From: Dimorphilus gyrociliatus | Taxonomy: Eukaryota; Animalia; Annelida | Length of the DNA: 64,000 nucleotides | Assembly (NCBI GenBank): GCA_904063045.1 | Contig: CAJFCJ010000001.1 | Span: 2,108,001 to 2,172,000, forward strand | Direction of reading: 5' to 3' | In this document: positions 1 to 64,000 of the stretch, one piece after another | Numbering within the stretch: the first letter of the stretch is position 1 | Layout of the letters: each line of letters begins with the position of its first letter | Program-made: the position numbers and the translations under genes | Notes under the pieces: generated by a model | The model's database searches: none | What the model saw: the letters and a program-made list of their open reading frames with translations, nothing else | What the model was told of the DNA's origin: nothing

Positions 1-785
1 TATTAAATTGAGTAAACACTAAGTTCCAAACTTCCAAAACGTCAGGTACATCCATATTAACTAAATGAGCAGCATCTCTATTTCCAATTCGATCAAAGTG
101 AATTTCTGTGCAGGGTCCACAAGTACCAAGGTCTCCCATGGCCCAAAAATTATCTTTGACGCCAAATGGCATAACCCTCTCCTTTGGAATTCTGAATAAA
201 GAAACCTATTAAGTTTTAAACAAAAATTGTGTGTCATATGTAAATCTGTACCCAAGGTTTATCCAAATATCTCTAGTCTCCAAATCAGCTTCTAATCCGA
301 GATCTTTGTCACCTCCAAAGTAAGTGATATATAATCTCTCCTTTGGCATTTTATAAACTTCAGTCAATAACTCCCAAGCCCATTCTATTGCTTCTGTCTT
401 GAAAAAATCACCAAATGACCAGTTACCCAGCATTTCAAAAAATGTATGGTGATAGACGTCTTTTCCCACATCATCCAAATCATTATGTTTACCTCCAGCT
501 CTGATGCACTTTTGACTATTGACAACTCTTTTCAGTTTTCCCAAATCGCTATTTGGATCAGCAATACCCAAAAGGACAGGTTTGAACTGAGAAAGAAATA
601 TGATGCAATCTTTCAGTAACTAATATGCACATGTGAAATACCTGGTTCATTCCTGCATTAGCGAACAATAGAGTTGGATCATCCAAAGGAATAGTTGATG
701 AAGAATGCCAGTATCTATGTTGCTTTTTCACAAAAAAGTCAATGAACATCTGACGAAGTTCGGAGGAAGTTAGGCTTGAGTTCAT
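1..785 (-). CDS. AARS1: Alanyl-tRNA synthetase, 5' portion (gene runs off the window start)
   Basis: Exons 785-642, 586-252, 191-<1 join in phase through GT-AG introns. Translation contains [34 protein letters not shown] and [23 protein letters not shown], all class II AlaRS signatures. Confidence 0.97.
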
Positions 786-1141
786 CTTAAATAATCTACA
801 ACAGAAATATAACACGTTGCATCAGCCGGAAGAATCAAAACTAGCAAAAATACAATGTAAAAGAAAAGTTGAAAGTTTTAGATAAAGTATAAAATTTGAA
901 AAAAATTGTAATAATGTTTAAGCTATTAACCTGTTATAGCCAAGTTGATCTTTGTCTTATAATTCGGATTATACGCAATAGTATGCTTGCCAAGAAAACG
1001 GAAATACAATTGTCAATTGAGCGAATGTTTTCCCAAAATTTTATGGAATTAGAACCAGTCTGTGTTCTAGTGTGGTTTTATGTATGCTGTCTCCATATCT
1101 CAATACCACATTCGCGCTAATTTTTACATTTTTTAGACGAA

Positions 1142-3156
1142 ATGGCTAACAATATGAATCTAAATATGAATGATGACGAACCCTTGGATCTGGATCTCCA
1201 TTTAAGCGATCCAACGGAATTAGTTAACTCAGGAATTCATGGCCTTCATGATGGTATGGCCGTTTCTTCATCTGTATATGAAGAAAACATGAATTATGGT
1301 TATTTGTCTACTGGAAGTCCTCTTCTTCAGATGTCTCGAGAAGACTCTCTTCCTAATCCTCAATCACCACCAGCGAGTCCGCAGTCAGCTGTTTCCGAGA
1401 GTAACAGCTACATTAATAGTCGTTCTCCTTCAAGAAACATGTCGCCACGGGGTAGTGGACCTGAATCTCCAGATAGCAGACACTCAAACTCGAGGAGCTA
1501 TGCAAGTAGTCGAGATGGATCTGTTGCTTCTATTAGAAGCTGCGACCGTTCACGCTCGAATTCAAGATCAAGATCAAGAAGTATCTCCTCGCAGAGGTCC
1601 AATTCAGTTGGTAGCAATATGAGCTCCCGCTCCAGGTCAAGAAGCCGACAATCTCGCAGCAAAAGCAGATCCCTAGCTCTATCACGCTCCGTTAGTCGAT
1701 CAAGCAGTGGACGTTCCAGATCAAGATCGGTTTCCAGATCGGTTTCTAGATCTGTTTCTAGGTCTCCTTCTAGATCTGTTTCTAGATCAGTTTCTCGATC
1801 AAGGTCGAGATCAAGATCCAGATCAGGTTCTCCTGTTGCCAGTAAAAGTAGAAAAAGGATAAGAGTTGGATCTGAAAGTGATAAAAGTGACAAAGAGTAA
1901 TTATTAAATATTATTGTAAGAAATTCTATATAACAATTTACCCTCATTCCAGATCCGATTCAGGAAAAGCTATTGCTGAAATTTTTGGATCCAGTGACGA
2001 AGAGGGAGAGTTTGAAGGTTTTGGAGAAGATGAGGTAAAAGTTTCCGAAAAAGAAAATGAAACAAATAAAGTAGTTCCTGATATGTCCGACGACTCTGGG
2101 GATGAGAAAAAGGACGAAAGACGGTAAAACTATTGAAATACCATTACAAATCACTAAATGCTACTCTTTCCAGCAATGATAATCTAGTTAGCGATTTTGA
2201 TATGATGATGGAGCGTAGAAAACAAGAAAATGCTAGAAATAGACGCAGACGTCGAAAACATGGTGTTGAGATTTTAAATTCTAATGATGATAAAATATCA
2301 GAACTCATTAGGAGAATGAAAGAAGCAGCTGAAGAAGATAGGAATTCAAATATTTCAAAACAACCTGCTATTCGAAAAATATCAATGTTACCTGTTGTTG
2401 AAGTTCAATTGCAGAGATCAGATCTGCATTTGGCCTTACTTGATATGAATATTTTGGGTGCAGTTACGGAATGGCTATCTCCATTACCTGACAAATCTTT
2501 GCCCAATCTTAAAATTCGAGAAAGATTGTTGAAACTTCTATCAGAATTTCCTATGATATCATCAGAATTGTTAAAGATGAGCGGAGTTGGAAAAGCCGTT
2601 ATGTATCTTCTCAAGCATCCAAAAGAGACTAAGGATAACAAAAAAATTGCTCAGAGATTAATTCAAGAATGGGCCCGACCTATATTCAATTTGAATAGTA
2701 ATTATTCCTCTTTATCAAAAGAAGAACGACTTGAACGAGATTATTCTCAACTACCAAAAAGAAAAAGGTGAAATATTTTGACTTTAAAAGATTGTAGGTT
2801 AACAGTTTTCCTTATTTTCTAGACCCACATCTGGCCCTTCAACCTCTGGTTCTTCTGAGAAACAGGTAAAACCAGGTGAGCCCGGGTGGATAAATAGAGC
2901 AAGAGTTCCTCAGCCATCGACCAAAGATTATGTAGTCAGACCTAAATGGAATGTAACGGAGAAACCAAAAGTATTGTTACCTTTATACTTCATTTATTTA
3001 CTAAACCATAATTACATTTTTTGTTAGGTTACAAAGAAAAAACTCTCTAGGTATGATAAACATAAAAGAGAAATGGAAGAAAGGAAAAAGCAAAGAAAAG
3101 CTCAATTAGGTCATGCTGTAACGATGTCAATTGAAGGTCGAAATTTGGCTTTGTAA
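1142..3156 (+). CDS. IWS1: IWS1 homolog (Spt6-interacting elongation factor) with an RS-rich N-terminus
   Basis: Exons 1142-1896, 1953-2123, 2174-2767, 2823-2970, 3028-3156 join in phase. TFIIS-N-like core ([44 protein letters not shown]), [18 protein letters not shown], and C-terminal [13 protein letters not shown]. Confidence 0.95.
1724..1795 (+). repeat. Coding 12-bp tandem repeat (AGATCNGTTTCY x6) encoding (RSVS)n in IWS1
   Basis: Six consecutive 12-mers read directly: agatcggtttcc, agatcggtttct, agatctgtttct, aggtctccttct, agatctgtttct, agatcagtttct. Confidence 0.85.
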
Positions 3157-3855
3157 AAATGAAATTGTGCGATATAACCGATAAAGATATGTCGATTGTG
3201 TTCGTAAACTGTCCAGATAGAGACGTTAGATTTATAAATGCTTTTGAACATTCGTTCAGGAAGATTTCCAAACTGTTATGTACTTTGCAAGAAATATAAA
3301 AATTTCGTTTCATTGAAGCCTAAACAATTAAAGTGGATATTCAACCTGCACGCGAATGATATACACTTTTAAAACTACTAAATCTATTCAACAGCAGAAT
3401 TCTAAGAAGAGGAATTTTTACGGAGTACTGCAATTTCAAGAAATCTTTATTTTACAAATCGTACTCTAAGGTTAATCATCGTTATACACTTGTTAAAATT
3501 ATTAAAAAATTTTTGTAATAAAATGTTCAAAGACAAGGAAAGTAGATATTTACATTTCAAACATCTGGAATTTCTAACTTGAAATATTTTCAAGATGGTA
3601 ATATAGAACTTCTAACGAATTGATTTTGTAAACTTTGAAGTACGTTCTGAAACAGATAAATTCTTTGAACTCTAATTTAATTCGGAAGTTTTAATAGATT
3701 AAGTAATTGTATACTTATCTTCAAATTGATACTTAGTGATTTAAACATCTTAGACGCTGATTACCCCTTTTGAAAGTTGAATACCAGTTTATACTCTGCG
3801 GACGACAATACCAAATGTTGACCTCTTTCTTGAATATAACCGGCATTGTATGTAA

Positions 3856-3863
3856 CATGTGAC
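3856..3863 (+). promoter_or_regulatory. MiT/TFE-type E-box (CATGTGAC, M-box/CLEAR-like) upstream of beta-galactosidase
   Basis: Motif lies just upstream of the GLB1 ATG at 3900. Lysosomal hydrolase genes are known TFEB/MITF targets. Function is inferred. Confidence 0.35.
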
Positions 3864-3899
3864 GTAAATAGAGGAGGTTTCCAGTCATATGAGTTGGTT

Positions 3900-5939
3900 A
3901 TGAAGATGTTTTCCAATACTCTTTTAACATTTGCATTTCTATTAACAGTTTTACCTGTAGCATTCTTTGTAAGTAACCATCTTTAATGTTCAAACAAAAG
4001 ATAACATAGGTTTTTGTTTAGGAAGAAACTTGCAAACGAACTTTCAAAGTTGATTACGATAAAAGAACTTTTTTGAAAGATTCAAAGCCTTTTCGATATG
4101 TCTCGGGCAGTTTGCACTACACCAGGGTTCCACCAGAGCTCTGGAAAGATCGCCTAACAAAGATGAAGTATGCTGGTTTAGACGCAATCCAAACGTATAT
4201 TTTAATTCTCTTTAGTTTTAATTTTTGTCTTTTAAATTTAATGCACTAATACATAAAGATACGTCCCTTGGAACCTTCATGAACCTAGCCCAGGTCTATA
4301 TCATTTCGAAGGAAATGCTGACCTAGAGCTATTTTTACAAACTGCAGCAGATGTGGGATTGCTGGTATTACTTAGACCAGGTCCTTATATTTGTGCCGAA
4401 TGGGACTTTGGTGGTTTTCCATCATGGTTAATTCAGCAAAATGCATCTACGGTATTAAGAACATCCGATCCGCGATTCATGAAACCGGCAGTAAGATGGC
4501 TATCATTCTTATATGAAAAACTTAAAAAATATACCTATTGCAATGGTGGCCCTATAATAATGGTTCAAATAGAAAATGAATATGGAAGTTATGGAGTTTG
4601 CGATAAAGTTTATATGAAAAATTTGGTAAAAATTGCTAAAAGTGTTTTGGGTGAAAGTATAGTCCTCTATACGACGGACGGAAATGTCGCTCAGGATCTA
4701 AAATGTGGGACATATCCAGGAGTTTTTGCAACCGTAGATTTCGGAACAGGACAAAATGTTTCTCAAGCATTTCAACCATTAGACCAGATGCAAAAGGGAC
4801 CAAGAGTCAATTCCGAATTCTATGTTGGATGGTTGGATTATTGGGGTTCACCACATGCAAAAGTCTCAACAGCAGCTATAATTAAATCCTTAAAAAATTT
4901 GTTAGATTACGGAGCAAGTGTAAATATGTAAATGTTTTTTCACTTTATAAGTTGACAAACATCTAAACAGTTGCTAATTTTGTTCAGGTATATGTTCGAA
5001 GGAGGAACTTCATTTGCTTATTGGAATGGTGCTGATCCTCCATTCAAAGTTTGCCCAACTTCATATGACTACGATGCTCCACTATCCGAAGCAGGTGATA
5101 TGACTTCGAAGTTTGAAGCTATACGCAAGCTTTTAGGAAAATACAAACAACTTTCACCTATGAATCCAGTCCCAAAAAATTCTACGAAATTAAATATTGG
5201 ACCAGTCAAAATGACAAAGATAGCTTCTATAACAGATACTAAACACATTGTTTTGGCTAAGTCTGTTTATCCAATCTCTCAAGAAGACTTATCTCAGTCT
5301 ATGGGATTTACTCTCTATAGGACTAATCTGTCAGAGCGTTTTTATCAAGCAATATTAAACGTGTCGGGAATAAGAGATAGGGGATATATAAGCGTAAATG
5401 GACTATATCAAGGAACAGTCGATAGAAATGAAAATACATTCCTTAATATATCTGGTGGCAAAGATCAAGTTTTAGATATTTTGGTTGAGAACCAAGGTAG
5501 AATAAACTTCGGTAGTCAAATAACACAGAATAGAAAAGGTCTAATTTCAAACGTTACGTTGAACAATCGTATACTAAAAAATTGGGAAATATCAAGAGTA
5601 GACCCACTACTTGTTAACGCAGTGAATAAGTCTCAATGTGCAAAAGGTCCAACAGTTTTTGAAGGAGTATTTAAAAGTCCCAGAGAACTTGGCGATATGT
5701 TTGCATATTTTCCCAATTGGACCAAAGGCCAACTATTCGTAAACGGTTACAATTTGGGACGCTACTGGCCCAAGAAAGGACCGCAGATTTCGCTCTATAT
5801 CCCATCGGCTATATTGCTTTCACCAGGCTATCATAATACTATTAGAATACTGGAATTGGAAGAAGTCGACTGTATCCAGAAAGGACATAATATCTATTTG
5901 AAAAATGTTCCAGATATCGACGGACCTACATCTTTGTAA
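3900..5939 (+). CDS. GLB1: Beta-galactosidase, glycoside hydrolase family 35 (lysosomal type, signal peptide)
   Basis: Exons 3900-3968, 4022-4194, 4259-4927, 4988-5939. Hydrophobic leader, [37 protein letters not shown], catalytic QIENEYG and [36 protein letters not shown]. Confidence 0.97.
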
Positions 5940-5997
5940 TCTATATTAAATAGACTCAAGACACTTTTAATGTAATAAAAGAATAGTATAAGCTATT

Positions 5998-6396
5998 TTA
6001 CAACTTTGGCAATAAATATGTTAAGATATCAAACTTTTCTCGTTTATGTTTCTCTGCTTTTCTCTTCTCACTTTCATTCGTCTTCTTTCTTGTCACTTGA
6101 CATGTTCTTTTTTGCTTTCTTCCTCTAGAATTATTATTAAGCGAAGCTTGTAATATTTGCTTTGGTATAAAACAGTTTGCTATATCACATGAGTCATTTC
6201 TTGCAGTTGCGTTATCAGTTGAGAATGTGACTGCCTTTTTATTTTCATTCGTTTCTTGATTATTATCCTTTGCATCCTGTTTGTTTGAAGATGAAATTTC
6301 TTCGTCATCTTCACTATCGCTTAGTATTTCATCAATAAGTCTGCAAGGTGACATCGGTGGTCTCCTTAAAGGGCTGTAAGACTGACTTCTAGACAT
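5998..6396 (-). CDS. Orphan single-exon 132-aa protein (Ser/Pro N-terminus, acidic stretch, basic C-terminus)
   Basis: ATG-initiated ORF with protein-like composition fills the gap between CYBA and GLB1. A minus-strand ATTAAA lies near 5966-5971. No family recognised. Confidence 0.5.
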   Translation of the reverse strand: MSRSQSYSPLRRPPMSPCRLIDEILSDSEDDEEISSSNKQDAKDNNQETNENKKAVTFSTDNATARNDSCDIANCFIPKQILQASLNNNSRGRKQKRTCQVTRKKTNESEKRKAEKHKREKFDILTYLLPKL

Positions 6397-6483
6397 AACT
6401 GACTATATCAACACTCTCTTTAAACTATATATGACACGTGTTTTATTATCAAAGCCTAAATAACAATTCTACAAATGTCAAAG

Positions 6484-7251
6484 TTATTGTTCAATATTTG
6501 TATTATCCCCAGGAAAGTTCTGATAAATTTCACTAAAATCGTTTCTCATAACAGGTCCTCTAGGGGCGGGCCTACTCGGTTGAAGGACCAGAGTCCGTTC
6601 TCCGGACTCATGGCTAACACATTTCCAAGATTCTCCCTTAAATGCCCCCTATAAAGTTAAGTGTTGTTAAAATATGAACACTGAATTACTGACTTATGGT
6701 AGTTTAACTTACGATTAAGTATAAAATTGACCCAAAAAGTAAACATAGGCCACCCATAATTGTCGGTAATAGAAAGCATGATGGAATGATTATTCTGTTA
6801 AATAAATATGTTAGAACTATACTAAAGATGTTTAAAATTCAAATAATATAAATTCAATTACATTAAATGAAAAATAAATCGAATGAAGTAATTTTTATAC
6901 AACCATCCTAATTTATCTAAGATCTTGCCCAAATAAGACTGATATAGTCTTTCTTTCGTTCGTCCTTTAAGCCTTTTTCCTCTTGGATATTCAATAATTG
7001 TCAAAATAGCGGATAAAGGTCTATTAAAATGGATAAAATGATAGATTAACTCCTTAAAGAAAATTGTAATGGATCATACATCAACGCGGCAGCAAATTGC
7101 CAGTTTGAAAATTTCCCAGCAACGCCAACAATTCCTCCAATGAATATAACTATAGAAATGAAAAGATCATCTGCAAGTATTAGTAATACATAGGAAACTC
7201 ACGACTGGCACTCAATACAGATTGTTCATTTGCCCACATTGACCATTCCAT
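6484..7251 (-). CDS. CYBA: Cytochrome b-245 light chain (p22phox), NADPH oxidase subunit
   Basis: Exons 7251-7203, 7149-7080, 7020-6862, 6794-6713, 6648-6484 join in phase. Translation: MEWSMWANEQSVLSAS-LIFIGGIVGVAGKFSNWQF-IIEYPRGKRLKGRTKER-KNYFIRFIFHL-GAFKGESW-LQPSRPAPRGP. This matches p22phox motifs (EWAMWANEQ, EYPRGKR, NYYVRAVLHL, RGEQW, Pro-rich tail). A short extra upstream exon (ATG near 7334) is possible. Confidence 0.93.
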
Positions 7252-7390
7252 GATTATAAATCTGAATCCTTTAATGGTAATTAAGATCGACACGATCAAG
7301 AAATTTACATGTCCGATATCGTAAAATCTGCCATTTCTATTTAATTGTAAATAATATTTGCAAATAACACAAATGTAGGCTAAAATATTC

Positions 7391-7398
7391 TCACGTGA
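7391..7398. promoter_or_regulatory. Palindromic E-box TCACGTGA in the CYBA/COX18 divergent promoter
   Basis: Perfect palindrome in the ~390-bp gap between divergent start codons. Confidence 0.35.
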
Positions 7399-7645
7399 TA
7401 CCGACTAACTGCGTTTCGAAACATTTATGTTTTTTTAAACTTAACTGGTAATAATATGTTATATTTCGTTAATATTTATCGTTATTGAAATGTCTTTAAG
7501 TATGATGTTTTTGGATTGAAAAAGTATATATTTTGTTGAATAATGACTCTTAAAAGTTCAACTATATCATAAACGATATCTGATAAACACTTTAATATAT
7601 TGAACTTTTCATGTGACTGACGAGTTGGGAGATTTTAAGCTTGAA

Positions 7646-8730
7646 ATGAATCGATATCTGCAGCCGGCTTTAAGGCTTAGATTAATATGTCCATCAAGTT
7701 ATACTCAAAAGAGGACATATAGCAAGACATTTGCAGAAAAATACCTATCTACAGACTTCCCTCCTATAGGTGCTGCAAATCAAATCTTAGAAACAGTTCA
7801 CGACTTCACTGGATTGCCATGGTGGGCTACAATTGCTATTACTACAGTTAGTTTAAGAACTGTTATAACTATGCCCCTTGCGATATACGGTCAACGAATA
7901 ATGGCGAAATTAGAGGCTCAACAGCCAGAACTTAAGGAAAAAGCTGGTATTCTATTGAGAGAAGTAGCTCATGCCAAAAAAGAACGAGGTTGGACTCAGA
8001 AGGAAGCCGAAGCTCAGTTTAAGTTAAATGTTAATATAATATTATCTATAATAAAACAATGCTAATACAATGTTATGTATGATTACTACAGCTGAAACGA
8101 ATAATTAAAGAAATCTATATAAGAGATAATAATCATCCCATGAAAAGTGGTTTGGTAATGATCTTTCAAATACCCCTATGGTTGTCAATGTCGTTTGCTT
8201 TGCGTAACATGACTGGCTCATTGCAGTTTGGAACAACAAGTATATTATTTTCAACAATTAAATAAATGCAGAATATAATATATATATATATATATATTTT
8301 TTTTTTCTAAATAGGGAACTCACCACTATGTCCCGATATGGCAAACGAAGGAACATTGTGGTTTCAAAATTTAATACTTCCAGATTCTACATGGCTATTA
8401 TCACTGTGCCTTGGAACAACGCAACTGGCTCTTTTAAAAGTATACTACTCTTAATATCTATCATCTTGTATATCATCTAAATAATACTTGTTTTTTTAGA
8501 TGTTCCCCATCAAAGGAGATGGAAAATTGGCTAAAACTATTAAGTATTCGTTAGGATTTTTTGCAGTTTTAATTGTTCCCATCAGTGCACAATTACCTGC
8601 CGCAATGACGTTTTACTGGCTAGTCTCATCTCTCTTTGGATTCTGTCAAAATTTACTTTTAAGGCATCCTTCTGTTAAGAAATTAATAAAGTCAAATATA
8701 AAAATAAAAAGTATAGAAAAACCATTATAG
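7646..8730 (+). CDS. COX18: Mitochondrial inner-membrane insertase COX18 (Oxa1/YidC family)
   Basis: Exons 7646-8029, 8092-8239, 8315-8439, 8500-8730. Basic presequence-like start, VHDFTGLPWWATIAITTVSLR, IYIRDNNHPMK, FQIPLWLSMSFALRNM, EGTLWFQNLILPD, AMTFYWLVSSLFGFCQNLLLRHP. Confidence 0.92.
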
Positions 8731-9099
8731 GATTAAATTTCGTTCACTTACTGAATAAAAAACCTCAGGTTTTAATGCTGCAAAGTGGTTTTATTTATTA
8801 AAGTGCTATTAAAACTGTTGTTTCCTAGACCTATCATTGGAGAATTATAATAAAATACCCCATAACTAACAGCCTTTTGAGTTATTTTTACTTTTATTCT
8901 AAATTATTCATGCAGAAAGTCTTTTTTACTGTAATATCGATTTTTTCGCAATTATCCATTAGTTACTTTACAGAGTTGTATTCTTATATTTTGGAATCGT
9001 ATTGAATAGCTATCTGAGAACTACGAAAGCCAAGCAGGTCATTGAAATACTATTAGGAAAATGTGCTTGAAATATTTTAGACCCGGGAAGAAATATCAC

Positions 9100-10261
9100 T
9101 TGTAATAAATGTTATTCTTAGAATTTAGGTACAACGACATATCTCCTAAAACAGTAATTCTTGGTAAATAGTTGAAAATACAGCCATTAACCTTGAGTTT
9201 ATCGGTAATGTCTTAGCTGGAAGCTGTATATAGAATTTCCACGGAACTCCATAACAACAACTAATCTGATGTTTTTCTCCCTAAGATGCTTTAAAATTAC
9301 CTGATTAGAAAACAACTTGGGTAAAAATATTGCTAGCATCCACCATCCTTCTTAACACGATAATAGCATTGTTATTAATAGCAATTATTCTATAATACAA
9401 AGAGAATAAACATTATTTATATAAAAGTTAAAAACAAGCAAAGTCCAATGAAATTATATATTTAATTTATTGCGTGACAATTATATTCTTAAAGGCTTTC
9501 TTCTATAATTTAGTTTCTAATATTTCATTTACCTGACACGTACAATTGAATAGCACGCAAAATTTAAATTTTGTCAATCTATTTTATTCCATTAAATCAA
9601 ATTCTACTTTCTAAAATGAATTACAAGAGACAAACGGACAAATTGACTTCCTTTCAAATTAAAATATGAAAACAAACTTAAAGTGAGAAGCTAATTGAAA
9701 TAAATATTTATTGAATTACTGAAGTTTCATTTAGTTGTTCTCTTTTTAATAGGAACTTATAATATACGGTCACTCTATAGCTTTCTGTAATAGTATTGTC
9801 TAATAATCTCGCAGCTCGAAAAAGCATTTGATCTACAGGTATAAGTACATCATACATGCTTTTATCTGTGAACCTAGTTAATTAAATAGAAAAGGAAAAG
9901 CTCTTTACATCTTTATAATTCTTTATTTAATAAATTTCAATGTACTTGTCCTACAAATTTCTATTCGCTATTCCTTGGTTTTTCTTCTATTGTAACTGAG
10001 ATTGTATGGGATGTATACTCTTTACAATAATTTAATTGTATCTATTTTATTTATTACCTGAATATTTCTGTACGAAAAATAAACTACACTGCTACGCATA
10101 TCGATTGTTTTTCTTAAAATAAAAAGACTCCAAATGTTTACCTTATCCTACTTATTCATCTTATTTTGTCATTGAAAGTATTTACCTAATATTTTACAGT
10201 TTTCGATTTGGTCTACTAGATAAATGTTCAAGAGAAGATGTAATAAATACAATATCTTCAT
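9100..10261 (-). other. Unresolved multi-exon locus or decayed gene (signal-peptide-like first exon plus exon-like fragments)
   Basis: Exon 10261-10186 encodes MKILYLLHLLLNIYLVDQIENCKIL with a G|GTAAAT donor. Several further minus-strand donors and a ~50-codon open exon (FTDKSMYDVLIPVDQMLFRAARLL...) follow, but I could not join them without in-frame stops. Confidence 0.2.
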
Positions 10262-10717
10262 TGTTTCTTTAATGATTTGTTTGTTATTCCTATTCTAAAT
10301 AGTTCTAATACACTTTGTCGTTGTAATTTTTAAGGATTAAACATTCTACATATGTAATCGTCCTTGGTATAAGGGATAATATAAACAATTTTAAAAACTT
10401 TGATCAAATATTGCCACGTTGAAATTGATTTTAGATGTACGTCACAAAAGTATTCCTGGTCAATGTATCCAAGTGACGTCCAACTAATAAAAGGAAGATA
10501 CTTTTCGTGACGTTTAAATTCATAATTTAGACATTTTTCACATGGTAAACGTAGGAATTAAGAGCAATTTATAAACTAGGACATCCATTTCTCTATTTAA
10601 ATGATTGAACGATGTTTAACTTGTCGACTTGCCATACAATAAACAACTTTTTATTTAAAAAATAAAACAAAACAACGTAAATATCAAAAAGTTTACACAA
10701 ATATTTAAAAACTAAAT

Positions 10718-11871
10718 TTATCTCTTTGCAAATTTGGAATCAAAATCGCCAGACCTCTTTTGTAAGTTATGTCTGTTTCTTCGTAATCTATCTTCTACTG
10801 TACTTGAGTTTGCGTGGTCAGCCATCATATGACTAATTTGAAACATTTATTTATAAAAGTAATTATTTTATTTGATTATAAAAACATACCTTAAGTAAAG
10901 ATTCTTTCGCCGTTCATTTAATCTCTCTTCTTCTTTCTTTTCCTGCTCTTTATGTCTTTTTATTGACTCATTTCTTTCTTCTTCTCTCCATTTTGCATTT
11001 TTCATCATATCCTGCCGCTTCCTCTCCTTTTCCTCTTCAGTTAATTTCTTTGTTTTATGACTTTTTTTATGTTTAATTTCAGGCGATTTTGATCGTTTAC
11101 GTTTTCTTTCCTTTTCCTTCTCTTCTTTTTTTTTGACCAATTCCAAGTACTTTTTATATATTTCATCACCAGAATCGGAGGAAGAGTCTCTTCGCTTCTT
11201 CTTTTTCTTTTTCTTTTTTTCTTTTTTTGGTTTTTGAACTATCTTTTGAAGCTCTTTCAACTTAATAGGATTTTGTAATAGTCTTTTTTTAGCCTCTTCT
11301 TCCTTCTGCTTAATCATAAAAAATGGATCTTCTTTCATTTTCGCCTGCATGTCTAACTCCGTTCGTCTTTTGATGACATCATCAAAGTTACTACCCGGAA
11401 CTGTTTCAGGTTTTTCTTTTTCATCTTTCAGAAAGTGTTTGTCTGGAATTTTTTTCCCTAAAAGGTATTCTTCTTCATCCACTTTATCGCCACTATACAT
11501 CCTATTATACAAATCATATTAACTTTTATATTGAGAAAGATTTTTACTTAACGTACCATTTCATTTGATCTTTAGAGCTGCCCTCAGATTCTGCAGGAAA
11601 TAAATACCATATCAAAATCATTTCTTAAATTAAAATTAATGATAAAAAATAGATTATTACTTTTCTGACAAATTTTTAAGCAACTCTATAAGACTACAAT
11701 GAGAAAATCTACTCAGATTTTAATTTAAATATCACATTTAGGGTATCTTAAAGATATCGACATAATATATCGTAATATACCTTTCTCCATTCGCTCCTTT
11801 AACATTTTTTGTAGTTTTCTTCTTTCATCAGGATCCATAGAATCTATATCTATATTTTTAGACTTGTTCAT
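10718..11871 (-). CDS. CWC25: CWC25-like spliceosome step-I factor (canonical N-terminal motif apparently absent)
   Basis: Exons 11871-11781, 11590-11557, 11501-10890, 10832-10718. Motifs KWMYSG-DEEEYLLGKKIPDK, DMQAKMKEDPFFMIKQKEEE-NPIKLKEL, MMKNAKWREEER, and C-terminal STVEDRLRRNRHNLQKR. Confidence 0.85.
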
Positions 11872-12162
11872 TTTTCACGATATAGAAATTTTAAAAGAAT
11901 CAATTGAAAGAAACGTTGGAAATTCGAAGGACCTGTAATCAATTGCAATGTTAGTTTAATAGTTAAATCGATCAAGATTTAAAAAGTTTTGCTTCTAAAA
12001 AAATATCGAATAAAACTAGCTATTATTATTTTTTTGCTTTCTTAAGTAGTATTTGTAACATACACAGTGTTCAATCAAAAATCTTAAAATCGGATTTATT
12101 TCATTGCTTAAAATATTTGTAACCGATTACTGACCATCCGATTAGTCGTCGATAATCGAGAG

Positions 12163-12170
12163 GTCACGTG
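12163..12170 (+). promoter_or_regulatory. E-box GTCACGTG in the CWC25/RBM33 divergent promoter
   Basis: Motif lies centrally in the ~550-bp gap between divergent ATGs. Confidence 0.3.
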
Positions 12171-12422
12171 TTCTGCGTGAAAATATTTCCTATTACCAAG
12201 TCTGATGTCCGTTGACTATATTCCGCTCTACAAATAAATCCCATAGCTCTCATACAATTTCCGGTTCCGGTAATTTGTTCTGTGCTGCCTTGTGCATTTA
12301 CTAGTATAAACTCAATAAAATTCTATTAAACTTTTGCATTTGGTAAACAATTTAGTGGATTTGAAACATCGATGATAGCGTAGTCAGTTACAACACAGCT
12401 TTAGTATCTTACTGAATCTAAC

Positions 12423-14764
12423 ATGAACAATGAAAATGTTAACGATTGGGAAAAGTCAGTCATTTTAAACAAAAAAAAATACATTCTAAACAAATTTAAA
12501 TATTTTTCTCCTTGTAAACAGTGATGAAGAATTACTAGGAGATGATGCAACTAATAATTTAAGGGTAATTATTAACAATCAATAATTTTAGCAAGTTTGA
12601 CTGATCTTTTTAAAGGAGGAAGAAATCGATGAGGAAGCTCTTCTCAGATTGTCTGACGAAGAAGAAAAGATTAAGGACGATGCACCTGATGAGTTAGTTG
12701 CATATGATATTATTTTTATATTTGAGCTCAACCATTTGCAATTACACAGAGATTTTGTGGTCGACGTCAACGCTCAAGAAGAAGAAGAGGTTCTAAATTC
12801 CAAGAACTTTGAACCCGTCGGAAACGAGGAAATTGACTCTACCAATGCTTTAGACTTTGAACCAGATGAAGAAGAAGTATCTGTTACAAAGGGACGACAT
12901 ATGAAAGAAGACGATGGCTCAGATTATGATAGTGATAATAAACAAACAAGAGAACGTTTTCGTTCTGAGAGACAAAACGTGACCAATGAAGTCAAATCAA
13001 TAGGTTGTATTTAAGTAATGGATTTCTATGATGTGGTTTAATTTAAGTAATTATTGTAGAGAGTATGCTGCCTCAGAACAAGAACAAGCCCATTAAACAT
13101 TTCATGCCCCGTACTAGGCAATTTCGTCCTAAACACAGGCCGCCTGTGCCCATGAGAAACAAACAACATGCTCTTGACTTTTTGATGGCACAAACAGCAG
13201 TTGCAGCGGCAGCCGCACCCCGAAGGTTTCCACCACCATCTTCGATGCATATTCTACCAAATTTAAGTGCTCCCGCCCCCCCACTCAACATGCCTAGTGG
13301 GCCAAGGAAAATTTTAATAAATCCACACTTTAGAGGAGAAGCAAATTCGGGTCATCCGAATAACAACTTTTCACCTTTCAATATGTCTTCTGGCCCACCA
13401 CCACCACCCTTTCCTAGTCATCCGCCACCTCCTTTCCCTCATACTGGAATGCTGCCTCCATTTGATGTTGTGCCAGGCCAACCACAGATGCAAAATTTTG
13501 GGTAAGCAATATAATATTTTTATACGTATATTTTTTATATCACTTTTTTAACAGTCAATTTCCCCCTGGACAAAATTTTCCACCTCCGTCAACAGTATGT
13601 GCTAATTAGCTCTTAGCGATCAGTTTTTAATTAATAATCTCTCTTTTTCAGCAACCCTTTCCCCCTGGATTCCCACGAATGCCATCTGCCTCAGCCAGTA
13701 ATTGGCCTCTGAATATCCCATCAAATTATGATCGGTCCAGATATAATGAACCTAGGAGACGTCGCGTTTCTTCTTCATCAAGTGACTCAGATCATCGTCA
13801 TAGCAGGCGCAGTAGGAGGAAAAGACGTTCTCGTCGAAGTTCATCTGACTCTCGTTCACCTATTCGTGGTCGTCGTTCAATTAGCCGCAGCTGGTCCAGA
13901 AGCCCAAAAAGAAGGTCTCGTTCACCGTCCATACGCAGAAAAGAGCCTAAGCAAAAAGTTAAAGAATATGTTGATACATCTAAACCTTTGTTGCAAGAAG
14001 TTGATCCTGAGTTTGCTAAGAAGCTTGAAGAACAGAAGAAGTAAGTCTTATTTGATTAATTTTTCTGCTATTCAGTAAATTATATATCATTAGGCTTAGG
14101 GAGAAAGTGCTCCGTCAAAAGGAATTACGTCGCCTGGAGAAAATTCAACAAGCAGAAGAGAACGAAAAGAAAGACGTATTTAATGAAGATAAAAACCGCT
14201 CACAAACACATAAAACCATTACTAAGACTGTCACAAAATGCTATCAGTCCAAAGAAGGTAGCATTGTTAAAACCAAAAAAGTTTTTCAAACGACTGTTCC
14301 AGTTTCAAAAGAAAAAGAAGATGACGATAGTAAAATAATTGCTAAAAAGCGCATTGTAAAATTGCCAACCGTGCAACGAGGAGCAGCGGATAGCTCAACG
14401 CAATCCGATAATCTACAAATATCTTCAGATAATAAACGAAGAATTGTTGTGGCATCAAATTCATCAAAACAGCAGAAAACCTGCAAAGTGATAGTGGAAG
14501 GTCTGTCAGAAGTCACTTCAAAACAACAATTACACAATCTAGCTACATCAATTGGAAAGGTAGACGACGTTAACGTAATGTCAAAGGAGCGCAAGGCGAT
14601 TATTACTTTCTCAAATACAGCTGACGTAGCAATGTTCGTCAGGAAATATAACAAGTATGTTTTTTATGAGGAAAAGTGCACTTATCTTCCACTAACCTCT
14701 CTTTATCATTTATAGGCATATGTTGGACCTCAGCCATATAAGCGTCGCTCCCTTTTACCAATAA
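12423..14764 (+). CDS. RBM33: RBM33-like RNA-binding protein (acidic N-terminus, Pro-rich and RS-rich middle, C-terminal RRM)
   Basis: Exons 12423-12454, 12522-12564, 12616-12692, 12750-13003, 13060-13501, 13555-13594, 13652-14040, 14094-14654, 14716-14764 join in phase. Motifs RERFRSER, PRKILINPHFRG, LREKVLRQKELRR, and an RRM ending KYNKHMLDLSHISV, all resembling RBM33. Confidence 0.82.
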
Positions 14765-17073
14765 ATGACTGTTGAAACATTTCTTTTTTTATAAATCAGG
14801 TAGGTCAATTGTTTTTTTGTATATAATTTTCATGTAGTATTTATAGTATTTTTTCTTGGTGTAAAAAATAAAAATCCTACACCTAAAAAAATTAACTTTT
14901 TTTGTTAGTGTTTGTTACGTAACTGCAGGCAGCTACGGATCCTTTTTTTAGTTGTTTTTTTTTTAAATAAAAAACAATTAAATTAATAAAAATTGTTGCT
15001 TTGCCTTCTCTATATAAAAAATAAATATATTAGTCTTATTGCTATTTGGTCTTCCACCAAGGACATAAAACCAGATATCCATTTTTTCATTTGTATTCTT
15101 TTGTTAAATCGATAACCAATGTTCGAGGTTGTGTAAAAATTCTCTCACAAGATATTAAAAAAGTATATACAGTATGAATCTAATTCTAAAAAGTTGCTTT
15201 AAAAAAATAATATGTTTTTTTTTCTCTCTTTGTCAATCAAGTTGTGCCACTATAAGGGGTATTTTGCCGCTTATTTTCTCTTTCAATTTAAAAATAAACT
15301 ACCTCTGACAGAAAGGAGTATTCAAGAGCCTTATGTCGTGTCTTCAGTGCGTAAATTGTATTATATGAATCACTGTCTTAAGTAAGGTATATTTGAAAAG
15401 TGAAAGTATAATATGTAAGGATACTATCTCTACATATTTTATATATTGAAGAATTGAATAGCAAAGTATGTGTAATAAAAGAACAAGAAAGATCACTTCC
15501 CCCACATTATATTGAAGTCAATCAGATGAAAACTAAAAGAAATAATCAATATGAATTCATATAATAATGTAATAACTCAAGCACTCATGTTGATCAACGA
15601 ATATATACATAGTTATATACAGAATATATACATATGCATAATATACTGAAAGTATAAACCTCAACGTGGGAGTGTATAGAGGTATTTTAATGATATAATA
15701 AAAGACACAAATAATTAATTGCTGTAAAAAATAATAATATAAAAAAAGAATGTTTTATACCTAATGAATAAATTACGTAAAGCTTTTTTTATACATTAAG
15801 AGTAGCCATCGACACAAAATCCAGAACTTTTAAAGAAAAAAACTGAACTTTGATCAATCTTTCTATAATGAGATATGATCAATGTCTAAACCTTTCAATA
15901 GTCCTTAAGTATTTGAAGGATTAGATGAAATAGAAACAGTCTTTAAGTGGTGGGTTTTTCTCTTAAGATCACGAATACGCCTATGTTGACTATGTCAATT
16001 GTAAAAACTCGTGTAGATTCTATTATTCATGCAAATTGTATGATATTACTACTTAAAACATTTTTTTCAACATTTCTTTCAGTTATAAAGAACGAAAAAG
16101 GGGGTCAAGAGTTCAGGAGATAAATATATCAATATTTAACTTTAAAGTTCATCGATGTTTAGTGACTTAAAAAAAGAAAAACAGAAATTAATAAGTTAAC
16201 CAGATGGCTTTTATAAAAATCTGTATGATGGAATTTCGGAGTGCGTGTTAATTTTCCAAATCAATTAATACCTTCTCTCAACTGTCTTCAGTACGTACTA
16301 AAGAAAAGAAAAACGGTTTAATTATAAAAATGAAATATATAATTAAAGATAGAAAAATTTTCCCAGGTTACTTGTGTTATTATGTTTTACGAAATAAGAA
16401 TAATTATAATAATAGTCTATCTGCGGCGTAATAAGCTTACTTCATAAGAAATCTTCTTCAATGCTCTCCATACGACATATTGCAACAAATATCTTTGTCG
16501 TAGTTTAATATTAGGACACGTGAAACAAGTGCATCAAAATAAATAATTTTCGTTATTCTTTTTACTACAAAATGAAATGATACATATCGTAAAGATAAAG
16601 ATATTGGCTGAAATGTACGTCACGGTCGTTCTATTATTGGTTTTTTTCCCCCCTACTTACACAGTAGCCTTCAACCAAAGTGAAGAGGAAGATTAATATT
16701 ATTATTACAGGAAATAAACATATTTTAAAGGAAACTTATAATTCATAAAACAATAAAATATACGTTTGCATTGACTACAAAATTGTAGAAAACGACAATA
16801 CTATTTGCAGATTCAGATAATTTTCTTGGAACTGTCAATTCTAGTAAGTCCTATAACAGGGTCTGGTGGGCCTTGTTCGGATTTTCAGCCAATCAGCTAC
16901 TTCCGACTATTTAATTTAATATTCATGAGCTCATTATGCGATACACGCCAGCAGTCTGCCACTCTATTCTCTGACATTCTAGAGTAATATTATATGAATA
17001 AGAAGATTTTAACCGAAATCAAGCAAAGTCTATCATTAATTTTTGGTACAAATTTTAAGATTCTCTTCATACT

Positions 17074-20000
17074 ATGCTTTCCGAAAATACGGAAGCGTTG
17101 ATAACGTCTTCCCACGTCAACTCTACAGAAGGCGCGGATACATTATTCACACAAGGTATATTAATACAAAATGGCCGCCTATAGCGTTATTTCGGCGCAT
17201 GCGCGAAGTTTGAAAATATTAATTCATTATTTCGTAATCTTAATTTTGCGTTTTACAGACCTAGGAGTCATCAAACATGAGGATAATCTATCACTGGAAA
17301 CCAGCCCATCGCCTACTCAATATCGCGAATTGCCTGTTATGAACGATTTGCATAATTTTCCAAATACAACTAACGACGACGATCTTAGTGGATACTTAAA
17401 TTTTAAAGATCAGAAAGATGATATTTCTAATTTTTTGATCCCTTCAAATACTGATAATGGTATCGAGACCCAAATGAGTATAACTGAAAGATCCGGTAAC
17501 ATGACATTGAGCGAAGGTACCGAAGAAGCAAATGGGAACATACTTTGTTTTTCTGACGAGGATTTTCGTGACGGTGTTCCCCGCAAAGCTAGAAAACATT
17601 CACTTACTGAGAGTCCATCTTCTTATTCGTCTCCAACCTCTACTGCACTTAGTGACGATTTTTACTGCGCAAGTTCGTCCAGTCAGTATACCTTTACCCA
17701 ATTCGGTTCGAACGTCCAAGGAGCCTCCAAATTCTTCACCAGTCCCACTTTAGTAAAAGACTCCATAAGCGGTCCACAGTACGTTCACCTTGCGGCATTT
17801 CTTTAAATATAGATTTTTCAGGTTTTAACCGTCTTATTTTATGCAGATCGTCATCTTTTGTAAGTGAACCTGAGCAGACCAAAACGAAAATAAAGCAATT
17901 GCATTTAAACCAACCGAATATACCGCATTCACAGGACGGTTGCAGTTTAGTAATTCTTAGTCAACCCGAAAAACAACATAGAGCACGTTATCAGACGGAA
18001 GGTAGTAGGGGCGCTATAAAAGATAGAGAGGGCAACGGTTATCCGAAAGTCAAATTAAACGGTTATACCGGTGGCGATAATCTCACTCTTCAAATTTTTA
18101 TCGGTGTGGATAGCGGAAAGGTCAAGCCGCATGGTTTTTATCAGGCATGTCCCGTATCGGGAAAAAACCAAGAACATTGTGAAGAAAGAAACGTTGACGG
18201 TAATTCCGTCATTGAGATGCCTCTAGAGGCGTCTAATAATTATGAAGCTTTGTAAGTATTTAGACTTCGACATGCTGTATTAAAAAAAAAAATATATAGA
18301 CTTTGGCTGATCGCCAATGTCTGCAAATATTTTATATAACTTGTTTACGTAACTAGTATTGATCTGTTTAAATTGAGGATTGGTTGAGGGTAATTAAATA
18401 CTATACTTGGCAAATACGCATTAAATGAATAATAAATACAAATATTCAATTTTTTTTTATAGGGTTGATTGTGTTGGAATTTTAAAGTTAAGAAACGCAG
18501 ACGTTGAGAAGAAAGTAGATAATAAGGCTAAAAGGAAATCAACCAAAGCTAGACTAGTATTCCGAGTGTCTTTTCAGTCAGCAGACGGCACTCATTCTAT
18601 AACTCTGCAACAGACCTCAGATGTAATATCTTGCAGTAAGTATCATTAATATTAATATTTTACAATGGATTTATTAATGTTAAAAGAAATACTTTATATT
18701 GATATAATTCTTTTTAATATATAATTAAATTTGTATAGCTCAACCTGCTGGTCAGCCTGAAGTGTGCAAGAAGAGTATATCATCTTTACCGGTGGCTGGT
18801 ATTGGGGAACAAGGACACAGAGACATGTTTATTATCGGAAAAAATTTCGCAAAAGGTACTGTTGTTAAGTTTTTCTCTGGCGATTGGTGTCAACAAGGAA
18901 AGATCGATTCTGAGTGTTTTCACCAGGTAGGCTTCTTAATTCTTCTTTATGATTAAATCTTTTCTTAAGTCGCATTTTTTGTACCCCCCTCAACGCTTAT
19001 AGCACCACATGGTCGTAACCGTTCCTGAATATGGTGATCCAGAAATAAAAGAACCTACAACGGTAACGATGCAAATTCAAAGTGGCGCAAGACACAGCGA
19101 ACCGATTCAATTCACTTTCTTGCCCAGTAAGTCGTTTGTATTTGATTTGTAGAGATAGGTATCCGCGGAGGCATTTTCAAAACCGATCTGGTTATTGCTG
19201 CACTGACGAGGTTAATCTATTTAATGCATATATTTTAGCTTTGTACGACAACCGTCACAGATCTCAGAAGGCGTATCATTTTAGGTTGATTGTATAATCA
19301 ATTAGGAAAATTATCCGGCTGTAGAGTAAACTTTGTACTTATGCTATCCTAGTTTATTACGTAGTGTAGTAACGTCTAGCGAGATTTGTGACGGCAGAAA
19401 AACTTACGATTTTCACTTGATTGCGATAGAGCACTTCTTTTGCCTTAACGAAATCTCCAATTCATAAACTTATATATATTAACTCGACTTTTGTTATATA
19501 TATATAAGGTGATTTCATATATTTAAATAATAATGAAACGTTGCTTAATCACTAAAAATTTCTTTTATGAATTCGTTTTAAATTAATTTGGACAGACAAC
19601 ATAAATCATCAAGTTTTCTGATATTAAATTCTAAGGCTTTATCGTAATCTATTTACTTTATTGTGATTATAAGAAATTCTATGTAATGACTCAAGGTGTC
19701 AGCATGATCAATCTGCCGAGTTAATTTTGAGAAGTAGATGAAGATCACTAGAAATTTATTTTAAGACCAAGAGATGAAAGCAATCCACAGTTTCACCAAT
19801 CATTATTCCTTTTTTGATATTTGTGCGTTTTGTACTTTGTACAATCATCGAATAATTGTTATGTAAATAGTGTCGTTAACAATATCCAAACAAGTCATAA
19901 GAAATCTGGCATTACACCTGCTTCATATATTCATATACATATATATTACCCAATAACAAATATTATTTAATTAATCTTCATAAGGTATCTTTCCCACATT

Positions 20001-22684
20001 TCTCCATAATCTCATTATGTATAAATTTAAGTAAAGCAACACAATTATATGACAAATAGTCAGCTATACAGAATATATATTTATATAATTTATATACTGT
20101 ATATATTTATATAAATGCTTGAATCTCTTGGTTATATTCAAAATTTATAACTTTTTTCTAAAAATAATAATAATCTATTTAACTGTCGATTCAAGAATGT
20201 CAGAAAAAAAGATATAAAATTTGTTAAAAGCTTAAAATTTATAAAAACAAATTTAAAACTTATTATTTTTTTCTTTTAAGACCGATTTCACTGTATTTGT
20301 TTAAGACTATTATTCCTATAGAATTTACCATATTTCTTTCATTAAAGAAGTCACGATATCTATTTTTAAAAGGAAAGAATATTAAGTAGATTGTCTAGTG
20401 AGGATAAGGGTAGGATATAGGGATATTAATTAATCTCATATTTGAAAACTCGGCAGGGTCGGTTCATAATAAGTAAACTAACATGTTATTTTCGAAAATT
20501 GACTTAAAGTGTAGCTCTGGTCACCGACACAATGAAGGAATGTGAGTTTCTTTTTTATCCTCAACACGTTTCTTCAACCCATTTCGTTTGTTTTTTATCT
20601 CGTACGCTTTAGAAAATTGCGCGCAGAAGCTTTCCTTTTTAGGAGGTGGCCAAGCTACACGATGGGTCAGTTTTTTTGTTACTGTTTGTTAGGAGTGGAT
20701 GAGTTTGCAGTTTCGTTCATTTCCCCTCGACGTCCATTGCGTGACTGCATCTGTTCATCATTTTTGTTCTTGCTAATCTCACTCGATAAGTCGCTGAAAT
20801 TGATATGACGTTATTTTCATATATTGAGAGTCTCACTATCTTGGCTGTGGCGTTCGAGTGTGATTAGCTCGTAGTTTGGAAGGATTGTGATTTGTCGATT
20901 TCTAGCATTTATGGGTCCGGTCGGGGAAAGAAAGTGTCTACCACTTTCTTTCGCGGCTGGAAGGGAGAGGAGGGATCACTACTACAATGCATAATATATA
21001 GGGGTTTGGCATAAAATAATCTACTTCTCCAGGACGTGATGACTTCAGGAAGTACAGACTTCGCCTGTTTAAAGAGGCACTCGTAGTTGACACAGTAAGG
21101 CAGCCTTATTAACCGCTGCGAAATTTTTCTAAAGGTTCATGTCATCTTTTGTCCTCCAACTTTGCGGTCATCGCGTTTGTACAATTTTTTAACGCATACA
21201 AATGTCTACGTGTCTTGTCTTCAACAAATGTGCCCGTATCATTCGCCTAACCTTTGCCCGGTAAACTGATTACTCTTTGACCTACTTTTAATATAGGGCG
21301 TTCCTCTTATTAGGAACTGTAGTGTGATATTTGTTCATTTTATTCTTCCAACTAATCTTATATTTTTTTCTATGATAATCTTATATTATGGGAAAAAATA
21401 TTCAAAATTCATTATCACTTATTCATATTCATTCACCTTTGAAGATACAAATTCTCTATTGCTAGGATACAAATAGAAAGTATTTGGCCGATTTGAAGCA
21501 CCTACGCTAACTTCGCTATTAAGTTTCTTTGTATCATATATACCTTTATTTATCTATCTAGTAGAAATATATATATATATATATAAATTTATATATATGT
21601 ACATATATATATATATGATATATACATATATGTATTTATTTATGTGATGTTTTTTCTTAACAAAAACATATTCGCCTCCACGGAAATTATAATTTATTAT
21701 GTTTAAATTATATAAAGTGAAATTTAATTAATTTTTCAACTCAAAAGAGAAATGTACGCTACGAGAAACTGCTAACAAACTATTTGTTAATTCTTCTAAA
21801 TTTACCGAATCACCCGTCAGATATCAGTATGATTAATAATTTTTTATATTTTTTCTTAAATTGGTGTATACAATCATACAAAATGAGAATAGCTAATGTA
21901 TTGAAGAAAAATTCAAATCATTTTTTATTATAATAAGTTAAGAAACCCACACAACTATTTATATTAAACATTTATATGTATTGTGTTGTATACTGTATAT
22001 ACTGTGCTTAAACAGCATTGTATATATGCTATAGATATATTTAAATATTAAATCTAAACGAAAATTATTTTATATGATTTATATATATATTATTTATAAA
22101 TATAGTGTGCAATATGTTTTTATACAGTATATACGTAAAAAATGCCTCGCTACAGACAACACAATATATTCTTTAATAAATAACAAGTATTTCTCTACAG
22201 CCAATCCGTAAATATCTGAGATTACCCTCTACTTTTTCTTTTATTATTATTATTGCAACTTTCATATGTATTTATATATACTGTATATATATATATATAC
22301 ATACGTGTGCTGTAATTCGTAATCAAATATCCCCTATGAGTTTAAAGTCTAAACTGTTTTTAAAAACTATTATAAAATAACCTTCATGGAATATTAACGG
22401 ATTATGCTGTAACACAAGTAAGCTATCTGTTTTTCGTTAAAATCTTTTGTTTACTGGGCCAAGGTTTATACATTCACTTTAAGAAAATAGAAATGTTATA
22501 CGTCCAATGTTCCTTCTAATCGAGATCGTTTTCTTTCCTTCTAGAGTCTATATTGAAGTTTGCTGATGTGATTCAAGATTAATTTTTTTAAGTCTTAGGT
22601 TTCAGGAGGCATACTGCGTACATTTACACGTGATAAATATCTCTAATATACATATATATATATATACATATATGTATGTGAATT

Positions 22685-22736
<52 letters not shown>

Positions 22737-24830
22737 GTAAAGATATGTAGTTTTTTAGATTTTGATATTTTTTTATACAAAAATGTTTACATCTTTTGTT
22801 TTTTACTTTACACGATAGAAATCGTACTGTAATTTGATGCTTTTTACTTTACTGTAAGGGATAATATAAAAAAAATACAATTTTTTTATATTAATAAATA
22901 TGAGAAGCATCGAAGCAGTACTGTAATTTAAGCATATTTTCTATAATACATTCGTTCCCACGTAGGCCAACTCTCGCTGTTTTTTTTTTAACATATATTT
23001 ATATTTTAGTATATACATATATTAAATTATATATAGATATATGTTAATTTATTTATACTTTTATTCATGCATAAATATTTATACGACAAGTATACTTATG
23101 TATATAGGCTATTCTTGAACAGTAAAGTATAGAATGTGTATATTTTTATGTTAATACTTTCTGAATATAATAACATTGTATTACATAAAACATTTTGTAT
23201 GAACATATTTTTGTTTATACAGAATATTTTATATCAATGTATTAACAAATCAATATACTCTTTTTCTTAATTGAAAGCGAAAATATAACTGGATTAAATA
23301 TCAATTAGGATTTTTTTACATGTAAATTAATCTTAATTATATATGTATTGATAATATTTCTAGGGAAAAAATATATTAATATATATAGAAATATATTAAT
23401 TTATATCTATATGTTTAATATATTATAATCTAATGTTATAATAGTACATATATAATGATTATACATGTATTTCAAGAGACATATACATAATTATACTTAT
23501 TTAAAAGTAGCCTTTAATTAGCTTCAATCAGTTTATTCCGAATAAAAGAAATATTTGAATGTCATTTAATTCTAAATTTTCATGTGATTCAGTTTCGATG
23601 TCGGAAAGTGTACAAGCCATGGATACGGCGATATCACCTACAGTTAGTTCGAGCACTCCATCATGTGTCTCGCCAGGTAATGAATTACATTTTTATGATT
23701 TTTATAGGCATTCTAACAAAACCTTTACTGTTCAACAGAGGCTCTGGAGATACAGCAAAGAATGTTCGATATGACGAAAGCGGATGGAAATACATCAAGC
23801 GTCTTGAAGCAGATGTTACTGTGCTCCCCATCAGAAGTCAAGAACACCTCACCTTCGTCTTTGCCACCGCCACCAAGAACTGTAGCTGATTTATTACAGG
23901 AAAAAAAACAGACAAACAACAGATTCAATGGAAATGATGATAACATGATAAACGTCTCAAACTCCCTCCCAGTTATTAATAATAGGGTTGTTACTAAGCA
24001 AATGAATGGAAACCCAATTGTAAATCCAACAGTACAATTGTTACAGAACAGCCAAATACTCAATCAACCACCGTCTCAATCTATCGTAATACCAACATCA
24101 AATATCGTTACGTCCCAGCAGAATGTTACGACCAATAGTCAGTTAATTCAAAGCTTAATCAATAGTTCATCGCTACAGCAAGTCAATATGAACAGTATTA
24201 GTGGTAGCACTCAGACGATTAACACCCAGTTGCTAAATCAAGCACAACAGCAGCAGCCACAATCCTTTATTTTAACTAACAGCAACACTTCCAATGTACC
24301 TGCAACACCCATATTGATTGTTCCTCAATCGAATCAGAATAATGGATTAGCGCAGATCTTGCAAGGTAATTTATAAATAGATAACATCGAAGTATCATAT
24401 TAATTAAAAATATATGTCCTACAGTGTTTACAAATTCTACTCCAACACCATCAACAACGCAAATGTTGCATGAAGAACTAAATGTAAATCCAAGTCCTTG
24501 TAAGTTTGACAATTAAAATAAAAGATATAAATAATAACAAGAACATTTTTATTATTGTTCCGATAGTTGAATCATTTTTAACCTAGTTAAAGATTAATCA
24601 AAAGTAATGAAAATTAGATGAGAGAAACAACCTGTAAGAAACTATATGTATTTGTACATTAACTGTATTTATTATTATTTTATTCTTGTTTTTGTGTATC
24701 CCCATATACATTGCATATAGATATATGTATTTTGTACATAAACATGTATATATGTAATGTATATTTTTATTAGAATTAATTTTTCCTTATTTTTTCTCTT
24801 TTAAAAAAAAATGCAGGCATTAAATATTGA
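17074..24830 (+). CDS. NFAT5: NFAT5-like Rel-homology transcription factor
   Basis: Exons 17074-17155, 17259-17778, 17847-18251, 18463-18635, 18739-18926, 19003-19126, 23593-23676, 23739-24365, 24425-24499, 24817-24830. RHD QPEKQHRARYQTEGSRGAIKDR, VDCVGILKLRNADVE, IPT domain (FIIGKNFAKG), Q/S/N-rich tail. No PxIxIT calcineurin site seen. The 3' exon joins are less certain. Confidence 0.9.
17168..17204 (+). promoter_or_regulatory. YY1-like (AAAATGGCCGCC) and NRF1-like (GCGCATGCGC) motifs in NFAT5 intron 1
   Basis: Motifs at 17168-17179 and 17195-17204 read directly. Both are typical core-promoter elements. Confidence 0.45.
20515..20541 (+). CDS. Candidate 27-nt NFAT5 cassette microexon (TLVTDTMKE)
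   Basis: AG|CTCTGG...GGAAT|GTGAGT, phase 1 on both sides like the flanking exons, with a consensus ACTAAC branch point at 20477-20482. Confidence 0.45.
22689..22732. repeat. (AT)n microsatellite
   Basis: Uninterrupted AT run in the long NFAT5 intron. Confidence 0.95.
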
Positions 24831-25506
24831 TTCACTAACGTTTTATATTTTACTTGAAAGCTTATACACAACATATTGCAGTTTTTTGTTGTGTTATTTA
24901 CCCTAAATGAAGAACACTATTTTAAGTGTAATTGGTCATGGAATGTTAATTAATTATACTTTATGTTATTACGTTCCCGCTTCTTTTGTTTTCATACAAA
25001 ATTGTGTTAAGTAAATAAATAAAAGAATTTAATGATTAAATAATTTCTTCTTTCTTTCTTATCTTTTAAGTACAATAGATAATAAAAAAAGGTAAATTTT
25101 TTAATATTTAGTCATCTTTTTGAATACTATTGTCATTACTACATTCAACTCAACGTTATCTTTCGTGAAGCACATTTTCTAATCTTAATGATAAGTGAAA
25201 TTTGTGTCTGAAATATCTACTCTTTTGAACTTGAGTCTTCATATTACAACATTGAACTGTTAAACTTATCATTAAAACTTTATTTTAGTTAATCTATAGA
25301 CTTTTACTATTGAAATATCACTCCCAGGTGGCGTTCAATAACCGGCATGAATTTGTTGCCGTGCATACAATTCTAGTAATTATAGACCAGTAAATCACGC
25401 CTACTTCTTACTTGTTTATTCAACTCTAGGTGGCACTCTATACAAAATTAATCCACCCAACAGCTAACTTGTTTTAGATTTTTCATCCTTAACAAACCCC
25501 ATAGAG

Positions 25507-26367
25507 ATGCCATTCAAGGTAAGTTTTTATCGATATATTAGCTTTTGCCTTTGAAATATCGTAATACTTCTCTTATCTGCAAAATTAGATGCTAATTATA
25601 CAATAATTATAGCAGAGGAAGTATAAATAATAAGTCCTATAGTCCTATAGTTAGGAATTAAGAAACTTTTGCAAAAGAGCAAAGAACAATGATATCATTT
25701 CGAAGAAAGGTAACAATCTAGTTTTATCTTATTCATTAATCGAATTTATCTACTCATGACGGTCAGAAAAATATATTTCTTACTTTATTATCCAGATACT
25801 TGATGCTAAAAATTGATAAGGTAACTTTAAATAATCAAACTAGAATCAAAAAGAAAACAATGACTTTGTGTTAAACAAACTAAAAAGATATTTCCAAAGG
25901 AAATGGCAATAAATAATGCCTTCTATAAATTAAGTAAATATCGAGTGAGACTATTTTCACAAAATCCCACCTATTATCAGTATATACTACCAATGCAGCT
26001 GTGTAATATCTTATACTATAGGATTCCGTAGCATTTGTTTTGCTTACTTTGCAAAAACTGCAAATCTGGAAATAAAAAAAATTCAACAGGCTCCAGAACC
26101 GGAACGTTGTGTCGTGTGCAAAAAGGCTGTGTATCAGCAGGAGAGGCAGGAGGCTGGCGGTTTAAAATTTCACAAGAATTGCTTCAAGTGTTCCGTGTGC
26201 AAAAAACCGCTAAAGTAAGTTTATATATCAACATAAAACTTTTACGCCAACATTTTTTCACAATTAATTACAGTTTGAACAACTATGCCCAATCGGAAGG
26301 AATAGTATTCTGTAAGAACGATTATCAGAAGGAAGTTGTCGCAAAGAATACTCAAGTTGTTACTTAA
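25507..26367 (+). CDS. Single-LIM-domain protein (muscle LIM protein / CRIP-like)
   Basis: Exons 25507-25518, 26090-26214, 26274-26367. MPFKAPEPERCVVCKKAVYQQER-AGGLKFHKNCFKCSVCKKPL-VFCKNDY, a complete LIM Zn-ligand pattern with Asp as the last ligand. Confidence 0.9.
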
Positions 26368-26790
26368 ATATCTTTAATTAGAAAAAGAATCTGGTTTTTC
26401 ACATGGATCTAATACCTTTCTAAAAATACTTTTTGCTGTGCCAAAGGAAGAGTTTAATCAAATAGTAAATTTAAGTGATTCTTTTCTCCTCATTCTGAAA
26501 ATTAGATGCTTATAATCAAATTTTAAAGAATAAATCAAAATGATAAATAGTGTTCAATTATAACAAGTTGAAACATGAAATTTTACTAGTTCTAAGTAAA
26601 TTAGCAACCAATTTAACTGAAAAGTTCGTATATCACAGGGGAATTGGCTGTACTTTATATTCATGTATATGTTTATTACATCAGAGAAATAGTTTTATTG
26701 GGGAAAAAAAATGCTATTAATTTCCAATAATTCTGATGGAAATAGAACTAAAAACAAAAATATGAAAGTGAAGAGATAGATACCATATAT

Positions 26791-26792
26791 AT

Positions 26793-26828
<36 letters not shown>
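26791..26828. repeat. (AT)n microsatellite
   Basis: AT run between the convergent LIM and TRNAU1AP 3' ends. Confidence 0.9.
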
Positions 26829-26836
<8 letters not shown>

Positions 26837-26844
26837 TGTATATT

Positions 26845-29800
26845 TTAAGCAAATATCGAACGCAATTGACCTGAGTCAAGAGTTTTAGTTTCCTTATCAC
26901 TGAGATACAAACAACGCGCGTTGTGCATCATTTCTTGGAACACCTGGCGGAAAAAAATCGAATAGAACACAAATAAACTTTGTTAGATATGTTGCCCTAT
27001 CAATTAAGATTATTTAAATAATAATACTTACAGAATGACTTTTCATATACGCCTCATTCAATTTATCGACATCAACTTCTAGTCCTGGATCAACAAACTC
27101 GTCCTCTTCGAAATCTTCTTGAGGAGGCATTTGTGGAGGTGGCTGTTGTAAATAAACAAAAAAATAAATATCTTCAACATTGAAAGCATTAAACTGTAAA
27201 AACACTATTTAAATCAATGTAGTAAATACTAGGTCTGCTGAGAAAAGTATTACGTCAATCGGTAGTGAAATTGTAGATAGAAGAAAAAAGTTATTAATAC
27301 ACTAACTGGATAGGAATAGGCTTCTTGATTGTAGGCTTGGGCTGGATCAAATGCATAAGAGTTTGATGGATCGATTGATTGATCACCACCTGATTGTTTG
27401 CCTGTTATGGAGCTAACGTAATTTGGATCAGTTCCGTAATGTTTGTGCCACATTTGAACATATTGCTCGGCCATGCTATGTAAAGATATAAATATATATC
27501 AAGAATGATAGCAAAATAATTGTAAACTTAATATTCAACCTATTTGTAAAAGCTGCTTGCTGTTCTTCCTGTTGTTGAATCCATTGCTGTTCCTGGCTGC
27601 TAACGTTTGGCTTCGTGGTTCTTATTATAAAAATAAAACAATTAAATTATCTAAAAAATTTGTGCTTAATATGCTTACGTAGCCTTTTTATGTTGGGCAG
27701 GGGATACTCGTATAGGTTTACCACCCAGCCCACGGTGGCCCTGCATTTCAATCATAGCTCGTTTTTGTTCATCTTGATCTTCAAATCTTACGAATCCATA
27801 ACCCCGACTATGACCCTCCTCGTTCAAAACAACTTTCGCCAGTCGGCATGACGGATATCTTTTACTAAACGTGGAATAGAGCAAAAGATCGTCAACATCT
27901 TCGGTGAGATCACCAACAAAGACGGAATATCCTTGGCTGATGAAAAGTGTTTTAATTTTTTAATATTTCATAGTTATCGAAGTAGTTTATCTGACCTACC
28001 CATTGTTAGCGCCATCTTTCCCATAGTTCGCATAATTCAACTTAAAACGTCTAGGCTGAAAGCATAATTGGTTTATGGAATTAATTTTAGTAAAATAAAC
28101 GTAACGTTTAGATAAAAATGAACAAGTAATACTTACAGGTTTACTGGTTGGAACTATTTTCCCATTATATTTTAACATAGTATGTTGAGCAACCTCGGAG
28201 CTGGCAAAATCAACAAAGCAATAGCCCATCGACTCCCTGGTTAGAAAGATTCTTGAATTATTAAATTGATCAAACTAATATAACTGTTAAAATCTCTTTA
28301 AGAATGAAAAACAACAAAGCAAAAGCCCCAACACATAAGAAACAATACAAAATAAGCAACAAAATTAAACTGAGGATTCTATTTTTAAGCCCTGATTCTT
28401 TCATAACTTTTATTAAACAATAAACACCATCGAAATAAACCTGAAAGAATTCATTTGATCATATCTTTCTTCGCCTGGTGGTTTCAATTTATCTTCACTT
28501 TCAGCCTCTCCCTCATATAGTTTGAATAAATTATACCATATATTTTGAGAATGAAGAAATTTAGGTGTAACCCATGTATCATTTCTCCATTTAGTTGTCA
28601 AATAGAACATTAAACTATCTACGTAGTAGTAGTCATCACTACGAGTAAACTCATCCATTTGATTTATTAGTAGCTGTGATAAATCATTTACAAAAAAGTC
28701 TTCACTATTTATGTAATCAGTTTCCGTTAAATAAATCAGATTATTTGATCGAATTGAGCTTTGCTCCATTAAAAAATTTCCTATTCTTTTCTCCAAGTCA
28801 ATAAAATACTTTTTTAAATAATAATTGCAGTAGTCTGTATAAGAATTAAATTTTGTTAAAAGTAAATCTTCTTGTGACGATTCATCTTCTCCATAGTTTA
28901 CTTGTCGTCTTTTGTGACTATTGTCATCATTTTTTATTCTTTCTTTATAAAAACGAGCTCGCAAACCGTCCTTTTTCTTTTGCTCATATAAGTAACGTTC
29001 ATTCGATTTCTTAATGCAGTTGTAACGAATTTTATCCCAAAAACCCGATTTCTCTTTTTGATTCATTGGTATACTTCTCTTTTCATTTTTATCCCTTAAT
29101 TTCTCGTTGCAATTATTATTTAAAGTCAATCTGCTACTTTCTTTATGCCTTGTTTCTTTTATTTCATTGGATATTTTTGACTTCTCTATAGCAGATTTTG
29201 GAGTAATTGCCTTGTTACTGCCGTTAACTTTTAAAGTTAATTTAATTGGTGTCTTTGTTTTGATTTTGTTAGCTGTACATGTAGTGCTTTCATCTATCAA
29301 AAGTGTTTCAGCTTTCTTTTCTTTATTTATATCATTCTCAGGAGTGGACTGTTTAAATTTCGATTCAAAGAGGGTAAGTAGTTTTTCGGCGAGCTTTTCT
29401 TCTATTATACACAAAAATATAGATTTCTTCGTAGAATATAAACTATTTGAAATAAAATTTGAAAGCCGAATATTCAAATTCGCTAGGCTAGTTTGTTACA
29501 TCTAATATTAGTACTTTTAATTCATTATCTCTGCATTTTCCCCTTAATATTTAAATCGAAATGAGACAGATTAAGCCTTGTGAATGTAGTAGGGATCAAT
29601 GAAAATAAACTATTCGGCTAACCTAATCAATATTTTAATTTACCTGATTTCATAATATCAAAATTACGGTTGGTTTCATTGATTAAAGGAATTCCATTGG
29701 AACTTGACTTGTCAGATGGAATCTGGTTATCGTCATTGAAGTTTCCCATGTTGACTTTATCAGTTTCGTCTGTTTGAGTCGTGATGTCAGATTCTTCTAT

Positions 29801-31484
29801 AAGATCTCTTCCCTCGATATTTGCTACATCTTTACCAGCTTCAGCCTTAGACGATTCAGTAAATGACTGCTTTGAATCATCAAAAGTAGCAAGTTCTTTG
29901 CCCAATGAGCGGGTAGATTGACCACTAATCTTTGAAGAACATAGTATCTTGTTCATGTCGCTCATTACATGTTTATTTTGAATGCTTTCTGTGACAGCAC
30001 TACAACCAGCTTCATAATACTTGTTTTGTTCAACGATTACCGTCAAATCTTCCTTTTCAGAATCTTTGGAAAGGTTATGTAATTCATTCAATGTATTTCT
30101 CCTTTTGGGATCCTCAAGTTTTCTTCTTTCAGATAAATATATTGCATTATCTTCCATCAAATTTTCATCCCGATCCCTAACTGAAGATGCACTGAGTGTA
30201 CATTCTGTTTCTAAAGACTGACATTGATTAGGGCTCTTTTCGATGAAGTTAGGGGAATAATTGCTTTGATCTTTAATAATATTATTTGAGCTTGTATTAT
30301 TAACGAGTTTTACAGAATCTCTTTCTTTATTTTCTTTAATTTGAAAACTTTCATCGTTTGAAGAAAGACAATCAGTTTTTGCTTGACGATTTTCTTTTAA
30401 CCAGCTTTCGACTTTTTCATTACCCTGTTTTTCTTTCATTAGTTTATCAGATGAAATATTGACACGTTCACTCTGACCTGAACTCAATGAAGACGATTCT
30501 GACTGCGAAGACGAAGACGAGGATGAAAAAGAGAATAAAGCTTTTTTAGATTTTTTCCTTTTGAACTGTTTCTCTATTGTTTCCATAAGCATCATTAGCT
30601 TCAAAGCTCTCTTGAATCTCTTTTTCTTTATTACCTTATGGAATATTGTTGTGGATAAGCTAGAGCTTGAGCTGCTAGACTTACGTTTTCTTTTTTTTTT
30701 ATCATTCATAATCGTAGAATCCAATAACTGGTTTTTATACGATTGAAAATTTAGATAGAAAGAAACCAGTTTCAAGTCAATTAAACAACAATTAAATCAT
30801 CCTTTTAAACTATGCTGTTAGATAATTTATTCTCAAATATAGTCGAGATTAAAGTTTAAAGAATCTTCTTCTCATCTCAGAACGATCGATAACAAATTTT
30901 AAATTATTTGAGCTGCCTTGAAACACCAATCTTGAATGATTACGTGCTAGTGAAATAACATATGTTCTGAATTGTGTCCACGACTGAATCGAGTTAAGCA
31001 TACTGTATATTGATTTTATTATAGCGAACATAGGCTATTGTGAAGCACCATCTATTGTTTACTTTTTCAGTATTTAAAAAAATGAAGATATTTTAGTAAG
31101 ACCAATTGACTTCGATAGAAAGTACATTTTAGATAAAACAGTAAAATATATAGTTGATCCAACATACTTTTACATTATGAAATGAAAACATAGCACAAGA
31201 GAAAGCACTAAATAACAAATATTTTTGAACAAACGAAATTTAAATTTTGGCGTAGACTAATAATAAAGAAAATAACTCACCCTGTTATTTTGTTTCGAAT
31301 AACTTTAACCGTGATAACTTTTAATCCCAACGCCATAAAAGCGTTTTTAACGAATGTTTCATCCATATAAGGATCCAACTGTTAGAAAGGAAATAGATAA
31401 AATATAATTATAAAAGAATAAATAATGTCAATTTTATATGATGTATTTAAATCTACTGACATCTCCCATCCACAAACAGCTCAT
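26845..31484 (-). CDS. TRNAU1AP: tRNA selenocysteine 1-associated protein (SECp43), two RRMs
   Basis: Exons 31484-31461, 31378-31281, 28236-28137, 28055-28000, 27936-27679, 27620-27540, 27475-27307, 27142-27032, 26943-26845. [69 protein letters not shown], and acidic C-terminal [19 protein letters not shown]. Confidence 0.95.
28413..30709 (-). CDS. Orphan ~710-aa protein nested on the same strand in TRNAU1AP intron 2
   Basis: Two long ORFs join in phase: 30709-29644 (TCA G|GTAAAT) and 29482-28413 (CCTAG|CG). Basic NLS-like and Ser-rich N-terminus, disordered middle, aromatic-rich C-terminal domain. No family recognised. Confidence 0.7.
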
Positions 31485-32375
31485 TTTTACCAAAAATAAA
31501 GCTTAAATTTTCGTCTGAGCGAAATTAGAAGAGAAAAGTGCCGGGGTATTACTAAACCCGTGTCACGACAAGAAAGAATAGAAAAAGAATATAAAGCTTC
31601 GCATTTGCAAAATTAAACTCATCTTTGTTTCCTAATTATGTTTAAATTGTATGAGTTTAGAGTAAATAAAGATAAAATTAAGCGAGGTAAATTTAAAGGA
31701 ACAACCTAATAAATAGATCAAGAGCTTATGTATTTTATTCTTCCAAATATTCTAATAAAATTAAAAGCAAATATTCTTCTCTTGATGAGAATAATATAAA
31801 AGATATTAAAAAACTTTGTCAAAATATTTCACAAATGAACAGTGAAAGTTTTATTATACGATTAATTATCCTGTAAACCCCGGAGTATATCCTGAATTGT
31901 CTTTATAACCAATTTGACTGCTCTCCTTTTGATCTGTCTTTTCTTTCTAGTAGTTGTTTTACTTCTTGTAAGAATGATTCTAGACTTTTCAGAACTTTCA
32001 GTTGTGTACGTCTTCTTTTCTCCTGCCATGATTTGAAACCAGAATTTTTTTCTAATTCTTTATTGAATATGAAGAGTGTTGATTTGAATATGAGTACAAT
32101 AACATTCTTTTTTCTATACTAAAAAAATATTTTCGTATCATTTTTGCAAATTTTTATTTCCAGAAAAACCTACTTAAAGTATGCCTATAAAAATTAACTA
32201 AAACAAAAGGTTTGTACATTTTTTTCGTATACTGTTAGAAAATAATTTCACAAGTAGAAGGAATCCCTCAAAACTTGGATAGAAGTATCACAAAAATATT
32301 TAAAATTTAAAAAAAATGACTATTCCTATCAAAAACGAATTAAAATGTTAATTATTTATTACTTTATGGAATAAA

Positions 32376-33857
32376 ATGGTGAAATATTATATATATTTAA
32401 GTATAATATTAAATTTTGTAACTTTATCGTTGTTTGTAAGTATTATCTTAAAGAAATTATATTAAATTAATATTTTATTTGTATATGAAAATATCTTTTA
32501 TTAAAGATTTCCAAATTTAATTGTAAATGTGGTAAAATACGTTCTAAAAAAATGATAATTAACTGTCCTTATAAAGATAGTAGTTGCTTTAAAAAATATC
32601 CTAGTGAACCTATTACTATAAAGTTTGGTTGTTATTATAGGAGACTTAAGACGGATGATAAACCTTCAATTATTGATTTTTCTCCGTATGAGATAATTTA
32701 ATAAGTTAAAAATGTTATTTCTTCATATAGAATATGATTGATATTTATAATCAAACAGATATGTCTCTAGAATGTTTCAGAACTATTCTTCTTTTAGGCT
32801 TTCGAGATGCCGAAGACGTTCTTTAACTTTAAATATGAATGGATTGGAAATTTATAAAATGAATATAATAGCACTCTTCATTGGTTTCGAGGATGCTATA
32901 AACATATGTAATTTTACAGTATACCATTCAGAAAATTTAATACTAAATATAGCAGATGGCGCTACACTTTCTAACTTTGGAAATCATTATACTTGTAAAG
33001 GGGATACGTTTAATGTTAAAAGCGTTGGAAAAGTTACTTTTAAAAGAAATATAATACTAAATCCGTTCCCATTTATTATTGAAGCATTAAAATTTTCTGA
33101 CGATGATATATCAAGGGAGAAACTGATACAGTTTGACGTTATGCATAAAGAAACGTTGGATTACGTTTTAAATAACATTAGTACTATTAAAATATACCTT
33201 ACCCACGTAAATGAAAGAGAATTAGCTAGTATAAGTGAATGTAAGGGTTTTAGATGGATTGTGCATCTAAAAAAATGTATTGATGAGATGAAATCTTCAA
33301 CAAAACTTACGATATCAAATGAAAACGTAACAGAATTATTGCGTGTAACAAACTTCGAATGCCTCAAAGGTAATGAAGATTTTGATTGCCTTTCCACAAC
33401 AGGATCGACTACACAAATACCAGATGCCTTAAATAAAACAGAGAAAAGTAAGATAATTACTACGGAGATTTCAATAACATTGATACCAGCTGCTGATGAA
33501 GAAATGATAACATTCTTCGAGCATAATTTAAACGTTACCGCTGATCGAGTTAACAAAACCCCAATTAATGTAAGAGCGTATGCATAAATTAAATATGAAA
33601 ATAAAGCTATTATTACTTTCAATTGAAATTATAAACAGGTTAAGAAAATTAATATTCTATATTTAACTTTAACTTGCATTGGTTTAGTATCTGTTACATT
33701 ATTTTTGATAGTTATAGCAATTATTAGGAGAAGAACATTTCAAGCTGAAATAGATAGTGGAGAATTTTCAAAGTCGAGTAGTAGTACAACTAAGGAAGAT
33801 ACTGAAAGTGATAAATCAACAAAATTTGATAAAATTAACTTAGAGAATAACATTTAA
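32376..33857 (+). CDS. Orphan type-I single-pass membrane protein (~420 aa)
   Basis: Exons 32376-32435 (signal-peptide-like MVKYYIYLSIILNFVTLSLF), 32507-32685 (Cys-containing), 32759-33569, 33639-33857 (TM ILYLTLTCIGLVSVTLFLIVIAII, then RRR and a Ser/Thr-rich tail), all in phase. Confidence 0.7.
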
Positions 33858-34090
33858 GGCATTTCCTAATTTGTTGTAAAAATTAGAATAAATCGTTGTT
33901 TTCTTAACATAATAGGATAAATAAACTTTAATTTGATGAAGAATCTGATACCTGGAATAGATTTAAACGAGATGACCTACTTTAATATTCGTACTTGTAT
34001 TTAGCGATTCCATTTCAAAACTGGTAAACTTACAGAAATATACTCCTTAAGTATAACAATTTTATCTTCCGGGAAAAAATAGTTTGCAAG

Positions 34091-35407
34091 ATGGCTGTAA
34101 GTAATAGATTGGGATTTGCAAGAAATAGACAATATGTGAAACTGATTGTCTATCATTTTATAACATAAATTAACTATTTGATTGATATTTAACTTTACCG
34201 TAAACGCATATAGCAGTTTCTTCATGAGCGATAAAATGATCTTTTCCAGGCGCCTGCTCACGGAGGAAAAGAGGAAAGACAGCTTCAAACTTCAATTGAT
34301 ATTCTTGTTCAGAGAGTCGCCGAACTAAGAAATAAGATAGAAGGTCTAATTTTACGATTAGAAAGAGAACCACCAGAAAGCTTGAATTGGTAATAAAATT
34401 GTTTCTCTTTCTCTATTTGTCACTTTGTTGTTAAGTTTCTATTGCTCTTTCGGAGTTATGTAACTATATATACACGGCTAACTCTTTTTTTTTGCATTTT
34501 AGGCCGTCATTCTTGGACAATTTTGCAATCATCTCTAGTCAAATTAACACCTTAACAAGATTTATCAAGAATGAAAAGACTATTCAATTGAAAAGTTACG
34601 AACTATTGCCTCTTTCGTTGAACCCAAATATTGATGAGAATTTAAGAGTAAGTGTATTTATTTTGTTTACAGGACTGGGCACGATAAATTTAAATTATTT
34701 TTTCACACTTTAGAAATTAACAAACGGACGTGTGCATACATTCAATCACGAATTAGTTCCAGATTACCTGCGTACAAAGCCAGAGCCTGAAGTGGAGGAG
34801 AGAGGAAATACTTTAACAGCCAAAGCAATAACTATTAATACAGACGTTGTCAATAAACAGGTATTCAACATCTTTTTAAGTAAAAAAAAAACTTAAAGTT
34901 GGCAAAGAACGACGTTTAATGTCAGTAGAGAAAAAAATATAAACAATTAAAAAACGCATATCAATTGAACACACGTTTTTAAACTACTAGTGCTTTTTTT
35001 TATTAAAAAGTTTATTTTTTAAACTTAGATGGCGTCCTTAAACAATGCTGTCCATAAAATAGCTGAATTGATTGAACACGAAAGAGAAAGATTCGAAGCA
35101 GACATAAACCAGAGAACACAAACAGCTCAGTCCTACCGACAAAAAGATACTGAAGAATTAGTTGCAAGTATAATGTACGGTAAAGGAATATCCGCAAATC
35201 GTGCTGTCTCACAAGTTACACAACCCCCCCAAGTATCTCAGCCGCAAACTATGCAAAATCAAATACCAAATCCTTCAAGTAAGATAAACTCAAGATATTT
35301 AATAAGTGATATATTTTTTTTTGCCGTTTATAGATGCACACATGTACCAACAAAAGGCTATCAAAACGAATATTAGAGGAAGTAATCCTTACAATCGCCC
35401 TCAATAA
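34091..35407 (+). CDS. MED8: Mediator of RNA polymerase II transcription subunit 8
   Basis: Exons 34091-34096, 34250-34389, 34503-34647, 34714-34860, 35029-35278, 35334-35407. KEERQLQTSID, WPSFLDNFAIISSQINTL, GRVHTFNHELVPDYLRTKPEPEVEE, LVASIMYGKGI, IKTNIRGSNPYNR. Confidence 0.94.
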
Positions 35408-35919
35408 TTACTATATATATATATGTGTATGTATTATAGCTGTATTTCAAGGTATATTTGTTAATACCTTTTCTTATCTTGTCTTTAAAAAGATATCACT
35501 CATCTGAAAGGGTTTTCAATTATTTCATACAAATAAAAATGCGAATAAACAAGTTTTAAATGAATTTCTGCAAGCGATTTAGCAAACCAAAAAACAAGAG
35601 AACTTTAGTTAGTGCGAGACCTCGACAAAACTTTTTAAATAAGATATCGAACGGTTGAACCTGTTCTAGAACTTTCCAGAATAGCTCGTTTTTTTAGTCT
35701 TTCAAAGGCCTATTGCATGACCTAAAACTCAATGTGAAGTAGTTTCATAAGTTTTTCTCCAGAGAAACGAAAGGTATCTCTTTGAATGAAGCCTGTAGTA
35801 GAGAATTTATTCGTGAATTTTGCATAAAATTTGACGAATTTCTCGTTATTATTGTTGTTAAAAGGAGGCGCCGTTCAGTGTTCAACGGCAGAGACGTCTA
35901 TCGGAAATATTTGCGTGAT

Positions 35920-35931
35920 TGCGCATGCGCA
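35920..35931. promoter_or_regulatory. NRF1 consensus palindrome TGCGCATGCGCA upstream of the Bcl-2 family gene
   Basis: Perfect 12-bp palindrome ~70 bp before the ATG at 36000. Confidence 0.55.
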
Positions 35932-35999
35932 TAGAAAATTGTAAACAAAAAGGTCGTTTTTCTGCACTACAGATCTAAATTTCAATCCGGTTAGTACTT

Positions 36000-37291
36000 A
36001 TGAATCATCAGTTCAACGGAATCATGACAGATATGTTAAAGCCATTGGTTGAAAATATTGGAACAATGCTATCTGGCCGAAAACAATTAGTTAAAGATGT
36101 AAAGTTCAAACAGCAGAGAGAGGAAAACGATTACAACCGGTTAATGGAAGATACTCGATTGACAGCGAGGCGTATATCGGCCGTCGTTATTGATTATGTC
36201 GCAGATGGATCAGATAATAGTTCTACGGATACAGAAAAAGCCGTGATCAGAAGTGTAATGCAGGTATTAAAGGGCTATGAACCAACTCTTCAGCATATGG
36301 CAGAAAAAGTAGATGTGGAAGAAAGTGAAATAGAAAAGTCAATCAAATCAGTTGCCCAGAATATGTTCGAAGATCACTCCATCAGCCACGGAAGATTGGC
36401 TACATTTTTTGCTTTTTGTGGTGTTCTAAGTCGATATTACGTAAATAGTGGAAGGAAAGGACACGTTGATAGGATAAAAGAGACTGTAACTGAATATACT
36501 GAAAAAGAATTTTGCGAATGGATCGTGGAGAATGGCGGTTGGGTAAGCGAAATTTTTTTGGATTTTTAGCTTTGCGAGTATTTATTAAGTTGTATATAAG
36601 TATTGAATACATAGAGAAATCGTTAACTTTCTCCTAATTCTGTAAAAAAGGTCAAGGGTGGAACATAAACGCATCGTCCACTGGATACTTTCTGAGTGAA
36701 TAGCCATTTCGAAATGGCGAAACAAAAAACTTTCTCTATTGTGATAGAAGGGAAGAAGTAAAAACTAAGGGAAAGTAAAATAAACATAACAAAAGGCCAA
36801 CAAAAGTGTTTGTAATTGAATATGAAAGAAACGATTACAAAGAAATATTAAAACAAATTAGAATCAAATTTACAAGTATCGGATTACATATTCGACAGTT
36901 AAAAAGAGCCGTGAGATAGTTTGATCGCAAATATCTATATTATATATATATATGTGATACTGTACTCATTGCCGTGAGAAAGTAGAAGTCTTACAAAGTA
37001 GTTATATATACAATCGTAGTTTTTTAGGAGAAAAAAACTGGTTATTTTTTTTGCTTTTCTTTCAAAAACCAATACATAAAAATTCTCTTGCTATTCAAAA
37101 TATTTAAAAATCTTCCTATGACTCTCTTTATTAATTATGTCTTAACCTTTTCTTTATTTCTTCTACAGCAAAAATTCGAAGATTACTTCCCCGATCCTAA
37201 TAGCATTGAAAAATTTATATTCAAGACTGGAATATTATTATCAGCCATTAGTTTTGCAACATTAGCTTTTGCGCATATAATACATAAGTGA
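36000..37291 (+). CDS. Bcl-2 family protein (Mcl-1-like architecture, C-terminal TM anchor)
   Basis: Exons 36000-36542 and 37169-37291. BH1-like MFEDHSISHGRLATFFAF, BH2 EWIVENGGW followed by the family-typical phase-0 intron, and a hydrophobic tail (TGILLSAISFATLAFAHII). Confidence 0.88.
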
Positions 37292-40200
37292 GAGAAGAAA
37301 AGGAAAAAGAAGATTTAATATGGTGTTCGTCTCTCAATGTTTAAATGCAGGAAAGTTGAGGGGAAAACATTGGAAAAAATTAAGGAAACAGACTTTTTCT
37401 TTATGAAACCGGTGGTTATTAAAGATATTCTTTTGTATATACAGTATAACAAGTGTACAGTACTCTTATAAATGTTTCTACAAATAATACTTTGAAGATA
37501 ATTAGCATAAGAAAAATTCAAGTGAGAGATACATAACTGATGATTAATTGCTTAAAGATAAAAAAAAAAATCATTCTATACTTAGTGATTAATCTATTGT
37601 TTTTTCATGATCTGTATGGAACTTTTGAAGTTCTTTATACTCTTTTCTTTTGCATTTATATCTTTACTAGAAAACAAAACAAAAAAGTAAAAAAAAAACA
37701 AGAAAAAACTGAAACTATATTATCTTTAAAACAAATTGTTCAAAGGTTACTAACGTATCAATTTCACTACTAAAATTTACAGGTAAAAATGTGCTCATTT
37801 TATCTATCATCTCTTCAAAGTATTTTCAAAAGAAAAAAAAAAAAGAAAAGTCCGAGTCTGTAGAATTTAATGTTTTTATTCGTGTAAAAAATTGATATAT
37901 AAATGAATTATTATATTTTGTAATTGAATTAAAAGATTAAAAGAAAGAAAAAAGATGGAAAAACAAATACAGAAATTGAAAATTAAATTGTTTTAGTACT
38001 TTACTAATAATACATAAAACTGGGTAAAATATCTTTATACTTTCCATCATTCACACCCCTTTTCATCTACACTGCCCTCGGGTTACATGAAATATGTCTT
38101 CTTTAAGATTTATTTATTTGCTCTAGGTGACTGCAGTTTGTCAAAAAGAAGTGTATATGTTTGGTAAACTAAGGTTAGCTGTTAAGACTAGAAGGCAAAG
38201 AGAACAAAAGTAAAAAAAAAAGGGGCAGTACCGCCGCTGCAATCATTATTCTTCTTGCGAGATATACTTAAGATTGTCATAACTTTTTATTCCAAGAATC
38301 TTAAAAACATTATTTATCTGTTATTCATTAATAAGACTAGTTAATACATTGTAACGAGTTAAGGAATCATAATATAATGTTTAATTATATTCATACATAA
38401 GCCGAAAAGTGGAGACGTGATGTAAACAAGTTTTTTGTTTACGAAAATATTTTATTACTTCCTATCAAAGTATCAAAGAACCTTTTCAACATAGAGAACC
38501 TACCTATCGCAAAATAGTTAAAACAATGATTAAACTTATACGTCTTAACATAAATCACCTTCAGACAAAGAGAATTATGAATTATTGATAAATAAACAAT
38601 AAAAATAGCCAAAACATCTATATATACTTATAATAGTATATATATTTATATACATATATATATATATAACAATATCGTATTTTTGTTATACGGGTTATAT
38701 ATAAACTATCGTATTTAAAAACCGTTGACTTTTTTGAAAAACTAGGTTGCTTAGTAACGCCCATTCAGCCTATAACCAGTTTGTCATTTTGTCTGCTGTG
38801 TTTTTGTGTCTGAACGACATTTTAATTATTAGTATAGTGCAGTTTAATATATTCATGTTTATTTATACATATATTAATATGTATATGTATATATTTATAG
38901 ATATATCTAAATGCAGTCAAGAAACTATCAACAAAACTGTTAAAAGTTATTTACAGTGCAAATAGTAATTAATTTTTCACACGTCGTATATTTTTAGACG
39001 TTTTTCATCATTCGTATCGATTTCAGAGAACGCACACACCCGGCTTTCTCAAAGTTTTATCCTTATTTCAAATTTTTCTACTTAATTATCATAATCAATA
39101 TTGAAGAAGTATTACGAAATATTTCAATATGTTTCTCTTCGCCAATGATAAAAATAGAGGGAGATATTTCCTGTTTTATCTGGTTTTTCTTAGTGGAAAA
39201 CTAGTTTTTTATTGATTATATATACTTATTCATTTGTCAATTAATCTACCTTTATAAATGACTATTATTTTTCCTTCTTATATTATTTCTATTACAAAAT
39301 TTCTCACGATATAGGCCAACAGTTTTTCTGTTTATCTAAAATTTTCTCCTATTCAATAGTAAAGTTGTATAGTATACAAGTATAAATAAGGAAAGAAATC
39401 ACGTAATAAAAAGCAATAATTAGAGCATTGAACGAAACCACCCGCTAAAGTTTGGCCCGGTTTTTATTTTACCGTCCTGTAAACTCGTAAACACGATAAT
39501 TAGCTAAATTTAAATGGCTAAATACATCTATTCTCCCAATCTCGTATAAAAAAATAATATTGTCTATTTGTATCTTTTTTTTTCATGAATAGACCTATAA
39601 TTATGATTCATAGAGTTCAACAGTTGGAAATATCAATAGAATAGAACGCATATAGAATAAAAATGGATCATATGATCTTCATTTAGAAATAATTCCATTC
39701 TTGTTTGTTATTATTTGAGAAAGAAAACTTTTATGACTATTTCTGACAAGAAAATCTATACGTGTCAAAATAAAAGGAATAATGAAGAAGAAGAATGAAA
39801 AAGACGAAATGATTGTTTAATTAGCAATCATTCAGTGTCGATTTACCCCATTTAATACGTTAACATCTCCACTTATCACCCAAAAAAGAAAAGGAACCCT
39901 AACCCTTTTACCCCATTTCTTTCTAAAACTTACCCATATGACTGCACGTAAAAGTAGGTCAAACCTGATTTTTTCAAACCGAATGAAAGACGCGTAATTT
40001 TAAACCGACAGTCATATAAAACATATAAAAATTCCTGAAACTTTTTACGTAAAAACGTGGAATTTTTATTAAAAAGATAATTATTTTCAATATGTATATA
40101 TTATATATATTTACTATAGTTTGTTAGAATTTATTATCCTTCATATATTATATATAATTACTAATTTATTACTATTTCTACTTAATTAATATTCAAATAA

Positions 40201-43200
40201 CGTTTTTATGTTGAAATTATATACGATTATTAATAGACTTTCTTAAATAAATGTCTAATTCTGTTTCTTATCATTAATTATTAATCCTATATTTACACTT
40301 TTTGAACTCTGAAATTTTCATCTGTCTAATCTATGACGAAATATCATGTATTCCTCTCTCTCTCTGTCTCTCCCTTTCTCTCTCTCTCTCTCTCTCTTTA
40401 CACGGCAGATGTTAAGTTCGCTAAGATATTTCTTCTATGCTATTTATTTTTGGTCTGTTTACTAACCGAATTCTTTCTATTATAGGCCTAGCTGTGCTAT
40501 TAAATAGGGAATATTAACAAAATATTGACAAATAAAAATATATTACAATGTCAAAACATATATTATACATAATAAAGAGGAAAAGAGAGAGAAAAATGAG
40601 GTCACTCAATAATTAGCATTAATAGCTAAAAGGTTTAGCTTGGTTATCAAGTCAATATGTATTTGAAAAATAACTGTCTAGCCAACATTTATTAGTAATA
40701 AAAAAATGTTATATATATATTTATAACTAGAGAAAATCAATATCTCTAAAAAGAAACATGGAAAATGTTAAACTGGTGATTATCCTATCCTACGCTTTCA
40801 TTTTGTTTTAGAAATTAGTTGTCATAGCAGTTTTCTTTATTATTTCTGAATAACCCTAAAATTAAGCCTACAATACTTATTAATTAGTTGATAAGCTGGT
40901 GTATTAATCCTATTTTATTAGTTCGGATTAATTTGTAATGTATAACGTTTGAAGGTATTAGTATCATATTACGGCGGTTTTTTTTTGAATTTAACGCCCT
41001 TTTGGTACTGAAAAAGGGGATAGGAGAGAAAAATACTTGGATGAAAAATTGAACGCTCTTTGTAATCGGTCTCATTGATGTATGGATGTGTATTATATAA
41101 TGAAATCTTTGTGTACAAAATCTTGGCAGGGTGGTAATGTGTCTGGCGTTACTCCTTTCTTATCTAAGAAGATAAGTACTTTTGATATTCCAACGATAAT
41201 CCGATAGTTTAATAGGATAATTTAAACCATACATCAATTAGGAATGAAAAACGAATCAATGATTTTCGGTCCCTTTGATAAATTTACGAATAATACAAAT
41301 AATCACTAAACTGTTGTAATAAAGCAATTATAAGAGCGTTTATCTTGTCTAGACAATTGTTATTGTTGTCGTAGATGGTAAAGAGAAAAAAAAAGGTGAT
41401 ATTACGCAATTATTCCAACAGTTACATATAATAGTTTTATGCGTTGAGGCACCTGGCTAAAAAAAATGTCCTACAAAAAGAAAAGTAAAATCATATTTCT
41501 TTTATAAAAATTGTTCTATTGAAAACTAAGCCTATGTTTCTTATTATTATTATATCTAAAAGAAACTACTAAACTAATACATTTAATGGCAAAAAGGTAA
41601 AGTAGTTATATAAAAATGAAATGAAAGGAAAATTATTTTGTTTAACGTTATATAAGCTTTGCACTAGAACGAACAGACTTTTGCATATGATTGCATAATG
41701 CGTAACAAATTTTTAATGTTGGCGTATAGTGATATATAGAAAAGTTATACGTATATAGTGTACATAAATTTTAGAATGCTTTTACTGAGTTTCGCCATTG
41801 TAGGGTTATAAATAATGGAGTTAAACCACTTTCAAATTAATGATCCTTTTAATTTTTATAGTATATAAAAGATGTGTGATGTTCCTTTATATTAAGTTGA
41901 AATGTATTAAATCAGAGCCAATGAATCAGATGGCGCTGCTGGATGCTAAGAACAGGAAAAAAGGCCGTAAATTATTTCAACTCTATTATAAAAAGTACTG
42001 GTGTGAAAGAAAAAAAAGAAGAAAAAAGGGGAAAAGGATGGAGTGAGGTCGGTAAAAAAGGAAAGGAATTTAGATATACAGATAATTTAGAATTGGAGGG
42101 CGATGAAATCGCTCTGTTGAACATTTCTTTGTTTATGACTAAGATTGTTTGAAAGGAGAAAAAAGGCTGGTCGGACTCTTTGATCTTAATTGATAATTTT
42201 AAGTCGTGTATACTATGAATAACACACCCATGGAATGCTCTCCTTTGATTAGCGTTGAACTTTTCCAGATACTCTTCCCAGCAGGAACAATTGTTCTATT
42301 TTTATTTTTCTCTTTTTACCCTTAAATCATTTCTCATATTTCCCATTATTTTCCATAATTCTATTACTAAACCTACAGCAAATGTCACGAGTCACATGAT
42401 TTTAAATAACTCTTTCGTCATTCTATGGTTCGACAAGTAGGGAAGAAAAAGAAGGGTAAATATTCTTAATCCAATCGGAATAAACGCTCCTTTCTTTAAG
42501 CCTAGTGATAACGATGACTCTACTTACTTATCCTATGTTAATTCTTTGAGTCAAAAGGGAATGAAGAGTATGATTCATTAAGAACAATATATTAATTATA
42601 AATCGAGTCATAAATAATGCTAATTAAAAGAATAAAATTCTTATGAATATTACGAAACGTTTTAATAAAGAATTCGTCATGAAAAATGTCGCTTATGGGA
42701 ATCGGAAGAAAAATGAAAATATTATGCTAATTAGATTTTTCTTAAGGATGAAAAATATCTTTTTTTTTGTTGCTGTGCAAAAAATTTTTTTCCCTTTCTT
42801 CCTTTTGTTCTTCACTTTTTCCATATAAACATTCTGGAGCTTATTTACATAATTTAAGATAGACTATTTAAATATGGTCGCTCACACAAGTATCGAAGTA
42901 TTTCTTTAGTACTTTATAAGGATCCTTGTCGGACGGACAAGAAAGAGACGCCTAACCATTTAATTTCCATATGTGTTTCCTGAGTGTATTTCCCTTAATC
43001 TTTTATTCTGTATTATACTGTAACACTTTAAAATGATACATATTTGTAGGGATTATGCCCAGCGTATAATTGTTCTATGTATTTGTTCATCTTCATGAAT
43101 ATTTAGGATATATTGGATTTCGAGAATTATAGTTTATTCCGGTTCCAATTACTAGCTTTTTTTGAGTAATTATCTCTTATTTCTTTCAACCCATCAATAA

Positions 43201-45177
43201 CCGATTCTAAGAGCTCAAAATTTTCAGAATATGTAAACAGATGACGGCTATAGACGCTTTTTTTTGTTAAAAAAAATCGGCAGGTGTGTGGCGTTTTATA
43301 TACCTGGATGTATGGGCTCAGAATGTATGCATGAAATGGATTGTATGTATTGTGAACTTTGTTCACCTCTGTTTCTCAGTAGGACAACAGTCGTTTCGTA
43401 ATGTAAATTGGTGTAACAACTAAGTGGGAAAGAGGCTTAGTTAATTGGGTCGAGAAGAACTAGCACAGAAAGCAATTATTGTTGACATTCGTAATGAACT
43501 CTCGTAAGGGAATAAGGCTTAGCTTATAACTAGAACTCACCTCTAAATAAAAGGAAAGTAAAATAGTTTCTTAAAAATTTTTAGGGACATCGATAAATTC
43601 AATTCACGAACCCCTTTTGGATTCACTACTAGATCAAATAGATTATTTTCGGCAAACTGTTGTGTCGGCGGAAATATCGATGCTATGTAGAGAAAATAGG
43701 ATATGCGGGAGGTCAACCAATGGGGAACGCTAGGGTAGGTGAAAGTGCTTGGTGTACTATTAATTTTTCTTTGGGAGCGAACGAAGGCATGAAAGGGGTT
43801 AGCCTAATCAACCATCGATTCAGATTAAACCTCGTTAAACCAATAGATGGCGTTGCATATCAACTATTAGCGGGATAGCGTTATAATTGAATGGGAGGAC
43901 GAGACTATTGCTATTAAAGAACCTTTGAAACTTTCTTTTAATGGTTAATGATAATTATCCGTTAGGGTGGGTGATTTCCGTCCCATAGATTATTTTTTGC
44001 CCCTAGCCCGTCTCTACAGTCACCATTGTCACCTCTGACGTTTTGACACTTCCTTGTTATCATATTGATTCGTTTATATATATATATATATCTTGCATTC
44101 GTTGTAGAAATGTAGAAATATTAGCAGGGCAAGAGACGCTTCATTTAAAAGATAACAGTAATAAATAAAGAAAAAAAACTGTTGACTAATTACTTTCACC
44201 ACCATCATTTGCTATTTCGTAACATTCAAATTATGTTAATTAATCAAGGTCAGCTCTTTTAAAAGAAAGGTAATAAATAAAATAAACTGCTTACAAATAG
44301 CATTTTGATCAATCGTTGCCTCCAATTCATCAGTCTAGCTACCTTACATAATCGAGCGTCCTACTGAATATATGAAAGCAATCAGCGGGTATTATTATTA
44401 ATGAGGTAAGAGGGACCGTAATAAACTATTGAAAAAGGGGTTATAAATAAAATATAAAATGAATAATGCGACGGATGAGAATTATTCATATAACTAGGTT
44501 AGTTAAGATGATTTATTTAATCAAGATCTTCTATTTTATGTAATATTATAACGTTATATTTTTCATAAACAGTATACAAGATTTAGTAAGAACGTCTTTT
44601 TCCGAAGCATCTAAGACGTTTCTTTTCTAATCTTTATCATTTCTTCGACGTCCTACGCATGATTTAAAATGAAGAAAATAAGACGAAAATAGTACCAATA
44701 GTATTAGCTGTAGTAGTAAGCAGTAGTAGTAATAGTAATAGTAACGGAAAGTTTTGTCTAAAGCATATCATATAGATATTTCTTTTAGTTATCAAAGAGT
44801 AAATTATGTAATTTTTATCTCATCAGAAATTCCATTATTATTACAATTATGTCAAGTGTTGGAATATTGGACTTTTGTCCAGTCATTTTGTTATTATTAT
44901 GCTATTTCAGGCATTATTTAAAACATCAAATACTATAAACTTTTATATTTTAAAAGTGTTTCTGTATTGTTAGTTTGAGGAATTTTTTCCCTTTTTTTTG
45001 GTATTTATCTAATCATATTCTACGCGTTTTTTTTTTATAAAAAAATGCTTATAAGATATATTTTTTATTACTTTCTCTTTATCGATCAATTCCTATTCTC
45101 TTTCTCACTCTCTCTCTCTCTCTCTTGCTTTTTATTTATGTTTATTTTTTTTGTACTTTTTCTCATTTTTTTGAATA

Positions 45178-46503
45178 TCAGACAAATTCCAATTTAGTAT
45201 CTTTATCTACTCCGAATTTTTCTTTATAGTCTTCGAAAATTCTCGTTAATCCATCCATATACTGCTGGTGCACTTCGTTAATTCTTTCTTTTGTTGGATT
45301 CGGTTCCTTTTCCAGATATATTGGCTTCCCCACTGTAGAGATAAATAAAGAAAATTATTGGTTGTTTAGAGTAGAGGGAGGAACTGAATGAAAAGTAAAG
45401 AGAATGTTAATTGATTAGAAACTCACCAACTGTCCGAACAGGTTTACGATGTGGAACAAAACCGAAAGTATAATTGAAGACTCCCCGACCGTAGAAGAAT
45501 GCTGGTGCTATACCACTTAGTTTTTTAAAAAGGATTTGAAATTTACGGAGGCGAGAACCATGGGGATTCGGGGCCTGGTTAAATAGGTCATTCTCACCAA
45601 AAGAGTAGATTGGAACGAGGGACGCCCTGCCGGGGGAAAAAGATAATGTAAGATTATTTCTACAGCCGTAAGCACGCCGTAAGCGTTTAGGAAAGAACTC
45701 CATCGTCTTCTGCTCGACAGATTTTTTCTATTATGTTTGTATACGGTCTCGTTCGCTTTTATACGTTTTTTATACGCTATAAGAGATGAAAGAGACGGGA
45801 GAGAAGGATGGATAGAAAAGTTATACCCCTGTTGCAAAGCCAGTTTGACAAAACCTTTCCTGTTCTTCAATGTCAGAATGTAATTATTTGGTCGTGCGTC
45901 AAGTGCCTCTTGCGCTCCTCCTACGACTATAATCGCGGCTTGTCCTTGACCTTTTTTAGTCAATATCCATTTTATACTTTCCTTACTCACGTCACAGATG
46001 CCCAACCACATAATGTAGCCACGGACTATCGGCCAATTGAAATTACTTATCAGAGTCAAAATATGAGGGGTTATTCCAGGGAACACTTTAGACACATTAT
46101 TAGCCTCTGTGGCAAAATTACAGAATGCTCCGCATCCAAGAATTCCATGCGGATGAGAGCCCATAATATAATTTCTAGATGGATCTAAATCAGCAGTCTT
46201 AATCAATGTTATCGGAAAATAGTCTCGAAAATATTTCCAAATTTTTAGATGCCTAAAGTATTCTATCCGCCGTCCTCCCCTGGAAGACGTTTTACATATA
46301 GCAATATCGTAGACCATCCAAGCCAAATATGCAGGCACGATCCACCAAATGATTGTCATTAAGAGGTAGTAAGCTAGAAATAGACTTAAAAATGGTACAA
46401 AGATTAGACCTAATGGGTAGTGCATAACGGCGGCCGTTTGGAGTCGTCTCTTGAGGGGTAGACCAAAAATCGGAGCCCATTTTATTCCTAGTTTACTCGT
46501 CAT
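45178..46503 (-). CDS. DGAT2/MOGAT family acyltransferase
   Basis: Exons 46503-45827, 45626-45427, 45332-45178. LPLKRRLQT, FRDYFPITLIKT, HPHG catalytic motif, IVVGGAQEAL, RKGFVKLAL, GASLVPIYSFGENDLF, FYGRG, VGKPI. Confidence 0.95.
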
Positions 46504-46949
46504 TTCTGAACTTTGATTTGTATATAATATTGAGCTTAAACTCCTTATCTATCTAATTGTCTGCTTTATCGACGTACGAAATTTTGACGAGTACTTGGAA
46601 TGATGTCTGGACTTTAGGCCTAGAGGATAAGTACAGACGTTCTATTAGATAAGAGACTGGAATTGAATGGAAATGAATTAAACGGACTGGAAGGGACTGA
46701 GAAAATCAGATTGTGTTATATTTTGTTAATTCGGTGTTGGAGAGTAAACTTAATAAACTAATTAGGGAAAACACGACAAGATCAGACTTTCTTATCCTTT
46801 TCCTTTCACGTTTCTCTATAAATAAGGTTGACAGCCCATTCCAACTTGTTTAGCAATACTGAAAACAAAGAGATTTTCTATCATTTTATTCAAGAAAAGA
46901 TAGAAATAAAAAGTTGAAAAAAATGAAATTTCTTGTCTCTGCCTTTTAC

Positions 46950-46951
<2 letters not shown>

Positions 46952-46998
<47 letters not shown>
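46952..46998. repeat. (TC)n microsatellite
   Basis: Near-perfect TC run upstream of the acyltransferase. Confidence 0.9.
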
Positions 46999-47001
<3 letters not shown>

Positions 47002-48755
47002 TTCTCTGTAAATGCAGAATGTACAGCATATATACATGTATATGCTCATTTATTAGTAGGATAGTAAATTGATAAGATATATGTAATAAAAACAGCTATT
47101 CTCTTAAAATATGACTAAGAAATGCCAATTTCTGTAAAAGATATAAGTCATTTGATCTTGTATTTAATCACTTAAGATAGTTTTGTACTAAAAAAGAAAC
47201 TCTTACTTAAGTATATATAGCCTACTTCCTTTTTACTAATATGTGTTAATGTTTTGTAATAAGCCTATTTTCGTATTATTATTAGTTTTTTATTATTAAA
47301 TAAGCTACCATAATCAAGGAGATAAAAACAAAAGAAACACTCTATACTATCTATACTGTATTTGAAATTTGTATTATACCTATAACTCTTTATTAGCTTT
47401 GGAAAAGGGAATCTTTTTATTTGTATTAGGCTTAGAAAAGAAGACAATATAGAGTAATAATCATTTAGTCTAAAAGATATAGTTATTGTTTATTATACTT
47501 TATTCATATTGTATAAATATCTGTAGGATCTTACCAGTTTATCTGACTATTTTTTTATTACTCTTATAGTATCTTTCATATCGTGAATAGTTTGAAATGT
47601 AATTTTTTTCTATAAACAATTAATCGTTTCTTTATATGATCTAAAAGTAAAACATTCCGATTGGTTGAGTTGTTCAATCAGACTGATCGAATAAATGGAA
47701 TATGTAACTTTTTCAATAGCTCCATCATCAATAACAGGTTGTCATGACCCTTTTCCCTGTCTTAGAATTCTCCTTTCTTTCTCTCTCTCTTCAGATCTTT
47801 ATTACATATCCTACTTAGTTCTTTAGCTGACTCAGAGTCAAGAAACTGAGACAGAAATGTATTTTTTATGATTTATGGAAAGCATCTTATACTTAAGTAC
47901 TTATTAATATTTAGAGAGAGTCCTTGAAAAATAAGAAAATTCTTGCTATACATTTTTAATAATCACTCTGTCCAATGGTATTGATATTTAAAGTAGTGTA
48001 GGTCTATATTTTGGGATATTTGCAAAAATAAAAGAAAGTTAAAAGTAACTTTTAATAAAAGAAAATGGTACTACAACAAAAAAAAGGCATAAAAGAACTC
48101 AATAGATAGTTTTATCTGATTACTAACGGAAGATTATGTAATAATTATTTCGTATTGATTTTAGAGCTGTGTTTTCAGTGTTTCTGTTTTCAAAGGCAGA
48201 ATTTAAAAATAGAGGAGAAAAAAAGACTTAATGAAAAAAAGAAAAGAAACAAAGAATATATAGTATAGGAATATTTTCTTCTTCTTTCGTATACAATATA
48301 AATAGTGAAAGTGCATTTAGTAAAAAGCAAATGAACGCAATTTGTCAAATAGTTTTCTTTTTTTTGTATATCTTGAAGCAATTTTTCGGAAAAATAACGC
48401 AAAATCTAAATACACAGTAATAAGCTTATTATCATTTTTTTGTTGTTTTTTTTGTTTTTTTTTTTTTTTTGCATATTAGTCTCTTCTAGCAATGCATAAA
48501 CTGGGAAAGTTTGAAAGTTCTCAAAAAGGAAAAAAAACAAAAAAAATCAATAATTATTAGAAAACGAAACTGAAGAATAGGAGTGTTTTTTTAATGTGTT
48601 TTTTAATTATTTCATTTTTCATTCTTTTTTTAAATGTTCTTCTTTAAAGTACTTTTTCTTTTTTGGCATAAAAGTTTCTCTACAGAAAATTTTTCCTTTT
48701 TTATTCCTTCATTTTCTATTGATGAAAGTGAAGGAAGAAAATTGGTTGAGCGTTT

Positions 48756-51592
48756 TTAAGCGACAGCAGAACTTTGAGCTTTCAGTTCTACTGGTTCACT
48801 TTCCTCCTCCTCTTCGGCTATATCTACTATAATATGCGTTTCTCTCTGCGCTTTCTTCCTAGCTACAAAGTTCTGCCATGTTCTCTGAATAATTCTAGCG
48901 CAGACCATTTCTCTTTGTCTCTTCAACATTGATGATGTAGGCTTATAGTTTGGTCTATCATTTACGGCTTTAACTTCACCCATCTCCCCTTCGTCTATGG
49001 TTCCGAGGAAGTTTTTAGTGAGTGCGTCTAGAATATCGACACAATGAACTAGTTCGTCTTCACATATTGGAATATTAAGTTGGACGAGTTTAAAATGATT
49101 TGGTAGTGGTATACGAAGGGGTTCTTCTAGTGTATCAACAAATTCGTGCAATTTTGTATAAGGTATATATTGAGTCGCCTCCTCGTCAAACTTTTCCCAA
49201 ATTTCGTAATACATATCAAAGTCATCTTGTGTAAGTCCTTGCTGAACATCCTCCGTAGCTTGGCTAAAGTTTTCGAGGATCACAGCAATAAACATATTCA
49301 TAACGATGAGGAAGCTGACTACTAAGTAACTGACAATAAAAAAAGTAGCCAAAGCCGCATTACCGCAATTACCATTCGGTAATTCTTTTGTTGGGACGGG
49401 ATTGCAATCTACCTCATTCATTAAGCCTGCTAAAACACCATCCCATCCAGCACTAGTTGATACCTTTAGAAGTAAAAGTTTTTCATTAATACAACTTATC
49501 TATTTACAGTATTTTATAAAGATGCTTTTTACCTGGAATAGCACAATGATCGATTGAAAGAATGTTTCAAAGTTGAACATGTCGTCTATTCCATGTGTAT
49601 GTTTAACATGCATAAAGAATGACATTCCGAATATGGCATAGATGAACATGACTAGAAAGAGTAGCAATCCGATATTGAACAAGGCGGGCATTGACACGGC
49701 CAGACTGAACAACAACGTTCGGATCCCTTTTGCAGATTTGACTAGCCTTAGCACCCTACCCACACGGAAAACTCGGACTACTCTTAAAAGTGTTGGCGAG
49801 ACAAAGTAACTAGATATTATATCCTTCATTGTCAGACCGAGAATCGAGAAGACAACGACGACAAAATCGAATACATTCCAAGGTTGTTTAAAATAGTACC
49901 AACGTAATCCTATGATTTTCATGACGGCTTCCAATGTAAAAACGACAATGAATAGTAGATTAATTTGGCTAAGGGCTGTTTCAACAGCTTTACTCTGTCC
50001 ATAATGTTCTAAACCCATTGCAACCATGTTTAACATAATGACAATCATAATACCAATATCAAACTTTTGGTTTGTCGTTAATTTGAAGAAAAATAAGGCT
50101 AATTTGAGCTATTTAAGAAGAAAACAACAATATTAATTGTATGACAGTTTTGCCAAATGTTTAGATTTTCTCCTCTCACCTTTGGTTTTGGAATAGGCTT
50201 TTGAGGGGCCTTCGAACCCAGTTTTTTCATGGCGTTGTAATATTTCTTCTGATCTTCCGTCATAAACATCTCTAAGCTACCTCCCGCCTTAATTTTTTTT
50301 ATCAGATAGTGAATAGGTTGGAAAATAGGTTGAAAATGAAAACTTACTTTCTTCTTTTGCATGTTGAAATTGTCTATTATAACACCAATGAATAAATTAA
50401 GAGTAAAGAAGGCACCAAAAATGATGAATAAGACGAAATAGAAGTGCATATAGACTCTCTCTTCGAACTTGGGTTGTAGACCTTTCTGTTAAAACCATTT
50501 GGGAAAAAAATGGAACAAAGAAAAGAGAACATTAATAAAACCTCATTATGAAAGTAGTATATTTAAATAAGAAACTGGGCCGATAACTGATGCATAACCA
50601 TGAGAGAGGATAGAGAGAACGTAGTCAAAAGTAAAACAAGGGAAAATCATAAAAAAATATAAGAACAAATGAAATAATAATATATAGGTATAAGACAATC
50701 CAAACAGATATGTAACAGAAAGCTAAGACCAATAAAAAAAAGATGAAAAGGGAAAAGAAAAACGGGTCAGCACCTCTCGGCTATCCGTTGCGTCTGCCAT
50801 AATATCCATCCAACCTTTAAAAGTCGCCTGCAAAAGAAAAAAGGAAGAGTGATTGGAAAACGATGAGGAAAAAGACGGGCTGTTATAGTGATTTTTTTTA
50901 TTCATAATACAGCGTGATAAAGCGGAAAAATATAAAAGCAGATTACAAAGTACTTTGAAAGAGTAAAATCGAAAGTTCGTTTTAGCAAGATTGAAGACCC
51001 AATTATGTCTTTTCTACCCTTAAAAACTCCTTTATTTAACCTATGGATTTTATGCATAAATATATAACGCAAAGCCAGGATTCCATCCCAAGCTCTCTTT
51101 TATAAATATAGCTCAGTTGTCCAAAGAAACACGGTAAAGAAATGATGAAAAACTGGGAGAAAGATTTAGATAAGTGTAAAAAAAAAGCAACCTCGATGAA
51201 TGACGAATGTATTACAATTATATATCTAATGTATTATTTTACATATAAAATAGATTTAGTTAATTTTAAGGAAGTTTAATACTGAATTTATTTACATATT
51301 GCATAACATCTTACTTTTAGAACTTTCGACATTTTCTTTTAAAATGTAAAATAAGTTGTTGATTTTTTGAAATAAAGGATTAACTTTTGTGTTCGTTTTA
51401 TATAGTAAACAGTATAAAAACATTAAAAAAGGGAAATTCTTTGATAGCTTGAGTGATGAACGCATAAAGCGGAAAAAGTTGCTTTAATATATAACTAAGA
51501 AAGATATAGTTAAGTGATATTTGACAAATTAAAAATAATAAATACTTGAAATGAAGATAGATAGATTGACAGAGACAGAGACAGAGAGAAAG

Positions 51593-51625
<33 letters not shown>

Positions 51626-51628
51626 CTA

Positions 51629-51659
<31 letters not shown>

Positions 51660-54430
51660 TATATATTTATACATTATAAAAAGATAAAATGTTTCCGCTC
51701 TTTCACCTTAGCACCACTATCTACGGCGTCGTGCATAATTTGTAGCCATCCTTTAAATGTAGCCTGGTATGACAAGCCGATTGTTTGACATGTTTGTTCA
51801 TTTTGCTTTTATTGATTTTATTTAATTTTTAAAAAAGAGGATAAAGTAAAGGTGTAAATAGGAAAGGATAGGATGATTGGACTTGCTGAGGACTGTTGTT
51901 GTAATTTTAAGAAATTAATAAAAGGTATTTAAAAATAATATCTGAGAAAAAGCAGGACTGAGTGATGAAGTGGAAGAGGAGGATGAAGGCAAGAGGAAGA
52001 AAGATACAGATTCTTTTTTAAATGGGAAAATGATATTATTAAGATGAGTGATTTTTAGTAGGGATGAGTGATTGAGATTATATTTATTAATATACAGTAT
52101 ATATCTAAATAATAACTTACCAGTTGGAGAAGTGCCAGAAGGCTCATTAGGACGTTATCAAAATGAATTCGAGAATTTTTCCATGTGTAGTTATAACCTG
52201 CTTTTGATAAATTCATGCAAGTAGCATAATCGGGAACATGGCTGGTGTTCAAACGTTCGTCCTTTTCATTTACGCATTTGTAAAATCTACCACTAAATAA
52301 TTGAACGCCCATAATTGCAAATATCAACCAAAAGACAAAGCAGACCAATAATACGTTAAAAATGGATGGTATAGCTTGAATTAAAGCATTCACGACCACC
52401 TTCATAGATTCCCATCTGGAGACGGCTCGTAGAGGTCTGAGAGCCCTCAGCGTTCTTAACGCTCTAAACGCTGATATATTACCTAATCCTGATTCCTCAG
52501 CGGCTAAACTAACTAAGGATATGGCGACGATTATAAAATCCAACCAGCACCAAGCGTCTGTAAAATATTTCTTAAAACCATAGGCGGCCCATTTAACAAG
52601 CATTTCAAAAGCAAAGATTACGGTGAAGACCTTATCCATATATTTTAAAGCCAATCTTAAAGTTTGTCTTTGTGGTAGATGTACGTCCTCAATAGCCAAA
52701 GTTAAAGAAGAGATGACGATCATGACGATGATGAAAGTTTCAAAGTATTTGTGTTCTACCAATTGATAAGTATAACACCGAAAAGACCACCATTTTTTCC
52801 CCAGTGGCGTTTCGTTAAGACTTGTACAGCATGCAGATTTACAGAGGAAGCTTTGGAAAGAAATATAGATTTGTTATTAATCGTTTTTGCTATATTTGGT
52901 TTCGCTGATTTACCTTTGCATACAACACTTTGGGCAGCACTCATCCGGATATCTGACGAAAATAACGTTAACTTCGTTAATTTCCGGTTGTTCGTTAGGA
53001 TCAATGGGCCCCTTTTGCAATTGGGAATCCTGAGAACCTAGTGAATATGTCGAAGTAGCGCCTCCTATTGACTGCGAGAAGGACGGATAGGTTCGTGTCT
53101 CATAGGAGTCGACCGATTTGGAAGCAGATGTTGATGAGACCACAGAAGCTTTGCTTTCCTTCTCCTTTAAGGAATTCCTTTCTTCATCCTCCTCTCTTTC
53201 ATCTAACGAATCAATTAGATGATAATTAACCTCCTTTAAGTACTAAATTATAAATATTATTTATCCGGATAATATTTAATTTATAAGGGATAAGATATCT
53301 AGAAAACTATCGTAACACTCTATCTAATTGATTGAATATTCATTATCGTAAAAGTCAAAGGGTTGATTCGATAATTCAATACTTAATACCAAATCAAATT
53401 TGGATGCTAAACAAATCAACTTATAACGACTTTTCATGCAATAAATAAATAAATAAATAAACCAACAAAACTGCAAAAACAAGAAAAGAAAACGAAAAAA
53501 TCAGGTCTATATAATTCTTCATTTCAACTGCAAATTTGTACAAAATTCAACAAAATCAAATGTTTTTTTCTATAACAATTAAAAATAAAATTTAATAAGA
53601 CAAAGAGAAGAGAAAATAAATATTTATTAAAGAAAAAAGGATAAGACTATTCCTCACTAGATGGCATTGATTTGAAATCTTTATTACACTTGCACTATGC
53701 TATATATGAGATGGCTAGTGCATAAAGAAAAGAGATTGAAAATGGTCGAAAAAAGGGCAAAAAAAATCAATGTGCTGCTCCACAACTGGTAACATGATTT
53801 CTTTGACGAAAGTCATATTCAAAGATGTTGAAAATTTACACTGGAATCATCTATGAAAAATCCCATGCTCAAATAAAAGATATAAAATCTGATATAGAGA
53901 GGATAACATTAAATACCATTAATTATAAAAGCAATCGACTATCAAGCTGATACTAGGTACAAATAGAAACACTATATTTACTATACTAGACATTTCTCTG
54001 TACAAGTATGACCTGAATGGTGTTTCTTGTATAAATTAACATACCGTGAGCTAAAATTGGTACATATCCAACTTTCGACCCTTTTACGAGTCTTACTTGC
54101 TGACCATCTTGAAGAAAAAAACACAAAAGGAAAAATGGTTTAAATTCTCTAGTTATAGCTAATTTCATGTTCGTTAATACTACAAAAAGAACGATATTAG
54201 AAAATAACGTGACGGAGATGAAATCTTCAGCCGACTATCTAAATACGGATATGTTTTCTTAATTCTCATAATGTTGTTGTGTCTTATATACAGATATTCA
54301 ATGAAATCATAATAAATTTTAAATAAGAGGAAAAGAATAGGGGGAAGGAGAACAAAGAATGGAAGGCAGCCAGAATGGAAATAAGATAAAAAGAAATATA
54401 TAAATGAGTAGGAGAGGTGGGGAGGGGGAC

Positions 54431-54475
<45 letters not shown>

Positions 54476-57400
54476 TAAAGCGTGGTGAAAAAAAAGATAC
54501 AAAATAAAGATAGATTGAAAGATAATAGAAGAATATGCTTTAATTTACTTCCAGTCTTTTTGACACGAAAGACATATAACATTTCAAATTATCTAAGTAA
54601 CGGTATACTTGTATTCTTGCGTACCAGAAAATATGAAATTATTAAGTATGTATATAGTAGCTATGTACTGTTTATAGTGCAATCAAGTATATATGCATAT
54701 ATATTGTATATGTGTAAATATGGCTAGGATTGTATGTATCCGATTTTCAGATCAAATAAAATAAAAATTTAGAAATTACGTTAAAAGCAGAGATAGAAGT
54801 AATTATGGCTCTTTCTGCGTATCAATAAAACAATACAGTGTAAATTCTTTAGGATAGTTGTTGTTATTAGTTAACTTATAAGAGAGTACTCTTAAAAGAT
54901 TAACAATACATTTCTCTTTTTCCAGTCTCTTTCTCTCTTTCTTTTTCCTTCCTTAGTACAATAGTTTCTTTTTCTATTTGCCTCTCTCACTATACTCTTT
55001 CTATTCTATTATACATTATTCTAAATAGTGCTCATTTTGTAGGAGGTATTAAGATGTATAGAGAATGTGTATAGTATGTAGACAATGTCTATTCTAATAT
55101 TTGTATTTTCTAAGCTTAATGTTATTTGCTCTCCATTTAAAAGTCTTAAAAAATAAAAAATGATAAATTGTAAAGAGATAGATTAAACTTAATTAATGAG
55201 ATGATGTTGCATCAATATTGGTAATGAAACTACCAACTGACAACTAGACTTTTATAGACAAAAAGAAAACGGATTTTCTCATTGCATTGGCTCTATCGGT
55301 TAACCGAATCGTATTGATTAATTAATAGCCATAAATAAAATAAACAAATAAACATAATTGAATGTAAATATGTGTACAGTGTTTTGTATATAAATTTGAT
55401 ATTATTAGTATATAACCAACCTTTTCCTCCGTAAACGTTCTCTTCCTCTTCCTCCGAACTTTGTGGATCGCATACACGTCCGTTTCGTAGTGGTGGAACA
55501 TTAATAGTACTTTTAAGATCCACTTTCACTAAACCTCCATCTGATTGCTTCATCCTAACTTTAAAGCAATAAAGCATGTGACTCTTGACGAATATAGCGA
55601 ATCGATTTATTCTATCGACAGCCTCCTACAAGCACGATTTCCCATTTTCGATCATATTCAATATTTATTCAATTTATGTGTATTAGTTTTTAAGAGGCAA
55701 ATAGAAAGGTAAACGGGAGCTTCGTTAAGGAATTCCCTTATGATATTTACAATATCAGAAGGTACTTTTTTTAGTATGGTTTGGGAATTTAATTACAAGA
55801 TAAAACAATTCCGTAGTGTTAACCTTATTAATTTTTTACAGAATTATTTCCAAAATATAACCAAAATGCTCCCTAAAATATTGTACTTAAAAGGAATGGT
55901 TTGCATTGTTTTAACTTCTTTTCGAAATGAAGTTATATTAGCTTTTGCCTAATAATTAAAATATAAGAAATATATTTAATCGAGGGGGAATCGTGCCTGC
56001 AATTTATTCGGTTCGGAATTATCTTGGGATTGTTGTAGACTCTCTGCTCCGAAGCTGGACAGCATCAAGGCCAAGAAAAGATTAAGAACAACCAAATTGG
56101 CTATTATCATAGTTAGTAGGAAGAAAGGAACGCAGACGTAGCCGGCGACTACCATACAGTCCCACATTGATTCTATCCATTCACCACACAGTACACGGAA
56201 GACAATCATAAACGAATGAAGAGAATCGATAAAATTCCAACGGGGCATTACGCAACCTCGAAATTTGCATTTTTCAACACCCTCTAGCTGGTAATTATGA
56301 CCGAATAGTTGCATACCCATAACAGCAAAAATAAAGATGATAATTATCAGAACGAAAGTCAAGTTGCCAAGAGCTCCTAATGTTCTCCCTATAATACCAA
56401 TGAGAAGATTTAAAGTTGGCCATGATTTGGCTAGTTTAAACACTCTCAGCTGTTTTAGGGAGAAAAAAGAATTAAAATTAAAGATAAATTGTAGATCATA
56501 AAGAGGAAAAGGAAATAGAAGGAAGAGAAATAGATATAGATAATTCCTGAAGGCCTTACTCTAGATAAATTATTTTAAGATGCTCATTGCCTGGGGTGTA
56601 CCCAGGGAATGTATCGTATATAAGGCATTTTGCGATATTAATGAGCTGTACTTTCTAAAAAAAAGTAGCTACCACTCTTTCACTATTTTCTTTTATACAA
56701 ATCCCCATTCTCCCACTTTCCCTTTTTTTCTTTACCCTAACTCTGGGGACTTTTACTTGTCTAAATACTTTTTTATTAAATTTTTTCTTTCTCTAAATTT
56801 ATGCTTACCAATCTAAAACTCCTTAATATGGACAAACCCTTCACGTTCGCCAAACCTAGTTCAATCAAACTTAGGATGACAATAATTATATCGAAGCAAT
56901 TCCATCGATCCTTCAAATAATTAATTGGGCTGAGGGCTATCAGTTTAAGAATTGCTTCAGCCGTAAAAATGGCCGTAAATATATAATTTCCGTTATTTAA
57001 AGTAATCTCCAAGCTCGAACTCATACCGTGTTGATCTAGAGCCATGAAAAATGTATTAGCTAGTATGCACAGTGTGATAAAGAGATCGACGAAGGCATCC
57101 ATTATGAACCATTCTACGTAAGTAGTGAATTTATTCCAACAGGGGCAACATTGCCATCCGCCCACTAATCGTCTGGCTTTCAATTTGAAGAATTCCACTT
57201 TAGACATGCTGCCCATGTCGCTCAGGAAACCTGAAAGGTCCAAAGCTGAAACGTGTTGGGAATATTTATCTATCCCATTGGCCCTCTTTTATTTTCCATC
57301 CTAACTCCTTTCCCACCTCTTTTTTTAATCAATGAGGAAAAGTTAATGAAGCCTTTTAACAATTAAATATCGCCTTACAACAAGTTACGCCCCTTTATCT

Positions 57401-60109
57401 TTTCCTCCCACGCCTTTTTCTACCTCTTATCACCAAACTTACTTTGCCTTTTACCCGAAGCGTGATCTATCAAATCTTTCAGCACCATCACATCTGAAAC
57501 ATGCCGAAAAAATGGTGATAGAAGAGAGATTGAATGGTGTAAGTGAGAACGAAACAAAACACCAAATAAAAAGGATAAACAAATAATATTTCATTAATAG
57601 TTTAAATATTAATCATCTAAACATAGTCAAAGCACCTATGCAATTGAAGAGTATAAAGACGCTATCAAAACTTTAACGATATGTTAGATGTCATCAATAA
57701 TAAAATAGTAATGAAGAGATTCAAAGTGAGAGAATGATTTAGGAATAAAATGATAAATTAACTTTGAAAGCAAAAAAGTAAGATGGTAAACCTTTCATGT
57801 CGACCATTGTAGTGCTAGGGGTTCTGCAGATGAATGGGTTATCGGCGAATAATTTTCCTTTTTCGTGGTCTCTCCCGATAGGTGTTGCTTCTTCTCCACT
57901 AGAAGAATCATTTTCGTCAGATTTTGTTCTGTCAACTACTACTTGAGGTAATAAAGGTTGAGTCTTCCTCGATTGAGGAGTACCGAATTGGAAATGAGTT
58001 GGCTCTTTTTGTCTCTTAAAGTGCGCGAAAGATGCTAAATCATTATAGTCAGGACCCCTAATACCATGGGTTGAAGCTTTACTTGAGGTAGTAGATGATA
58101 ATCTTCTTCGTAAGTCTAAGTCTGATGTTGGTGTTGCTGCATTTGAATCGTCTACATAAGGTAAATTAAGGTTATCCAAATATGGCAAGATGTATGGTTG
58201 TTTGTCGGCGTTAACGGCCATAAGGGCGGGACGACTTCCTGCAGGACCCACTGGAAAAAAGACATCACTCAAACTCAAATTTTATACATTTTATTAATCT
58301 GTAGAAAATTTTAAGATTCAATAAACAGCTGACAAGGGAATTGAAAGGGATTTTGGAATTATCTCAAAGCAACGCTTTGACGCTTTCTGGAGCTCTCTGG
58401 ACAGTTTTGGACGCTTACGATAAAACAAGCTTAGGACTTAGAAGAAAATTCTGTTGCCCTAGTAATTTTATTTTTTAAAACAATTTACTAACCCATTGGG
58501 CGCGATCTCCTCCAGAGTAAAGTCTGGCTTCCGGTTCTGGTGGGTCGACGTACGGCTAACGATGGTGAACCTGGTAGACTGAGACTGGCATGAACTTTTT
58601 TCCCCTTTGCATTGATAATAGAAAAGCGACGGGCGGATGCAGGACATTCGGATTTTATAGAAATACGCTCTTTTTCGTCGAGAGCAGAAGCTAAAGCGGA
58701 AGCTCTTCTGTACATACTATCCTGTGAATCAGCTGAAGGGCTTTTCTTCTGAGCGTGCTGTTCGGCTAGTAGTGCCAATTGTCGGGCTTCTTCTTCTGCA
58801 AGCAAAGCTTCCTCCTCTTCTTCTTCCTCTGCTTCTTTGTCCTAAAAGAAAACTCATAGATGAAGGAATGCTTTCTCAATAATTATACTCTTTTTCTTAG
58901 ACATACCACTCTATGCATGGCAGATAAATACTGTTACTCTATTGCTGTTTTTGTTTAACGTTGTGCAAAGATTATTACTTAATGGAATCGACACGAAATT
59001 AGAACTAATTATAATACACTCGTTGGCAAAGGTCTATTTCTTTTTTCAATTAACTTACATTTTGATCTTTTAAATAAATCATCTTATACTCTCTTTTCTT
59101 CCAAGAAAACATCACTAAAAGCACATTAAAGACGAAGAAAAAAAGACAATTTAGCCATGATCTATTATTCTTTTAACTTCACTTCAAAACTAACAATTCT
59201 TTTAAATTTTCCATATGTTTTTGAGTGAACATTTAAATAGTTTAATAATGTCTCTCTAAAGATATTTTATGAGCGTCTAATAATCTCTATTATTTTAGAG
59301 GACGTCTAAGAGCAAAATTGAGCTTTGGATAGGAGGATTGTGAAGATGAGAATAAACATAGAAACATTTTCGAATATCTGACAGAATTTCCTAAATAACA
59401 TTGTCATGATGTCTTTCTAATAGGAAATTCTCTATATTTTTGTATACGTGGAGAAAATTGTATAGAGAGCGACGAGAATTGACTGTATAGAATATGACCG
59501 AGAAAATGGACAAAAAATTTACTGTGAATTTTTCTATCTGCATAGAAATGTCGATGTTCATATTCTCTTTAGATACAATACTTTTTTCTATTTGTTTGAA
59601 ACTAAGAGGTAGTTAGGAACAGACGAGTAAGCAGAAATGTTTGAATGGAAGCCAAGGGTTTAAGCAGACTGAACTGTTTAAAAATATTACCTGCTTCTGC
59701 TGTTCATCGTAAGACATGGCGACGATAGCTAAAATCAGGTTAACGAGGTAGTAGCTCCCAAGAAAGATGACTAGAACGAAGAACAACATATGCCATAGTC
59801 CATTCGCTCTGATAATCAATTGATAAAGATTCTCCCAGTAGTCCTGGGTCATTAGCCGGAAGGCGCAAAGCATAGCCCAAGCCATATTATCGAAACTAGT
59901 AAATCCGTAATTGGGATTTTCTCCGGTTATTACGCAAGTATAATTTTCAGGACAAAGTCTGTATGAATGTAGAAAGTAAAAGTATCAATGAAAATCAATT
60001 TTTCGCAGAATTTTTTAATCTTAATGTATTCCGCTCATGCGTTTAGAGAAAAATAAAACTCATTTACGTCTGTCAAAACGCAAATCAACCTTAATAGATC
60101 AAAAAATTG

Positions 60110-60153
<44 letters not shown>

Positions 60154-60612
60154 TATATATATATATATATATATACAGTAGTATATACTTTAAACTAGAA
60201 AATATATCAATATGCATAAATGAATATGTTCCGATGACGTGAAGATTAAAAAAAAACCGGAAACAGTTAGTGATTACTGAGAGTGATTAGTCTGCTTCTC
60301 GGAGTAATATCAAGATAATTAGGAATATGTAATCTCAAAAAAGAATTTTTTCTTTAACTTTTAGTATACTAATGATATACTGTATATATATATATATGTA
60401 GATAATTGTCAAATCGGAAGATATCTGTTTATATTATGTCAAGATTAATAATTGGAATAATTTAGGAAACATATAAAAAAGGAAAGACACATGTAAATAC
60501 ACTAATCAATTAGTAATGTAAATATATATGCTGTATCTAAATTATTCCGATTTTTTTTGTCTATATGTTAAAATAAAGAAAAAAGATGTATACTATATAT
60601 ATACATACAATC

Positions 60613-60652
<40 letters not shown>

Positions 60653-62033
60653 GTATACATTTACACATATGTAAAAATATTTAAAGTTAGTTAATCATAA
60701 CATTTAGCATTCGGGAGGTAACAGAAAGAAATAATAGGAAAAGGTGCCAAAAACCTCATTTTATGCATATCTTAATTAAATATTGTTAATGATAATAATT
60801 ATTGTTTAATATTATAAAATATTTTGAGATTCTTGTTCTTATTATATTAAAAAAGGATATAAATATATCAAAATATAAATTAAGAGAGATATATAGCAAA
60901 ACAAGAAGTAGAAATTATATACAATTTTAATAAATGAAAGAGAAATTATGATTAAAATGATAGAAAGATAGAAAGAAAGAATTGAAAAAAAATGTATAAA
61001 AGAAAAAAAAAGTTATAATTTCTTTATTCTTTTTCTTATAAAAAAAAAAGAAAGATTAAAGAAAAGTAAAGATTAAGCGTTCGATCCTTTTAAACGAACA
61101 TTGATGAACAAAAATCAAAAAACAGAAAGATACTTTTTTTTTTGTTTGTTAATTTTTTTTTTAAAGGTATTTTTTTAAGTTCATCCTTACCCGCCTCCGC
61201 ATAATTTAGGAGAACCGTCCTCGTAATACCAACGAGCTGAAAATGGTGTGAAGGTTAAGGTCAAGGTAAGGGGACCCTCGCCACTAAGGTCAATTCTAAA
61301 GAGAGTTGAAATGTTTTTTTTTTTTTTTCATTTTTTCTTTTGTGATTACATTCTTTTCTTTTTTTTTATATATAGTTACAATGTTAAAAGTGGTTCGGTA
61401 TCATTTAATTATCAAGTTGCAAATTCTACTGGTTTTTACCTACATTTTTGGAATTTGGAATGGTTAAAGCTGTTCACATAAAGACAGTTTGAATAAAGAG
61501 TATTATTTTATATAAAAACTACATGTTATACATTTATAATTGAAAATTTTTCAACTGAAAAGATCCTAGAATTATTCATCTGTTAAATTTTATAAATAAA
61601 GGTCGAACGGTCGACAACTGTACAAAATGTCCAACTCTTTCTTTTTTTTGTTTTAGATAAAAACAGTTTAATAACGGTTTAGGGCAATATTAAGTAATAT
61701 TTAGGGTTTATAGTTGGAGGGGGAGTTGCTCAGTTCCATGAATTTTATATGTGGTAAAAATAGGCATGAAATATGGTTCACTTTATGAGAGATACTAAAA
61801 TAAAAAACCTTCAATAAGCAATCAACGTTCGGAGATAAGGATCAAGTAAAGATACAATCAAACTGTCTTTATATGCAAAGCTTTTTTTCGGTAAGAATCG
61901 TGTCCTTTCTAAAGAAGTTTGTGAAAGATTTTGTCGTTCCTATGGAAACGTCATTACAGTACAGTGCGGATATCCAACAACTTTTGCAACTATATATACA
62001 GTGTATATATACATATATAGATATATATATAAA

Positions 62034-62074
<41 letters not shown>

Positions 62075-62392
62075 TTATGTACATATAAGTATAAACTTAA
62101 TTCCTACGACCTACTAAATAGCGATTATTATTGAAATATAGAGGGCGAAGTTGGATAAATTTCTACTCACTTTTGTTTTCGTAGTACTTCTGCAGCAGTT
62201 CGTCCCGTTCCTCTGTATCCGTTATATTCGTTATATCTTCCGGCGCGTCTTGCACACATTTTCTTTTTAAACTTCCCTGATAAATTTGTAAGCCAACCAA
62301 AGCAAAGATTGATAAGACAAAAACCGTCAGTATCATTACATCACGTAGACGCCGAACGGCTTCCATTAACGCTCCGACGATCGTTTTCAGGC
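48756..62392 (-). CDS. Voltage-gated sodium channel alpha subunit, Nav1 (para/SCN type), DI-S5 to C-terminus; 5' exons lie beyond the window
   Basis: Exons 62392-62171, 61236-61191, 59958-59691, 58841-58493, 58250-57792, 57493-57443, 57230-56809, 56449-55997, 55625-55421, (54107-54045), 53202-52914, 52850-52121, [51763-51707 or 50827-50774], 50485-50348, 50287-50180, 50108-49533, 49463-48756 join in phase. DEKA filter (QDYWE, GEWIE, FKGW, SAGWD), MFMT inactivation motif, EF-hand-like and IQ (ARIIQRTW) tail. Confidence 0.97.
50774..50827 (-). CDS. Nav domain III pore exon, variant B ([18 protein letters not shown])
   Basis: 54 nt, strong polypyrimidine tract, GCAG|GCG...GAG|GTGCTG, phase 0 on both sides. 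Confidence 0.9.
51707..51763 (-). CDS. Nav domain III pore exon, variant A ([19 protein letters not shown])
   Basis: 57 nt, CCAG|GCT...AAG|GTGAAA, phase 0 on both sides. Confidence 0.85.
54045..54107 (-). CDS. Candidate 63-nt cassette exon in the Nav DII-DIII linker ([21 protein letters not shown])
   Basis: TTTTTTCTTCAAG| acceptor, G|GTATGT donor, phase 1 on both sides matching the flanking exons, no stop. Confidence 0.6.
54431..54472. repeat. (GA)n microsatellite
   Basis: GA run in a Nav intron. Confidence 0.9.
60117..60149. repeat. (AT)n microsatellite (similar runs at about 51598-51651, 60617-60648, 62040-62065)
   Basis: Direct reading. Confidence 0.9.
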
Positions 62393-62681
62393 CTAAAGAG
62401 AATAACGTACACTTTAGTAGACATGACCTCACTAGCATTTATATTTTTGTCTGCTTTTATAATATCGATGTATTTTAGAAATTTGCAAATAATTCAAAAG
62501 GTCGTGGGATGCTATTCAATCTATGTCCTCCCCCAATATTTTTTTCCCTTTGTCTAGAAGTAATACTCTTATTTATAAAAGCAAATTCCCTAGAATGGCC
62601 TAAGAAAACAGGAAAGACTGTATGAGAAACATGGAGAGGAAGAAAAGAAAAGAAACTATGAAAAAAAAGAAATAAAATAAA

Positions 62682-62858
62682 GAGAGACAGAGAGAGAGAG
62701 AGAGAGGAGAGGAGAGGAGAGAGAGACTGGTTAAAATAAATCAAAAGCCTTAAAGTGGTTGCTGTCTTTTTTCACGTTTCTATTTGTACTTTTCATCTAA
62801 ACATTAAAAGCTATAAAGACAAGACATACTGTATGTGTGTGTGTGCGTGTGTGTGTGT
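62682..62858. repeat. Purine (GA/GGA)n tract at 62682-62727 and (GT)n tract at about 62834-62858
   Basis: Direct reading, in the Nav intron upstream of exon 62392. Confidence 0.8.
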
Positions 62859-64000
62859 CTGTATGAGCGTATATGTATTCGAATAAGTATATAATACTAA
62901 ATATATAAATATCTACCGATGCATGTAATTTATCTTCTGCACAAATATTCCACAAGTTATTTACTATGCAAGACCGCGCAATCAGGAGATAATGTCAAAA
63001 AAGAAAGAAATAATTTATTAGCTTTTCGCGTGTTTGTCGAATGCTTTTCAAGTGTAAAATTTTACATAAAAGGAAAAAAAAGAAAAGAGGAGAGGGAAGA
63101 AGAAGGATAAAAGACGAATGGAGAGAAAGTGGTAAAAATAAATCTTGAAGATTTTCTACTTTCTCCGTAGATTCATAAATATTGATATAATATACTTGAA
63201 AGGAATTTCTGAGATTTTTTTTTATAACTACATTAGAAAAAGAACACGGATGCTAATCAATAAGATAACTTCATCTGTAACGCCTCTCATTCCTTCACAT
63301 CAAAGTAAAATACTCTTCCTCTCACAATTTTTTCTGCGCTGGGAACAGATTTGTCAGATGTATATTTTATATTAGCTAATGCTTTTTCATTGATTCATAT
63401 ATTTTTGAAGAAAAGACTTTAGGAAGTAGTAGGATCGCCATTAGGATTAAGCTAAGGTTCTTAAGATATAATTAATTTTATCTTGATACGTTCCATTTCC
63501 TCTCTTCTTCTTTCTCTCCCACCCCCTTCCTTTAATTCATCCCACTCTCCTCCTTTTTCTACTACTGGCCCATTATTTTATCCCTATTCCTTGTCCCCTT
63601 TTTCTACCTTATCTCTTACATTGCTTTTTACATATAGTCTCTTAATGTATTGATACAAAATATTTTAATAATACATTTTTTATATAAGAAACTATTAATA
63701 GAAAAAGTACAAGTTTAAACTCTTTTGTATAGTATCCAATGACCTCTTTGCTATTCTTTTGCAGATGAAAGAAGTTTAAAGGAAGTTATTAGTCATTCTT
63801 TTTCCATGTTAGAGAAACTAGGAACGTTTATCGAGAGTCATGCAAAGAATGGTTCAAAGCTCAATTAAATATTTCACGTTCCAGGTAAAAAAAAATATAA
63901 ACATAAAAGTAAATACAATCTATAACAACTGCAATATGTCTTTTTTTATATAATGGTCTTGCAGTATTACAGCTCGTTCATTTTAATAAGAGACAGGATA

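What the first reader, a model, noticed from the sequence alone, without database searches (positions are those of the whole stretch)
50774..51763. Duplicated, probably mutually exclusive selectivity-filter exon in Nav domain III
Seen: two intact phase-0 exons lie between the DIII-S5 loop exon (ends 52121) and the DIII-S6 exon (starts 50485). A = [20 protein letters not shown] = [18 protein letters not shown]. Both keep the DEKA lysine. Including both would duplicate the pore helix, so either/or use is inferred. Established: the two residues after KGW (MD in vertebrate Nav1.4, M1240/D1241; IQ in insect para) line the outer vestibule, belong to the outer carboxylate ring and affect TTX/saxitoxin binding. 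The mutually exclusive Nav exons I know (vertebrate 5N/5A and 18N/18A, insect c/d and k/l) affect S3-S5 segments, not the filter. Inference: one gene can switch between an insect-like LQ...HD vestibule and a vertebrate-like MD...AD vestibule, which could tune conductance, selectivity or toxin resistance by splicing.
Basis: partly seen in the sequence, partly recalled or inferred. Interest (0 to 1): 0.9.

Follow-up and report, generated by a model that had tools for sequence, protein, structure and literature searches.

The report
Twin pore exons in worm sodium channel
The only nerve-type sodium channel gene of this small marine worm has two intact copies of the tiny exon that builds part of the ion pore, both kept by selection in a related species. 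The worm can therefore probably make two channels that differ at a known toxin-binding spot, but I could obtain no RNA data to show this.

Summary
On the minus strand, exon A (51707-51763, 57 nt) and exon B (50774-50827, 54 nt) lie between the DIII exon ending at 52121 and the S6 exon starting at 50485. Both are phase 0, have AG/GT sites and encode ATFKGW plus pore helix P2. The gene is the genome's only Nav1 (DEKA) gene.

New evidence:
- An independently assembled genomic contig from a related species (L001) keeps both exons and their splice sites. Changes are mostly synonymous (A 5 of 6, B 3 of 4), while the introns are unalignable. A dead duplicate or an assembly artefact is therefore very unlikely.
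- B is the ancestral type (16 of 18 residues match octopus). A is derived: it has Q where rat Nav1.4 has D1241 and is one codon longer.
- A leech paralogue has one copy in its DNA, and mollusc and nemertean protein models show one version.
- RefSeq isoforms of a copepod para gene swap a larger DIII pore segment.
- NALCN has published alternative pore exons.

Either/or splicing remains inferred. No spliced transcript was found by other routes.

Verdict: a probable new variant of a known kind, with moderate to high interest.

The parts
52121..52762 (-). Upstream constitutive exon: DIII S1 to S5, turret and pore helix P1, ending ...LLALLQL|gtaagt. Its 5' boundary is approximate.
   Evidence: open frame, donor. 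(best hits are Nav channels; Helobdella 65% identity). (86.9% nt identity to L001). (55 synonymous versus 15 non-synonymous codon changes).
51764..51800 (-). Conserved 37 nt of intron just upstream of exon A. It includes a pyrimidine-poor acceptor (tcggcttgtcataccag).
   Evidence: 92% identity to L001 while the rest of this 357-nt intron does not align. Alignment.
51707..51763 (-). Exon A (57 nt, phase 0): [19 protein letters not shown]. This is the derived copy, with Q at the position of rat Nav1.4 D1241, and it is one codon longer.
   Evidence: (6 nt changes versus L001, 5 synonymous and 1 A-to-T residue change). (P of at most 1 non-synonymous among 6 random changes = 0.0012).
51683..51706 (-). 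Exon A donor (gtgaaagagcggaaac...) and conserved intron start. This is one arm of a possible RNA helix.
   Evidence: 22 of 23 nt identical in L001. (duplex with the element upstream of B: -20.4 kcal/mol, reached by 7 of 500 shuffles).
50905..51000 (-). Conserved non-coding element 80-170 nt upstream of exon B. It has a 42-nt run identical in both species and contains TTTTCCGCTTTATCAC, which is complementary to the exon A donor.
   Evidence: 80-95% identity against a 35-55% intron background..
50774..50827 (-). Exon B (54 nt, phase 0): [18 protein letters not shown]. This is the ancestral-type copy, with a strong polypyrimidine acceptor and a weak donor (gtgctg).
   Evidence: (4 nt changes versus L001, 3 synonymous and 1 M-to-I change). 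(P = 0.02). (octopus [18 protein letters not shown]). (Helobdella has a single 54-nt exon).
50348..50485 (-). Downstream constitutive exon: P2-S6 linker and DIII S6 ([17 protein letters not shown]...DNFNMQKKK|gtaagt).

Best explanation
The window's single Nav1-type (DEKA) sodium channel gene carries a tandem duplicate of the ancient 54-nt micro-exon. That exon encodes the last two residues of pore helix P1, the domain III filter turn (FKGW, with the DEKA lysine) and pore helix P2.

Shown:
- Both copies are intact, in phase 0 and flanked by AG/GT sites.
- Both are kept by purifying selection in a second species, together with intron sequence next to them.

Inferred:
- One copy or the other is spliced into each mRNA, because two filter turns in a row could not build a four-fold pore.
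- This would give two channels that are identical except for the outer vestibule of domain III.
- B is the ancestral form: M-D after KGW, ...DSRE, with a carboxylate at the position of rat Nav1.4 D1241.
- A is a derived form: L-Q after KGW, H for A four residues on, ...DSGAK. It is one residue longer and has two fewer acidic residues (and a net charge about two units more positive).
- The DEKA ring is unchanged, so the likely consequence is not a change of ion class. More likely effects are on guanidinium-toxin affinity (saxitoxin most of all), divalent block and unitary conductance.

How the exon is chosen (inferred):
- The choice is probably regulated. A has a poor acceptor, B has a strong acceptor and a poor donor, and both have conserved intron flanks.
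- One candidate device is a helix between the exon A donor and a deeply conserved element upstream of exon B. It would hide the A donor and make B the default. This part is only a lead.
For: Anatomy and phases.

Nav1 identity: the filters read D, E, K, A and there is an MFMT gate and an IQ motif. The best homologues are Nav channels. Only one Nav1 locus is in the 77.9-Mb genome; the next best match is 37% identical.

Conservation in the independent contig L001:
- Exon A has 6 changes, 5 of them synonymous.
- Exon B has 4 changes, 3 of them synonymous.
- All four splice sites are kept.
- The surrounding introns are unalignable (35-55% in a forced alignment).
- Neighbouring constitutive exons are 87-97% identical.
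- The chance of so few non-synonymous changes is 0.0012 for A and 0.02 for B.

Conserved intron flanks and the 42-nt identical run upstream of B.

B matches the cephalopod sequence at 16 of 18 residues, and the leech has a single 54-nt exon.

The micro-exon aligns without gaps to [18 protein letters not shown] of solved human Nav structures.

The two residues after KGW set saxitoxin affinity in mammalian channels about 250-fold (PMC7481244).

Precedents for swapping pore-loop exons:
- NALCN exons 15a/15b and 31a/31b (PMC3557258).
- Salmon-louse para RefSeq isoforms X5 versus X6.

Donor/element duplex: -20.4 kcal/mol in the window and -17.6 in L001, reached by 7 of 500 shuffles.
Against: - No spliced protein fragment from this species or a near relative appeared in the protein searches. 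Two metagenome scans were blank.
- Both exons are multiples of three. Including both, or skipping both, stays in frame, so nonsense-mediated decay cannot enforce exclusivity.
- The A-B intron is 879 nt and both introns are ordinary GT-AG. Steric or U2/U12 incompatibility is therefore excluded as a mechanism.
- The duplication is seen in only two closely related genomes. A leech paralogue has one copy in its DNA, and the mollusc and nemertean protein models examined show one version, though their genomic DNA was not scanned.
- The RNA helix has no compensatory change; the one difference in L001 weakens it. It is not in the minimum-energy fold of the whole L001 interval. The window also has a second, non-conserved partner.
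- Insect channels with Q at this position are toxin-sensitive (my own knowledge). The size of any toxin effect is therefore uncertain.
Confidence: 0.6

Rival explanations
1. Only exon B, the ancestral type with the strong acceptor, makes the working channel. Exon A is rarely used or serves as a regulatory decoy, and its inclusion lowers the output of functional channel. Its conservation would reflect a role in the RNA rather than in the protein.
For: A has a pyrimidine-poor acceptor and B a very strong one. A is the derived copy. Conserved non-coding blocks are common in this gene's introns, so conservation alone does not prove coding use.
Against: Five of the six changes in A between the two species are synonymous, and the frame, the lysine and both splice sites are kept (P = 0.0012). 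That pattern points to selection on the protein. Including A does not break the frame, so it cannot act as a poison exon.
Confidence: 0.15
2. Both exons are spliced in together, constitutively or often, giving a domain III loop 18-19 residues longer with two FKGW turns.
For: A+B stays in frame (57 + 54 nt). Several RefSeq models of the salmon-louse gene carry both pore copies in tandem. A helix joining the A donor region to the region upstream of B could bring these two sites together.
Against: None of the roughly 270 full-length relatives fetched has two filter turns, except those louse models. Sister isoforms of the louse models carry one copy or the other. From general knowledge of Nav structures, each domain contributes one P1-filter-P2 unit, and a second could not be placed in the pore.
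Confidence: 0.05
3. One copy is a dead duplicate, or the duplication is an assembly or haplotype artefact.
For: None beyond the prior that small tandem repeats are sometimes artefacts.
Against: The copies differ at 15 of the first 48 nt and in length, and their flanks are unrelated. The same arrangement is in an independent assembly from another sample. Both copies are intact, with synonymous-biased divergence.
Confidence: 0.02

Closest known systems
NALCN alternative pore exons (15a/15b in domain II; 31a/31b in domain III), Senatore et al. 2013, PMC3557258
   Same: Tandem duplicated, mutually exclusive exons that encode the re-entrant P-loop of one domain of a four-domain channel. The exon junctions are ancient. 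The pairs occur in invertebrates, including annelids, and are lost in the leech.
   Different: In NALCN the swap changes the filter residue itself (E versus K), and so the ion class. Here the DEKA lysine is kept in both copies and only the outer vestibule and P2 helix change. The gene is Nav1, not NALCN. NALCN splicing was shown by cDNA; here there is no RNA evidence.
Salmon louse (Lepeophtheirus salmonis) para, RefSeq isoforms X5/X7 versus X6/X8/X11
   Same: It is a Nav1 gene in which annotated isoforms differ only by a swapped domain III pore segment that keeps FKGW (ATFKGWLPIMNDAIDSRD versus AIFKGWTGVLYDALDSSG).
   Different: The swapped unit is about 65 residues (turret, P1, filter and P2), not an 18-19-residue micro-exon. 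It is an arthropod, so the origin is independent. These are computed gene models, some of which carry both copies. I found no paper describing it, and its DNA could not be fetched.
Known mutually exclusive Nav1 exons: vertebrate 5N/5A and 18N/18A, insect para c/d and k/l
   Same: Tandem duplicated exon pairs of equal or nearly equal length in Nav1 genes, used one at a time (PMC8383430 and PMC3805903, listed).
   Different: Those encode voltage-sensor or S4-S5 segments and tune gating. None covers the filter or the P2 helix.
Primate Nav1.7 domain III T1398/I1399 versus M/D in other isoforms
   Same: The same two positions directly after KGW, and a natural variant that removes the carboxylate. 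STX IC50 is 702 nM versus 2.8 nM, and is restored by T1398M/I1399D (PMC7481244).
   Different: In primates the variation is between paralogous genes, not between splice forms of one gene. The residues are TI, not LQ.
Invertebrate Cav3 exon 12a/12b (domain II turret), Senatore et al. 2014 as cited in PMC6259924
   Same: Alternative exons in the pore module of a four-domain channel that change permeation without touching the filter ring.
   Different: It is in domain II, in the turret rather than the P-loop, and in a calcium-channel family. It shifts Na/Ca selectivity, which is not expected here.

Membership tests
Nav1 voltage-gated sodium channel | Four homologous domains with filter residues D, E, K, A | tested here: met
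   DI TQDYWEN (59846), DII CGEWIES (56188), DIII TFKGW (both exons), DIV TSAGWDG (49457).
Nav1 voltage-gated sodium channel | Fast-inactivation motif in a short III-IV linker, and a C-terminal IQ motif | tested here: met
   [21 protein letters not shown] at 50269 and IIQRTW at 48890; gapless alignment to solved human Nav chains, E about 1e-66 for the leech orthologue.
Tandem duplicated mutually exclusive exon pair | Adjacent homologous exons of equal or nearly equal length, in the same phase, each with its own splice sites | tested here: met
   57 and 54 nt, phase 0, AG...GT on both, 879 nt apart; 12 of the first 16 residues identical.
Tandem duplicated mutually exclusive exon pair | Both copies kept under purifying selection in related species | tested here: met
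   This rests on one related species only.
Tandem duplicated mutually exclusive exon pair | mRNAs contain exactly one of the two exons | not testable with these tools
No spliced product was found.
Alternative selectivity filter of the NALCN kind | The two exons differ at the high-field-strength filter residue (E versus K) | tested here: not met
   both exons encode FKGW, with the lysine.
Docking/selector RNA control of exclusive splicing | Conserved complementary intron elements, with competing pairings supported by covariation | tested here: inconclusive
   Both arms are conserved and the duplex is -20.4 / -17.6 kcal/mol, reached by 7 of 500 shuffles. However, there is no compensatory change, only one conserved partner, and the helix is absent from the minimum-energy fold of L001.

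The most novel reading that the evidence does not exclude
A miniature annelid with a single Nav1 gene uses strictly exclusive, cell-type or stage-specific splicing of a duplicated 18-19-residue filter/P2 micro-exon. A conserved RNA helix that masks the exon A donor sets the choice. The result is two sodium channels with different outer-vestibule charge: one ancestral, and one with lowered saxitoxin/tetrodotoxin affinity or altered conductance. Copepods reached the same solution independently with a larger domain III pore exon.
Probability: 0.2. Interest if true: 0.8.

Novelty: new variant of a known kind. Interest (0 to 1): 0.62.

Why it matters
Sodium-channel diversity at the pore is usually explained by gene duplication (vertebrates) or point mutation (toxin-resistant clams, snakes, newts, octopus). 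Known Nav1 splicing tunes gating, not the pore. A splice-selected outer vestibule in an animal with only one Nav1 gene would be a third route. It would give a natural two-state experiment on residues that set saxitoxin affinity and vestibule charge. It would also extend the pore-exon swapping known from NALCN to the classical sodium channel. The genome's size and contig count match a published annelid assembly that comes with stage-specific RNA-seq, so the central claim can be tested in an afternoon. The copepod gene models suggest the phenomenon may be wider and overlooked. Annotation pipelines also readily skip or double this micro-exon.

Tried and rejected
Local comparisons were made on the pieces beside them. 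Two local scripts that translated the whole window for motif look-up read them, but sent nothing out.
2. A degenerate pattern for the spliced junction LLALLQL|ATFKGW in metagenome contigs gave 0 hits. A pattern for an exon A-like sequence also gave 0 hits.
3. Three protein searches aimed at transcript-derived fragments or full-length models of this species found none. The nearest hit was a genomic reading frame from a relative (P0001), which was useful for conservation instead.
4. The representative search gave full-length relatives, but no annelid isoform pairs.
5. The salmon-louse gene DNA could not be fetched. Two isoforms are not on record, and the longest product's gene spans 156 kb.
6. 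Mechanisms for exclusivity that I considered and rejected:
   - Steric hindrance: the intron is 879 nt.
   - U2/U12 incompatibility: all sites are GT-AG.
   - Frame-based decay: both exons are multiples of three.
7. The RNA helix did not appear in the minimum-energy fold of the whole A-to-B interval of L001, so it is kept only as a lead.
8. Literature searches for a Nav1 domain III pore-exon swap found nothing.
Full report
OBSERVATION. On the minus strand the window carries a compact sodium-channel gene, from about 48756 to beyond 63000. Two small exons lie between the large domain III exon ending ...LLALLQL|gtaagt at 52121 and the S6 exon beginning aacag|AAAGGT at 50485.
- Exon A is 51763-51707 (57 nt) and encodes [19 protein letters not shown]. 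Its flanks are ...cataccag| and |gtgaaa.
- Exon B is 50827-50774 (54 nt) and encodes [18 protein letters not shown]. Its flanks are ...ttttgcag| and |gtgctg.
- All four junctions are phase 0. The S6 exon ends at 50348.
- There is no third copy in the window.
- The copies share 33 of the first 48 nt. Of the 12 residues they share among the first 16, five use different codons. The flanks are unrelated. This is an old tandem duplication, not a recent repeat.

WHAT THE GENE IS. The four filter positions read D (TQDYWEN, 59846), E (CGEWIES, 56188), K (TFKGW) and A (TSAGWDG, 49457). An MFMT inactivation motif lies in the III-IV linker, and there is a C-terminal IQ motif. The best homologues are Nav1 channels of a leech, arthropods, vertebrates, nemerteans and molluscs. 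A search of the whole assembly (77,897,245 bases in 349 contigs) finds one locus. The next best match to domain III is 37% identical. This is therefore the animal's only Nav1 gene. The assembly statistics match the ~78-Mb, ~350-scaffold assembly of the miniature annelid Dimorphilus gyrociliatus (PMC7854359). This identification is an inference, because the tools hide names for the window's own genome.

ARE BOTH EXONS ALIVE? The protein search returned a genomic reading frame 93% identical to the upstream exon (P0001). Its 4310-nt Logan contig (L001, sample SRR23372228) covers the region from upstream of domain III to just past exon B.
- Both exons are present in the same order.
- Exon A differs at 6 nt (5 synonymous, one A-to-T residue change in the tail). 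Exon B differs at 4 nt (3 synonymous, M to I after KGW). All splice sites are kept.
- The neighbouring constitutive exon is 86.9% identical, with 55 synonymous and 15 non-synonymous codon changes.
- In contrast, the introns cannot be aligned except next to the exons. Forced alignment gives 35-55% identity.
- If the observed number of changes were placed at random, one or fewer non-synonymous changes would occur with probability 0.0012 for A and 0.02 for B.

Both exons are therefore under selection as coding sequence in two species, and the arrangement is not an assembly artefact. This is the main new result.

WHICH COPY IS ANCESTRAL, AND HOW WIDE IS THE DUPLICATION?
- The leech Helobdella has a single 54-nt exon (ATFKGWVDIMNKAVDSKE) between short introns. 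No second copy appears even in a very permissive scan.
- All fetched isoforms of octopus, abalone, oyster and Biomphalaria, and the Lineus isoforms, carry one version. Single models of Lottia, Lymnaea and Tubulanus also show one version. Only the leech was scanned as DNA.
- Exon B matches octopus ([18 protein letters not shown]) at 16 of 18 residues and has the ancestral length.
- Exon A is one codon longer, ends GAK instead of RE, and has LQ where B has MD. Its Q matches insect para (IQ).

B is therefore the ancestral type and A a derived copy. The duplication pre-dates the split of the two dinophilid-like genomes but is not general to annelids.

WHAT THE DIFFERENCE SHOULD DO. The micro-exon aligns without gaps to [18 protein letters not shown] of solved human channels. 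It covers the end of P1, the filter turn and helix P2. The two residues after KGW correspond to M1240/D1241 of rat Nav1.4. In primate Nav1.7 the natural replacement of MD by TI raises the saxitoxin IC50 from about 3 nM to about 700 nM, and T1398M/I1399D reverses this (PMC7481244).

Isoform A removes that carboxylate (D to Q). It also replaces the RE tail with GAK and adds a histidine. That leaves two fewer acidic residues, and a net charge about two units more positive, around the outer mouth. The DEKA ring and the outer-ring acids of domains I, II and IV are the same in both.

My inference is that the isoforms differ in guanidinium-toxin affinity, divalent block and unitary conductance rather than in ion class. 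From my own knowledge, insect channels with Q at this position are still toxin-sensitive. The size of the effect is therefore open.

HOW THE CHOICE MIGHT BE MADE. Exclusivity cannot come from frame (57 and 54 nt), from intron size (879 nt) or from incompatible spliceosomes (all sites are GT-AG).
- Exon A has a pyrimidine-poor acceptor.
- Exon B has a very strong acceptor but a poor donor.
- Both exons sit in islands of conserved intron: 37 nt before A, at least 23 nt after A, about 200 nt before B and about 100 nt after B.
- The block 80-170 nt upstream of B contains a 42-nt run identical in the two species, which is more conserved than synonymous sites. This block includes TTTTCCGCTTTATCAC, complementary to AAG|GTGAAAGAGCGGAAAC, the exon A donor.
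- The duplex is -20.4 kcal/mol in the window and -17.6 in L001. It is the best partner in the neighbouring introns and is reached by 7 of 500 shuffles.

Such a helix would hide the A donor and make B the default. Against it:
- The single difference in L001 weakens the helix rather than compensating.
- The window has a second, non-conserved copy of the motif at 51461-51478.
- The minimum-energy fold of the whole L001 interval pairs the donor elsewhere.

I keep the helix as a lead at about one chance in four. An earlier first-stage note (s1-081166) had proposed competing pairings in this intron. I tested only this one pair.

WHAT COULD NOT BE DONE. The decisive evidence is RNA. No spliced fragment from this species appeared in three protein searches. 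Two degenerate scans of metagenome contigs were blank. Either/or use therefore remains an inference from protein architecture and from the precedents below.

COMPARISON WITH WHAT IS KNOWN. The papers I could search describe mutually exclusive Nav1 exons only in voltage-sensor or S4-S5 regions. None describes a pore-loop pair in Nav1. The principle is nevertheless established in the sister channel NALCN. There, tandem exclusive exons encode the P-loop of domain II (15a/15b; flatworms, molluscs, annelids, echinoderms, hemichordates) or of domain III (31a/31b; myriapods and chelicerates). These switch the filter between E and K (PMC3557258). The present case differs because the filter lysine is kept.

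I also found that RefSeq isoforms of the salmon-louse para gene differ only by a swap of a ~65-residue domain III turret-plus-P-loop segment (X5 versus X6). Other models carry both copies in tandem. This is an independent arthropod analogue that I did not find described in papers. Its DNA could not be fetched.

VERDICT.
Both exons are real, functional-looking and conserved, in the sole Nav1 gene, and differ at an established toxin-binding position. Exclusive use, regulation and functional effect are untested.
- I put 0.6 on regulated either/or use, 0.15 on B being the only working exon with A regulatory or rare, 0.05 on joint inclusion, and 0.02 on a dead copy or artefact.
- It is a new variant of a known kind (pore-exon swapping in four-domain channels) and can be tested directly with existing RNA-seq.

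Noticed in passing
Proteins P0512-P0521 (Lepeophtheirus salmonis para, RefSeq): Isoforms X5 and X6 differ only by a swapped ~65-residue domain III turret plus P-loop. X7 and X8 additionally swap a domain III S3-S4 segment, like the insect k/l exons. X1-X4, X9 and X10 carry both copies of each in tandem, probably a modelling artefact.
   Followed up: partly
window 53900-54110 (minus strand): A small, 97% conserved exon (about 54047-54110, [26 protein letters not shown] linker) is followed by a ~70-nt non-coding block almost identical in L001. This pattern is typical of a regulated cassette exon.
   Followed up: partly
window 53304-53453 (minus strand): A 150-nt intron block is 85% identical to L001. 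It has small indels, and the one open frame is broken by them, so it is a conserved non-coding element of unknown role.
   Followed up: no
window 51461-51478 (minus strand): A second copy of TTTTTCCGCTTTAT lies in the A-B intron and could also pair with the exon A donor (-19.2 kcal/mol). It is absent from L001.
   Followed up: partly
Proteins P0121 and P0271 (Lineus longissimus Nav1, isoforms X2 and X1): The isoforms differ by a 5-residue insert (YPLLQ) and by F/L and G/S substitutions 17 residues apart in the III-IV linker. This could reflect an alternative linker exon.
   Followed up: no
Protein P0140 (and the pore region of other gene models): This gene model joins ...LALFQV directly to IDIQPQRE, so it skips the pore micro-exon entirely. 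It shows how easily annotation misses this 54-nt exon.
   Followed up: no
whole assembly G000: The assembly is 77,897,245 bases in 349 contigs, which matches the published ~78-Mb, ~350-scaffold Dimorphilus gyrociliatus assembly (PMC7854359). Runs holding parts of the locus include marine and coral metatranscriptomes, which fits a small worm of marine aquaria and sediments.
   Followed up: partly

What the first reader, a model, noticed from the sequence alone, without database searches (positions are those of the whole stretch)
50917..51706. Docking/selector-like competing RNA pairings between the two pore exons
Seen: the identical 14-mer ATAAAGCGGAAAAA (plus strand) occurs twice in the A-B intron, at 51464-51477 and 50917-50930. 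On the mRNA strand each reads UUUUUCCGCUUUAU. Directly after exon A's donor the pre-mRNA reads GUGAAAGAGCGGAAAC, so intron positions +6 to +15 (AGAGCGGAAA) can form a 10-bp helix (one G-U) with either copy. The distal copy lies ~90 nt upstream of exon B's acceptor. Established: one docking site competing for several selector sites drives mutually exclusive splicing in arthropod Dscam1 and 14-3-3xi. Inference: distal pairing would loop out ~760 nt and pull A's donor next to B's branch point, sterically blocking A-B joining, while proximal pairing gives an alternative fold. This could be an RNA switch that picks the channel pore.
Basis: partly seen in the sequence, partly recalled or inferred. 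Interest (0 to 1): 0.8.

Follow-up and report, generated by a model that had tools for sequence, protein, structure and literature searches.

The report
Candidate splice-site-masking helix between sodium-channel pore exons
In a marine worm's sodium-channel gene, the start of the intron after one of two alternative pore exons can base-pair with a strongly conserved stretch just upstream of the other exon.

Summary
The 14-mer occurs exactly twice in the 879-nt intron between two tandem domain-III pore exons of a para-like sodium channel gene on the minus strand. Both copies form the stated 10-bp helix with intron positions +6 to +15 after exon A.

New here:
- The copy upstream of exon B pairs further, covering exon A's whole 5' splice site (-2 to +15, -20.4 kcal/mol).
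- A sister species at about 30% synonymous divergence keeps both exons under purifying selection. Its introns are unalignable except for islands that hold the dock and this distal element, including a 39-nt identical block. The helix persists there (-17.6).
- Shuffles reach the observed energy in 12/2000 (distal island) and 31/1000 (whole intron).

- The proximal copy has decayed in the sister species (-10.2) and never pairs with the dock in ensemble folds.
- Both copies sit in one intron, which is not a Dscam/14-3-3 layout.
- There is no covariation; the single dock change weakens pairing.
- The purine-rich dock has other partners.
- The conserved motifs also fit protein sites (YGCY cluster).

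An earlier scan note on the same stretch (s1-080345) reported the exon pair itself.

Verdict: a plausible long-range donor-masking helix, a member of a known kind, unproven.

The parts
51707..51763 (-). Exon A: 57 nt, phase 0-0, [19 protein letters not shown]. This is the domain III pore loop with the selectivity-filter lysine. It has a weak acceptor tract and a weak donor (AAG|GUGAAA).
   Evidence: sequence and reading frame; 6 differences from the sister species, 5 of them synonymous and 1 amino-acid change; 5 of 9 matches to the donor consensus.
51692..51708 (-). Dock: AG|GUGAAAGAGCGGAAA, exon -2 to intron +15. It is the purine-rich arm of the proposed helix and overlaps the U1 binding site.
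   Evidence: The pairs are +1..+4 with 50914-50917, +6..+15 with 50919-50928, and -1/-2 with 50912/50911.
51684..51706 (-). Conserved block directly after exon A (GUGAAAGAGCGGAAACAUUUUAU), with 22 of 23 positions identical in the sister species. The only change is G>U at +7. The block is not coding: in the sister species that change makes an in-frame UAG.
51609..51682 (-). (TA)n microsatellite inside the intron.
51555..51600 (-). CU-rich tract about 110-150 nt after exon A's donor. It is a nearby alternative partner of the dock, or a PTB-type protein site.
   Evidence: -15.0; pairing probability 0.88 with the dock once exon B is in the construct. A comparable tract takes the dock in L083 (0.57-0.72).
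51464..51477 (-). Proximal 14-mer copy (UUUUUCCGCUUUAU).
   Evidence: -18.2 with a 5-nt interior loop in the window, but only -10.2 for its degenerate homologue in L083.
50902..50988 (-). Conserved intronic island upstream of exon B, 92% identical to the sister species. It includes a 39-nt block with no change (50952-50914).
   Evidence: Neutral yardstick: 24-37% difference at four-fold sites.
50911..50930 (-). It pairs with -2..+15 of exon A's donor.
   Evidence: -20.4 in the window, -17.6 in L083; probability 0.97 when the RNA ends at B's acceptor.
50934..50942 (-). UCUGCUUUU: a second, weaker register for the dock (9 bp with G-U pairs). It is also the arm that pairs with GGCAGA in exon B.
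   Evidence: -9.1, 8 of 9 pairs kept..
50774..50827 (-). Exon B: 54 nt, phase 0-0, [18 protein letters not shown]. It has a strong polypyrimidine tract and a very weak donor (GAG|GUGCUG). Its 5' half (50817-50795) can pair locally with the distal element.
   Evidence: 4 differences, 3 of them synonymous.: -22.0 / -23.3, with shuffles reaching this in 95/1000 and 19/1000.
50740..50755 (-). UUUCCCUUUUCAUCUU downstream of exon B: another pyrimidine partner of the dock in the window species only.
   Evidence: probability about 0.7 when 114 nt past exon B are included.: -15.3 in the window, -9.3 in L083.

Best explanation
The gene is a para-like voltage-gated sodium channel on the minus strand. Its domain III pore-loop microexon is duplicated in tandem (A and B). 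Both copies are kept as coding sequence in a sister species.

Two non-coding islands next to these exons are under strong constraint:
- the first ~23 nt after exon A's weak donor;
- an ~87-nt block 75-160 nt upstream of exon B.

The 3' part of the second island (UUUCCGCUUUAUCACGCU) is complementary to exon A's 5' splice site from -2 to +15.

Most likely mechanism (inferred, not shown): this long-range helix, which loops out about 770 nt, hides exon A's donor from U1/U6. Exon A is then skipped and the upstream exon joins exon B, which has the strong acceptor. When the element is held elsewhere, exon A's donor is free. The element could be held by a protein, or by its alternative local pairing with the 5' half of exon B, which would enclose B's branch site, pyrimidine tract and acceptor in a loop.

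The second, proximal 14-mer is probably not a conserved competitor.

Shown: the sequences, the complementarity, its rarity in shuffles, and the conservation of both arms.
Inferred: that the helix forms in vivo and that it affects exon choice.
For: - The helix covers -2..+15 at -20.4 kcal/mol in the window and -17.6 in the sister species. In both it is the best partner of the donor region within the intron.
- Shuffles reach this energy in 31/1000 against the intron, and in 12/2000 or 11/2000 against the conserved island.
- Across 63 kb of background, only 5 overlapping 40-nt windows reach -20.
- The sister-species introns are unalignable except for islands holding both arms. Four-fold sites differ by 24-37%. 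By my arithmetic, a 39-nt identical block has a chance of about 1e-6, and at most 1 change in 23 nt about 0.003.
- It is the strongest uninterrupted helix between any of the islands, and 9 of 10 pairs are kept.
- Both exons show mostly synonymous change and both have weak donors, as regulated exons usually do.
- With the RNA ending at B's acceptor, the ensemble gives this helix probability 0.97.
- Long-range or competing intronic pairing is an established way to control exon pairs (ATE1, PMC7797038; review of models in PMC6071210).
Against: - There is no compensatory change. The arms are almost identical in the only relative available. The one dock change (G>U at +7) turns a G-U pair into a U-U mismatch.
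- The dock is purine-rich in a pyrimidine-rich intron and has several other partners. In ensemble folds the helix falls to 0.10 once exon B is included and to about 0 with downstream sequence. In the sister species it is 0.20 and then about 0.
- Conservation of the islands could be for protein binding. YGCY motifs cluster in the island and are what survives at the proximal site.
- The p-values are post hoc.
- No transcript evidence shows that A and B are alternative, let alone exclusive.
Confidence: 0.37

Rival explanations
1. The conserved islands are binding sites for splicing-regulator proteins, and the complementarity to exon A's donor is incidental. The repeated 14-mer would be a recurring U-rich YGCY (Muscleblind-type) site. 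The CU tract after exon A would be a PTB-type site.
For: - Four of the six YGCY motifs of the intron lie in the island upstream of exon B, and a fifth is the proximal copy.
- In the sister species the proximal site keeps CGCU while losing complementarity, and two island motifs are kept.
- MBNL1 controls the mutually exclusive exons 6A/6B of SCN5A (PMC4831019).
- Conserved flanking introns are general for such exon pairs (PMC6071210).
- The single substitution in the dock does not preserve pairing.
Against: - The dock itself has no YGCY and is still conserved for 23 nt.
- Complementarity between the two islands is rarer than in shuffles (12/2000).
- The motif assignment is by eye. No protein-binding data exist for this animal.
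- The two readings are not exclusive: a protein could regulate the helix.
Confidence: 0.33
2. One reading: one docking site after exon A is competed for by two identical selector copies. The distal pairing blocks A-B joining sterically and the proximal pairing gives the alternative fold, as in Dscam1/14-3-3.
For: - The two copies are exact and rare.
- They use the same dock nucleotides, so they exclude each other.
- In the window species their energies are close (-18.2 and -20.4).
Against: - The proximal copy has decayed in the sister species (-10.2; not among the six best partners).
- It is never above 0.03 in ensembles, and its energy is ordinary (142/1000 shuffles).
- Both copies lie in one intron and no selector is attached to exon A. 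The best partner in the upstream intron scores -14.5, which is background level.
- The docker is not in a flanking intron, unlike the established systems.
Confidence: 0.08
3. There is no role in exon choice. The islands are conserved for ordinary splicing signals or for something unrelated, such as a transcriptional element. The 14-mer repeat and the complementarity are chance in U-rich, low-complexity introns.
For:
- The whole-intron shuffle p-value is only about 0.03.
- Many alternative pairings exist.
- There is no Rfam family.
Against: - The island upstream of exon B extends far beyond the branch site and pyrimidine tract. It is more conserved than synonymous sites.
- Neighbouring constitutive introns show no such islands.
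- Both arms of the best helix fall in islands.
Confidence: 0.15

Closest known systems
Dscam1 exon 6 / 14-3-3 xi docking-site and selector system (arthropods)
   Same: A single sequence could pair with more than one complementary intronic copy. It concerns tandem duplicated exons with weak splice sites.
   Different: In the established systems the docker lies in the intron upstream or downstream of the whole cluster, and every variable exon has its own adjacent selector (PMC6071210). Here the dock overlaps exon A's own donor in the internal intron. Both copies are in that same intron, and only one is conserved. Pairing there activates an exon by approximation or de-repression; here it would hide a splice site.
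Human ATE1 exons 7a/7b competing structures (R1/R4 versus R3)
   Same: There are two exons and conserved intronic elements. One element in the intron between the exons can pair with splice-site-overlapping partners, so that only one exon is exposed (PMC7797038). The toggle idea (distal element pairing with A's donor or with exon B) has this logic.
   Different: In ATE1 the two partners are similar duplicated regions at the two 3' splice sites. Here the partners are A's 5' splice site and, weakly supported, the body of exon B, and they are not duplicates of each other. There is no mutational evidence here.
FGFR2 IIIb/IIIc intronic stem (IAS2 / ISAR); recalled from memory, primary papers not retrieved
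   Same: Both arms lie in the intron that separates two mutually exclusive exons, one near the upstream exon and one near the downstream exon, looping out several hundred nucleotides.
   Different: As I recall, the FGFR2 stem acts by bringing control elements together and does not contain a splice site. Here the upstream arm is the donor itself.
Splice-site-masking helices (tau exon 10 stem, SMN2 TSL2, chicken beta-tropomyosin exon 6B); from memory
   Same: A weak splice site is sequestered in a helix so that the exon is skipped.
   Different: Those are local stem-loops. Here the partner is about 770 nt away and sits next to the competing exon.

Membership tests
Docking-site/selector system (Dscam1 exon 6, 14-3-3 xi type) | A single docker in the intron flanking the exon cluster (left or right) | tested here: not met
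   The dock is at 51708-51692 in the intron between A and B, overlapping A's donor. Definition taken from PMC6071210.
Docking-site/selector system (Dscam1 exon 6, 14-3-3 xi type) | One selector adjacent to each variable exon | tested here: not met
   Both copies lie in the A-B intron. The best partner of the dock in the intron upstream of A scores -14.5, and downstream of B -14.2, both at background level. The site downstream of B is not kept in L083 (-9.3).
Docking-site/selector system (Dscam1 exon 6, 14-3-3 xi type) | Selectors exclude one another by using the same docker nucleotides | tested here: met
   The identical 14-mers pair with the same positions +6..+15.
Docking-site/selector system (Dscam1 exon 6, 14-3-3 xi type) | Docker and all selectors conserved, ideally with compensatory changes, in related species | tested here: inconclusive
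   The dock (22/23) and the distal copy (identical) are conserved. The proximal copy has decayed. There is no compensatory change, and only one relative was available.
Docking-site/selector system (Dscam1 exon 6, 14-3-3 xi type) | The exons are mutually exclusive in mRNA, and disruptive/compensatory mutations change the choice | not testable with these tools
No transcript-derived protein of this species was found.
ATE1-type competing structures | An internal conserved element complementary to two regions, each overlapping or adjoining a splice site of one exon | tested here: inconclusive
   Partner 1 (A's 5' splice site) is clear (-20.4 / -17.6). Partner 2 (the 5' half of exon B) scores -22.0 / -23.3, but shuffles reach this in 95/1000 and 19/1000.
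ATE1-type competing structures | The two competing partners are similar, duplicated sequences | tested here: not met
   The flanks of A and B share no similarity beyond the exons (family D2 covers exon +3 nt only).
Intra-intron stem between mutually exclusive exons (FGFR2 IAS2/ISAR type, from memory) | Both arms in the intron between the two exons, one near each exon, and conserved | tested here: met
   The arms are at +1..+15 after A and at -83..-101 before B. Both lie in conserved islands.
Splice-site-masking helix | The helix includes the positions bound by U1 (-3..+6) | tested here: met
   Predicted pairs cover -2, -1, +1..+4 and +6..+15. This is in silico only.

The most novel reading that the evidence does not exclude
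A single conserved intronic element upstream of exon B acts as a two-state toggle. In one state it pairs with exon A's 5' splice site, so A is hidden and B is used. In the other it pairs locally with exon B, so that B's branch site, tract and acceptor are looped in and A is used. This would enforce one-or-the-other use of two in-frame selectivity-filter exons of a sodium channel, in an annelid. I know of no RNA-structure-driven exon choice described for that phylum, though I ran no search for annelid or lophotrochozoan cases.
Probability: 0.15. Interest if true: 0.65.

Novelty: new member of a known kind. Interest (0 to 1): 0.4.

Why it matters
If the helix is real, it would explain how a compact annelid gene keeps two in-frame copies of the exon that builds the domain III selectivity filter from being spliced together. 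Frame, intron length and spliceosome type cannot explain this here. It would also extend RNA-structure control of exon pairs beyond arthropods and vertebrates. The arms are short, conserved and easy to mutate or block with antisense oligonucleotides, so the choice between the two pore variants could be steered experimentally to learn what each pore does. If it is not real, the conserved islands still mark where the regulators of this exon pair bind.

Tried and rejected
**RNA evidence**
- The look-up of sequencing runs found two RNA runs holding 0.07 and 0.16 of the sampled words (X5, X1) and three unconfirmed 'RNA?' runs.
I left them out of alignments, folds and the Rfam scan. Only local k-mer and motif counting scripts read the whole window file.

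**Transcript-derived proteins**
- All three word searches found only genomic fragments of one sister species (93-94% identity) and then distant Navs.

**More relatives**
- The metagenome scan gave 80 loci, mostly with a single pore microexon. By their Ga… contig names I took many for gutless-oligochaete host contigs, which I did not check. None was close enough to align introns.
- Helobdella (L082) also has a single exon.

**Mechanisms and origins considered and rejected**
- Origin of the two 14-mers by duplication of flanks: no collinear similarity.
- U12/U2 incompatibility: the donors are GUGAAA and GUGCUG, not U12-type.
- Frame-based exclusion: 57 and 54 nt, both in frame.
- Steric hindrance by a short intron: the intron is 879 nt.
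- The conserved block after exon A as a coding extension: there is a stop after 13 codons, and after 2 in the sister species.
- Intron-hosted RNA gene: no Rfam match.
- A pairing of the dock with a tract downstream of exon B dominates the largest fold, but it is not conserved.
Full report
**What is there**

The region lies in a para-like voltage-gated sodium channel gene on the minus strand, running from about 62400 to 48759. The fragments match Pfam Ion_trans, and the best named relatives are annelid and arthropod sodium channels.
- The large domain III exon ends at 52121 (CUG|GUAAGU).
- The exon for domain III S6 starts at 50485.
- Between them lie two homologous microexons, both phase 0-0:
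  - A, 51763-51707, 57 nt, [19 protein letters not shown];
  - B, 50827-50774, 54 nt, [18 protein letters not shown].
- These encode the domain III pore loop with the selectivity-filter lysine.
- Because both lengths are multiples of three, using both exons would stay in frame.
- The A-B intron is 879 nt and the donors are not U12-type. Frame, steric hindrance and spliceosome incompatibility therefore cannot enforce a one-or-the-other choice.
- Exon A has a poor acceptor tract.
- Both exons have weak donors: AAG|GUGAAA matches 5 of 9 consensus positions and GAG|GUGCUG matches 4 of 9, against 8 of 9 for the upstream exon.

**The observation**

The 14-mer is present exactly twice, at the stated coordinates, and nowhere else in the window.
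- The flanks of the two copies are unrelated.
- Only one other same-strand exact 14-mer pair of similar complexity lies within 879 nt anywhere in the 64 kb. The repeat is therefore unusual.
- Intron positions +6..+15 form the stated 10-bp helix with either copy.

The distal copy continues as ...UUUAUCACGCU.
- UCAC pairs with +1..+4 (GUGA), and CU pairs with the last two exon bases.
- The duplex therefore covers -2..+15, which is the whole 5' splice site of exon A, at -20.4 kcal/mol.
- The proximal copy reaches -18.2, but only through a 5-nt interior loop.
- Dinucleotide shuffles of the rest of the intron reach -20.4 in 31 of 1000 trials and -18.2 in 142 of 1000.
- Against the 87-nt conserved island alone, shuffles reach -20.4 in 12 of 2000 trials (11 of 2000 when the donor is shuffled).

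**Comparison with a relative**

- A Logan genomic contig has 93% amino-acid identity (P0001, locus L001; the longer L083 is the same species). It carries both exons.
- Exon A differs at 6 positions, 5 of them synonymous. Exon B differs at 4, 3 of them synonymous. Four-fold sites in the neighbouring exons differ by 24-37%. Both exons are therefore maintained as coding sequence.
- The introns cannot be aligned except for islands:
  - about 37 nt before exon A;
  - the first 23 nt after it (22 identical, G>U at +7);
  - 50988-50902 upstream of exon B, with a 39-nt block (50952-50914) free of change that ends in the distal element;
  - the tract, exon B and its donor;
  - part of the sequence after exon B.
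- At about 30% neutral difference, by my arithmetic, a 39-nt identical block has a chance near 1e-6.
- Among all uninterrupted helices of 7 bp or more between these islands, dock-distal is the strongest, with 9 of 10 pairs kept.
- In the relative the duplex is -17.6 and is again the best partner in the intron.
- The proximal copy is degenerate there (UUUUCGCUUAAU) and pairs at only -10.2.

**Cautions**

- The arms are nearly identical in the two species, so nothing can covary. The single dock change weakens the helix.
- The dock is purine-rich and the intron pyrimidine-rich.

| Construct | Window | Relative (L083) |
|---|---|---|
| RNA ends at B's acceptor | dock-distal 0.97 | dock-distal 0.20 |
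| Exon B included | dock-distal 0.10; the dock goes to a CU tract at 51566-51584, and the distal element pairs with exon B | about 0 |
| 114 nt past exon B included | about 0; the dock pairs with 50740-50755 | about 0 |

- In the relative a nearby CU tract takes the dock.
- The pairing downstream of exon B is not conserved (-15.3 against -9.3).
- The proximal copy never exceeds 0.03.

**An alternative pairing**

- The distal element (UCUGCU...UUCCGCUU) also pairs locally with the 5' half of exon B, at -22.0 in the window and -23.3 in the relative.
- This pairing appears in the minimum-energy fold of the island-to-exon-B segment in both species. It encloses B's branch region, tract and acceptor.
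- It is only weakly distinguished from shuffles: 95 of 1000 and 19 of 1000 reach the observed energy.
- It suggests a toggle in which one element hides either A's donor or B's acceptor region. I rate this as possible but unproven.

**Rival reading**

- YGCY motifs cluster in the island (50987, 50940, 50924, 50914), and a fifth is the proximal copy.
- In the relative the proximal site keeps CGCU while losing complementarity.
- MBNL1 is known to set the mutually exclusive SCN5A exons 6A/6B (PMC4831019).
- A protein-site explanation is therefore about as likely as the helix, and the two could work together.

**Comparison with known systems**

- In Dscam1 exon 6 and 14-3-3-type clusters the docker lies in a flanking intron and each exon has its own selector (PMC6071210). 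Both features fail here.
- ATE1 uses an element in the internal intron that competes between two splice-site-overlapping partners (PMC7797038). This is closer in logic, but those partners are duplicates at the acceptors.
- From memory, the FGFR2 IIIb/IIIc intronic stem has the same topology (both arms in the inter-exon intron), and tau/SMN2/beta-tropomyosin helices share the masking principle. I could not retrieve the FGFR2 primary papers.
- I therefore file this as a candidate long-range splice-site-masking helix, which is a known kind, and not as a docking/selector system.

**Breadth**

- Other annelid loci have a single pore microexon. These come from metagenomes (mostly gutless-oligochaete host contigs, judged only from their contig names) and from Helobdella.
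- One unrelated marine-metagenome contig, L011, has its own tandem pair.

**Limits**

- No transcript of this species could be found through the protein searches.
- No Rfam family matches the intron.
- The organism is named Dimorphilus gyrociliatus only by an earlier unchecked note of this scan. That name is consistent with the annelid best hits and with the marine and coral run labels.

Noticed in passing
L011:6315-6589: A contig from an ENA marine metagenome, from an unrelated animal (about 60% identity in domain III), has its own tandem pair of 57-nt domain III pore exons (ATYKGWIDIIRDSVDSPPE and ATYKGWIDIIRDAVDSPNQ). They are separated by a 161-nt intron and have good donors. Duplication of this microexon has therefore happened more than once.
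   Followed up: partly
window 50288-50347 (minus strand): The 60-nt intron between the domain III S6 exon and the III-IV linker exon is in frame and free of stop codons ([20 protein letters not shown]). If retained, it would insert 20 residues just before the MFM inactivation motif.
   Followed up: no
window 51764-51800 (minus strand): About 37 nt directly upstream of exon A are almost identical in the sister species, although the pyrimidine tract is poor (…CAUGUCAAACAAUCGGCUUGUCAUACCAG). This is another candidate regulatory element of the exon pair. No convincing conserved partner was found for it.
   Followed up: partly
window 50714-50773 (minus strand): The sequence after exon B's very weak donor (GUGCUGACC…UUAUUGGUCUUAGCUUUCUGUUACAUAU) is also conserved for about 60-110 nt in the sister species.
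   Followed up: no
L002-L081: Many JGI metagenome contigs carry animal Nav genes. From their Ga… contig names I took many of them for gutless-marine-worm symbiont projects, which I did not check. In these genes the domain III pore loop is the same separate 54-57-nt microexon, so the microexon structure appears widespread across these animals and the duplication is lineage-specific.
   Followed up: partly
window 51609-51682: A (TA)n microsatellite in the A-B intron tripped the reads tool's filter. The tool said this is no evidence of anything. In the sister species the same position holds unrelated AT-rich sequence with its own small hairpins.
   Followed up: no
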